DNA of 63,466 bases, counting the filler, from Welwitschia mirabilis (taxonomy: Eukaryota), in the NCBI GenBank assembly GCA_051453625.1. It is 4 parts of one record of this genome, joined end to end, with 100 filler letters (N's around TTAATTAATTAA, not from the genome) between each part and the next. Parts side by side here need not be neighbours in the genome. Positions count along the whole stretch, not along the records: positions 54,687 to 60,553 come from JBOZIK010000001.1; 3 more parts are not named here. One strand, given 5' to 3'. The notes beneath the pieces are model-generated. The model worked only from the letters and a program-made list of their open reading frames with translations, had not been told where the DNA came from and searched no databases. Shown piece after piece: positions 1 through 63,466 of this stretch; positions within the stretch are counted from its first letter, which is position 1, and each line of letters starts with the position of its first letter. Both the position numbers and the translations under genes were made by a program.

Positions 1-42
<42 letters not shown>
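1..42. repeat. (AG)n microsatellite, truncated by window start
   Basis: Perfect AG dinucleotide run. Confidence 0.99.
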
Positions 43-44
<2 letters not shown>

Positions 45-79
45 TGAAAAAAGGTCATGATGTTTTATTTGTAATATTT

Positions 80-700
80 TAAAAACATGGTCACTATGAT
101 GTCCTACCGCAAGTACATCGGAGCAAATATTTCTAAGAGGAGCCTTTGGTAGTGTAATATGGTAGCTATGGAAACTCCACTATGAGCTCAGTTGGCCATG
201 CTTCATGGATCCTTACTTCTCTAATGATGGCTGCAATCTCCTCATCATAAATAATAAAGTTGTAATAAAAACTTTGAGGCTATGGAATCAGTGGTGTTTC
301 TGGTGTCATCAGAGGCATTGCTTATTTTCTAGACTCTTAGTCTACTCCACATGCTTATTCAATTTCTTGAGATTTAGGTGATTATTTTGAGATGATGATA
401 GGTGAGTTCATTTTTGAGTAATTATTTAGTCTGATCATTTATTATATTTTTAGCGTCATCATAACCACTACCTTATGGAATGAAATTTTTCATACATCAA
501 GTCATACATTTTGATATCAAGTGATGTTATGATATCTTTCATAGGAGTTTGCTAAGTTAAAGTATCAGATAGGGAAGCTATCTTTCACTTCTATTACCTT
601 ATGTTCATTCTTTTTGTTTTCTTTTATGGTTTAGTTAGTTATTTCAAAGTCATTACCCTATTTTTTTGATCATCATGTTTTTCTTATTTGGTATTCAATA
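80..700 (+). mobile_element. Athila-type gypsy 3' non-coding region fragment
   Basis: Colinear similarity to 40420-41000 inside element B: ACATGGTCACTATGATGTCCTACC vs ACATGGTTACCATGATGTCCTACC, and GGCATTGCTTATTTTCTAGACTC vs GGCATGGCTTATTTTTTAGACTC. Also similar to the reverse complement of ~31280-31425. End approximate. Confidence 0.7.
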
Positions 701-3700
701 CAAGTAGATTTCTTGCTTAGTTGAATTTTTCTTAATAAATTTTATTTTTGGTGTTGAAAGTGCTAATCTTACTCATTTTTATGATGAAATATTTTTATTT
801 ACTTGTCAAAATATTTCATATATTTATATTTTTCAAATCTGACATTACTCAGCTTTACACCTCATTTAGAAAGTTGTCCTCTTTTATCTGCCTTCTTACT
901 CCCATTTATTTTCTTTTCTCTATTTTCCAATATACGATGTATTGTTTTTCTTGGTTGTGAGGGGCAGAGACCCATTTTCATGGCTTATTTTCAAAAATGG
1001 GTCTCTGCATTAAATCAATATTATTTGGGACAAAATTCTAATCCTAAAATTCTCTTTTAGGCTAGCAATACTTCATGACAATTTTAAGGCTCATTGTAAA
1101 TGCAGTTTGTGTATTGATTTTTCTTTTCTACATTAATTTGCATTAGTAAAATTTAGCTAAGATATATTATAACTATTTAGTTTAAATAATATAATTATTA
1201 TTTTACTAATTATAATTATTACATAATTGGTCATAGAATCTTTCCCATGTTTGTTTAGCAAAATTTAAGTTTTTAAAATAGAGGCATAGGTTAAGAATAC
1301 TATAGCCTATTAAATAGTATGTATAAATTCATAAAATTGTTCTTAATTTTAGGATTATATTATCTATAAAAATTTAAGAACATTATTTTTTTATTCATAA
1401 TAATTTTTAGGGAAATTATTTTTGAAAATAAGTTAGACAATAAAGGTGAAAAATAATGAGCAATTAATTTCAATTTCTATAACTAACAGTTATACTATTT
1501 TAAATCTTGAGCATCATAGATTGCAGCGAATTATATAATATTTTTTAAGTGTATTAATTAACTTAAAAAATTAAAGTATTCTAAAAGTTATAATTATTTT
1601 AATAAAAAATGGTAAGATTGTAGTTTTGGAAAATTTAATAGTATTTAACCTTAAAATATGATCTTAAAAGTAATACTTTTAGAGATTCAAAATACTTTAA
1701 GTTAATTCTTGAGGATTTTATATAAGTCTAGTTTATAAAAAACTATTTTAATTTATTTTTCATAATTAGTTAGTTATTAATTTTTGATTACAATGTGTTT
1801 TTAAGTTCCTAATTATTTTATTATTAATATCTTAAATTATAAAAAAATTATTGAATAATATTATAGAGGTAAGTTAAGTATATAAGATAAGTTATCATTA
1901 ATAACTTTAAGTTTCATTATTTATGCATAATATTATGTTAGGAGAAGTACCTCTTTTAACTTTTTTCTTCTACCTTACTTTTAATATGCATGCTTATAAA
2001 GGTTTTAACATTAGTAATTTATTTAAGTATCTCAAATAATTCTTGATTTATCATTTATTTTCTTAACTTATGCTATAGCTATATGAATCTAAGCTAATGA
2101 ATTTTGTTTTAATAACAATTTTTGAATTATATTTCCTTTATTTATCTTCATTACATAACCATGGTAGATTGTAACATGAGTATGAAAGAATTCTTCTAAG
2201 ATTGATAGAGCTTCTAGTATGGATTAGTTTTCTTGAAGTATATGTTTAAGATGTGATTTAATACATTTGAATGTTTTGTTATTATTATTATAAATGTAAG
2301 AAAGAAATAAAGTTATTTCTTTTATTTAGATTTTCATTATTATGATCATGAATGTAAAGATATTATAATATGTTTTTTTCCCTTCTTTTTTTGGTATAAA
2401 TTTTTTAAAAATGAATTCAATAATAATTAGAATTATTAAAGTTAGAAAATAATCCATTAAATATCCACATTAGATAAAATTATATGTATGCATTTATGTG
2501 ATGTATTCTTCAAATAGGACTACATTAAGATAATCTTAACAATAATCATCCCCATACTTAAATTTCATCACTAAGATGGGTTGCATTACCTTTTTATTTT
2601 GTAATACTACCCTTTTAAAGATGGATTTGATCACTAGTCTCCTACTTTACCTATGTATAAACTTACTTTAGCTTAATATCCTAATCCCTTATTATGAAAG
2701 AATCATGTTTTACTATCTAAAGATGTTTCAAGGAAGTGGGATTCACTTGTGAGCATGCAAACACCTTACATACTGCTTATTACCTATATTAGGGGTTTAT
2801 CAAGATGAAGTATAAGCCTATGGAGCTAAGGCTAGTTATGTTTGTATAGTTTAAATGGCTAGATATCTAATTAGAGTGTCATTAATATGGATTAAAACCT
2901 CCTACTATGTTAGTCAAGTACCATCCTTAAACTTATCCATGTATGTTTTAGAACAAGTTTACATTTCCTCAACCATATATAAGATATCTTATTGTGTAAT
3001 TAAAAAGTAGGAAGAAATATAGGATATAAATGTATAACATCTCTATTATTTATAAACCATATAACTTACAAAATTATTTATGGAAAAATATATAATAGTT
3101 ATATGGCCTATTTTTTCCCAGAATAAAGGATAAGTAGATTTTAATCATAAGTCCCATTGTATCTATTATTTAATAATATTAAAGAAAAAAATAGTGCTTA
3201 ATTAAGATGAAAAACATTAGAATGTCATAGATTGCACTTTTCTCTTTGTCATCTATGTTAGCTATTGTAGTTAAGTCATAAGTTTCTTTTATGCAAAATA
3301 ATCATGCCATCTCACTCCCTTTCATTTAAGGCTTTCATCTTTCTAAATCTTATATTGTAATGATCTACATTATACTTTATAGCTTATAGTTAAAGACCAA
3401 TAGGATCGAGAACCCTAGACGAGGGGTGAATAGGTTCTTTAAAAATTTCAATATAATATTCTAAATGAATTCAATCTGAAATAATAACTTTCATACAAAA
3501 ATGAACTAATCTAGAATGTGCACAATAAGTGAAAATAATGAAAGCAAAGAAACAAAAAATAAAAGCACAAAAATAACAATTTAATATAAGCTGAATTTAT
3601 AGTGGTTCAGGAAACCCCGTACTCCACTCTCAACGATCAACTTATCCTCAAGTTAGATCTCAGATATTCATTACTCTACTAGGTATTCTAGGTTCACCTG

Positions 3701-3712
3701 TAACCTTTACAA

Positions 3713-3917
3713 ATAGATTTTTCAAGGCTTAATCTCAACCTTTAGAACAGACTTTTCAAGGCTTACTCTCAACCTTTAGAATAGAATTTTCAAGGCTTAG
3801 TCTCAACTTTTAGAACAAACTTTTTAAGGATTAATCTCAACTTTTATAAAAAAACCTTTTAAGGTTTAGTTTCAACCTTTAGAATATACTTTTCAAGGCT
3901 TAGTCTTAACTTTTCAC
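3713..3917. repeat. 34-bp tandem repeat, 6 copies, inside the Sirevirus LTR
   Basis: Unit ACAGACTTTTCAAGGCTTACTCTCAACCTTTAGA; copies start at 3713, 3747, 3781, 3815, 3849 and 3884. Confidence 0.95.
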
Positions 3918-4334
3918 AAAGTAATGTAGTGATGAAATGATGCCTTTAGAGCATGGATATCACTCGTTCTAAATTCAGTAAACTTGATGGAGCTCTCCTC
4001 CTGTAGAAGTAAAACAATTGAAGCTCTTGATCTATACTTGAATGTAGAAAGAATGCCAATAGTAGTTCTCTTCTGTCAGAAAATATGAATGCCAAGATAT
4101 AATAGTTGAAATCAACCAAATACAATCCTGATCCTTTAGATCCAATAGATTTTTTCAAATGAGAATAGTTCTAAAAGATTCTTTAGTCATCTATGTTTTG
4201 ACTATTTATAATGGAAGACTTTTAGGATTTATTACATTTGAAATGCACTTCCAATAGCTATAAATAGCTAGAAAATAGCTATCTAATAGGTATATAATGG
4301 ATACATAATGAATAGAAAATTTTAGTTCTGTTCC

Positions 4335-4945
4335 ATCTAGTTGACCCCTCAAAAGTCCAGTTGACCCCATCTAGTTCCATAAGTTACATAGGTCACCCAA
4401 GTAAAAATTTTGGTCACCCCAATTTCTTATGGCTTCATATTTGATTAACTCCATCTGGGTCTGGTTTACCCTAGTTTATTCACCCACAACATCATCTAGT
4501 CACTCACTTGTCCTGATAAAAATCTTTTTAGTTTCTAGCATCAAGTCTGATCACCCCCTTCAGATGTCTGATTAACCCCATTATGATCATCTTAAGAGCA
4601 TCAAATGTATAGTGCCAAGGTCTGATCAACCCCATCATAGGTCTAGTTGACTCATTAACAATCATTTTAGGAGTATTATTCCTTGGTTCACAGATCCAGT
4701 CAACCCCATCAAAGGTTTGATCGACCCCTTATTATTTAGTTTAAGGATACTATTTATCAAGTCCTTAAATCTAGATAACCCAATAAAGATCTAGTTTATC
4801 CCTTACCATTTAGTTTAGATACACTATTTCTCAAAGTTATAGGTTCAATTGATCACATTAGAAATTTGATCGATCCTTCTAGATTCAGTTCATTTTGTCT
4901 GTCTGCTTTAGATGTGGTTAACCACTTAAAAATCTGGTTAACCCC
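4335..4945. promoter_or_regulatory. Cluster of degenerate palindromic LTR motifs (inferred ancestor ~CCGGTCGACC)
   Basis: Many variants (CTAGTTGACCCC, CCAGTTGACCCC, CTGATCAACCCC, CCAGTCAACCCC, TTGATCGACCCC, CTGGTTAACCCC), often paired, consistent with Sirevirus repeated motifs after deamination. Confidence 0.75.
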
Positions 4946-5113
4946 TTAAGAGGATAAAAGAACTGGCAAGTTTATAGTGCTTAGAATTCGATGGTTTTGA
5001 TTTCATTTTTTGACCTATAAGTAATCAACATCTTCTACATAAGATACACAAAATTTCCTATACAAAAAACATTAGTTTGACAGCAATTAGAAAAACATAA
5101 TCTAACACTATTA

Positions 5114-5470
5114 ACTCAACTTGTAGTTGTGAATTCTAAAGTAAACGAAGATGATGCAAAAGCTATTTTATTAAGTAATATTCCATACATAAGCATATTA
5201 TCTTCACCTTAAAGAAGATTTCATGTTCCTTAGAAAGTGTAATTTTAACTCTCCTTGATAAAGCAAGGAAAATAAATTAAGATGAAGAAAGTAATGCCCT
5301 ATTTTCTAAAGGAAAGAAGTTTATAATAGGAAGGATGCCATAATTTGTTCTAATTGTAAAAGTAGAGGGCATAAAGCTATTAATTGTTAAGATTATGCTT
5401 AAGACTTATTAGATGAAAAACTAAAACAATCATCATTTATAATAGAAATTAATGAGAATGAGTCACAAAG
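5114..5470 (+). pseudogene. Ty1/copia gag fragment with CCHC zinc knuckle
   Basis: Translates TQLVVVNSKVNEDDAKAILLSNIP (UBN2-like) and CSNCKSRGHKAINC (C-x2-C-x4-H-x4-C, 5346-5387); stops and frameshifts present. Confidence 0.75.
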
Positions 5471-5513
5471 ATAAAAATGAAGATGTTGAAATAGAACTAG
5501 GTGGATTTTAATA

Positions 5514-5581
5514 AGCTTAGTTCTACCACAAGCTCAGTACTACCATGAGCTTAGTACTACCTTAAGCTCAATGCTACCATA
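5514..5581. repeat. 17-bp tandem repeat, 4 copies
   Basis: AGCTTAGTTCTACCACA / AGCTCAGTACTACCATG / AGCTTAGTACTACCTTA / AGCTCAATGCTACCATA. Confidence 0.92.
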
Positions 5582-5740
5582 ACCTAAATATTTTTTAAAG
5601 ATTAATGCCTCTTTATCTTAGTGCTTCTTTAGCTCAGTTATTTTGTATCTTAATTCTTTTTTATTTTATTAGCTTAATCCTTTTTCATTTGATTAATTTA
5701 ATTTTAGAGCCAAGGCTTTCACATCCTCTAGTATTAGCAT

Positions 5741-6017
5741 GAGGGAGGGGTTTGAAGGGTATATTTAGTTATTAAATAAATAGCATAGTGGAGATCCCCA
5801 TGTGCTATATTTAATTCTATTTATCTCAACTATTTTCTATTGTTTAAAAGATTAGATTCATTCTTTATGGATTGATCCTCTATTAATAGAATAAACTATT
5901 GTATATATGAGAATGAAGGATTAATAAGAAGGTGAACTTGAATTTTATTATTAATTAAATTTTTAAAGCTCCTTCTTCCCAATGCCTCTACATTTTATGG
6001 TCTTAAGGGTTTTAACA
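5741..6017 (+). mobile_element. Polypurine tract plus short putative 3' LTR
   Basis: GAGGGAGGGG (5741-5750), then TGAAGGG at 5753, ending TTTTAACA at 6017; follows the gag fragment. No partner LTR found. Confidence 0.5.
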
Positions 6018-6019
6018 CC

Positions 6020-7834
6020 CTATACCCATTATTAGAAAGAAATAAAAATATAAAAACACAAGGAAAAAGGACCAATTTGGGTATCACTAGAAATGGACTG
6101 GTACCCATGACTAAAAAATTAAAAACTTACTAAATAATTACAAGAAGAAAATCATGCACTCTTAAAAAAGAACCAGCTTCAGTATCACTAGAAATGAATT
6201 AGCATCCACAAGTGGAAGAATAAAAACTAACTAAAAATTAAAAGAAGAAAATCATGCATTCTTGAAAATGTACAGTGTTAATATCATTAGCAATAATTCC
6301 AAAATTGGTTTTGTGTATAGCAATTAACCAAATTTAACTAGATAGAACTGAGTATCATTCTTTCAGAGGGATATATGTGGTAACCTTATAAAAGATACAC
6401 AATTAATTCTACTTATAATAAAGAGGAAAATATAACAAAAACTAGAAATTTAAGAATTAAATGTGATCTTTGATTGATATCATAAAAGAACAAAGTACTC
6501 TAAAGGCTAATCAATTTGTCCTTTACTTCATCTTCACCCAATGATTCCTATATCTTAAAACATATTTAAAAAATATCAAGTCATTAAGGCTTGGTATAGA
6601 GGCATCATGTTATCCACCACATAAGTGTTGTAAGTTATTCAGTTCTCCTAATGCTTCATAGCCCTTCGTAATCATGGAAAGTATGAACTAAAGTGTACAA
6701 AATCCATTAAATAATAGCAACTATGAATTCACAAAAGTAACCTCAAATAATTCATTTGATATGAAAGAACTTGATAATTAAGTAATATCATTTAAATATT
6801 ACTAACACTTATTTTTATACATTAATAATGAAATAATAAGATCTACTTATGAACTAGCTTCACCTAAAAATTATTAAGTCCACATGCATGATTATTAATG
6901 ATCAAAGAATAAAATAAATTCTTGTATTAAAATTAAAAGGAATACATTACATCAAATGGAAAAAAATATTAAGATAAGAGACTTCTCAATTAACTTTGGA
7001 CATTTAACTCCTAAGAAAGATGATTAAAATACCATGAAGTTCTCATACTTAAAGTCTTCTCCACATTAAGCCAACTAAAAAGAGTTATTATAATGAAAGC
7101 TTAAGGGCTTTTTATAGATGAGGATAGGCTTGAAGAGCATTTTCAGGATTACATTAGGTGAGTGGTTAATGGTCTATTACATAAGGAAGATTACTTAAGG
7201 ATAGTTACTTAAGGAGGAAGTTATAATATTTGGCATGTAGCCACAAATAAAGACTCCTTATCTTCTTATTCAAACATGTTAATGACATGTCCTCTAATTG
7301 CTGATGGTTCCATTAGTGAATTTCATGTCATGTTTTTTTCACATGATCATCCTTGTTATTATCACATGTCACTATGATGTATCTTCTTATACTTCTGCTA
7401 TGTTTTGTCAAGTTTGAAAATTTATTCTATATTACTTGTCTTATAAGTTAATTATGATGAACTCCTCAAATTAATGCAGGGACATGAGTTTTGTTAAGTT
7501 TTCACTTAGAAGGCCAATGGAACCAATAGTCCTAACTAATGGTATGAGAATTATTTATTAGAAGTTTTTAAGTTTTTATCATGTTCTTCAAAAGCTAGAA
7601 ATAAACCTTCTAGTGTTAGGGAAAGCCCATAATTTGATGAAAACATGATAAAAATATAAAATGCATTGTTTTATGATAAATTAATGAATTAAATGTCTTT
7701 TCCTATGATAAGTTAAGAATTCAAAATTCTTAAGAAATATTATTTTATAAAATAATTTGCCATACTAAGAAATATTTATAGAAAAATGATTAACAATTCA
7801 ATTTAGATTGTGTTCACTTATGTCTTTGGTATCA
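6020..7834 (-). mobile_element. Athila-type 5' LTR, degenerate tRNA-Asp PBS and 5' UTR (truncated)
   Basis: ATCATTAGCAATAATTCCA (6283-6301) resembles a decayed reverse PBS ATCCCCGGCAACGGCGCCA. LTR ~6306-7834 is similar to 11659-13000 and 16833-17947; UTR is similar to 11420-11630 and 48580-48750. Confidence 0.7.
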
Positions 7835-8519
7835 TTCATGTGCTCTTTTTACCCATTCTATAGGCATTTTAATTATAATACTAATTATAAAAAGGTTTAA
7901 GCATTTAAAGGTAATGAGTGATAAATACTAAAAGGCCACTAACATAGTCAAAGTTTAAGTTGATGAATAGGTGAACCCATGGTTTTCTAATGTTACCATG
8001 TCATTGCTCTCCCTCATACATTACAATTGACTTCATCTACATCTTGAATACCTATCAAAAAATAGCAACACAAAAGTCTAGCTCCATCTTTACTTTTATT
8101 AGCTCCTTTTGAAATTGATGAAGCCATTTATGATATTATAGGAATGGGACACAAAACATATCATCTGAAATCTATAATAATAATGATAGGCTTGACACCA
8201 TGATAAGTAACAAAATCACATGAAACTCCATATGATGATAAGTTAAGAAAAGAAAGAGAGTGTTGCAGGAATAAGTTAGAAGATCCAATTCATTTAGATC
8301 AGAACTCTAAAAAAATGAAAGGCATGGAAAAAAGATTAAAAAGTAGAAATAATTCTTTAAATTCTATTATAGAAAAGTTTCAAAAGAGGATAAACACAAA
8401 AAGAGAAAAGGATAGCTCTTTAAAATAGAGAGATAACCTTAAAAGGGATATCTGTAATATAAAAGAAAGATAAAATTAGCTATCATCTCTATATCAAAGC
8501 TTAATTAAAAGAGGCTAGA

Positions 8520-8520
<1 letters not shown>

Positions 8521-8581
<61 letters not shown>

Positions 8582-8696
8582 ACACACCCACACACACACA
8601 CACACACACNNNNNNNNNNNNNNNNNNNNNNNNNNNNNNNNNNNNNNNNNNNNNNNNNNNNNNNNNNNNNNNNNNNNNNNNNNNNNNNNNNNNNGC

Positions 8697-8730
<34 letters not shown>
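8521..8730. repeat. Compound (CA)n/(AG)n microsatellite spanning an N gap
   Basis: CA run 8521-8609, N 8610-8694, AG run 8701-8730. Confidence 0.97.
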
Positions 8731-8734
<4 letters not shown>

Positions 8735-9690
8735 GGGGGAAGGGGGAAGAGAGAGAAAGAGAGAGAAAGAGATCTCAAAGAAAGTGTAAGGAAGAAAGTA
8801 TTAGAGAAATATGATAAATTCTAGTTGCAATAAAGCTATATAGGAGAAAATATAAAAAACATAAAAAAGTAGCTAAGATATAGAAATTAGCAAAGTTGGG
8901 ATAAAAACAAAAGAACACATCATATAGGATGCTATAAAAAAAGGAAACAAAAAAAGAAAAGAGGAGTTACTATGTAGACAAAAGGCCATATACAATGCAA
9001 TGGAAAAAAATCATAACAGAGTTTTTCTAGATTCCATGCTTTACTTTCTTTCTTATTTTTTTAATTAATCTCCTTCAATATCTTTAAAGATTGAAGATCA
9101 TTTAAATTCACCATTATTACTACCCCTATTAATAACCAAATCCCTTTTTCAAATTCTTGTGAATGAATTTATCTATTAATATCATGTAAAATACAAAGTG
9201 CTTATTTGTGATTTGTTTGTTTCAAATATGTTATCATATCATCTGTTTCCAAGACTTAAAATTAAATGATATACCACTTTCTTATAGAAATATTGATTGT
9301 TTGGTTAAATTCATTTAGAAAAAATAATGATATTAGTCTAAAGAAGAAGCGAATTATCATGAGACATCTTCATTTTTAGTAAATTTAGCATTTAAAAAAT
9401 TATCCCTCTGTAATAAAAAAAGGATTAAAATCAATTTTAAATATGTATTTTTCATGTCTACTATCATCTTTCAAATCCCGCTTTTACTTCTTTTGTAAGC
9501 TTACATCTCCAAAAAAATTTCTTTAGTCAATGTGTTTATCATGCATATGATTTTATTTAGGTTATCATTTAGGAAGTCTAACATTTAGCCCTATTATAAT
9601 AATATTCAAGAGGAACTGTAAGTAAAGTATAAAGTACAACAACACATTTAATTACTATTTTTTTCATGCTTACCACTTAAAAATTATTTC

Positions 9691-10001
<311 letters not shown>

Positions 10002-11129
10002 AAGATATCCTAATTTTTTCCATTACTTGGTACATTAATAACATTATCAAATTGAAACATAAATCATTGAAATTATTAATTTGTATATATTCATTATGTG
10101 TGTTTAAATAATTATCCTATAGTTCTCAAAAATAACCTCTTAAATTATGTTAACTAAGTTTAAAGTCATTTTGACTAATTAGTTATTGAAATGTTGATAT
10201 ATGGGGTCTAATTACATATTGTAAAATTTAGGTTATAAGAAATGTCATAACAAAAAGAATTTTGAAATGAACACATTATTTACAATAGATGAAGTTCTAA
10301 TGGATAGTGGTTTAAGGGTATAAATCTAAGCTTTAGCTCCCTAAGCAAGAATGCAAAAACAGGTGAATTAAATGGATATATAGTATTATTAAACTAAGGT
10401 GTAGTGGTTAACACACGATTAAATTTCTTTGTATGGAGGTAAAGGTCTTCTTATTCTATGCTATAAAAGTATGAAAGTAACTAACTAGTGGATGGCTTAA
10501 ACTATAGTTTATGTGTTATAGGTAATTAGATATGCATGATGGGATATCTTAGTATTGGAATTATAAGTAGTCTCTCAGGGTTTACTTAAGATTATTGGAT
10601 TAGTTATATGATGTGTTTTGACTAATGTTTTAGGTTATTTTCTAACTAAGGTAGTAGGCATGTAGATTTTTTTCTTAATTCTTCATCTAATTCGGTATGT
10701 TGTTATTATAGAAGAGACATCAAAAAGCAAACTAGACATTTGGATTTGGTTGGTATTGAGGAGATTATTCTTCTTAGGGTTATTTATGAAGTTAATTTTT
10801 AACAATGATCTTTGTTGTTTATTGTTGTCATTAGTACTAGCACCCATGTTTTTGTTGGAAGGTATTCTAAGGAGATAACCTAATTTATATTATATCCAAT
10901 GCATATAATTTCAAAAAAGTTTTAGAAGGGGCCTATAAGATAGAAAGTTTCTGAGGATTAATAGAGGTCTTGAATTAATTTCCAAAGGTTAGAACACTAA
11001 AAGGGATATAGTATCAGTCAAGAAAAGTGGTGGAACTATCTTGTCTAAGAGAGATGCTTTAGGAAAAAAATTTATAGATTTATAAGATTTAGACAAAATT
11101 TTTAGGCTATATGATTTAGTAAAAATGTA

Positions 11130-13000
11130 GTCAATAGCGAACTTGAAATAAACCCTAAGAAAAGTAAACCCTAAGTATATTTTTTTGTTTAGAAAATTTT
11201 AATAGAAAATACAAAAATAGAAACTAGAACTAAAATAAACATTTGAAAAAATAAAAAGAAAACAAAAGAAAAAGATGAGTTCTATATTATTTTTTTACTT
11301 TTTTTGATCCTTGTTTGGGTTACAACCTATAGAAAACTCATTGGAAATGCAATACAAGATATCTAATATGAAAAAAAAATTGAGTTAAAGTAGAAAGCTA
11401 TATAAAATTTTAAAGAGGACTAATTTGAGTATCACTAAAAATGTTCTAGTTACTACCACTAAAAAGAAAAGAAAATGAAAGAAACACTTAAGGGAAAAAG
11501 AAAAAGAAGGATTATTTTGGGTATCATTAAAAAGGGCTAGTACTAACCAATGGAAATGCTGAAAAACTTAAAAACTAAACTAAATATTTCAAGAAAGAAA
11601 AATTATGCTACTTGTAAGAAGATATCATATCATTATCCATATCAATAGTGTTAAAATTTATTCATTATTATACAATCAAAGTAAAATAGACTAGTGAAGT
11701 ATCTAGTATTATTCTTTCACAAGAATAATCAAGGTAAAACGTAATAGAAGTAATACAAAAAAATAAAACTTGAAATGAATTTAAATAAGGAAATGCTAAG
11801 AGTTGGGATTGTAATTTGTTAAAATTGGTTGATAAATTAGAAAAATGAGAAATCTCCAAATATTTAGCTTGAATTATTTAACAACATATCTTCACTTCAA
11901 TGGTATCCCATAGCTTCCTAAAACATAGCTCAAATTATCAAGTTGTGATGGCTCAGGTTATGATAACATAATCTCATTAATGACATGAGTGTTGATGAAT
12001 TTAATTGTTACTTTGATTTTTCATGACCCTTTTATAAGTATGAAAATTAAGGACTACTCTACTTAAAATCCATCAAATAAAGGTAACAACAACAAATAAC
12101 TTAACTTAAAGAATTCACATAGTTATCAATAGAACTTGATAATGTAGTTTCACTAAGTATTACAAGAATGAAGTTACTTGTAATTAAAAATAAAAAATGA
12201 ATAACTACCTTTTATTAAATTTGAAAAATACATTACATTGAAGAAAGAAGATGAGGCTTATACAAACTCCTTAAACTAGCCCTAGAATAAGTCTGCTTCC
12301 AAAGAAGATTCTTAGAAGGACATGTCAACTATGACTCTTTAAGGATTCTTACTACATTTTCCCATCAAAAGATCGCTTAAAATAAAGGCATAAGGCCCTT
12401 TGATAAGTTAGTATAAGGCAAAGATTATTAGAAGCTTTTGGCTTGTAGTGGTAGGTGAGTAGTTATGAAGATTATCACATAGCTTTAGGTAGAATCTTTA
12501 TCATCTTATATTAAGTTAAAATAATCATGATGAGTTTAAAACATGGCCTTTAAATCCTAATGTTTTTATTAATTGATAATATTATTATGTGCCTCTGACA
12601 TCCTCCCATGTAACACTGTCATATGTCACTACTACATGTCTTTTGCACCACTGCCACTTGTCATTGAAAATATCGTTTATTTTTTTTGTAATAATTGATC
12701 AAACCTATAAATTCATTTTATTTATTTGTTCATTATAGTTTCAAGACATAGCTTTTAAACTATTTCACTCCAAAGGACTAACGGCACCTGTATTTTTAGC
12801 TAAATGATCTTTAATTTTTAGCTTGTTCTTCAGAATGCAGTAACTAACTTGAAAATGTCATGGGAAAATTACGAGTTTAAAAATCATATTAAAAAGGATA
12901 TAACATATCATTTTATTATAAAAGTATTATTTTAATATCTTTACTTAAGATAAATTGATAAAATAAACTTAGTCTAAACATTACGTTTTGCATGTTAATA
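11130..13000 (-). mobile_element. Athila-type element E: 5' LTR (~11659-13000), decayed PBS (~11635-11653) and 5' UTR
   Basis: Same PBS/LTR-edge context (AAAATTTATTCAT) as 48771-48787. LTR start on minus, TATTAACATGCA, resembles TGTTTAACATGCA at 32611. Abuts the integrase C-terminus of the neighbouring pol. Confidence 0.7.
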
Positions 13001-13004
13001 GTGG

Positions 13005-14489
13005 TACATGGCCCTACCCATCTAGAGATTATCTTCCCTAGAAATAAATGCAATTTTGCATTATATGCTAAAACTAAATATCATTCCTTGAATTTTTTAG
13101 AAAAATGTATAGGTCATAGAGTCTATTCATTCTTTTCTTATTAATTTTCATGTTTTCATATGCATTATTCATAATCTCATCTAGTTAATTAAGTTGAATG
13201 GCTTTTCATTCTCCTACCTTCTCAAAATCTAAATTGATATTTTTAATGTTGCATAAGCTTTGTGTTCAAGCTTCACAGGTAGATAACAAGCTTTACCATA
13301 AACTAATATAAATGGAGACATGTATAATGGTGTTTTATATGATAATATATAAGCCCACAAAACATTATTTAATTTAAAGAACCAAGCTTTCCTAGTTGAG
13401 TTTACTACTTTTTGTAACATCTTCTTATTTCTTCTATTGGTAACTTTGACACTAGTTAAGGGATGGTAAAGAGTAGAAACTTTGTGAGAGACCTTTTTTT
13501 TAAAAAGCTTATTGAATATTCTATTATAAAAGTGTGATCCTTCATCATTAATCAAAACTCTAGGATAATCAAATCTAGTGAAGATGATTTCCTTAAAAAT
13601 TTCACTCTCATTTGGGTATCATTATTCTTACGAGCACATTCTTCTATTTACTTAGTGAGATAATGAATCATAATGTATTAGTATTCATTGGAAGAGGAAT
13701 ATGGACCTAAAAATTTAGTGCCTCATACACAAAAGTTTCAATAAGAATAATAGGATTCAATGGCATCATATGTCTTCTAGTAAGGCTTACAAGCTTTTTG
13801 AAATTATCACATGCTTTACAATAGAGGTAAGAGACCTTAAAGATGCAAGGCCAATGAAAAATAGATTGGAAAATTTTAGTGGTAATTTTAGTAGTTGAAT
13901 AATGTCCTCCATAAGGCTCAAAATGATAAATTTTAAGTATATCATGAATCTCAAATTGGGGAACACATCTATGCATGATTAATCTAGGTAATATTTGAAG
14001 AAACAAGGACTATTCTAAAAGAAACATTTAACTAGACTTAAGAACTTCTTCCTATTATTAAGAACTCAATGAAAAGAAAATATTTTAAAGACTGAGAAAT
14101 TGGCAACATGAGCATACCAAGGGACCTTCAAAATGAATAAATCATGTGCATCCCAAAAAGTATCATTAATAGGAAGAGAATAATGCATAACATCTTGATA
14201 TATTTGAGAAAGATAACCAAAAACTACATATAAACCATTTTTATTCTTCATTTCCAAATCAAATTCCTATAGGAGCAAAATCCATCTAATTATTCTAGGT
14301 TTGGAATCCTTCTTAGTAAATCCATATTTGAGGGCTGAATGCTCTATGTAAGTAATGACTTAGAACCAAGTAGATATTTCCTAAATTTATCTAAATTTAA
14401 AACTATACAAGGAAATATTTTATAGTAACTATGTAGTTAAGCTAGGTATCAGTCAATGTCTTAATTGCATAATAAATCATAATTGGTTT
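13005..14489 (-). pseudogene. Athila-type gypsy pol remnant (RNase H, integrase zinc finger, core and C-terminus)
   Basis: Motifs [84 protein letters not shown] and LHLFLGKIISRWVGP; ORF fragments 13229-13555, 13707-14006, 14066-14257; many stops. Confidence 0.95.
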
Positions 14490-16830
14490 TGTTAGGGTAC
14501 AAAGGTCTTATACCATGGTTATGCACTTTAAGATTTATTTTTCTTAGAAGATTTTAACTTTACCTTGTTTTTATCTCACCTCATCTTATTTTGATACTTG
14601 GCCACATTTGTCCATTTATTCAAACTTCTATTGAGCCTTTGTTAGTTGTGAGTCCTTTCTCTAGTGATCTCATGTTTCCTTTTCTCCATTGTAAGTTTAC
14701 TATAAGTTATCTCTTATTTATTCAAATCCACTTCACTATAATTTAATTCACTTGAGTACTCTACCATCTTTTAGTCCTAATTAAGTGCATAACCTTGTCT
14801 ATTTAATACCAACAATAATAAATAAGATGATTAAATGCTTTTATTCTAAAAATCTATCTTACTTATTATGATTTATAACTAGTATCAAAGATTTGGAGAC
14901 TTTTCATTAGAGCTTCTTGGATACTTTGAAACTTCTTTGAGCTTCTTGTGACCTCCACCAATGGCTTAAACTCTTAAAGATTCTAGGGTCCTCTTCTTGC
15001 CTTATTTTGGATTCCTTGAAATCATTTATTTCTAGATCACATTCTCCTTTTTTTTAAAAGGAGTTTTCCTTTTTTTAATTGAATTCCTTTTAAAATAGTT
15101 TTTTAAAAAGATTTTTCTATTTAAAATTTTATTATATAAATATGTTTATCTTTTTAAAAAAGACTTTTTTTATTTTTTAAAAAAAAGGAGGAGGGGTTAA
15201 CTTATTTTTCTACTTTATTAACTAGCATAGTTTCTTTATATACCACATCACTAATGGCCATCTCTCTTTTTTCTTATAGCGTAGTCTATCACATTTTGTA
15301 TATCTTATTCTTATCCACCATCTACTTAGTCTTATTCATCTTATTGCATAGTCTACTAGCCTCTATACTTTGTTCATGTCACTATGCATCACCTCCATTT
15401 TACCCTAAAGGCTATCCTCCTTTACATGCTTATTCCTATTCCTAAAATCTCCTATTCTTTCTACCTACTGTCTACTAGTAGCTTCCTCTGTCTTATTTGA
15501 TATTCCTATGATCTCCTTTAAGGCTCCTCCTCTGTGTGCCCTATGCTATGCCCCACTCCTTTTTATCTCATCCTTGGATTTAATCATCACCTCTGTGTGC
15601 TTCATCATTGATGCTACTTTCTCACTATTGTGCCATGTTCAATTGGTTGCACTACTATTGTTAGCCAACTATCATCATACCCACATGTGCTTTTCTTGTT
15701 CTTTATAGCATTGTGGTTTCCTTCTTGTCACTCTGAAAAAGTTTAATTTCATTACTATAATTTATTTTTATAAGGTAAGCACTTATTGTAGTGGTAGAGG
15801 ATTTTTTCTATCATACTGAAGGTTGGAGTTCAAGTCTTCAAAAATCCATTTTCTAGTTTTTTTGAATTTTGCATCCTATAGTATGCACATGCAACATAGC
15901 TTAGCTATAGTCTATTTTGACATACATGTGTTTAACTAAGATATTGCTTAGCATTTTTCCGACACATGTTTTTTAATCATTTTTTAATGTTTTGGAGTTT
16001 TCTTAGGCACTTTTTACTTTTGTAATTTTAGACACACTTTTTAAGCCTTTTATAATGCTTTTTCAAGAGTTTTGGGCATTTTTTCATCATTGCAAGTGCT
16101 TAATCATTATTTTCTTTTTGAAGCAAGATCCAATTGACTTGATTCCTTTTTTTTTTTTTTTAGGTAATCTCATCAAACTAAGCTTATGAATAGATTAAGC
16201 CAAGTTTGGATGTTAAACAAGATTCACTTAGCTTAACTATACCAAATTAGATTCTGTTTTACATGTGTTTTTGTGTTTTTTTCTATTTTTCTCTTTTTTT
16301 CTTTCATATACTTAACTTTTTTAAGTTTAAAATTATGTATAATAATTTAAAGAGGAAAATTACCAATCACCGTGGACACTTAATACATTTCACTAATAAT
16401 AAGTTTTAGTTGGTGAAAAGCATAGGGAGTCTTACATAGACAAAAATCTATGTCAATCTTTATGTTATATTTTGAAGCTTATTACATAGTATTAACTACC
16501 ATAACTATGAAGTTTAGGCCATATAGGAAGCTATGTCTCTCTTAAGAAGAACTTTCTCAAGCATCCCAAGGTCTAAGTTCCTATGTACACCTTAGTAATA
16601 AAGGGTATATTGGATGAAGGCCAGAGGTACAATGGTAGGATCAACTTGGATTTCATCATCAAGAGAAAATAGGATTAATAAAACTTAAAAATTACTAAGT
16701 TATAGGTGTATGAAGATCACTAAAAATGTATTTTATCTTCCCTTAGCATAATTAAAATTGACTAAAAACTTAGACATCCCATTTACATAACTCACACTTA
16801 TTTCTTTACTTCTTTAGGAGATAAGGGGTA
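14490..16830. mobile_element. Unclassified LTR-element-like insertion interrupting the RNase H
   Basis: Pol similarity stops abruptly at TGTTAGGGTAC (14490); a similar terminus, TGTTAGGGTGC, marks another insertion edge at 62158 on minus. Internal content not resolved. Confidence 0.4.
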
Positions 16831-17952
16831 ATTATTCATATATCAGGGTGAACTGGATTTAACTCCATTCACACTTAATATTATTTTTTCCACAAGATAA
16901 CTAGGGTTTGTTTTAAAAAGTTTACATTCACTTTTACTTAAATTCAAGTTATAATAAAAAGAAATAAAAAAGAGAATAGTTTATAACTTTATTAAAACTT
17001 TATAAGAAAAGAGAAAGCAAGTAATCTTAAAGTGTTTTTCTAATTAATCCTTTAGTAATTTCTCACTTGATCATATGATTTACTATCTTAAAATAAACTT
17101 TAGCCTATTAAATATAAAGGCTTGAGTTATGATGATATAATCTTATTTATCATATGAGTATTATTGAATTTAAAAGTCATTGATCCTTTATAGCCTAAAA
17201 ATAAAAATGAAAAGTATGAACTTAAAGTGCATAAGATCCATGAAATTAATTAGAGTTACACTTGATTAATAGAATAAAACTTGATAATATGTTATTACTA
17301 AATCATTTAGTACAAAATGAATTGAGACTAACAATTAAAAGAAAATAACTCTTTAGTATTGAATAAGAAATGGGCATATTACATTAAATATGAAGGAAGT
17401 TAAAGAACTCCTCAAGCTATTCTTGAATGCATGCTTACTTCTTAAATAAGTTATTATTAGGCTATTACAACTTAATGCTCAAAGTTTTTATTATATAATA
17501 AAATGAAGGATATTACAATGAAATATTTAAGACTCTTTTATAGGTAAGAATGAAGGTGGGGGTGGTTATAAACCTTTATCTTGTAGTTTTAGGTAAGCAT
17601 TTATATAATGATGGCATTAGGAAGGGTGTTTTGTTATCCATTCATTTGGTAAAAATCCTTATGACATGGCTAATGCTTAACTTCTTGATGTTGCTACCAC
17701 TTCCAACCATTAACATCATCATGTCTTTCAACTGACATCCTACTTAGTAATGCCACACGTCCTATTGTGTATTATCATTATCATTGCCATATATCACCAA
17801 GAATGCTAGTTGTTTCTAATGTGAAATTTTATCAAGCCTTTAATCAAGTCCATAACTAAATTTAATCCAAATTTTCATGATAATTCAAGAACATGAGAAT
17901 GGAGGTGTTTTATGTAGAATAAGTGGTGGTGCATAATAACTTGAATGATAGC

Positions 17953-19538
17953 TATTAGTAAATCTAGTTTTGATGATTTCACTTATCAAATATTTTGTAT
18001 CATTGTGTAGAAAATTCATTGTAAAGAACATCAGATCATGATAAGCATAAGTCATTATTGAATCTTCAAATATGATATCTTATAAAAGGGTTCAATTGTT
18101 AAAATGCAAAACTAGTTATCTAAAGAAATTTATAGAATGGAAGGCATCTATGGTAAAAATGTATAATCAATTAAAAACATCTCTGATGAAGATTTCTATA
18201 GATTAAAGATGTCTCTTATGTACTAGCTTTTAAGTCATAAATTAAAGATAACTATCTCATTAAATATGATTATGCTGAAAGTTGAATCAGATATAGATGA
18301 AGACATTTCCATGTTTGAATATGTCTATACTAAATTGAAATGGGTAATAGGATTATTTTGTAATTTTACTAATATTTTACATTTTAGATGATCTATCAAC
18401 TTTTACATTATGAATTCATAATCACAAAGGTTCAAAGATTATACAAATCAATTTTCATCAATTTTTGGGAAAGTTCACTAGAGATTTTTATGAGGTAAAA
18501 ATGTATAACTAGTAGTAGATGTCATAAATTTATTAAAAAAAATATTAAAATTCATGTTAATTAAAAGTAAAAATGCACGTTTGATGCCTAGACATTTTCT
18601 ATTCATTACATGATAGTTACAAAGTTTAGATAACTACTGCTGAAGGTTAAATGGCTAGTTTTCTTCAATGGTATAAAGGCATGATGTCATCAAATAAATT
18701 AGAACTTTTAGTACTTTAAGAAAACATAATACACAAATCTAGCATAGAGCACAAATGCATGGATGATTAGAACTTCTCATAAAGGATTAAAGATATCATT
18801 TACAGAAGAGCTTATAGTGCTTTCATATTTTATTCTTAGATCCCACATCATCACATTATTTATTTTTGCACTTGTAATGAAGATAATAATAAGGAACTTA
18901 AGTTTTTTTTTCAAATATACATCTTTTAGACTTATTATTGTATTGTATTTGTAGATCTTAAATTATTGGACTATCTTATTTCTAAATATCAAGTCTATTC
19001 TTGTATTACATGTTGCATTATAATGTAACCCTTATACAAGTGTGCATTGAAATTATGCCTATGAGCACTTGCATTATTGTAAGGCTAGTGGTGAGCAACA
19101 AAACTACTCTTTCCATATAGCAAAAAGAGTACTACCTTTTAAGGAGACTCTCATTATTGAAAGGTTTATGGTGTGCTTAGGAAACCACTATTTCCTTATG
19201 TGGAAGAGAATGTTGCTTTGTGAGGAGACTTTCATTGTTGTAAGGTTTGTGATATGCCTAAAAAATCACTATTTTCCTATGGGGAAAAGAGTCTACCTTG
19301 AAAGGAGATTCTCATTGTTATAAGATTGGTGGTACACCAAAAAACCACTATTTTCTTGTATGTTAAGAATATCCAGTGTTATAAGAGGAAGTTATTCTTT
19401 ATGTAAACATATCTAGATTAGGAACCATGTTATCTTAATAAGGTATTTTTGTAATTGTGGTTTTTTATTCTATTATTGATTAAAAATTTTTATTTGGTAA
19501 ACTCATTCACCCATCTTCTCTAACTTCAATGGTCCTCA
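17953..19538 (+). repeat. 5' LTR of element A
   Basis: Colinear with 25204-26581 plus 43592-43804; ends ATTCACCCATCTTCTCTAACTTCAATGGTCCTCA before the PBS. Confidence 0.92.
19075..19360. repeat. ~80-bp tandem repeat (about 3.5 copies) in LTR of A; repeated at ~26325-26580
   Basis: Anchor AGGAGAYT at 19142, 19223 and 19303. Confidence 0.88.
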
Positions 19539-19590
19539 AGTGGTATTACAATAAGTACTCATGAAAAGAAGTAACTACCTTAAGTAAACA

Positions 19591-21830
19591 ATGGAAAGGA
19601 TGTCATCCATTACCTCTGCTCTTTGATGGGATAAACTATGCCTATTAGAAGATGAGTATGTAGTTGTACTTATAGTCTTTTGAGTTTTAGGTATGACAAA
19701 GCATAAAATAAGGATACATAGATCCTATGAAAACTATAGCAGATGTTGCAAATAATACCATCACTTAGATAAAGCAAAGAAAAGATTAAAAAGATGAGGA
19801 AAAAGTTCATGCATAAGTTTAAAGTAAAAAATGCACTTTATTCTACTTTAAGAATAGAATAGCTGGTTGTAAGATAATACAAGAGATTTGGAATGTTCTT
19901 ATTAGAACATATGAGGAAAATTATATTATCAATTAATCAAAGCTTCTCATATGGACAAATCAATTCAAGAATCACAAGATAAACCATGGAGAAAAGTTCA
20001 TAAGTACTTTACTAGAGTTTTCAACATTGTAAATGCAATACAAGGCATTAGGAAAAGTCTTTTAGAAGTAAAGGTAATACAAAAATTTATCAGATCTCTA
20101 ACCCTTAAATACAAGCCCAAAACTATAGATATGAAAGAGTTAAGGAACTATAACACCATGAAGATAGAATAGCTATAATGTGCTCTATAGCATATGAAAT
20201 GAATCACATACAAGATAAAGTCATAAAATAAAAACCATTGCACTTAAGATAAGTGAGATCACAAAATGAAATTCAAAAGGAGAGGTAAAAGAAGAACAAG
20301 AAGAAGATGGCTTTCATGATGAAGTAGATGAGTAACTTATCCTCATCACAAAAAGAGTAAAGAAACTTCTTGTACATAATCATAACAAAAGAAAGAACTT
20401 CATGAAATCATCTAGTTTTCAAGCCAAATGTACGTTTAAAGGTAAGTCTTTTGATAATACTTCTTTTCCTAATATTTCTAAAGTAGAATGTTGGATATAT
20501 AGAGGACAAAAACATATAGCCTTAGAATGTCCTGGTGCTAATGTAATGCAAGATAAAGAACAAAAGAAAGAGCTAAAGAAGAAGACATCTTCTTTACAAG
20601 ATGGAATGATGATGAAGAAGCAATGGAAGAAAAAACATCTAATGATGTAAAATCTTATCCTTGTTATATGGTTCTTATACACTTTCAAGAAGAAGATGAT
20701 GAGATAGAAGAAGAGTATATTTAGAAAGTGAAGATGATACAAGTACAAACCTTTTAAAAAGGTATGTCTTAATTTTTGAAGAGCTTGTTAAACTATAAAA
20801 GGTATGTCTCAAGATGAAAGTATTACTTCATACTTATGAAAAAGCTTATAACTAATAAAAACATGTTTATAATAAATTATCTTCTAAAAATTCAGCTCTT
20901 AAAGTTGAGGTCAAAGAAATAACATGTGATTTGAAAAATGTAAAATAAGAACTATTAGATTTAAAGAAAATTAAAAAAAAAATTTACCCAAGGAAAGAAG
21001 AGTTTAAATATCATTCTTGGGCAATGTAGAAGTTTAAATGACAATAGTGGATTAGGAAACAATAATTCATCATCTAGTACTTTAGCCTCTTTGATTGACA
21101 AATGGAATTATAAGCCAAGGTATAAACATTTAGCATTTACAAAAAATATCATTTATTACTATTATCATAATAGAAGTCACTATCAATATAAATTTCCAAT
21201 GAAAATTAAAAATGTGTATTATACTAACAATGCCAAAAGACATAGTTGAATTATGTATCATTTTGTGTAGGATAAACTAAAAAAAGTATGGGTACCAAAA
21301 GCAAAACTAGCACTTTTAGCATAAACTACTCTTAAATCCATGAAGAAGAATGCTTGGTATGTTGATAGTGGATGGTCAAAAAATATTACGGAAGATAGAT
21401 TCAATTTCACCACATTGATAAAATAAAATAAAGGAATTAAAACTTTTGAAGATAACACAGAGGCACTGATAAAAAGGTATTGGTCCTATTATAGGAGGAA
21501 ATTAAGCAGAGCTAAAGAATGTATGATTTGTAAAAGATTTGTAATACAACTTATTGAGTGTAAGTTAACTTTGTGATGTAAATATTTTTTAAACTTTTTC
21601 AAAAGATGATTATATTATTAGAGAATAAAACACTACCATATCTTTATTTACTAGTATAAGCAAATAAAATGTATATGTTACTATCTTACAAGATACTTAT
21701 AATAATGAAACCAAGTGTTTCTTAAATAAAGTAGAAGAAGAAAAGTAGTAACACAAAAATATTTGACATGAAAAGAAGGAAATGGTAAGAGGACCCTCTA
21801 GGTTGAAAGGCATTTAAATTTGTGAATAAC
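19591..21830 (+). pseudogene. Sirevirus gag, protease and GAG-pre-integrase remnant (element A)
   Basis: PLLFDGINYAY*KM, VIQKFIRSLTLKYKPK, zinc knuckle remnant CWIYRGQKHIALEC, KVWVPK, WYVDSG at 21355; colinear with 50275-52580. Confidence 0.9.
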
Positions 21831-22159
21831 ATTAAAAAATATTTAATATAGCACAGAAATTAAAACAAAGGCATCATGATGCAATATTCTGATAAACCAC
21901 TTAGCAGTATGATCATAGAATCTCAAGGTATTGAAAGATATATAAATCTATATAGTAACTTAAGGATTGGGCTTTGTCCAATTAGGTAATTTAATAGGTA
22001 ATATCATTTAAATTTTCAACTCCATATTGTAATTATCTTATGAGTTAAAATTGTAGTTAGGTATACTAAAAGTTATAGTATATTCTTGTTATTTTACTTT
22101 TTCAAAGAATTATAGTTATAATTATATCATTAAAAGAATAATTTAATGTTTCTAGAACT

Positions 22160-22430
22160 TTAATTGCAAATGTCTTCAATTTTATAGACATCTATAAAAA
22201 AAAAAATCTTCAAATTATAGACATCTTTAGAGCAGACATCTTGAGTTTTACATATGTCTTCAAAGGTCAAATACACTTATTTAATTTTTGAAAATAGATG
22301 TCTTGGATTTTATAGATGTCCTGATAATAAGAAAATCTATTACAAAACTTTTGACAATAGACATATTCAATTTTATAGACATCTACTTTTTGCATTTTAG
22401 ATGTGTTTTAGTAGGTAGACATCTTGACTG
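22160..22430. promoter_or_regulatory. Cluster of AGACGTCT-derived palindromic motifs upstream of the env-like ORF
   Basis: About ten AGACATCT/AGATGTCT variants, including TTTTATAGACATCTATAAAA; the same motif is abundant in the LTRs of A and D. Confidence 0.8.
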
Positions 22431-22705
22431 TGTTGTTACAAAACCTAAAATGCACTACAAACTTATGGTTTGACCCTTCTTATTTGGATAATAGGTCAGT
22501 AAATATCATTTTCAAGTCTCCACTTAATAGGTATTTTTATTAGAAGATTTCTTAGGCTTGATTTTTTCATATTTCATTACCATGATATCTTGGATTTTTT
22601 AGACATCTCCATAGTAAGAAAGAATAGGGTTTTCCATTATTCGAGTGAATAATTTTCATTGTTTCTTATATTTTAATTGATTTTTAATTATTTTTTCCAA
22701 ATATA

Positions 22706-24400
22706 TTATAAAAATAATTAGAAGAAAATCATTTGGTTCTTCTAAAGGTAAAGAACAAGCTTTAGAGTAGCAAAGAGCATAATATGAGCCTTAGTTCTAA
22801 CATGATAAGTAACCAGAAGATATGTAACTTACTTAAGAAATTCCATTATTGTAGAAAGGACTCTTTAATTTTAGAGGTGGTGCAAAAATTATCTTGTTAC
22901 TTATTTTACATAGCTTAATTGAAAAATCATCATACCACTAGACTAGAGTATTTCAAGTCCTATTCTAATAGATTTCTATGCCAATATACGTGAAATAGAT
23001 GATAGCATAGGTGCCTTTTAAACTTAGATCAAAGGTACTTCTTTGCATATTATTTCTAGTTTTATTAATTCTTTGATTCACATGGATTATTTAGATATGC
23101 CTCATATTTATGTACATTCATTTAAAGATAATTTTACTTCTAGAGTTATCAATGTACCAAAGAAAAATATGATTAATGTTTTATTTGGATACACTAGAAT
23201 GAATTTTGTAGAAAACATAGAGTGTAAAGATATAATTCTAGATGCTTCTATTCTTAATTTAATCATGTTTTATAATATTTTGGTGAGAAAAGGCATTTAT
23301 AGTTGTAAACCAATGTAGACCTTTATAATTTATTATTTACTCACAGGATTGAAGATAGATTTGGGCCTTATTTTGTGCATAGATATTATCTCTCTATTTT
23401 GCAAGGGTTAAACACTTGGTCAACCTTGTCTAATCAATTGAATCATTAGCAGTGCTAGAATTTCTATTTCTTAAGTTAATCTTATTCATTAGAAGAAATG
23501 TTTAGCAGAATTTAGTAAGAAAAAAAAAGTACTAGTGCTACCAGGTAAGGGCACAAGTAGGAGGCATTCATAGTTTTAGAGATCTTATTTTATTACTATT
23601 ACAACTCTTCTTCAGTAAAAAGGGATTAAAAGTAATAGCTAAAATGATGAGTAAAATTGATAAAAATTTAATGAGGCTAAAGAAGCACAAGTCTATAAAT
23701 GGTGAGGGCGAGGCATCAAAAAATATTTGGGAATCCATGATAACTCCCACATGGTTAGATTTAGATGAGGAAAAAGAAGAAAAAGTAGCATCTGTAGCTC
23801 CACCTGGCATAGGATAGAACTCTACTAGAGTAGTTGATAGTAATTTTATAGAGGAGTCATTAAGAGATGACGCATAGGCTTAGGATGAGTATCAGACTTC
23901 CATATAGGCATAAGTATAGGAGGATTAATAAGCTCTTATCCATCATAGCAGAGGCAACAGTAGTAGGAGATAAAGTTTTAAGAGTTCAGATGTATAGTCT
24001 CTTATCTTCCACTGTTCATATCATAATATTCTAGTTTACCATCCTACTTAGACACCTTCATCATGTTTTACAATTCAATCACCTCCACTCCTACCTTATT
24101 CACCTCTAGTATGCATATCATTATCATTGCCATCTCACATTGAGTCCATTTAGGTGCCACTTATTTTTACTATTTAATTACCATCATCCTTTACCAAGAC
24201 AACCATAGCCTATTTTTTTAGGATGCCCATCACTTCTCAAACATAAGAACGTATGAGGAGATAGGCCCATTGGGGCCTAGATAAGACATCTCAGTGTCCT
24301 TCTAAGAAGCATCATGCTTCATCATTCACAACCTTTTCATCTTATATCCAATAAAGTTTCACCACTTATGATAGTAACAAAAATGACAAATAAGATCAAG
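22706..24400 (+). pseudogene. Sirevirus env-like (extra 3') ORF, degenerate
   Basis: Lies between pol remnant and PPT; motifs SSKGKEQ, IIVER, ILIDFYANIR (DFYAN at 22971) and KIDLG, followed by acidic and Pro/Ser-rich segments; many stops. Boundaries approximate. Confidence 0.65.
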
Positions 24401-25203
24401 GTACATATTATATAAGTGGCTCTACTCTCACTGATTTAATCCTTTTATCTACTATCCAAAAAAGAAAAGAAGTTTTACCAAATTAATTGGGTAGATTAGT
24501 TGCATTTAGTTAGGCAAATCAGTTGCATTGGGTTAAGAATATATTGTTGAACATGAAGCATTTATCTTTAAGATGTTGAATTGGATCCCTGAGTACCATC
24601 ATTGTTCATTGATGATTACTCGTATTGTTTGGCATACATTGATGTCATCTATTATTTCTACAATTATTGATTGTTAACACACTTTTTCTATTAGCACACT
24701 CTCATGTCTTAATATCATGTTATTGTTGGCATATTTCTAAAATGTTATGCTCTAATTTTTATTGATTAAGATATTTTTCATCATCTTCATATTATATACT
24801 GCTAGCACCTTCTATTATAATATGCTATCATTTTTACTATCAATACATTGCCATAATCATGTTTTTTTTATGATGTATTATCAAACACAAATCAAATGCC
24901 ATGCTCTAATTTTATATTTGGAATATTACTATTAGCATATCTTATTTGATTAATCATCAATATTTTTTAATGTAATTATTAAATGTTTTTATGTCTTTCT
25001 TACTCTACATCCTACATATTTATTTGAATGGCTAATATCATGATTTGTCTAAAGTCTATCTGCCTTTATTTTTTGTTTAAGTGATATTACCAAATGTTTA
25101 TCTACTTTTCTACCTTAATCATGAATATTTAATTTGAGTTATTTAATTTAGACTATACTATGAATATTTACCAAGTTTTGAACATCATCAAAAAGGGGGA
25201 GAT

Positions 25204-26581
25204 TATTGGTAAATATAATTTTAATAATTTTACTTGTTAAATATTTTATATCATTATGTAGATAGGTCATTACAAAGAACATCATATCATGATAAGTACA
25301 AGTTTTTATCAAACCTTCAAAGATGATATCTTATAAAAGGGTTTAGTTATTAAAATGCAAAACTAGTTATTTGAAGATTTCTACAGAATGGAAGATATCT
25401 ATGGTGAAAAAGTTTAGATAACTAAAGATGTTTCTAATGAAGACATTTATAGATTAAATACATCTCTAATGTACTAGCTTTCAGGTCATATTTTAAAAAT
25501 AATAATCTCATCAAATATGACTATATTAAAAGTTGAACTAAACATAGATAAATATGTTTAATGTTTGAAGACATCTATACTACACTAAAATAGGTAACAC
25601 AGTTATTTTATACTTTGACTAATATTTTATGTTTCAAGTGAGCTATTAACTATTACATTATGGATTCATGATCATAAAGGTCCAAATATTATATAAACCA
25701 ATTTTCATCAATTTCTAGGAAAGTTCACTAAAGATTTCTACAAGGTAAATATATCTAACTATTAGTATATGTCTATAAATTTAAATATGTCTTAGATCAA
25801 AGTTCATGTTGATTTAAAAACAAAGATGTGCATTCAATGCCTAGATTTTTCTTATCCATTACATAATGGTTACAAAGTTTTCATGGCTTCTATTTGATAT
25901 CAAACAGCTAGTTTTTCTTCAATGATATAAAGGCACAACATTACGAAACAAATCACAACTTTTAACAATTTAAAGAAATATAATAAATTAATCTAGCACA
26001 AATGCTCAAGTGATTAAACTTCTTACAAAGAATTAAGGATATCAGTTATAAATGAGATTATAGTACTTTCATCTTTTATTCTTAAATCCTCCATCATCAC
26101 ATACTTGGTTTTTGCACTCATGATGAATATAATAACAAGGAACACAAGTTTTTTTTCAAGCTACATCTTTTAGGCTTGTTGTTATATTGTATTTGTGGAT
26201 CTTACATTATTATATTATATTATTTTTAAATATTATTATAAGTCCATTCTTATATTACAAAACTCATTGTAAGGCAACCCGTTTACGAGCATGCACTAAG
26301 ATTATACCTGTAAGCACTTGCATTATTATAAGGTTAGTGGTGAACTAAAAGATACTATTCCCTATGGGGAAGAGAGTGTTGCCTTGTGAGAATACTCTCA
26401 TTATTATAAAGTTTGTAATACACTTTATAAACCATTATTTTCATACATAGAAGAGAGTATTGCCTTGTGAGAAGACTTCCCTTAGTGTAAGGTTTGTGAT
26501 GCACTTGGAAAACTACTATTTCCTTGCAAGAAAGGGAGTGCCTTCTTACAAGAAGGTTCTTATTATTATAAGGCTGGTAGT
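25204..26581 (+). repeat. 3' LTR of element A, first part
   Basis: Follows the PPT; colinear with 17953-19332. Confidence 0.92.
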
Positions 26582-28559
26582 TGTTGCAAACCAAATTGTA
26601 TGTTTTTGATGGGGTATTTTGAGTAGTTTTACAAGACATTTAGACATGTTTAAGCATAAAATGATGACTNNNNNNNNNNNNNNNNNNNNNNNNNNNNNNN
26701 NNNNNNNNNNNNNNNNNNNNNNNNNATTTTGGATTATTTATAATAATTTACATTCTAAGGAGAAATTAATGATCTAAAAGGCCAATTTATCTTGATAAAA
26801 GAGCTTTAAAAAAACTATCATCCCCTTAATTATCTATATGATAGTATGGAAAATGTCATGTGTATGCTGATAAGGATGCTAACTGAACCAAATATGAAAG
26901 ATGATATGGACCTTTCTTAATGTATCATCATCCTCACCATCATCTAGATGATAGTTAGGATAATACCTAATTTTATTCAATGCACCAAACTTTTGGAATG
27001 TGTTATGTATCTCCTATATGTCATTAGGATTTTTGTTACATCTATTAAATTTGTTGTTTATAGAGTGTTTTGTTATAATATATATCACTTTCACCCTGAC
27101 TTTGAGTTTATCTTTTTTGGAATCTAAAAATCTTATGATAGGAGATCAAAGAGTAAGAGATCTATTTGTTATTACAAATAGGTATCTTTCTTGGTATTTG
27201 GCTATGTCTCCTTTATTGAGGTACTACTACTTTGTAATAGGATGTTGGTTCAAATTTAATAAAAAGTTTTTTTCATATGCATCTTCCTTATGATTTATGT
27301 TGGTTATGATTTCGTGATAGCTTTATAATTAATATAGACCATTAAGGGTAACCTTTATCAAGGTTGCAATAATTATTTTAGATTTTGCATTGCATTATAT
27401 TTTACATTTCATATTTTAATCATTTCATATTTTCTATATTCTATTCAACATTCTTAATAGCTTAGGTTGGTTAGGTTTAGTGATAGTTTCTTTGATTGAT
27501 CTAGGTTATGCAAGGTTAGTCTTTATGATATGAAGATTTGGTAGTTGAATAGATATTGCATTTAGAGTATGCTTAATTTGCATTACATTAGTATATTTAT
27601 CTTGCATTATTTTCTTACATCATTCTTTTCATTTAAACCTAAAAAGAAAAATACAAAAATACTTTACTAAAAATCAATTCTCTAACTTTGATCCTAGTTC
27701 CTTTTATGGATTATGTCCTTTAGGTTTACTCTTATTTATACTAGTATGTGTGTAGTACAAATATTTTTTATTATTATGATTTGATAAAGGATGTAATAAT
27801 TGCATAAATATGCATTACAACATTTTAGCATCATTATTGAGAAAGGCTACAAGGAGTTCAAGGATTATCATTACAGAAATAAGTGCCTTAGATTTTGATT
27901 CAAGTTATTTATTTGTAGTATCATTGCATTTTTATTGTATTTACCATTTTTTTAATAGTATTTTAATTTCATTCCTCAACAAAGTATCTATCTTCTTATT
28001 TGTTGTCTCGATGATAGAGGCAAATGATGGCCTAGATTTAGGATTTCTTGTGATTTTTTTGCAGTGTTTTGTTTTTGGTTTTTCACCATCTAATAAGTTA
28101 ATATAATCTCCTCTATCATCAAAATTATAGAGGTAGAGGACTCTTAGTTCTGTGTTTCTATTTTTTCTTTGGTTTTTATTTTTTTTGCTCTATTTTATAT
28201 GAATGTGTCATCTAGTTCATCATCCATATGAGAAAAGAGATGATAGTTACATAAGCATCTTTCTAAGCATGAAGGAATATGGTACATTTAGGTAAAAATA
28301 GAAATATCAAAGAGAGTGAAGCTCGATTAAGGAAAATATCAGAGAAAGCTTGGTCAACTTCAAGATTAATCTAGGTACACACACCTCAGGTACGTAAAGA
28401 ATTTCAAGAATTGAATGAAAAGATTTTTTAGCTTTCATTATTTTAGAATCTTATTTTTTAAAATAAAGCAATAGCATAGAAGCAAATCATTTTTCTTCAT
28501 CTATATTAAGTACAATGTAAAATAAAAAATAAGTAGCATTGTCTTACACTCCAATCATG

Positions 28560-30442
28560 ATAATAAATTCTAATGTGAATTCAAATGCAAACACAAATGT
28601 TACACTAAAAGATCTGATAGCCAATAGAAAATTTAAAATCTAAAGCCCTTTTAACTTGGCTCTTAGTGATGATGTAGAACTAAGAAACTTAAATTCTTAT
28701 TCAAAATTTTTAGAATAATTTAATGAAGATTATTTTTAATGTCTTGTTAATATAGAACAACTTATGCTTACTTCAGAAAATGGGAAAAATAAATCAGTGA
28801 TAGAACTTACATGATCATCTTTTGTATCACACTTAGAGAAAGGGCAAAACCTTGTCTTAAAACTAATCCTCATAAAAGTCTTAAAACTTGGAGTTAAGTA
28901 GAAGAAGCCTTTATCAAAAGATTCATGACTAAGAGTACAATGAGAAAAAGAAGAAAAGAACTCACAACTTTTAACAATAACCTAATCAGAATTATGCGAC
29001 AACATATGAATGATTTATTATAGCTACTCATTCCAATCCTATTGATTAATTTCTTAAATCACAATTAATATATTATTTTTACAGTGGATTAAATATTGAA
29101 ATCAAATAACTTGAAAATTTTTCTTATGATGGAAATTTGATGAAATTAAATTTAGATAATGCATGGAAGATCTAGTTGAAATAAGTTAAACTTGGCCTAA
29201 ACTAACTTTTAAATATAATTAAACTATAGGTGCAATTACAAAGAACTTAATATAAGTAAAATAAAATAAGAAGGAAGAACAAAATAATTCAACAAATGTA
29301 ATTAAGGATTTTACTACTTTTTTATAAAAATACACTCAAATGATTTTATATGTAAAAGTAGTAATGAAAAAGAATGTAACATCAAAATGTAATATATGTG
29401 GAGATAATTCTCATCCACAAAAGAATATCCCTTGTTACCAATATGTAAAAAGAAACTATTTGAAGAAGTATATGCATTTAACCAAAGGCCTCTAAAATTT
29501 CAAACCCAAATGTAATATCAACAAGGAATGACTGGGCAATCAAATTGAAAACCATTGGAGAATAGATTTAAGAACTTAAAATTTTAATCAAATAATTTAA
29601 ACTTCTAATTAAATAACTTTCAACCAAGCTCCTTAGATTTTTAAAATCAAGGTGATCTAATTGTAAACACAATTAAAGAGTTGAGAAAAGTGCAAAAAAT
29701 AATGAATACAACTATTAAAAACCAAATTAAAAATATTAAAAATTAAATTAACGTATTTTAACAAACAATGTTAGCCAATCAAAGACCACAAGAGTGTCTT
29801 GAAACTCAACCTTTATCAAACCTAAATAAAATAAAAAGAGACTGAAAAGTAGTAACTAAAAGTGAAATTAATATAATACCACCTATCCATAAGACTTTAA
29901 CTTTCACAAATTATGAGGAAGGTAAGGAAGAAGATGATATAAAAATCTTAGAAACATATAATTTCCCTTCAAATTTAGATGATTCTTTACAAAAAAAAAA
30001 AAAAGAAAGAAAAAGATAGGATACCCCTTGGCTTGATAGACTAAACATAAATTCTATTTTTGATAAACATTTAGAAGCCTTAATGCAAGATGTTAGTACC
30101 AAATTACTCTTTTGGAAACTCTTGTAAGAAAATCCTAAGTATCCTAAGTTATGAAAAGACCTAATTAGGAGAAAATAAAAATGTACTATTCCTAGTAGAT
30201 TCTTTCTTGCATAATTTATTTCCAACTTAATCATAAAAAAGGCTCGATTTAAAGACCTTAGGGTAGAAATTGTAAGTATTACCTTAAAATAAAATAATAA
30301 AATCAAAAAAAGATTTAATAGATAAAGGAGCAAGTGTAAACATCACTTCTTTTCATATATATAAAAAATTTGAGTTAGAAGAAAGAATTTAACCTACACA
30401 AATCACTTTAGAATTAGCTGATATTTAATCAAGAAATCTATA
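28560..30442 (+). pseudogene. Athila gag-aspartic protease remnant (element B)
   Basis: ENPKYPKL*KDLI, LIDKGASVNI (D at 30321) and PTQITLELAD; ends at gap. Start approximate. Confidence 0.8.
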
Positions 30443-30542
30443 NNNNNNNNNNNNNNNNNNNNNNNNNNNNNNNNNNNNNNNNNNNNTTAATTAATTAANN
30501 NNNNNNNNNNNNNNNNNNNNNNNNNNNNNNNNNNNNNNNNNN
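30443..30542. other. Assembly linker N44-TTAATTAATTAA-N44 (artificial contig join)
   Basis: Identical 100-bp design at 54587-54686 and 60554-60653; the 12-mer gives stops in all six frames. Confidence 0.95.
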
Positions 30543-31425
30543 AACTCAAAATACCCTATCAAATACACTTAAGTTGGCGTCGCAACATAGCCTCCCACTT
30601 AGCCTTGTCAGTCCCTGACAAAACCAGGTGGTAAACCGTGTTTGCAAGCCAACTTTTCAAACAGTAAAAACTAAGATAGGTAAAGGAAACTATCTGATAA
30701 AAGTGTATCAGGAATGAATCTAAATCTAAATTTCTAAAAAATTAAAAACTGAATAAAATACCTATAAAGTATCAGATGTGTGTCTGTCGTCCGATCTATC
30801 GTCTGGACGATACTAGGGACGAGAGGATCCTTAAATAATTTTCAAATTCTAGAACTTGTAACAGAAAATAGATTTTTGCATTAGTTATAGAATTCAGAAA
30901 AACAATTGCTCCTATGATAGATAGTTAAGTATAATCATGTAAAAGTTAAGGAGAGTTTGCAATAATGATTCATTAGGATCAAAAAAATTGAATTAGAATT
31001 ATGTAATATTGAAGTTATAGATGCATCCTGCCCCCCACTTAAAGAGTGCAATGCGTCCCGAATTGCCTAAACTAACGAAAAGTAAAATAACTTAAAGGAA
31101 AAAAACTACAAAATGACTAAACTAGAAAAGAAGAAAAGGGGAAAAATGACTAGAAAATGATAGACATGAAAACAGAAGAAAATCAGAGGAGAAATAAACA
31201 CAAGGAACATGGAGAAGACTGTTTTACCTAGTTTAAGTACTAACTTAGCAGATTCCAAAGGAAAACATAATAACATTACCTAAGTAAAGATGCATGACAA
31301 GATGTATTAACTCGATAAAGTTCATTCAAAAGGGTAGTGGTAATGGTAATATCCAAGGTTTCAAGTGTGTAAAACAATGAAGGTCAAATCAAAAGATACT
31401 TAGAAATGGACTCATCTATTTCTAC
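30543..31425 (-). mobile_element. Younger B-family fragment: 3' non-coding region, PPT and start of 3' LTR
   Basis: 30543-30587 is nearly identical to 38822-38866; reverse PPT TAGCCTCCCACTTAGCC at 30588-30604; CpGs retained; bounded by gaps. Confidence 0.85.
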
Positions 31426-31525
31426 NNNNNNNNNNNNNNNNNNNNNNNNNNNNNNNNNNNNNNNNNNNNNNNNNNNNNNNNNNNNNNNNNNNNNNNNNNN
31501 NNNNNNNNNNNNNNNNNNNNNNNNN

Positions 31526-34500
31526 AAGGTAAACCACTAATAAAAGAAAATGCAACATCATGATTATGGCTATTACTTTATGGTACACTACTAAAATAAA
31601 ATATTAAAATAAGCCAACATAACGCATCCTAATAATTATAGCCATTACAAGAATCTTTCATATGTATTAAAATCAGAAAATATACTAATCATTGTACATT
31701 AAATGTAGCACTTATAAAAGAAAATAAAATAATATTAATATAATCACTAATTTAGCCACTATAAGATTATCATTAAATAAATGAAAAATAGCATAAAAAT
31801 AATATTATTACTTATGATATTCACATGATAAGAAAATAATAGTTACAACATATCTAGTTTTCACAAAGTAAAGAATTACATCTAAAATAATAATAATATG
31901 CTAATGAATTAAAAAATAAGTTAGTAATTAAATTAGCTTATTAAATCCTACTAAGTAAAAATTATGTTTATTTAGTTTTTATTTAACTATTTGGGATAAA
32001 TATTTATACCTTAAACAAATTTAGACATGATAGATTACATTTCCATGACCTAAGCCTTCATACTTGATAATTTGAAGTTTATCTTAGGATAAGTGAAGCA
32101 TATGTTTGAGTGAGAACTTACTGAATGATAAATTGGATGGTATATTAGAGCTTTCTTACTTACGTTTTTTCCTATAAAGTTTTAAACAAAATTATATATT
32201 CTCCTCTTTTTAATTTTTTTATTTATTATAACTTGCATTAAGTAAGAGCTAGTGTAAAATTTTGAAAACCTACCCTAGTTATCCATGTGGAAAGAACCAC
32301 ACTGAATGTAAACTTAGTTAAATCTGGTTCATTGTAAAACATGAACGGTTATAGGAATTATATTATTGTCATGATTACATTTAATTGATAATCTCACAAA
32401 CCTTAAGGACAAAGTTCATTTTGGTTAGGAAGTGGTAATTGCACTTAGAATTTATTGTTAATTCCTTATTATTTTATATGAAGTGTAATTAAGGTTGAAA
32501 ATTAGCCAAGATTTTTCATGTTTGTATCATCTAACATACAAGTTTTCCATGATTAATTATCTTTATCACAGTTTTTCCTAAGGATCTAGAAAAAGGTTAG
32601 TTGGGGGCTGTGTTTAACATGCATAAATTTACATTTATTTTAAGTAATTTAAGCTAATTTGGTATAGTTAGGTTATTAATTAAGTTATTTTAATCATGTT
32701 ATCTTAGATTATTCTCATTTTAGCATAAAACCTAATTATATGTTTCTACCATGTGATTTTTTTAGGTTTTTAGCTACATTTTGGATCTCTTACCAAAAGA
32801 TTAAGCTAAACAGGGCTCAAAAAGTGAAGGACACAAATTACTTGGAATGGTAACATAGGTGTTTTGTAGAGATTATTATTAGTGCTTATGTTCCTACATC
32901 AATTCTATATTTGACTTCATTATAGCAATTTCTAATCTCAATTGATGTACCAAAATTGATTATTATATTAGAACTTATGAAAACCCTAATCCTAACCCTA
33001 ATTTCTCAACCTATAAAGAGGGCTTAAAGAATTATTTTGGGAATATTTAATTATATGATTGATTGAGTAATGGATGAAGAGTTAAAGCATCTATTTTATA
33101 TTATAATATTCTATTATGTATTCATTTTAATTCCCCTCCTTTAGGGGATGGGTTATCCCTTAGGGCTAGCATGAGATCTCAAGATTTGGATTGAATCATC
33201 CTTTTATGATGTAATTTTTCCTTTCATTATGTAATACAAACTATTTTATTTGGTTGAATTTTCTAATTTCAGGTTGTAAAGGTTTTTTAATACTTGTAAT
33301 TCTTAATTTAAATCAAGACATGTTGATTTCACATGATTCTTGAGTGATACTTGATGCTTTTCTCTTAGTTTCATAATTATCTTTTATTTGATGATCCTTG
33401 TAAATAGGTTTCTTAATTTGCATGCTTTTAAATTAGGTATAAGACTTAAGATGACTGGGGGCTATTAGAATCACTAATATGATGAATGAGATTATGTCAC
33501 CCTCCTTAAGCTTCAATAAAGACTTGACATGAGTTTTGAGTTCTTTATGAAGAAATTGATATATCATGGAATAGATTCTCAAGCATTAGGAAGATGCTCA
33601 TGCTAAATGATTAGAAATATGATCCATGTTTAAGCTTAATTTTATAATTAAGAACAATTTCTTTTTGTGTTTAGAATCTTTGAGTCTTACATTAGAATCA
33701 TGATTTATGTTTACTTTACTATGTGTTTATTACATCTATTCTTAGATGAAAACTAGGACTATATTGCAAACAAAATTTCTAGTATTATTTAATAAAATTT
33801 AAATTTGGTCATGCAATATATATCCTTCAGATAATCTTTCATTATCGTGCATTAACAAGAGATACAAGTGTAGCCAAATTTTACACAAATGGCTTTTAAA
33901 GACTAGTGTCACTGTCCTAAGTAACATGCAAAAATTAATTAAGTGAATTAGGCTAATCTAGCATATTCAACTTAGTAATTTAACTATTTTGATCATATTA
34001 ACTTTATTTATGCTATTTTGGTTATGAAAAACTAATTTTATGCTTTGACTATTAACCTTTTCATATTTATCATGGGAAAAGGAAGAATATGCTAAAAACT
34101 AAGGAGAAAATGCAAAAAAAAGAAAAAAAAAGCTAGTAATGATACTAGCATTAACAGTGATAGTAGTCATTTTAGAAATTTGGTATTATACCTTATGATT
34201 CTAGACAAGCGATAGATGTTAATTTGATTGGCCCTATTGGTGATCTAATTTAAAGAGAATGATTTTTATGCAATTTTTGAAATTCTAATTCTAACCCTAA
34301 TTTCCAATCTATAAGAGTCCACTTTGGCCTTAATTTTAGCATTATTAATAATGAATAGCTAAAAATTATTAAATAAATTTAGAATTACATTCTATACTTT
34401 ACTCTAAGGCTAAGACATACTATTTTCACCTCTAGAGGAGTTTTTTCTGTGACTTCCTTCTAGATGATTTCTTTAGAGATAGACTAGTTATTAAGCTAGC

Positions 34501-37500
34501 ATGGCATTGCAATTACTAGCTTAAGTTTGTTATCTTTTATGTAGTTCTTACCCTATTTCAATTTGATAAAATAATACTATTTATTTAGTTTACTCTCTTG
34601 ATTTTAAGTGTGACTAATTTGACATGCTTCTAATTCTTTACATAAGTTAAGGGAATAATAATTGATTCTTTGGTGTAATATTTTTCATGATAAGTATGAA
34701 TGGCCTTACATAATTATTATGCTTTAGTTTATACTAAAGTATGTGAAGCTTTTTGGATTTCTACTTAGTGATCTATATATGTTTTCATCTTATTCTATGT
34801 CTTTTACTACTATTTGATGATCATCGGGGATTTTACCTACTTATTATGCTTATACAAATATACTATAAGAGCTAGGATGATTTGGAGTCTTCACTGACAC
34901 TTATATGTAAATAAGATGACATAAACATGCTTTATCCTTAACAAATCTTGACATTTTTAGTTTAATAATAGAGAAAGTCTACTTATATTATAGAAAATTA
35001 TTTCATTATTGTTACATTCATGTTAGATTTTGAGAGCTATGCTTCATTTCTACTTTTAGTCTCTAATGTATAACTCATTTCTTTTTATTTTCATTTTCTA
35101 CATTTCTAAATTCGTATTCTTCAGTTATCATTCTATGTTTACTTTACTAGTGTTTATCACATTTATCCATTAGGAAGAATGACATTAGGACTATATAACC
35201 TATGAAATTCCTACTTTTTATTTGGTAAAATTTGGGTTTGGCCTCATACATTAATACAAGATATAAGCATAGGAAAATTTTACAACAAACAACTTTTTCA
35301 TACTCTTGCTAGGGATAATTACATGGTATCTATGATGGATTATGCATAGACATTTCTATTTTTGATATTTTTCTTTTCTGCTTTTTTATTTTCCTTTTAT
35401 ATTAATCTATTTTTAGTGCTTTTTTAATTTTTCTTTTTATAGTAAATAGTATTGATCCTATTTTAGTAGAACTTGAACTATTTCTTTTTCCTTTTTTACT
35501 TTTTATACAATCCTCCTATATTTTTATTCTTCTTTTTATTTTATAGCATTTATTTATTTTCTCTACTAAATTTTCTTTTTAGCTATCTTTTAGATTAAAA
35601 TACTATATCAAAAAGTTTGTGTAGAGCTAGAAATTTTTGCAAATTTTTTAAAGAGAAGATATTTTTGTTAATTTTTCTTCTTTTTTTTGCCTTTTTCTTC
35701 TTTTCTACATTTCACAAGTTCTAAAGAAGCCAAGGGAAAAATTCCAAAAATATTTATTTTCCAGGACTTTTGTTTTTTATTCTAGTATTTTACTTTGCTA
35801 CATTACATGTACTTTTCTTCATTGCATTTTCCATTCCTACATTATTATTTTTTCATTTGTAGAAGCTTCAATTTTTATTTATCATTTCTTACATTTCATT
35901 ACATTAGGTTTTTCATTTTTTAATTCCATACATTATTAATCATACCATTTTCCAGCTTCCACCCATAATCTTATGCTTTCATCATTTTTAAGTATAGTTT
36001 ATGAGATTTTTCCTAATATCATTTTCCTCACTTAACCAACACCATTACCTCTTCTCATTGATGTTGTTGTCTTTCTTATATTATTAGTTTCAAATTTTAG
36101 CAACATTCTTCTTAGACATCATTGAGCTAGTTTTCTAACTTGATAACCTTAAAACCTAGAAAGATTACATGTAATGATAATGAAATTTTAAGAGTCAACT
36201 TCATTGAATCCTATTTAAACCTGACATGAATCCTCATATTAATCATGAAAATAGACCTTTTCCTAGGATCCATGCATGTGAAAGATTTCAAGAACATCCA
36301 TAAAACGTGAATCATAATCCTTATTCCTTCTTTTAAAATAAGGAATTTCATTTCTAATCAAACTTTCAATTAAAATATTCTTATAAATTTTCTTTTAATA
36401 AATAACCTAGCTAACTATAATGGACTACCTATAACATTAATACTTAAATACTAATTTATACATTGCTTAATGTTCTAGTGCACATAGGTTAGACTTTAAA
36501 CCAACTTCCATTCAATCTGTATCACACATTTACCATTTAGAGTTTGAGGGTCCTTACTTCCATCATGAGAATTTTTAATTCAGATCTTTAACCATCCCTT
36601 ATAACCTTTATTCCTTATCATCTCATCAATCCTCTTTACTTTCTAAATGTTATCCCTCATTTTATCATGAGTATCCTTCATATCCTTCATTTTGTTATCA
36701 TTATCTTTGTTATTCTAATGATCTTTATCTTATTTTAAATTTCTTGGAAGATATACTTTATAGATTTTTGAAAACTACTACTCAAATTGTTACTACACCT
36801 AATTAGCATAAAGAGGAAAAATTTCCTATAGTACTTAGTACTAATCCTAAAGGACTCAAAATAGTTAAAAGTTTTGATAATAATAAAACTCATGATATCC
36901 AATTTATACCCTTTAGAAGTGAAAAAGAAACTAACAAGGACCTAGGCAAGAGTAACCACATAAAAAGATAAAACATAAAATGTTTTGTAAGAGAAATAAG
37001 TTGAAAAATAATTCATACAAGTTCCATCATATAAGAAACCCTTATCTTCTTCTTAACATTTCCATGAGTAAAACATTTTTATCCTGTGTTTATATATTGA
37101 TAAAGATTCAAGCCTTAACATAGAAGATAAAATTTCCTTTAAGTTAAAATAATTTTCTAATTATGTTATACATACTTCTTTTGATAAAAACTCATTTTAT
37201 CTTATGGATAATAGCTCATCTTTATTTTCATCTTAGAATGATGTCTTATAAGATTTTTTGAGAAATCATAAGCAAGCTATAGGTTGGAATCTTTTGAACC
37301 TTGAATGCATAGATTTCACTAGGTGCATGATTTTTGTTATTTTTGACTTCATAGAATCATGTAAAAAAATACATGGGTAGCCTTCTATCATATGATACTT
37401 CATCTGACCTTACTGCTCAAATTATTAAGCCTTAAAGCCTTCATTGTCTTGAGCCTCTTTTCATGCATTGCATTAAAAAATCCTACAATGAGGAAATTTT

Positions 37501-37650
37501 AGTTCCATTACAGAGTTCTAGATTAAATTTATTCCTTGGTATATTAGATGTAGGATGGATATATCTAAATACATAAAAACTAGTGTCTCTTAATAGTGTT
37601 TCTCTTATGGAACCATAAAAACATTATCAACTATACAATTATTACCTTGA
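31526..37650 (+). mobile_element. Athila-type segment: 3' region, PPT, two adjacent related LTRs (~32611-33887, ~33921-35291), decayed PBS and gag-like remnant
   Basis: PPT AGGTTAGTTGGGGGCTG before 32611. Both LTRs share CTAACCCTAATTTC...CTATAA and TATGTTTACTTTACTA. CTTGCTAGGGAT near 35305 is PBS-like. TNPKG...LRSEKE near 36840-36930. Confidence 0.6.
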
Positions 37651-37658
37651 TCACTATC

Positions 37659-38866
37659 TGTTGCGGTGTGTATTTGTGCAATGTTTCATGTTTTGATTCC
37701 AATTCTATTAATTATAATTAAGATGCAAAATACAACACGCTAGTATAGACAAAGTGATTCGAATGTCGTAATTCCATCGAAGGCCAATGGTATGAATAAT
37801 AAAGAGTTGATTTCAAAATGAAATGAGTAACCTTAATCTATTGAATTAAATTGTGATGCATGGAATTTAAACGATGCTGATGCAAACTAATCTAGGAAAA
37901 TAAACAACAATGCACCTAATCTAATTAAGCTCAATCTTAACAAAGGCTACGCTCATAATCTATATAATTAAAGAAACTTGTCACGAATCTAAAACAACAT
38001 AAACTATGAGGGATAAGTTCTTGCAATTGTTAAAAAGAGTAATTCATATTAAAGATAAAAGATCATCTGTATCTCAAAGTAGCCATTCCTCAATGAAGGA
38101 TATGCCATCCAATACCAAGGTAACATCTCTCTGGATTACAAGATGGTTCTCTGGTCCCAAGATCTCCTGTCACGAGAATGTCAGGTACTATCGAAGATGA
38201 TTAGGGATCAAGGGGGAGACTTTATTTATAGGCAGAAAGGGAAAAGGGACTAACAGAAAAGCATAACATAAACTCTAACTATCAAGAAAGGGAAAGTCGC
38301 AAATAACAAGTGACAACTCGAGAATACAATCTGTAAAAGTATAAGAGAGTAGTGTCATCCAGGTGGTCGTCCGAATGATGGAGGAGACGATAAGGATTTA
38401 CAATGAGATATTTTAGTTTGCTTCCAGTTTATCTATCTATGATCTTCATGCAAACTATTGTTGACTGAAATTGGAGATGTCATCTACTAGTGTCGTCTAG
38501 ACGATGAGGTTGACGATGGAGTTTGATGAAAAGATGTTCACTTCAACTGCAAGCTATCTGAAATTAAGTATATCTTCTGTTGAACTAAGGCTGTCGTCCT
38601 GACTGTTGTTTGGATGACATAGAGGACGGTAGTCTTCTACTCATCCTTTATCAATCTGATATCTGGTTGTTTGCAGGGATAATCATCTGAAAATACAATT
38701 TATCCATATTTATAGGAAATATTCGTGAATTATCTAATAAACTGCATGTTTTCGTCTTGTGCTCCTAGATTCTCAATTGTCATAGAAACTGGGCATTTAT
38801 TTGTTAGTTTATCTACAAAACAACTCAAAATACCCTATCAAATACACTTAAGTTAGCATCGCAACA
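37659..38866 (-). mobile_element. Solo LTR of the B family, younger copy
   Basis: Terminal inverted repeat TGTTGCG...CGCAACA; 1208 bp; reverse complement aligns to the start of the B LTRs; no adjacent PBS or PPT. Flanks CTATC / TCTATT match only with a 1-nt offset. Confidence 0.88.
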
Positions 38867-39855
38867 TCTATTAATAAGAAAGAAGTCTAATATGTAAACT
38901 TAATTAAGAAATTTTATTGGAGTCATCATCATCCAATTTAGTTGTCTAGAGGACACTCTCAAACGACAACTAGAAAAGCAAAATTTAATTGAGAAATAAA
39001 AAGAACAATGAAAAAAGGAAATATATAGTTACTGATAATAAAATTATAAAAAGTATTAAATATAATAAGAACAAAGACAATAATGAGAAGATGAGGAATA
39101 ATTAATAACCTTTATAATTTCAACCAAACCTAATGAAAAATAGATCTATCTTTTCTAATACAACAATCTAACTAAAAGAGTCTACCTATGTTTCTTCATC
39201 CTATTCTCTTAAAAACACTCAAAGTAACAACTTTTTTTCTTCTACCAAATCCAATTTAGCTAATAACTCTAATGATAATTCTTTTCAAAAGTACAATTTG
39301 GGATATCTTGTACTTCTAAAATTTAGAAACTCTTATCTTCTTGATAATTCATATTTAGAGCTAAGACTTAGGAAACTTCTTAAGTATATTAAGCCAACAT
39401 TCATAATTCATCATAAGAAACTTTCACTAATTTTTTTAATTCCTAAGAGTACCATTAATCTTTTTCATCCTCACTATTAGTATTTAGATGAAATCTATAT
39501 TTGGAATTCTTCATACCATGCATTTGATAAGAGATTATTCTTTTATTAACTATATGAACTCTTTATCTTTCATATTGCAAATAAATTTATAAAGTTAAAA
39601 TGTTTCCTTATCATGCATATGTACCCCTTATGTTTTATCAATTGGTCTCTATTTGATTTGATCCCTTATTTTTCCAAGAAAGTACATTACCTTAGGATCA
39701 TATCCTTAGAAAAATAAACATTTCCTTTTCTTTCTTTTAAATAAAGTGTTGAACAGGATTTAGAATCTAACTAAAACTATTTGTAGTTTTCCTTGATATT
39801 TTATTTTATTTTTATATTATTATCTTTTAATATTTGATTTTTATTTTTACATAGT

Positions 39856-39975
39856 AAGTTAACCTCTAGATGGTTAGGTTCTTATCCTTTAAAAAAAGTA
39901 CATTTTAATGGCTTAGTTAAGATTTTTGAATTAAACACTAGGGAAATTTAAAAAAATGAACAAAGGTTAAAAATC
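39856..39975 (+). pseudogene. Isolated Athila integrase C-terminal remnant
   Basis: KLTSRWLGSYPLKKVHFNGLVKI...NEQRLK, matching the KLKSRWSGPF...VNGQRLK pattern. Confidence 0.7.
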
Positions 39976-42356
39976 CATGAGTTATTAAATCTTGAACATG
40001 ATAAAAGAACTTGCTTTGAAATTCCTCCTTTCATTATCTAAATTTTTTCTTAGTCGATTATTTTGATGTATATCATGCTATTACTTAAAAATTTTTAACT
40101 TAACTTATGATTTACTTTATAAAGTTACCATGACCACTAATTTTGACTTAGGCATTTCAAAGTAATAAGATTGAATTCACCTAATCTAAAACATTCAAAT
40201 ATTTGTGAACTTCATTTTGAAGGAAGATGTTTTGATTTTTTATGTTTTCTTTTAATGATTAACACTTTAGCTATTTAGGGGTGTTCTTCCTTGTTTTAAT
40301 CTCATTTATTCACCTTTATCTTTAAAGGATGTAGTTGTGTGGGATTTATCTAATTAAAAAAAGAAAAATAAGAAAAACAAGAATTTGAATAATACCCATG
40401 ATCTATTAGTTTTGTGCTAAATACATGGTTACCATGATGTCCTACCACATCAAGGTAAATTTTTCGAGGAGGAATATTTTGCAATGTTGGTAACTGTGAA
40501 AACTCCATTAGGTGGTTAGCTAGCCATACTTCATAAGTCCTTGCTTTTCTAACTATGGTTGCACTCCCCTCATCATGAAAAATAATTATCATTTTAAGGC
40601 TATAGTATTAGTGATATTCTTTGTATTATCAAAGGCATGGCTTATTTTTTAGACTCATTGAGCTTATAATATTTCTAATAATCATTTTACTTTTAAGGAT
40701 TCGGGTATGTTTGGGGATGTGAATAAATGAGTCCATTCTCAGAAGCTTTTAATCTTATCATTCATTTNNNNNNNNNNTTAGTTACTTAGCATTATTATAA
40801 TCACTACCTATTTGAGTGGCACTTTATAAAGCCTTTGTATTATGTTATGCATCATTAATTAGGTGATTTTATGATTTCTTTTATGAGGGGTTTTCTAGGT
40901 TGTAAGTTAGGATATGTACAACATCTTCTTCATGTTCCTTGCTATCTATTTTTGTTTTGTTTTCCTTATGTGTTTTATTTGGTATTTCAAAGTTATTTTT
41001 GTACTTTTTTCCATTATAAATACTTAGGACTTGATTATTTACTAGTCTTCTTATTACTTTTTATTTTCACTCATAATTTTTATTTCTAGAAGTTGATTTT
41101 CTTTTAGCAAATCATCTTCCTTTAGTTTATAATGATAAATTTATCCATTCATTCTCTTAGTATCTTTTCAAGTTTAGTTCTTTAACCTTATTTTTGAATT
41201 TCAATGCATCTAATGATTGTGAGTTCATGATACATTTCATAATCTTCCTTAGGCTGGTGCATTATCATTGTCCTATCCTAACACCTCTTTCTCTTATCTT
41301 AAGTTCTTTCTAAAATTCACCTCCTTTATCATGCCTTATTCATCATAATTCTTAGTCATTTTCCATCTTTTGAACATTTTGATAACTTTGTACAACCTTC
41401 ACGATGTCATATGAGATTAATTTATTATGCTAATACTTTCATTTTTTCCAATCTTTTGAAATCTTTGTCATCCACTTTGTTATCTATATAACTAATAGGA
41501 TAATGAAATAATATTTTTTAGCATCATTATTTTTATGTTTCATTTTTTTTGACTATTTTTTACCCTTATTTTATACAAAGACTATGCTCCAAAGTCCACC
41601 TATTATGCTTACTTATACTTAATTTGTGATTTCATCTTTTTTATTTTTACATTAACTCAATATGGGACACATTGATTCACTTGTAGTGGAGAAGGAAATA
41701 TATTTTAAAATACTCTGAGAAAAAATTTTAAATTTTAAGGACTATTTTTAAATTTTTAGAATACATATCTATAATGTATCAGCATGATTATGATCTCTTA
41801 TTATTTCAATGAGATGCATTATGGATATTGTTTAGTAAAACCATGTACTTAACAATAAAATAAACATGTTTTTCTTATAGATATATTCCAAACAATTTAG
41901 GAGATCATGTATAAAGGAATAATAGTATGATTCCTAATTATACATGCACATCATTTATCAAAGTTATTATGATTATACCTTATGACGATTCTTTTGTCAT
42001 TACATTTAATCTTTATTTATTCAATGTACTAAATATTTTAAGTAGGGGGTTAATGCATTAGTAAGTATTTTGATATTTTTTACTAATGAGTAGAATTACA
42101 AGAATTTTATTTTACAGACTAATTTTTAAAATCCCATTATCTTCATAATCATCTGATGATACTTTGGATACTAGCATGGTTATAATATCTACTAAAGTAA
42201 AAGATTCAGTTTATTTGATTCTAAGATTTGATCCTGCATAATAATATTTTTGAACTTGATTTACATATCCCTATTTTATTTTGGTAATCAATTTGGCCCA
42301 TAATTATAGCTGTTCATCCACTATGTTAGAGACTGATAAGGCTAAGTGGAAGACTA

Positions 42357-43591
42357 TGTTATGATGGTAAATTGTATATTTTTTATGGAGTATTTTAAGT
42401 AGTTTTATATGATATTTAAATAGGTTTAAGTGGACTTCAATGATTATTTAGAGTTAAGGAAAACATAACAAAAATGTGCAATCACTAGCACATTTGGAGA
42501 CACTTTCAAATAGTTTTTTATACTTTACATTATAAGGAGGAGTTAATGATCTACAAGGACAATTTGAGTTGATTAAAAAGCTTCAAAAAGACTATCATCC
42601 CCTTCATCATCTGAATGATAGTATAGATGACATCACATTTTTGCTGATAAGGATGTTGACTATACTAAATATGAAAATTAATATGAGACCTCTCTTAATA
42701 TGTCATCATCCTCACCATCATCTAGATGATAGTTAGGATGACACTTAATTTTAGTCAACCACCAAATTTCATCAAACTTTTGCAATGTGTCACGCACCTT
42801 CTATTTACCATTAGGATTTTTATTATGTCTATTAGATTTGTTTTTTTATAATGTTTTTTTGGTAATAATACCTCCTTTATTCTTACTTTGATTTTATCTT
42901 CTTTGGCACTTAAAAATCTCATGATAGGAGATAGAAGGGTAGGAGGTCCATCTATTATTGCAGAGAGGGGTCTTCCTTGGTATTAGGTTATGTCTTCCTT
43001 ATTGAGTTATTGCTACTTTGTAATAGTATGTTGGTTTGAATTTAATAAAAAGTTTCTTTTACTTTTATTCCTGTGCATCTTCCTTATAGTTTATGTTAGT
43101 TATGATTTCGTGACAACTTCATAGTGGATATAGATCAACAAAGGTAAGCTTTATCAAGGTTGAAATCATTAGTTTAGATTTTTCATTACATTGCATTTTA
43201 CATTTTGTAGTTTAACCATTGCATGTTTTCTATATTTTATTTGATATACTTGATAGCTTATATTGGTTAGGATTAGTGACAGTTTTCTTGACCAATCTAG
43301 GTTATTCAAGGCTAATCTTTGTAATAATAAGATTTGGTAGTTGGATAGATATTTCATTTAGAATAGACATATTGAATTATTTTCTTACATCATTCTTTTT
43401 ATTTTGAACCTAAAAATAAAATACACAAATACTCCATTGAAAATTAGTTCTCTAACTTTGAGCATAGTGCCTTCGAAAGATCATGACATTTGGATACACT
43501 CTTGTCTATACAAGTGTGTGTGTTATATAAATATTTGTGATTGAAAGGATCTAATAAAGGATAAACAGTTTCATAAATATGCACTGCAATA
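42357..43591 (+). repeat. 3' LTR of element B
   Basis: Colinear with 26582-27822; both share CATCATCCTCACCATCATCTAGATGATAGTTAGGAT. Confidence 0.92.
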
Positions 43592-45629
43592 GTGGTGCAT
43601 TAGAAATCCACTATTTTCTTGTAGATCAAGAATATCCATAAGTGTGAGAGAAAACTACCCTCTAAAGGTGAAGGTACTTAAGTTGAGGAGCCACATTATC
43701 TTGGTAGGGTGTTTTTGCTATTATTATTTCTCATTCTGTTATTAGTTAAAATATTTATTTGGTATAACTCATTTATCCCTTTCTTCTAAGTTTAACAATC
43801 CTCTATAGCACTAATTTTTTGGCTTAAATACTCATCACCTTTTACAAAGTCCCTCATAATATGATAATTAACCTAAAAATGTCATGGTAAAATGATAAGT
43901 CCATAATTAATATAGAAAATCAATAGAAGACATGTTTTTATAATGAAATAAATTATATTAATGTCTTCTATTAATATAAATTAGTCATTTAACTTGATTG
44001 TGATATTAATTTTTAAGTGTTACACACCCCCTAACTAGACTTTTGCTATATCCTTAGTAAAAACTTGATAATAAAATGTTTAATCATAGAAAAATTATCT
44101 AAGTTAAAGTTATTAGACGTGTAAATGATATAACTTTGAAGATGTTTTATAACTGATTTTCCAAAATTAAGGAATTAAAATAAAAAATGATGAAAAATCA
44201 AATTTTGTACTTCTTATCTAAAACTAAACTTTATCCTCAAAGTTATATGATAGAAAAATTTTAATGCCTTTGAGAACATAGCTTTAGAAAAATCTTGATG
44301 AATCCTTTTATTAAAAACCATGTAAAATAATGTAACTAACTTATCCAAAGAGAAAACTAACTTAATGCAAAACTACTATGCTAAGAAAAAAGTCAATTCA
44401 TAAAAATGGTTAATATCTTATGATTTATTTCTGATGAAATGAAGCGAAGTGGGTGATGGATATAGAAAATGAAAATATAGCAAAATATTAAATCATAAAA
44501 CCAATGAATAAATAAGTAAACCTATCTAAGTTAATAATCCTTATTATATTTTTGAAATTTTTGTGGATTTCAATATCAAGTAAGTATAGTCTTAATCAAG
44601 TAGCTTAAAGGAATTCAAGAAATCATAGTAAATATTAAGTATAAAAGTTAAAAGATAATAGATCATAGAAAGCCTCTAATTCTTACCTCTTTCTTTCCCT
44701 TATTTCTATTTGTACCAATATACATGTTCTTAGTTTAATCTTTTAAATTACATTAAGCACCCAGTATTATGACATTTTCTTCCAATATAGTTAAGTATGT
44801 TGTTTTGTGAATAAATCAATATTGCATTGCTAGTGAGTGTTTAGATCCTTGATGTAGTTGATTATATCATAATTAGATCGTTAGAGCTACATTACTAGCA
44901 AGCATATATAGCCCTAATGTAGTTTATTAAATCCCATTAAGTGATTAATAAGATGTTAATTTGGAAAAGAGATGTATTATTTTATTTTATTCATCTTCTC
45001 TTATTCATTTTTTACATACATTATAGGTGTTATTAGTTCATTAGCCTAATCAAGATAAATATTATTCCCTTTAAAATCTTTGGACATAAGAAATGTATAT
45101 GAGGGTAGACCCCACCTTTTCAACCAAGTTTTACTAAAAATAAAAATATTAAGCAAATTTGTTTTTAACAATTACACTTGAAATAAGCATAATTTTTTCT
45201 TCAAAACCCATAAGTGAACTGAATCTCAACTATTACTTAAGTGATAATGAGATCACTTTATTATGGATTTTTTTAAGGATCATTAAACTAGGTCTATTAG
45301 TCTTAGAAATTCATAAGTAAATGGCCAAGGGGGATGGCTTGTAAACTTAATGGGATGATTTAAAAATTGGTTAGATATGTGGAAAGGCTTATAAGGATGA
45401 TGGAATAAGTAATAATTCTATGGGGTGTTCATGAGAAAATAATCTTTAAGTAAAACTTAGTATTTTATAGGATGACTTATTTTCAAATACTTGAAATAAA
45501 TGTAACTATTAGGTTTAAAGTCAAAAAAGTGATATTGACGTAGAATGTAAAATATTTAGCTCATGTTAATAACATTTAAAGTCATAATTTTTGTTAGCCC
45601 TATTAACCTCTTTAGAACTATCTGGTAAT

Positions 45630-47800
45630 TTCAACATGTTGAAAATATTCAATTCATATTACCAAATAATATTTTCATTTATCCATTTCTACAATTAATA
45701 AGGGTATTAGATGTCACAAGAAAAGGTTTTCTTAAGATAATTGGAACTGAATTGTATTTCATTATGTCCATTTCTAAAACTACATAATCTATTAAGAACT
45801 AGCAGTTGTTAACATGGACTATTATATCTTCAACTATTCCTAATGATAACTTCACAATTATCAGACAATTGCAATTCAAGTTAGTATATTTAAGGTTGTT
45901 TAAGTCAAGTTACTTGTACACATAATGGGATAAAATGTTGATGCTTGCTCCCATATTTAACAAGGCTTTTTTTTTTTTAATCCCTAAGCATAATGATTAG
46001 AATCTTTGTACCTTGGTAAAAACTAATTGTAGATGATTGTACTAGGCGTTTGGGCTAAAAAGGCTTTATTCTTTACATTCATGTGTCTCTTTATTGTGCA
46101 CATATCCTTAAAAAAAGTTTGTGTATGAAAGCATGTCTTTCATTTCTTGTAATATAGGCATATTAATCTTGACTTCTTTAAAAATTTCTAAGGTATTTAA
46201 CTATTATTTCTTGATGATCTTCTACCTAAGATGTTGGGAAAAAAGTTAGAGACTCTTTGTAAATGGGCAAAGGTTTTTCTAAGTCTTTTACCTTTTCTTT
46301 ATTTAAATATTAAAATAAGGGTAAATGTTCTTTTTAAGTAGTTATGTCTTTCTCTTTTATCTTTTTCTTATTTTTAGATTAACTCTAAGTTATTCCTTGG
46401 TTAATCTCTAGGCCACTTTAAACATGGATGGCTTTAGTTTATTCTAAGTGGTTTGACCTTTCTTCTATAAACCTAAGTCATTTGATATTTAACTGAGAAC
46501 TTATAAGGAGTTGTCCTAGATCTATATGATTTAGGTTAATAGGATTTAGATTTGGATTTGTTAGACTTATCAGATAATGTGAGAGATGGACTACATGTTT
46601 ATTTTAAGGTTGTTTAATAAAAAGAAATGTTGCTTAAGGATTAATTCATGGTTATGATTGATTTGAACTTGTATTTCCATGAGTTTACTTATTTATTTCT
46701 CAAAGGAAGTGTATTGAGATGATTTTGATAATTAAATGAAAAGGAGTAAAAGGATAATGAAGGAAATAGATTTTTTGGTTGATTAATTAGTTTATCTAGC
46801 TTTTAAGAAGAGTTGGAATGATTGCTTTACCTACAGTTATATGTGTTAGAGTAAGGGTTTTTCCCCCTACTATTTCCCTATCACATTAACTTATTTGTTA
46901 ATAATGATTTGAAATAAAGGTATGAAAGGACACTTAGTTATTTTATGAATGTCTATGTATCAAATTAAATATTCAATTTTAGTAACCAATAGTAAAGGTA
47001 AGGATGGTGTGATTAAAGACTTCGCTCTTCATGCTAATTCATTTATTCTATTATTAAATTTAAATTTTTTAGGGACTTGAAACACACTTGTTGATCTAAT
47101 AGGATGATGAAATCTAGATGGTTCACTAGGATTTTTCTAGTTTTTGGAACTCTGAGCTACTATTTCTAAGTAATCCCAAACTTAATCTAAGGGCATGCTA
47201 ATGAAATTACCCCTATTTATAATCTAAACTAGTAGTCTATTGTTTGTGTTTAATCTATTATAAAATAAGTTTATTTCCCTTCCTAAATCAAATCCATTAG
47301 AAGCATTTTTATAACAAGACCTTGAAATTTTTTAAGGCTTGAAAAAATGTATCATGATCTTTTTACTAGTATTTCATTATTTCTTTTCTTAAGGCATTTA
47401 TTTTATGATTTGAAAAGAATTTTGAGATAAGGGCCTTGTTAGAGTTGGACTAGAATCTAATGGATAAGGATTTAAGGATATATAGCCATGATTTTGCCTT
47501 ATTATTTAAATAAAATGGGAATAAGATAAGTTTAAGAGTGTTAAATGTATTTAGATATTGAAAAAAATTAATAAAACACATTCAAATTTCTTAAGATGAA
47601 GGTATGAATCCTCAGATTATAATCCATGTAAGTGATAAAAGAGTTAAATGGTGGAAAGCTTGAATTCTAACTGTTAGTTTATAAACAATTGTACTATGTA
47701 GGAAGGTATTCCTAAGAATTGCAATTAGAGAAAGTTATGAAGAGCTTTATTAGATTGATTATTGCTAGCTACAGTAGCTTACTGTTTGGTCACCTCCTAA
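45630..47800 (-). pseudogene. Athila gag-aspartic protease remnant (element C)
   Basis: LHGL*SEDSYLHLKKFE (~47580-47630), EIFKEVKINMPIL, ALLNMGASINIL (~45937-45958, catalytic D>N), GIVEDIIVHV and PIILRKPFLVTSNTLINCRNG. Confidence 0.88.
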
Positions 47801-50274
47801 GTAAGATAATAGATAGTTAATTAATTGATTAGTTCTTAATTTGATGATGGTTTATTAAGGGGAAATCGAATTTCATGTGGGTTATTTAGATTTTGTTATG
47901 GAGATTAAGAGGTTTATTAATTATTGTTTAGGTAATCTTAAAAATTTGAGGCTTGTTCCCTTTGGGAATCATCATGGTTTTGGTTTTGCTATGTATTTCG
48001 TAAATCATTAAAGGGATTCATATTATTCGAGGGATTTCTAATTAATCTTCTAAACTTACCATAAATCCAAAACATGCAAAAATAGATTTAGACTAGTTTC
48101 AAATAATTTATAAGAGGTTTTTCATGGATCTCATAAGATAGGAAGCTTTTTGGGTTTTCAAAGGGGATTCAAGTAAAAGATTAGAGTTTGTTAAGTACAA
48201 ATGCCTATGGTAGTAGTCAAGGCAAGCAACAACACTAGTTAGAATGTGAGTTTTAGTTTCTATAAAAATAGAGAGACTTATAAAATCCTCATGGAACATT
48301 TAATGTATTAGGATCATGATAAAATAAAATAGATATAAAAAATATAAGTGCACATGAAACCTAACCTTAACAAAATCATACAGTGTTTTAGATTTTTAAG
48401 GTTTAAATCAGTGAATTCGAATATAAAATTTTAAAAACTAAGTTGAAACATAAAAAGCATGTAAATAAAATATTTTAATTTTTACTTTTCTTCTTAAAGA
48501 AACCTATAAATACACTATTATACCTACACATAAAACTAGTTAGAAAAAATCAAAAGCACACTTAAAATTGGAAAATTCTAGGTATGAGTGAAATAACTAG
48601 TACCAACCACTAGAAAATACACAATAGAAAGAAAATATAGGATTAGTTTAGGTATCACTAGAGTGGGTTAGTATCTACCACTAGAAAAATAGAAAATAAC
48701 TATAAAACTTTCAAAAAGTAAAGTCCATGCTCTTTTTAGCAACTACCATGTCGTTATCCTTGGCAATGATACCAAAATTTATTCATGTATTACAGTGGAC
48801 TAGATTTAACTAATTTTGGTAAAATTTCAATTTTGATTATTCCAATTATTAAAGGTAATGTGTCTATTATGTAGACAAGTCAAATTAAAGAACAACAAAT
48901 AGTAAAAAGGATTAATAAGTCAATACCTCAAGTTTGTATTACATAAAAGGTTAAGCTTAGATTTCATGAATGTAAAACACAACTGATACACATGTCTGCA
49001 AATGTGAAGAGAGCTATGGAAAAGAAGTCTACTATATTAAAGACGTATATGCTAAATTAGACTTTATCACAGGAAAATACATTTATAATGATAAAGATAT
49101 CTATATTAAACTAAGTACCTAAGATAGGTAAAAGATGTCTATTAAATTAAAGATATCTATACTACTTTAACTGTTGGAAGACATCTATAGAATTGAAGAT
49201 TTTATACTAAACTAAAAGAAGTAGTAGAGAAAAACTGTATTTTAATTAATTATCTACATTTCAATAAATTAAGTAAATTTTACATCTTGGATTTTTGATC
49301 ACTAACAGTTATAGATACAGTAGTTTAAGTTTTATTAATATTTAGTTAGTTTGACCAAAGATGTCTTTCAGGGTAAAGACATCTTCCTAATAAGAAATGT
49401 CTACCATTTCAAAGATGGATATCCCAAAAATTTATGAAAAATAAAATAGTTATTAAATAACCAAAACATAGGTATTTCTATTTATTGCATAGTAATTAAA
49501 TTCTTTTAAAAAGCTAATCTCTAGAGGGTAATAGAAAAAAAGACATCAAAAGTATAAAGGGCACCAAAAAATGATGTTACTCGAATGAGTGATTGGTATC
49601 ACACACAAATATTTTAGCTATATTTCAAAAAGAACTATCTAAAGAATACATTACTTGATTGTTGGCTCTTATAATAGATTTACTACTCTAATCTAAGATA
49701 CTCATGGATGATAACAACAAGGGCGAGCTCAAGAACTTCATAAAAGAAACATCTTTTTAGGATTATTATGTCTTTTATTATCATTATTTATTGGCATTCA
49801 AATTATAAGAACTATTAGAGTTTTTAAATAAACATATTACAATTCATTTCTTAATTTTATTTTTAGTGTTCGTTATTAGGATTTCCAAATTGTGAAGCAA
49901 CCCTTGTATGAATGTACTACTACAAATGCTTATGAGCACATTGTTGTCTTGGTTTATTATAAATCCCTAAGGGGAAAAGATTTCTATCTTGTGAGGATTA
50001 TCTCAGTTGTATGTAAGCTTGGTAATGCTCCAAAACCACTATTGTACATGTTAAGGATACCTAGAGGTATGAGAGAAAACTACCCTCTATGTGTGGACAT
50101 ACCTGGATTGGGAAACCACATTAATGTAGTAAGGTTTTTATTATGTAGAGTTTGATTTGTTTTCAGCAAAATTTATTTTTGGTAACTTCATTCACATCTA
50201 TCCTCTGATTTTAATGATTCTTAAGTGATATTAAAGTGGATACTCAAAAAAGAAGTTGTATTTTTGAGTGAACT

Positions 50275-53200
50275 ATGGAAGGGGTGCCATCTATTAGACC
50301 TTCACTTGTCAATGGTATAAACTATGCCTATTGGAAGAGGAGGATGCAGGTACACATATAGTCTTATGAGTTTTAGGTATGACAAAGCAATAAAAAAAGG
50401 ATATTTAAAACCTATAAAATCATAATAAAAGCTACATAAAACTCCATTACGCAAATTAAACCTAAAAGGGACTAGGAAGATAAAGAAAGATAGCCTTTAT
50501 GTATGACTTAAAAGTAAAAAATGCTCTCTCATTAGCCCTTATAATAAAATAGTTTAAGAAAATAGCTAGATGCAAAAATTCACAAGAAATATGAAACCTT
50601 CTATTTAGAACATACGAAGGAAATTTGATTATCATATAATCAAAACTTCTTATCCAGACTAACTAGTTTGAAAATCTAAAGATGAATAATGGAGAAAGAG
50701 TATATGAATACTTACAAGAGTCTTTAACATAGTGAATGTTATACATACCATTAATGAAAATATTTCAAAGGCCAAGGTAATCCAAAAGATTATTAGATCT
50801 TTAACTCTAGAATACAGGTCTAAAACAATAGCCATGGAATAATCAAGAGACTTTAGCTCAATGAAGATTGAAGAATTGTAAAGTGCTCTAATGGCTTACA
50901 AGATGAATCTTATTCAAGATAATGCTTTGGAAGAGAAACCTATCATTCTTAAAGCTAGTGAAAATATAAGGCAAGATTCTTAAAGGAAAATTAAAAAAGG
51001 ATCAAATGGAGATGACTCTAAGGACAATTTTGAAGAAGAAAGTACACTCATCATAAGGCAAGTCAAAAGAGTTCTCTCACAGAAGAATAATAGGAAGGAG
51101 GACTATCATAAAACATATGGATTTTAAGCTAGATGTAAGTCTAAAGGTAAAACTTCTAATACCTCTTTACTTTATTTTAAGTTAAATATTTCCAAATTAA
51201 AACATTGGGTTTGTAGAGGATGAGGACATATAGCCTTAAAGTTTTCTATCTCTATCAGATTATAGGAAAAAGTACAAAAGAAAACAATCCAATAAGAAGA
51301 AATCATTATTCAAATGATGGGATGATCATGAAGACACAACTGAAGTAGAAACATCTAATGACAAAAAAGCTCATCCATCCTATATGAACTTTATACATAT
51401 TCAGAATAAAAGTGATGAAAGAAAAGAAGAATACAAATTAGATAGTGAAGTTGAAACAAGTATGAAACTTTAAGGTAAGTATGATTTAATTTTTGAAATA
51501 TTTATTAAGTTGAAAAAGATGTGTGCTAAAATTAAAAATTTATTTCATTCTTATGAATTAGCATATTAACAAGAAAGAGGTTCTTACAATAATTTATCAT
51601 TTGAAAAATCAGCTCTTAAAGCTAAGAGTAATAAAATACTGTATAAAATAAAGCATGTTAGATATGAACTTGCTAATTTAAAAAGAATTAATGAGAATTT
51701 TATCCAAGAAAGGAGACACTAAACATCATGCTTCAATAATGTAGAAGTCCAAATGACAAAAGTGGTTTAGGCCACAATGAAGCCTTCACTAATATTTTAG
51801 CTTTCTTGTTCAATAAATAGAACTACAAGACAGGGTATGAGCATAGAGTTTATACAAATAATATTATATGTTATTATTTCTATAAATGAGGTCATTATTA
51901 GTTTAATTATCTAGTAAAATTCAACATCAAATATTACACTAACAGTGCCAAAAGGTCAAAAAGTATGGTACAATATCTTTTGCAAATTAAACTAAAGGAA
52001 ATTTATATTCCAAAATCAAGACAAACACTCTTAGCTTAGATTGCATTATGAGTAGTAAAGAGACATGCATGGTATGTTGATAGTGGATGTTCAAGGCACC
52101 TGAGTGGATACAAATCTAGCTTTATCACTTTGGTAGAGCAAGAAAAAGAAGTGGTTACTTTTGGCAATAGTATTAAGTCATCTATTAAAGATATAGAAAA
52201 CATTAGAGGAGGTAATCTATCTAAGGTAAAAGATGTTTTATTTAATAAAAGGGTTGTCACATAATCTTCTAAGTATTAGTAAATTATGCGATGCAAATTT
52301 TTTTGTGATCTTTATCAAAGATGGTTGTATTATTAAATAATACAACTCAAACAAATTTTCATTTTCTAAAATTAGAAAGTATAATGTATATGTCACTACT
52401 TTACAAGATATTCCTAATAAGAAAACCAAGTGTCTATTAAGTACTCTAGGTGAATCTAAGCTATTGCACAAGAAGCTTGGGAACATAAATGAAGACTAGC
52501 TAAAAATCTTAGCCTTAAAAGATATGGTAAGATAACTTCTTAAGTTGCAAAGCTTTAATGATCAGGTTTGTAAAGGATGCCAGAAAGGAAAGTAAACAAG
52601 GGTAATGTTTGGTAAGAAAAATACTATCACAACTAAACTTTCTTAGATTTTTTACATCTTGATATTATTGGTCCATCTTCCATAAAAAGTCTTAGTAAGA
52701 AAATATATTATCTAAATATTATTAATGATTAATTGCATTTTACATGGCTAGTCTTTCTTTCATACAAAGATGAGGTATTTAACATTTTCTTTAAGTTGTA
52801 CATTAGATTATAGAATCAAAAGGGATATAAGATCAAAATGATAAGAAGTGATAATAGAACAAAAATTTAAAAATGAAAAGTTTAGAAATGTTTATGAATA
52901 TCTAGGTATTCTTCACCAGTTCACTAAACTAAGCACTTCACAAAAAAAAAAATGAAATCATTTAAAGAAAGAACATGGTTTTAAATGAAATGACAAAAGT
53001 AATGATTCATGATGAACAAATTCCATATCATTTCTAGACAAAATCTATTAACACTACTCATTACATTTCTAATTTAGTTTTGTTAAGATGTTTTACTTTC
53101 AAAACCTCATATGAATCATTATTTGATGAAAAATCCTTAGTAATTTATTTTCATGTTTTGGCGCAAAGTGTTTTATTTTAAATGAAAGGCATCAGCTAAT

Positions 53201-54586
53201 AAAGTTTTATTCCAAAATTGATAAGGGAATTTTTCTAGGTTACTCCATGATTAATAAAGCCTACATAGTGTTCAATAATAAAACTATAATAGAGGAAACT
53301 ATAAATGTTAAAATAAATGATACTAACTCAATTTCTATTTATATGTAAGATGATTATATTTGCATAAAGTTTAAATAATCATCTAGTAATCCTCAAGCAC
53401 ATTCAAATAGTAAGGAGGAGAAATAATAAAAAATAGATAAGGAAACTTGTTCAAACATGATCAAACTAAAAAGAAGCCATTCCTTAAGCAACATCATGGA
53501 TAGGCTATATGATGGTATTCAAACTCAAAGCCATACTAAGGAATTCTATGGATTTGTGGCATATATCTTAAGGTAAAATCCAAAACTTGCAATGAAGTAG
53601 AAAGTGATGAATATTAAATGCTAGTAATGCAAAATGAACTTAATTAGTATGAAAGGTGTGATTCCTGATAACTCACTCCAAGACCATCTAACAAATCTAT
53701 TATTGGCATAGAATAGGTTTTTATAAATAAAATAGATAAAAATGATAATGCTATTAGAGACAAAGCAAGGTTAGTAGCTAAAGGATATAACCAATAAGAA
53801 AGAATAGAGTTTAAAGAAACCTTTGCACTAGTAGCTCATATGGAGCCCATAAGAATGCTTTTAGTCTTTGCATTGTTAAAGGATTTAGACTCTACCCAAT
53901 GAATGTTATAAGTGCCTTTCTAAATGGAGTACTTCAATAAAAAGTACATGTTGAGAAACCTAAATCATTTACGAACTTTTATAAAATAGACTATGTCTAC
54001 AAACTAAAAAAAGCTCTTTATGGTCTTAAGCAAGCTCCTAAAGCTTGGTATGATAAATCCTTAGGTTATCTATAGAAAAAATAGATAAGGGAACTTATTT
54101 AAACATGATCAAACTAAAAATAAGTCATTCCTCAAGTAATTTCATACATATCCTATATGGTGGTATTCAAACTCAAAGCCATAATAAGAAATTCAATGGA
54201 TTTGTGACATATATCTTAAGATAGAATCCAAAACTTTCAGTTAAGTAGAAAGTGATGAATATTGGATGCTAGCAATGAAAAATGAATTTAATCAGTTTAA
54301 AAGATGTAATCCCTAGGAACTTACTCAAAGATCATCTAACAAATCTATTATTGACATAGAATAGGTTTTTAGAAACAAAATAGATAAAAATGATAATGCT
54401 ATCAGAAACAAAAAAAGGTTAGTAGCTAAAGGGTATAATCACTAAGAAAGCATAGACTTTAAAGAAACCGTTGCACTAGTAGCTTGTATGGAGTCCATAA
54501 GAATGAATTTAGTCTTTGCATGTATTAAAAGATTCAGACGCTACCCAATGGATATTAAAAGTGCCTTTCTAAATGAAGTACTTTAA
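50275..54586 (+). pseudogene. Sirevirus gag-pol (gag, protease, integrase, partial RT), degenerate
   Basis: MEGVPSIRPSLVNGINYAYWKRRM, WYVDSGCSRHL (52070), LHKKLG, IRSDN, GIFLGYS, KARLVAKGY and YKLKKALYGLKQAPKAWY; many stops and frameshifts. Confidence 0.95.
53429..54586 (+). repeat. 648-bp-period tandem duplication within pol of D
   Basis: ATAGATAAGG at 53433 and 54081; colinear until the gap. Confidence 0.93.
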
Positions 54587-54686
54587 NNNNNNNNNNNNNN
54601 NNNNNNNNNNNNNNNNNNNNNNNNNNNNNNTTAATTAATTAANNNNNNNNNNNNNNNNNNNNNNNNNNNNNNNNNNNNNNNNNNNN
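54587..54686. other. Assembly linker gap
   Basis: N44-TTAATTAATTAA-N44. Confidence 0.95.
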
Positions 54687-55173
54687 GTGGTTTAGCCAGA
54701 GTGACTATATTGCTTGAATGGTTTAGCATGAAAAATGCAAAGCTTGTGAGTACTCCTCTAGCTACCCACTTTCACTTGTCTAGAAAGGACTGTCCCAGCT
54801 CAAAAGAAGATGTTGCTAAGGTGAGAAACATTCCAAATGCCTCAGCGGTAGGCTCACTCATGTTTGCTATGGTATGTACCCCTCCTGATATTGCTTATGC
54901 AGTTGGAGTAGTTAGTAGATACATGAGTAATTATGATTGGAATTATTGGCTTGTTATAAAATGGATTCTTAGATATTTGAAGGGTACACAATTGCATTGT
55001 CTGTGTTTTGGCAACGAAGATTTAAGCCTAGAAGGCTTTGTAGATGCTAATTTTGCAGCAGATTTGGACAATAGACGTTCTACCACAGGTTACGCTTTTA
55101 CTTTTGGTGGAGGTGCAGTCAGCTGGCTGTCACGTCTTCAACCAATAGTGACTTTGTCCACTATAGAGGTAGA
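54687..55173 (+). pseudogene. Ty1/copia RT C-terminus and RNase H start (Tnt1/Tork-like)
   Basis: ASAVGSLMFAMVCTPPDIAYAVGVVSRYMSN, KWILRYLKGT and GFVDANFAADLDNRRSTTGYAFTFGGGAVSWLSRLQ; flanked by gaps. Confidence 0.95.
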
Positions 55174-55299
55174 NNNNNNNNNNNNNNNNNNNNNNNNNNN
55201 NNNNNNNNNNNNNNNNNNNNNNNNNNNNNNNNNNNNNNNNNNNNNNNNNNNNNNNNNNNNNNNNNNNNNNNNNGACTATATAAAATATATAAAGTCACA

Positions 55300-56260
55300 C
55301 TATAAAGGAATAAATAATATCAAGAGATTTGGCTTCACTTCCAACACCCAAATGAGTTTAGTAGTCTCTAAAGGCATCACTCGACTGCTAATATGAGGCT
55401 CCATGGAATTCCGTAACATTGTTATGAATTGGGTGTTTTCTTGCGCCCACGTTAAAAGCTTTGTTGTCAAGGCCATCTGCATTGCTGTGGATCACAAAAA
55501 GTAGTTTTTCTCCCTTAAGTTTAAGGGAGGTTATATGAAATGCCTGAAATTGTATGGGAGTCATCAAGAATGTCTTGCTTCCACTAGAACTCATCTTTGC
55601 TACCCCACAAACGCGACAACAAACAACTTTGGAGAGAAGACATTGGAAGAAAACCCTAGATAAGATGTCTAGGGTTTGAAATTTCCAAACTTTTCACACC
55701 AAACCCTAACCCAGGGTTTTAACAACTTCACAAACATCCCAAAAATACCAAAACTATCCAAGAAGCCTCCTCTATTGGCCATAATAACTTGCTATAACAT
55801 CACAATTTTTCATCACATCACTAGGGTTTCAACATGAAACTACCAACATAGACCAAAATGCAAAGGACAACAAGCCTTAGCATCTTTTCAGTATCACCCA
55901 AGAGGAGATGCTTCCCAGAAGAGACAGAATCTAACAAAAAATGATGCCCTAGCACGAAGACATTGCCCTTAAGACCAAACCTTGCTTTGAGATCATGGAA
56001 AGGTCCGCAAACATTAGTGGTAGAGCAAAAAGAAGAAGAAAGAGAAGACAGTTTACGAACCCTTGAGTGTTATTGTTTTCCAACACTTAAATGAGGGGAC
56101 TGTTCCCTTTTTATATTAGATCATGAGGTCAACTTTACATGTGCTCTCAAAACCCTAACGTCTTGGTTTGGCGAGACTTTACTTTATAACTTTATAACAC
56201 AATGTTACTTTACAACATTGACCCCCTTCAATATATGATACATAATATGCATGTATAACA
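55300..56260 (-). mobile_element. Copia (Ale/Retrofit-like) 5' end: short LTR ~55996-56260, decayed PBS 55984-55995, UTR and frameshifted gag
   Basis: gag motifs ITSLKLKG and WAQENTQFITMLRNSMEPHI (ORFs 55388-55594, 55300-55482); reverse PBS GCTTTGAGATCA resembles GCTCTGATACCA; right end TATAACA. Confidence 0.7.
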
Positions 56261-56263
56261 CAT

Positions 56264-56678
56264 TGTTGATATGTGAAGCCAAATTTATTATTTTTGTAAC
56301 ATCCTTAATGTTATGTTTTTCGTTGCCCCACTTTAATATTGTAAAAGGAGGTTTTTATTTTAAATCCGTCTTTGGGGGCATTAGGTAGAGATTGGGCATG
56401 TGTTAAGAGAGGGATGATATCCTCTTTAGGGTTTTGGCTTAAAGCCTTAATTGGCTATAACCCTTGGCCTATTTAATAGTGGTGTGAGGTGTTCTTGCTT
56501 GAAGCCTGTTGTTAGCTTGAAGCCTATTCTTGGCTTGTAATCTTTAAAGAAGATAATTGAGCTCTGGATTGCTTTCTTGTGGTTTTTCCTCTCATTGGGT
56601 TTTCCACGTAAATCATTGTGTCTCTGTGTTCTCTTGCTGCTTTCTTTAATTCCTTTACTGTCGTGTATTTTCGTAACA
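56264..56678 (+). repeat. Copia LTR (Tnt1/Tork-like), ~415 bp
   Basis: TGTTGATATGTGAAGCCAAA...CGTAACA; internal GGGTTTTCCACGTAAATC; followed by PBS TGGTATTAGAGCC at 56681-56693. 5' edge less certain. Confidence 0.75.
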
Positions 56679-56680
56679 CT

Positions 56681-56899
56681 TGGTATTAGAGCCATGGTGG
56701 TTGGCTGGTTTCGGGTTCGAGTCTCCCTGGTGGGTTCCCAATTTATGTGAGCACATGGCATGTGGATTGAAGGGAAGATTGTTGGGTATGCACTCCCTAT
56801 GCCCAGCCTGACAAGGGGGTAAATATAAAACGCCCTAGTTTCCACCTAAGTCATGGCTTTTGGTGTGATGGTAAAAGGCCTAACGATTGGTATCAGAGC
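56681..56899 (+). mobile_element. TRIM-like cassette: PBS, short internal, PPT, 106-bp mini-LTR, second PBS
   Basis: PBS at 56681; GGTTCGAGTCT at 56714-56724; PPT GAAGGGAAGAT at 56769-56779; mini-LTR TGTTGGG...CCTAACG at 56780-56885; PBS TGGTATCAGAGC at 56888-56899. Confidence 0.8.
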
Positions 56900-57008
56900 A
56901 CTAGGTTTCGAGCTCACACGCTTTGGCAATAAGCTTTGTGTTCGTAAACCCTACGAGCGACAATGGAGCGTTTGGCATTTGTCTATATAGCCGTACAGTT
57001 AAACAACG

Positions 57009-60000
57009 ATGGAGTGTTTGCAGACTAGCAACTGACTAGTCGGAGCTGAGAACTAGGGTGTATAGAAGGTTTTGACGGAAGACATCATGGGCCAGAAGGA
57101 ATGTGACGCTATCCTAAGGACGAAAGTAGATGCAGAGGCAGTATCTAGATTGTCTTTGATGCTGAATGGCTGAAGAAGTACCCTAATGAAGAGTGGAAGA
57201 AACTTGACAGAAGGGCGTTTTCATTGATTTGACTGTGCTTTGGCAACATGATTCTTTAATCCCATAACAAGATTTCTACAACAGCTAAACTGTGGTAGAT
57301 TTTGATGTAGAAGTATGATCAGCCTACTAGCATGAACTAGTTTTAGACTGTCAACAAGGCCTTACAATTGAAGATGAAAGAAGGTGCATCGCTGCAAGCA
57401 CACTTGGACGAGATGAAGTCGTTGTTCACACAGTTGGACGACCTTAGGGTAACGTTTGAAGAAAACCTAAGGGTAATCGCAATTCTCAGTTCCTTGCCTA
57501 ATTCCTACGAGACTATTCGCACTACCCTGATAACAACCTTAAATCTTATGCCACCCTTAAATACTGTTATTTTAAAGCTTTTGGATGCCTATAAGACTAG
57601 GGCTATTGAGTTTGTTGGAGAACCTCTTGCTATTCGTGGAGGACGTTCTCAGACCAGATTGCTTGCTTTCTATCCTATGAAGAAGGCGTCTTCGTTAGAT
57701 TGTTCTATAAAGGCCTATCAGAGAGAAGATGATCTACAAAACACTCAACAGATCAAGAGGTGCAACGTTAGACCGGTCAGCTACTTGACGTGAAAAGCAT
57801 GCGTCCTGCCATTCGTAAGGATTCATATGCTTCAATATGCTTATAGGGCATAGGTTTAGTAATTGTTTTCGATTCGTCAGCTAGTCTTCAGCATATGTAG
57901 TCGCTACCCCCCGACATACCCGCAGTGGGATCCTTATTTGATGAGAAGCGACGAGGGTCAAGGTATTGGTAAGTCCAGGGTAAGTGAGAGACCGTAAAGG
58001 GCTGGAATCATGTTCTTCAATACATAGACTCGTAGGAAGGTCAGTGAGGAAGGGTTCGTTATTAGCTTCATCTGACCAATACATCCTTCGATGCATCAAC
58101 TTCGTACTGGGCACGATTTAACAAAATGAGAATGCATGAGTGAGCTTCAACATGGTACTCATTATTGGGTCACTAGGAGGACGTTGACAGAGCAAGAGCA
58201 GAGGTAGATCTGTCAACAGAAGCATTGAATGTTGGCACTGCATGAAGACAGACCATTTACGAAAGGACTGCTATAGCCTAAAAAATAAGCGTAGATAGAA
58301 GGAAGGAAGTAACCAGCAGAACCAGGAAGGAGGATAAGGGTTGAATGCAGAAGGGGATGTTGATGTTGGGTTGATTATGGATACATAAGAGGTAAACATT
58401 TCCCAATAGTCTTGTCCTAACATTTGGATTCTGGATTCAGGTGCTTCTTTCCGTGTCTACCCAGATGTTCCCATGTTTTCTTCATATAACAAAGTTTTAG
58501 AGAAGTATGTGTATCTAGGGGATGATCGAGCTATGAGATCAAAGGAATTGGGTTTGTAATGTTGCAACGAACTAATGGTAGAAAACTATTTCTTTAGGAT
58601 GTTAGACATGTGCCTCAACTTATGAAAAATTTAATCTCAGCAGTTAATTAGATGCTGCTATTGGTTTAGTCTTCTTTGGCGCAGGTGGGTGGAAGGTAAC
58701 GAAAGGCGCTATGGTGCTAGCACAAGGACAGAAAGAAGGAACCTTGTACACTCTCCATGTTGATGTGTTGAAGCACAATGTTGTTGTTGCTGCTGATAAG
58801 AATGTATCTCTTTGGCATAAGAGACTTGGACATCCCAGTGAAATAGGCAGATTTTGATGCAGAAGTATGATGCAGAAGTATGATCAGCCTACTAGTATGA
58901 TCAGCCTACTAGTATGCATCATTGCAAGCACACGTGGACGAGATGGACGGCCTGTCCACACAGTTGGACGACCTGAGGGTGATGTTTGAAGAAGACCTAA
59001 AGGTAATCATGGTTCTCAGTTCCTTGCCTGATTCTTGGGAGACTATTCATACTACCTTGATGACTGCCTCATATACTATGTCGTGATTGAAATTGTAATT
59101 TCAAAGCTTCCAGATGCATACAAGACTAGGGTTGTTGAGAAGCCCTCGCTTTTCGTAAAGGACATTCTCAAACCAGAGGAGGAGGATGTTGGCAAAGCAA
59201 GAGCAGAGGAAAATCCGTCAACAGAAGCATTAAATGTTGGCACTGCAAGAAGAAAGGTCATTTACGGAAGGACTGGTACAGCCTGAAAAACAAGCGTATA
59301 CAGAAAGGAGGAGGTAACCAGCAAAACCAGGAAGAAGGACAAGGGTTGAATGCAGAAGGAGATGTTGACATTCTGTTGATTACAGATAGATGCACAAGAG
59401 ATAAACATTTCCCAATACTCTTGTCCTGATGTTTGGNNNNNNNNNNTTGGATTTTGGATTTTGGATTTTAGATTTTGGTGCTTCTTTTCATGCCTGCCCA
59501 AATGTTTCGATGCTTTTTTCCTATAACAAAGTTTCAGAGAAGAATGTATATCTCAGAGATGATCGACGCTATGAGATCAAAGGAATTGGATCTATAGTGC
59601 TACAAGGAAGTGATGGCAGAAAACTATTCCTTCAGGATGTTAGACATGTGCCTCAACTTACTAAAAACTTAATCTCAATAGGTCAATTAGATGTTGCTGG
59701 TTGTTCAGTCTTCTTTGGTGCAGGCGGCTGGGAGGTAACAAAAGGTGCCTTGTTGCTGGCACGAGGACAGAAAGAAGGGACCTTGTACACTTTGCATGTT
59801 GATTTGGTAAAGCACAGTGTTGTTGTTGCTGGTGATGAGGATGTATCTCTTTGGCAAAAGAGACTTGGACATCTTAGTGAAACTGGCATAAAGGCTTTTA
59901 GTTCTAAAAACGTGCTTCCAAAGTTTGATTCTGTTTTTTAGATTTCTGTAAGGATTGTGCTATTGCAAAAGCAAAACGTATAAACTTTAAGAAATGCCTT

Positions 60001-60553
60001 TCTGAAAAATAAACTGCTGGAAAGCTAGATTTGGCTTATTCCAATGTTGTTGGGCCTATGACAGTAACATCTTTTGGTGGACCGTCATATTTTGTTACTT
60101 TTATTGATGACTTCAGTTGAAAAACTTGGTTGTTTCCAATTTCATCGAAAGATAGTCTTTGATATTTTCAAACAATTTAAAGCTAGAGTGGAAAATGAAT
60201 CAAATTGTAAAACTAAACGCTTAGTGATAGATAATGGAGGTGAATACACCTCTCATGACTTTGAGATGTTTTACAAAGAATAATGGAGGGGCTGAAAGCT
60301 ATAATAGAACTGTTTTAAAAAGTTTGCGTTCATTGTTGCAACAATCTGGAGTTCCATAACATCTTTGGGTTGAAGCAGCTAATACAGCTGCATATCTTAT
60401 AAACAGGTCACTGCATTCAACACTTCAAGGAGGTATACCAGAGTCTGTTTGGAGTGGGAGGAAGCCATCTTTCTCTCATTTGAAGGTGTTTGTCTGTGAA
60501 GCATACGTGCATTAGCAGAACACAAGAAAGCTGAATGGTCATGCACGCAGGTG
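57009..60553 (+). pseudogene. Ty1/copia gag-protease-integrase (Tnt1/Tork-like), with internal duplication and insertion
   Basis: LKMKEGASLQAHLDEM, AILSSLPNSY, CWHCMKTDHLRKDC, WILDSGAS (58425), LQDVRHVPQLTKNLISIGQLD, LWQKRLGHLS, FIDDFS, DNGGEY and WVEAANTAAYLINRS. Confidence 0.95.
57659..58174. other. 516-bp non-TE insert within copia gag
   Basis: Absent from the duplicate copy, where CCAGA-GGAGGAGGATGTT is contiguous near 59173-59190; CpG-rich relative to the window; no TSD or terminal repeats. Confidence 0.85.
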
Positions 60554-60653
60554 NNNNNNNNNNNNNNNNNNNNNNNNNNNNNNNNNNNNNNNNNNNNTTA
60601 ATTAATTAANNNNNNNNNNNNNNNNNNNNNNNNNNNNNNNNNNNNNNNNNNNN
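60554..60653. other. Assembly linker gap
   Basis: N44-TTAATTAATTAA-N44. Confidence 0.95.
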
Positions 60654-62158
60654 TGATAAAAATATAATATTAAATTAAATATGGATACTAAAATTTCTTT
60701 TTTTTAAAGAGTAAAACCCCTAATCACTTACCGATAATCATCCATTAGCAACCTCTATCACCAAGCATAATAGACCCTTCATATCTCCCAACATCTCGAT
60801 GAGAGCTAATGGGAAGGAATAATATTTTATAACATAATTACATAAAAATCATAAATAATTCTCTAATGCAATATCACATTATTTCACTGGAATCTTAAAA
60901 ATAAATCATATGCACAATAAAAATAAAGAGCTTACTTGGGAAGATTAGTAATTCCTTGATAGTTGAAGATTGATAAAGATCTAAGCTTAAGAGTTTCTTA
61001 GTTTCAAGCTTCCAAGCTCCAAGTTTCACAAGCAAGAGAATAAAAGAAAGAAAAAGAAAAAATGAAATGCATTTGTATTTAAAAAAATGAAAAGTATCTC
61101 CCTTTTACAAGAGAGAAAAGGATCTTTATATATAGATAAACAAAGGTACATTGCTCAAGATAATAAGATCACATGATTTAGAATTGATAAGTGGGATGAG
61201 TAAAAAGTGACATTAGAGTATAAAACAAAATCATATTTATGACTCATACACNNNNNNNNNNTAATAAGCAAGATTAATTAGATATATCATTTCCTCATGA
61301 TAGATACTTTTTAATCATTTATAGGCTTATAGATAAGTTTAATTCATTCAAGACATGCATCAAAAGAATAAATACACAAATCTCAAAATTGTCATGGGGC
61401 ATAATAAGACAAACTCTTTAATTCTAATGAATAAAAAAATAGTATGAAATGAACCAAGTGTTCTTACACATGTCAAGAATATAAAAGTAATGATAGAGTA
61501 AATCTACTCATTTATCATTCTTGGTTCTACATAAAAGTGCATGTACTTGTTTAAATTCTTATTTATTTCAAAATGCATAAAATCTATCAATCACATTACA
61601 CAAGAAAGAANNNNNNNNNNNNNNNNNNNNNNNNNNNNNNNNNNNNNNNNNNNNNNNNNNNNNNNNNNNNNNNNNNNNNNNNNNNNNNNNNNNNNNNNNN
61701 NNNNNNNNNNGTTCTAGGTAAGAGTCAAATGCTTATTTATTTCAAAATGCATAAAATCTATCAATCACATTACACAAGAAAGAAAATATTTATTCATGAT
61801 ATAGTACACCTATAACATTTACCAAGAATTTAAATGAGTAACTAAGATGTAAAATATATTATTATGTTTTCTTAAAATTTTTAATTTACTATTTTTATCA
61901 TGTCATTTTAATTCCTCACATACTGGGATTATCCATGTTTTCATAGCTTTTCTCATAAAAACCTTCTAACATAATTTTTTTATCATTTTCATGGTAAATT
62001 ATGAAACTTAAAAACTAAAGTTAATGTAAAATGACATCTTATTTTGGCAAGGATTCTAAATAAGAATAATTAATTATTTAATTAATAGGTTAGTATACTT
62101 AATATTTGAGTAAATAAGATTTACAAAATATGGAATATGATAACTATGCACCCTAACA
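60654..62158 (-). mobile_element. Probable long LTR inserted into the neighbouring copia RT
   Basis: Read on minus, the RT frame ...TWESVDL is cut by TGTTAGGGTGCA at 62158; non-coding and AT-rich with a TATA-like segment near 61125-61135. Confidence 0.55.
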
Positions 62159-62159
62159 A

Positions 62160-63466
62160 AAGGTCTACTGACTCCCAAGTGTTATTTTTAATAAGACTAT
62201 CATATTCTTCTTACATCGCTTTTATTTAATGATCATGTTGAATAACATTTTTAAATGAGGTTAGTTCACCATCAAACGTTAAATAGAGCCATCGTTATCA
62301 TCAACATGAAATGTATGTGAGCCATTTCTAGTTATAGTATTACTCTTCTCATCATCATGAACATCTTAGAGAATAGATTATAAGAATGCTAAGAACACTA
62401 AATTTCTCAATTCCTATAGGTTTAAAATAAGTTATATTAATAGAAAGAACTAAAGCATCATTGATAACTACATCTTACCCCTCAACCATAGGATATTAAG
62501 CATCCAATATGGTTACTCAGTTATAAGAAAGATAAAACTTTAAAGAATCAAGCTGAGAATCATGGTTTTAAGTCTCTAAAAAGATGACATCATGAGAAAT
62601 AATGATTTTATGATACTATAGAAGATACATCCATTCACCTTTTGATTGGTTAAATATCCAAAAAATGCCTATGCAAGCATGTGCTTTAAATTTATAATAG
62701 TATTAATGTGGAATATGGACATAGCACTTATAGACAAAAACATAAAAATGGCATAACTTTGAGCTTGTAACTATGACACTTTTTAGCTAGAGATACTTCT
62801 TTTTTGGTACATTAGCCAATATGATTATTAAAATGCATAGTTGTACTCACTAATTCACCTTAAATATAGATCTTATCACTAATAAAATACGTCATGGAAT
62901 AGGCACTATCTATAATAATATGATTAAATATCTCATTAATGCGATTTTGTTTAGTAGTTCTAGTGTAAGTCTTCAAATGTCAAATTTCCTTAGAAGCTAA
63001 AAAACTCTCAAACTTAGCATATGTGTACTCGCCATCATTACCTAAGTATAACGTTTAACCACTTTAGTTTTAAACTTCTTAAAAATATCTAAAGTTTACA
63101 ATTTAGATTTTATGAAGTACATCCAAGTCATTTTAGATTAATCATCAATAAAGAATATAAAATAATGAAATTCATAAAGAGTAAAAACTAGCATAGATCT
63201 CAACCTTTTCAATATTAATTATAGTAATTTCTTAGGAAAACCCTGTGTATTCTCAAATCAAGAACAAATGAGTGAGAACTCTGAGGCATATGAAACAATG
63301 AAGTCATAAAATGTAAAATCATCCTTAGTAAAACAACAGAATGTTACAACGTATGACTTCCTCATAGATCCCATTAGTTGAGATAAATCTCTTAAGATTA
63401 ATGAATAACTATCATAATAAACCAAATCTGAGCTTGAAAATATGCTATCTTTTAGTAGGAACATCT
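62160..63466 (-). pseudogene. Highly degenerate Ty1/copia pol (integrase core, SH3-like domain, RT start)
   Basis: Minus-strand FIDD*SKMTWMYFIKSK, DIFKKFK, NDGEYT, CYVHIP, ISHDVIF and AM*EEYDSLIKNNTWESVDL. Confidence 0.9.

Follow-up and report, generated by a model that had tools for sequence, protein, structure and literature searches.

An unrelated TRIM unit between the 5' LTR and leader of a Ty1/copia element in Welwitschia mirabilis: a possible record of joint reverse transcription

TRIMs occur across plant genomes, and the movers of most families are unidentified; Gao et al. (2016, Genome Biol 17:7) count 278 of 289 TRIM subfamilies as having no coding relative, in agreement with the initial annotation of the DNA described here, which had called TRIM helpers mostly unidentified. 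That paper defines TRIMs by two short terminal direct repeats, a short internal domain and an element size of less than 1-1.5 kb, and treats three-LTR TRIM arrays with TSDs (L3I2 and larger) as common. TRIM chimeras whose LTRs were donated by other TRIM families appear in a sugar beet study (PMC13570524). For plant copia elements, template-switch complexes with an internal LTR (LTR-ID-LTR-ID-LTR) have been described, and a switch of template from one co-packaged RNA to a different one has been invoked for the chimeric families BARE2 and Veju_L (Sabot & Schulman 2007, BMC Genomics 8:247). Searches for helpers usually rely on common LTRs, of which the TRIM and the copia element considered below have none. 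LTR swapping between autonomous and non-autonomous elements of soybean is reportedly the subject of work by Du et al. in 2010.

The composite studied here comes from the Welwitschia mirabilis assembly GCA_051453625.1 and lies in the JBOZIK010000001.1 part (54,687-60,553) of the window, that is, of the whole 63,466-base stretch of DNA analysed. On the + strand, 5' to 3', it consists of a copia LTR, a first PBS, an 87-nt stretch with a terminal PPT, a mini-LTR, a second PBS, a leader and a degenerate copia gag-PR-INT region, and so has an internal LTR between two internal domains (copia LTR - TRIM internal - TRIM LTR - copia internal). This arrangement is confirmed in the window, and all parts claimed by the initial annotation are found within at most a few bases of where it had put them. 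Read and contig evidence is drawn from public reads of the same organism label (raw-read runs X15 and X16; contigs of X1), with further contigs from X7, a second organism label in which both families are present.

The 5' LTR of the copia element (TGTTG...TAACA) occupies 415 bp at 56264..56678, as judged from its sequence, read edges and depth. At the left edge, 490 reads of X15 and 477 of X16 depart from the window just before 56264, and the consensus of these diverging reads is purine-rich, ending ...AAGTGGGAGAA, as is expected where a PPT meets a 3' LTR; the right edge is marked by read joints that skip 207 bases and begin at 56679. Raw-read depth is 460-736 at 56278-56547 and 279-451 at 56548-56655, with 2-3 in the far upstream flank. 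Only the 5' LTR lies within the window, where self-BLAST detects no second copy; the window contains neither a 3' LTR nor a TSD of the element, and the contig chain ends in linkers.

PBS 1 (56681..56692, +), TGGTATTAGAGC, has one mismatch to the usual initiator-Met-type PBS, a T at 56687, while PBS 2 (56888..56899, +), TGGTATCAGAGC, is exact and begins 2 nt past the mini-LTR. We take this motif to be the one that pairs with initiator tRNA-Met. With at most one mismatch allowed, the 12-mer TGGTATCAGAGC has two matches in the 63,466-base window, their starts 207 bases apart; 0.10 matches are expected by chance, and two or more occurred in 1 of 100 shuffles. The repeat around the PBS reaches 19 nt, of which 16 are alike. 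The T variant of PBS 1 recurs in copia junctions that lack the TRIM (joint 56687->56895; 12 X15 reads, 3 X1 contigs), and the PBS motif itself is printed in Gao et al. 2016.

The block between the two PBS copies is exactly one 207-bp TRIM period, PBS to PBS, in keeping with the earlier proposal of a TRIM unit swapped in at the shared PBS. Its internal domain (56693..56764, +) is the sequence entered by reads leaving PBS 2 and by joints that go back 207 bases. It is followed by a PPT (56765..56779, +; 12 of 15 purines) that directly abuts the mini-LTR start, and the 87 nt of 56693-56779 are without a retrotransposon protein. The TRIM LTR or mini-LTR (TGTTGGG...CCTAACG; 56780..56885, +; 106 bp) is delimited by read depth and 3'-end departures, its 5' edge having as its one mark the TG start right after the 15-nt tract at 56765-56779. 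It carries a TATA-like TAAATATAAAA at about 56820-56830 and is the deepest part of the stretch, with 1345 and 1221 reads at 56818-56871. At its 3' edge, 312 and 300 reads continue past 56884 into unlike AT-rich flanks (agreement 0.37-0.38). At 56885 the window has G and most reads have A (821 of 846 in X15, 744 of 769 in X16), which implies that members of the mini-LTR family end in CA.

At PBS 2, 424 and 397 reads go on into TRIM internal sequence (agreement 0.74), and joints going back 207 bases, from mini-LTR through PBS to TRIM internal domain, occur in 46 and 40 reads. The reads close the cycle from LTR to PBS to internal domain, the window supplies the path from internal domain to PPT to LTR, and a unit of about 313 bp with 106-bp LTRs is implied, with the reservation that no one contiguous copy with both LTRs was seen and that tandem arrays would give the same joints. 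As in TRIMs, a PBS stands next to the 5' repeat and a PPT before the 3' repeat. The departures into unrelated flanks, and the reads passing from mini-LTR through PBS into the internal domain, point to the 106-bp repeat being an LTR that belongs to a free-standing, abundant TRIM-type element and not ordinary copia 5' UTR, the alternative that the initial annotation had set against its own reading.

There is no significant likeness between mini-LTR and copia LTR, the best local match being 16 nt and equalled in 13 of 500 shuffles; what the two do share is limited to the tips (TGTTG..., ...TAACA) and the PBS, as use of one integrase and one primer would require. The TRIM internal domain and the copia leader beyond the PBS are likewise not significantly alike (equalled by 801 of 1000 shuffles locally and by 24 of 1000 in a constrained alignment). 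Folding of the RNA at 56679-56900 gave a z-score of 0.07 and no structure signal. A 28-letter PBS-plus-internal pattern had 0 matches among contigs from metagenomes, genomes and viruses. For a 20-mer taken from the mini-LTR there were 0 viral matches and 10 metagenome loci, which are put down to chance because none matches beyond 20-22 nt. A SINE or tRNA-derived unit, considered on account of a GGTTCGAG-like motif, was rejected, as ARAGORN reported 0 genes in 55000-58000 and in the whole window; Rfam searches of the unit at E up to 10 returned chance-level matches, with no tRNA, 5S or hammerhead.

The copia leader (5' UTR; 56900..57087, +) is a low-copy variant that reads skipping 207 bases join directly to the copia LTR and PBS; the shorter side of such reads at this LTR-PBS/leader joint reaches 66-74 letters. 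Read depth along the leader is 91-99 at 56926-56979 and 25-28 at 56980-57087, and 13-28 over 56980-57141. Copia gag does follow the second PBS, as the initial annotation stated, but starts about 190 nt downstream of it and not at the ~110 given there: extending the gag profile to its first position puts the start near 57098, and 57088 has an ATG. The degenerate gag and pol start (57088..58860, +), recognized from translations and Pfam, has many stops and frameshifts. It includes Retrotran_gag_2 at 57365-57600 and gag_pre-integrs at 58744-58842. Downstream of the leader, Pfam matches Retrotran_gag_2 (E 3.4e-14), zf-CCHC (weak), Pol_BBD (E 6e-24), gag_pre-integrs, rve (weak) and SH3_retrovirus, in this sequence and thus in the order gag-PR-INT. 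These domains mark the host as a Ty1/copia element, a type in which integrase precedes reverse transcriptase; the RT lies beyond the contig end. A further, incomplete copy of gag-PR-INT, with 80-86% identity to the first, follows at 58868..60553 (+) and ends at the stitched contig boundary; at the tandem gag joint, in the same contig, stretches of 13 and 17 nt are doubled, and this odd duplication lowers trust in the assembly. The window as a whole is a chain of small contigs linked by N runs and TTAATTAATTAA linkers. An adjacent contig holds another 300-nt repeat at 86%.

Copia copies with LTR, PBS and leader only, which the initial annotation had named as a point of comparison, are present at several loci, in 32 reads of X15 (20+12), 21 of X16 (20+1), 8 contigs of X1 and 3 of X7. 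Given such TRIM-less copies, the composite is very probably not the normal leader of the copia family. Window letters at 56699, 56734 and 56755 are carried by at most 16 of 179, 8 of 160 and 14 of 248 X15 reads, and by at most 24 of 181, 5 of 147 and 12 of 238 X16 reads. A likeness of 99% or more to the window is reached by just 103 of 6376 aligned reads in one run and 76 of 6090 in the other. The window copy thus differs from most reads of its family, so that its junction words should be locus-specific and a k-mer assembler would hardly have invented them. When LTR, unit, mini-LTR, leader and flank were each compared with the window by self-BLAST, none had a further copy there, and no second copy of the composite was found. 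The composite is perhaps rare, possibly unique, and this copy of it is old and dead.

What kind of event could have placed one TRIM period in a copia leader? The unit is without a 5' mini-LTR and without a TSD around it, and for that reason is not a plain insertion; a block of one period between two PBS copies is likewise unlike an ordinary insertion, which would leave two mini-LTRs and a TSD. The composite most likely records joint reverse transcription and hints at the TRIM's helper. That it is a real heterologous "complex" LTR retrotransposon, a copia copy whose 5' LTR and leader are separated by one period of a high-copy TRIM, unrelated to it but using the same initiator-Met-type PBS, is a proposition for which we consider the balance about even. 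The anatomy suggests template switching between co-packaged RNAs as its origin, and the exact PBS-to-PBS extent of the block fits a PBS-guided extra minus-strand round in which a co-packaged TRIM RNA served as template and a heterologous complex with three LTRs resulted.

On this proposal of joint reverse transcription, TRIM and copia RNA would be together in one virus-like particle, and minus-strand DNA would copy the copia RNA up to the copia PBS. Its PBS-complementary 3' end would then anneal to the PBS of the TRIM RNA and not to plus-strand strong-stop DNA. TRIM U5-R would be copied and the usual R-to-R jump made, followed by copying through U3, PPT and internal domain until the TRIM PBS is reached, and only afterwards would pairing with copia plus-strand strong-stop DNA take place. 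The expected product would be copia LTR - PBS - TRIM internal - PPT - TRIM LTR - PBS - copia leader.

An unlikely alternative is DNA-level rearrangement after integration, either by TRIM insertion at the LTR/PBS border and subsequent deletion of the 5' mini-LTR between short direct repeats, or by repair of a break in the copia PBS that copied from a TRIM elsewhere via the 13-19-nt PBS homology. Plant LTR elements commonly undergo illegitimate recombination and reshuffling, according to PMC13570524, and Sabot & Schulman (2007, BMC Genomics 8:247) counted 20 recombinant and 2 template-switch complexes. TRIM and copia copies do adjoin one another, as in one X7 contig where 4 bases separate a mini-LTR's own tip from the start of a copia LTR, and an old copy has had time for secondary events. 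Two coincidences would nevertheless be needed: the TRIM would have had to insert precisely at the PBS border, and a deletion to take out just the 5' mini-LTR. Speaking against them, the register from PBS to PBS is perfect, and neither a TSD nor a remnant is left. An exact homology of 13 nt is also short for homologous repair.

It is improbable, too, that the composite is an assembly chimera in which copia and TRIM contigs were merged at their common LTR-tip/PBS stretch. The assembly is fragmentary and stitched, its small contigs being chained by N runs and linkers, and there are the odd tandem gag copy (80-86%) in the same contig and the 300-nt repeat (86%) in a neighbouring one to consider; the best single run has only 0.61 of the stretch's sampled words, and among the contigs listed none spans the stretch. 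Among the reads and contigs listed, which appear there by their differences from the stretch, none is seen to bridge copia LTR, PBS 1 and TRIM internal domain, or mini-LTR, PBS 2 and copia leader. The exact common run, however, is at most 13 nt and falls to 7+5 nt once the T of the window is taken into account, lengths probably below the usual words or overlaps of assemblers. Neither junction contains Ns, and as both are in perfect register two separate mis-joins would be required. Depth is continuous over both junctions in four runs, which alone is not decisive. It is very improbable that a copia sub-family amplifies with the TRIM unit inside it and stably inherits the composite as its usual leader, as the initial annotation had alternatively supposed: all cis signals (outer LTR, adjoining PBS, far-end PPT) would presumably stay intact, and Gao et al. 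2016 give the TRIM-related rice copia OsajLTRA10 a duplicated 25-bp PBS-bearing stretch, but TRIM-less junctions (32 and 21 reads, 11 contigs) are at least as numerous as the reads over the leader that they join (depth 13-28 at 56980-57141), and few reads (at most 5-24 of 147-248) have the window letters at the three positions named above.

Joint reverse transcription, if it did produce the composite, would mean that the copia family packages the TRIM and is hence a candidate helper. More tentatively, the composite may be a fossil of TRIM and copia RNA reverse-transcribed in one particle via a PBS-guided extra cycle, with the copia family as the TRIM's natural helper and with a general route for linking elements with unrelated LTRs; a single event of co-reverse transcription would not prove regular helping. 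A junction for which there is scarcely any origin other than joint reverse transcription would be a different kind of evidence on helpers and parasites, and would offer a concrete, testable pair. If the proposal is true, non-autonomous elements have a way to join, and could travel with, autonomous ones whose LTRs are unrelated to their own; should the composite turn out to come from faulty assembly or from a single DNA rearrangement, it would be ordinary transposon debris. A full-text literature search returned no case of a TRIM unit inside the leader of an autonomous element, and comparable ones may be contained in the supplements of Gao et al. 2016 (Table S16) and of the sugar beet paper.

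Among described systems, the complexes of Sabot & Schulman (2007) are alike in having an internal LTR between two internal domains, in the proposed single cycle of reverse transcription on two co-packaged RNAs and in the involvement of copia. They differ in that the partners here are unrelated, an autonomous-type copia with a 415-bp LTR and a TRIM of roughly 313 bp, and in that the joints are at the shared PBS and not in R; that class is defined by a flanking TSD and highly similar outermost LTRs, and the 3' end of the present composite lies outside the window. With the tandem TRIMs and sugar beet chimeras, the composite has in common an extra "internal domain + LTR" period in register and modules reshuffled among families with a common PBS type, but there TRIM is joined to TRIM and here a TRIM period stands in a coding copia leader. 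The rice pair OsajLTRA10/OsajRetroS10 of Gao et al. 2016 also links a copia element and a TRIM via a duplicated PBS-containing stretch (…TGGTATCAGAGCC). The rice LTRs (97%) and internal ends are common to both, the TRIM being read as a deletion derivative, whereas in the present composite the TRIM is a guest whose LTR is unrelated to that of the copia. BARE2, Veju_L and the soybean elements resemble the present case as helper-parasite recombination during reverse transcription, and differ in that parts were swapped there and a whole extra unit is added here. Template-switch complexes as such are already known; with its pairing of TRIM and copia, the composite provides a heterologous example alongside the tandem and complex LTR structures catalogued from long-read assemblies.

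The composite lies on the plus strand and opens with a copia LTR-like block of 415 bp (56264-56678), delimited in the sequence by TGTTG...TAACA. Two bases past this block is the first primer-binding site (PBS 1, TGGTATTAGAGC, 56681-56692), followed by a unique 72-nt TRIM internal stretch, a 15-nt purine-rich tract (56765-56779, purines at 12 of 15 positions), a 106-bp mini-LTR block (56780-56885, TGTTGGG...CCTAACG) and, again two bases beyond, PBS 2 (TGGTATCAGAGC, 56888-56899); a leader and a decayed coding region lie 3' of PBS 2. The layout described in the initial annotation (LTR, PBS, PPT, mini-LTR and a second PBS 207 bases on) is present in the sequence. The start of gag, which had been placed about 110 nt past PBS 2, lies instead at about 190 nt, with an ATG at 57088 and a gag profile that extrapolates to ~57098. 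PBS 1 and PBS 2 are the only matches to the PBS-type 12-mer, at no more than one mismatch, in the 63,466-base window, where 0.10 are expected by chance and two or more occurred in 1 of 100 shuffles. They begin 207 bases from each other, and the repeat reaches 19 nt (16/19 alike). Likeness of the mini-LTR to the copia LTR is limited to the tips, the best local match being 16 nt, with equal scores in 13 of 500 shuffles. There is no second copy of either LTR within the window, and the copia 3' LTR and TSD thus lie beyond it.

Part of the stretch is contained in 14 public runs from 5 studies, under organism labels A, B and C (C at small share), and four runs were aligned to 55900-57500 with a likeness of at least 85%: X1 (organism A, the best match to the stretch) and X7 (organism B) as Logan contigs, and two more whole-genome runs of organism A, X15 and X16, as about 1% each of their raw reads. 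Raw-read depths sum both directions, and paired figures are X15/X16. Depth is ~2-3 in the far flank (55900-56007), 460-736 and 279-451 in the first and later parts of the copia LTR (56278-56547 and 56548-56655), 214/202 in the TRIM internal stretch (56710-56763), 1345/1221 in the mini-LTR (56818-56871), 91/99 and 13-28 in the near and far leader (56926-56979 and 56980-57141), and ~130-240 in gag, from 57142. From these depths, both LTRs are high-copy repeats, the mini-LTR being the commoner, and the window's leader is a low-copy variant.

Several features of the copia copy itself emerged from the same reads. The leader (56926-57141; depth 13-99) is far rarer than the LTR (~280-740) or gag (~130-240), and two runs each have a contig that skips 56937-57152; being both rare and skipped, the leader is the copia family's most variable module. 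Within the copia LTR, an 18-nt tandem doubling (56489-56532, 83% alike), at which 234/269 reads diverge to other sequence, is an indel variant that only a minority of copia copies carry. The flank just 5' of the LTR (56008-56263), where depth climbs from ~10 to ~40 against 2-3 farther upstream, is a low-copy repeat, and the copia element may sit within another repeat. Where family reads depart from the window copy, they do so by far most often through C>T and G>A (in X15, for instance, at 136 and 176 places, other types 8-66), as expected from methylated-cytosine decay in old transposon copies.

Read edges and joints reveal both a free TRIM-type element and a TRIM-less copia as the normal form. 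Directly 5' of 56264, 490/477 reads diverge, and their consensus there is rich in purines, as at the border between a PPT and a 3' LTR. Past 56884, 312/300 reads leave the stretch for unlike AT-rich sequence (agreement 0.37-0.38), and this is a true element terminus; since position 56885 is A in 821 of 846 (X15) and 744 of 769 (X16) reads, family members terminate in CA. Among reads crossing PBS 2, 424/397 continue into sequence that in the window lies 3' of PBS 1 (agreement 0.74), and the joint going back 207 bases, from mini-LTR and PBS to TRIM internal stretch, was found in 35+11 reads of X15, 34+6 of X16 and one contig of X1. As had been anticipated, then, the mini-LTR occurs free: it is the LTR of an abundant TRIM-type element with an implied length of ~313 bp (106 + 101 + 106), or of arrays thereof, relatives of which were absent from metagenome, prokaryote-genome and viral collections. 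The reciprocal joint, skipping 207 bases to give copia LTR-PBS-leader without the unit, is present in 20+12 reads of X15, 20+1 of X16, eight contigs of X1 and three of X7 (shorter side up to 66-74 letters), so the predicted TRIM-less copies also exist, and this is normally the form the family takes.

These TRIM-less junction reads at least equal the depth of the leader behind the junction. The window's TRIM part is unlike nearly all reads at 56699, 56734 and 56755, where its letters are carried by at most 16/179, 8/160 and 14/248 reads in X15 and 24/181, 5/147 and 12/238 in X16. For both reasons the composite is not the standard form of the copia family; if the far flank is unique, with a single-copy depth of ~2-3, the reads with window letters represent a handful of copies at most. 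No contig spans the whole stretch among those listed for X1 and X7, and the composite junctions are known from the assembled window; the read alignment, which listed differences rather than agreements, has no read or contig bridging either of them.

Downstream, Pfam matches to Retrotran_gag_2 (E 3.4e-14), gag_pre-integrs, Pol_BBD (E 6e-24), SH3_retrovirus and, weakly, rve stand in copia order, in coding pieces whose translation has numerous stops and frameshifts. The internal region is partly doubled (57303-58860 vs 58868-60553): a further gag-PR-INT copy, with 80-86% likeness to the first and without ~525 bp of gag, begins where the first stops, in the integrase N-terminus, and at the joint (~58852-58920) stretches of 13 and 17 nt are duplicated. 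Either the assembly produced this doubling as an artefact, or a second template switch occurred, between co-packaged RNAs that were unlike. A copia pol piece in a neighbouring contig (SH3_retrovirus at 53130-53348, E 2.3e-11) has a similar, diverged tandem doubling (53428-53727 vs 54076-54375 and 53876-53937 vs 54525-54586; 86-87% identity, spacing 648-649).

A TRIM inserted in the usual way would be expected to have a mini-LTR at each end and a TSD; the window instead has exactly one period (internal domain, PPT, LTR and PBS), placed in perfect register between two copies of the PBS. The simplest origin, to which we give about an even chance given the standard LTR-element replication scheme reviewed by Sabot & Schulman 2007 (PMC1950507), is a reverse-transcription error in a particle holding both TRIM and copia RNAs. 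Minus-strand DNA arriving at the copia PBS would pair, through its PBS-complementary end, with the PBS of the TRIM RNA; TRIM U5-R would be copied and, after the R-to-R jump, U3, PPT and internal domain all the way to the TRIM PBS, whereupon the minus strand would pair with copia plus-strand strong-stop DNA. The predicted product, copia LTR-PBS-TRIM internal-PPT-TRIM LTR-PBS-leader, would match the window precisely. The sole requirement would be a shared PBS, which the two families do have, and a single integrase could act on LTR tips as similar as these (TGTTG, TAACA). It is unlikely that the TRIM inserted at the LTR/PBS border and then underwent an exact deletion by microhomology, or that a break was repaired from a template, since these routes require coincidences.

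Somewhat less likely still is an assembly chimera of copia and TRIM. The assembly is of poor quality: the window consists of small contigs chained by N runs and TTAATTAATTAA linkers (44 N + TTAATTAATTAA + 44 N, besides 100-N and 10-N gaps; 15 runs and 835 N in total, for example 30443-30542, 54587-54686 and 60554-60653); the order and adjacency of its pieces are uninformative, and the contig that holds the composite (55274-59436) also holds the odd joint with the doubled 13- and 17-nt stretches. Against a chimera, the exact shared run is at most 13 nt, neither junction contains Ns, and it would take two mis-joins, both in register. A stably amplified composite sub-family, the other reading in the initial annotation, is very improbable given TRIM-less junction reads at or above leader depth and the few window-letter reads. 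A template-switch origin is plausible from the sequence, as is a role of this copia family as TRIM helper; the composite would be a testable lead on the long-open TRIM-helper question, one that rests on a single dead copy in a stitched assembly.

A full-text literature search of article bodies returned no account of a coding element whose leader contains a TRIM period and whose LTRs are unrelated to it. Plant copia complexes that comprise three LTRs plus two internal domains have been ascribed to template switching, with a TSD around the entire complex and matching outer LTRs as diagnostics (PMC1950507); the composite resembles these in its internal-LTR layout, and the window ends short of the copia 3' LTR. 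According to Gao et al. 2016 (PMC4717578), TRIMs commonly form arrays of three LTRs that have TSDs, and a sugar beet study describes chimeric TRIMs whose LTRs came from other TRIM families, for which template switching was likewise proposed (PMC13570524). The rice copia element OsajLTRA10 has a duplicated PBS-bearing 25-mer adjoining TRIM-like parts but, in the same article by Gao et al. (PMC4717578), has LTRs in common with its TRIM, whereas the Welwitschia copia and TRIM LTRs are unrelated.
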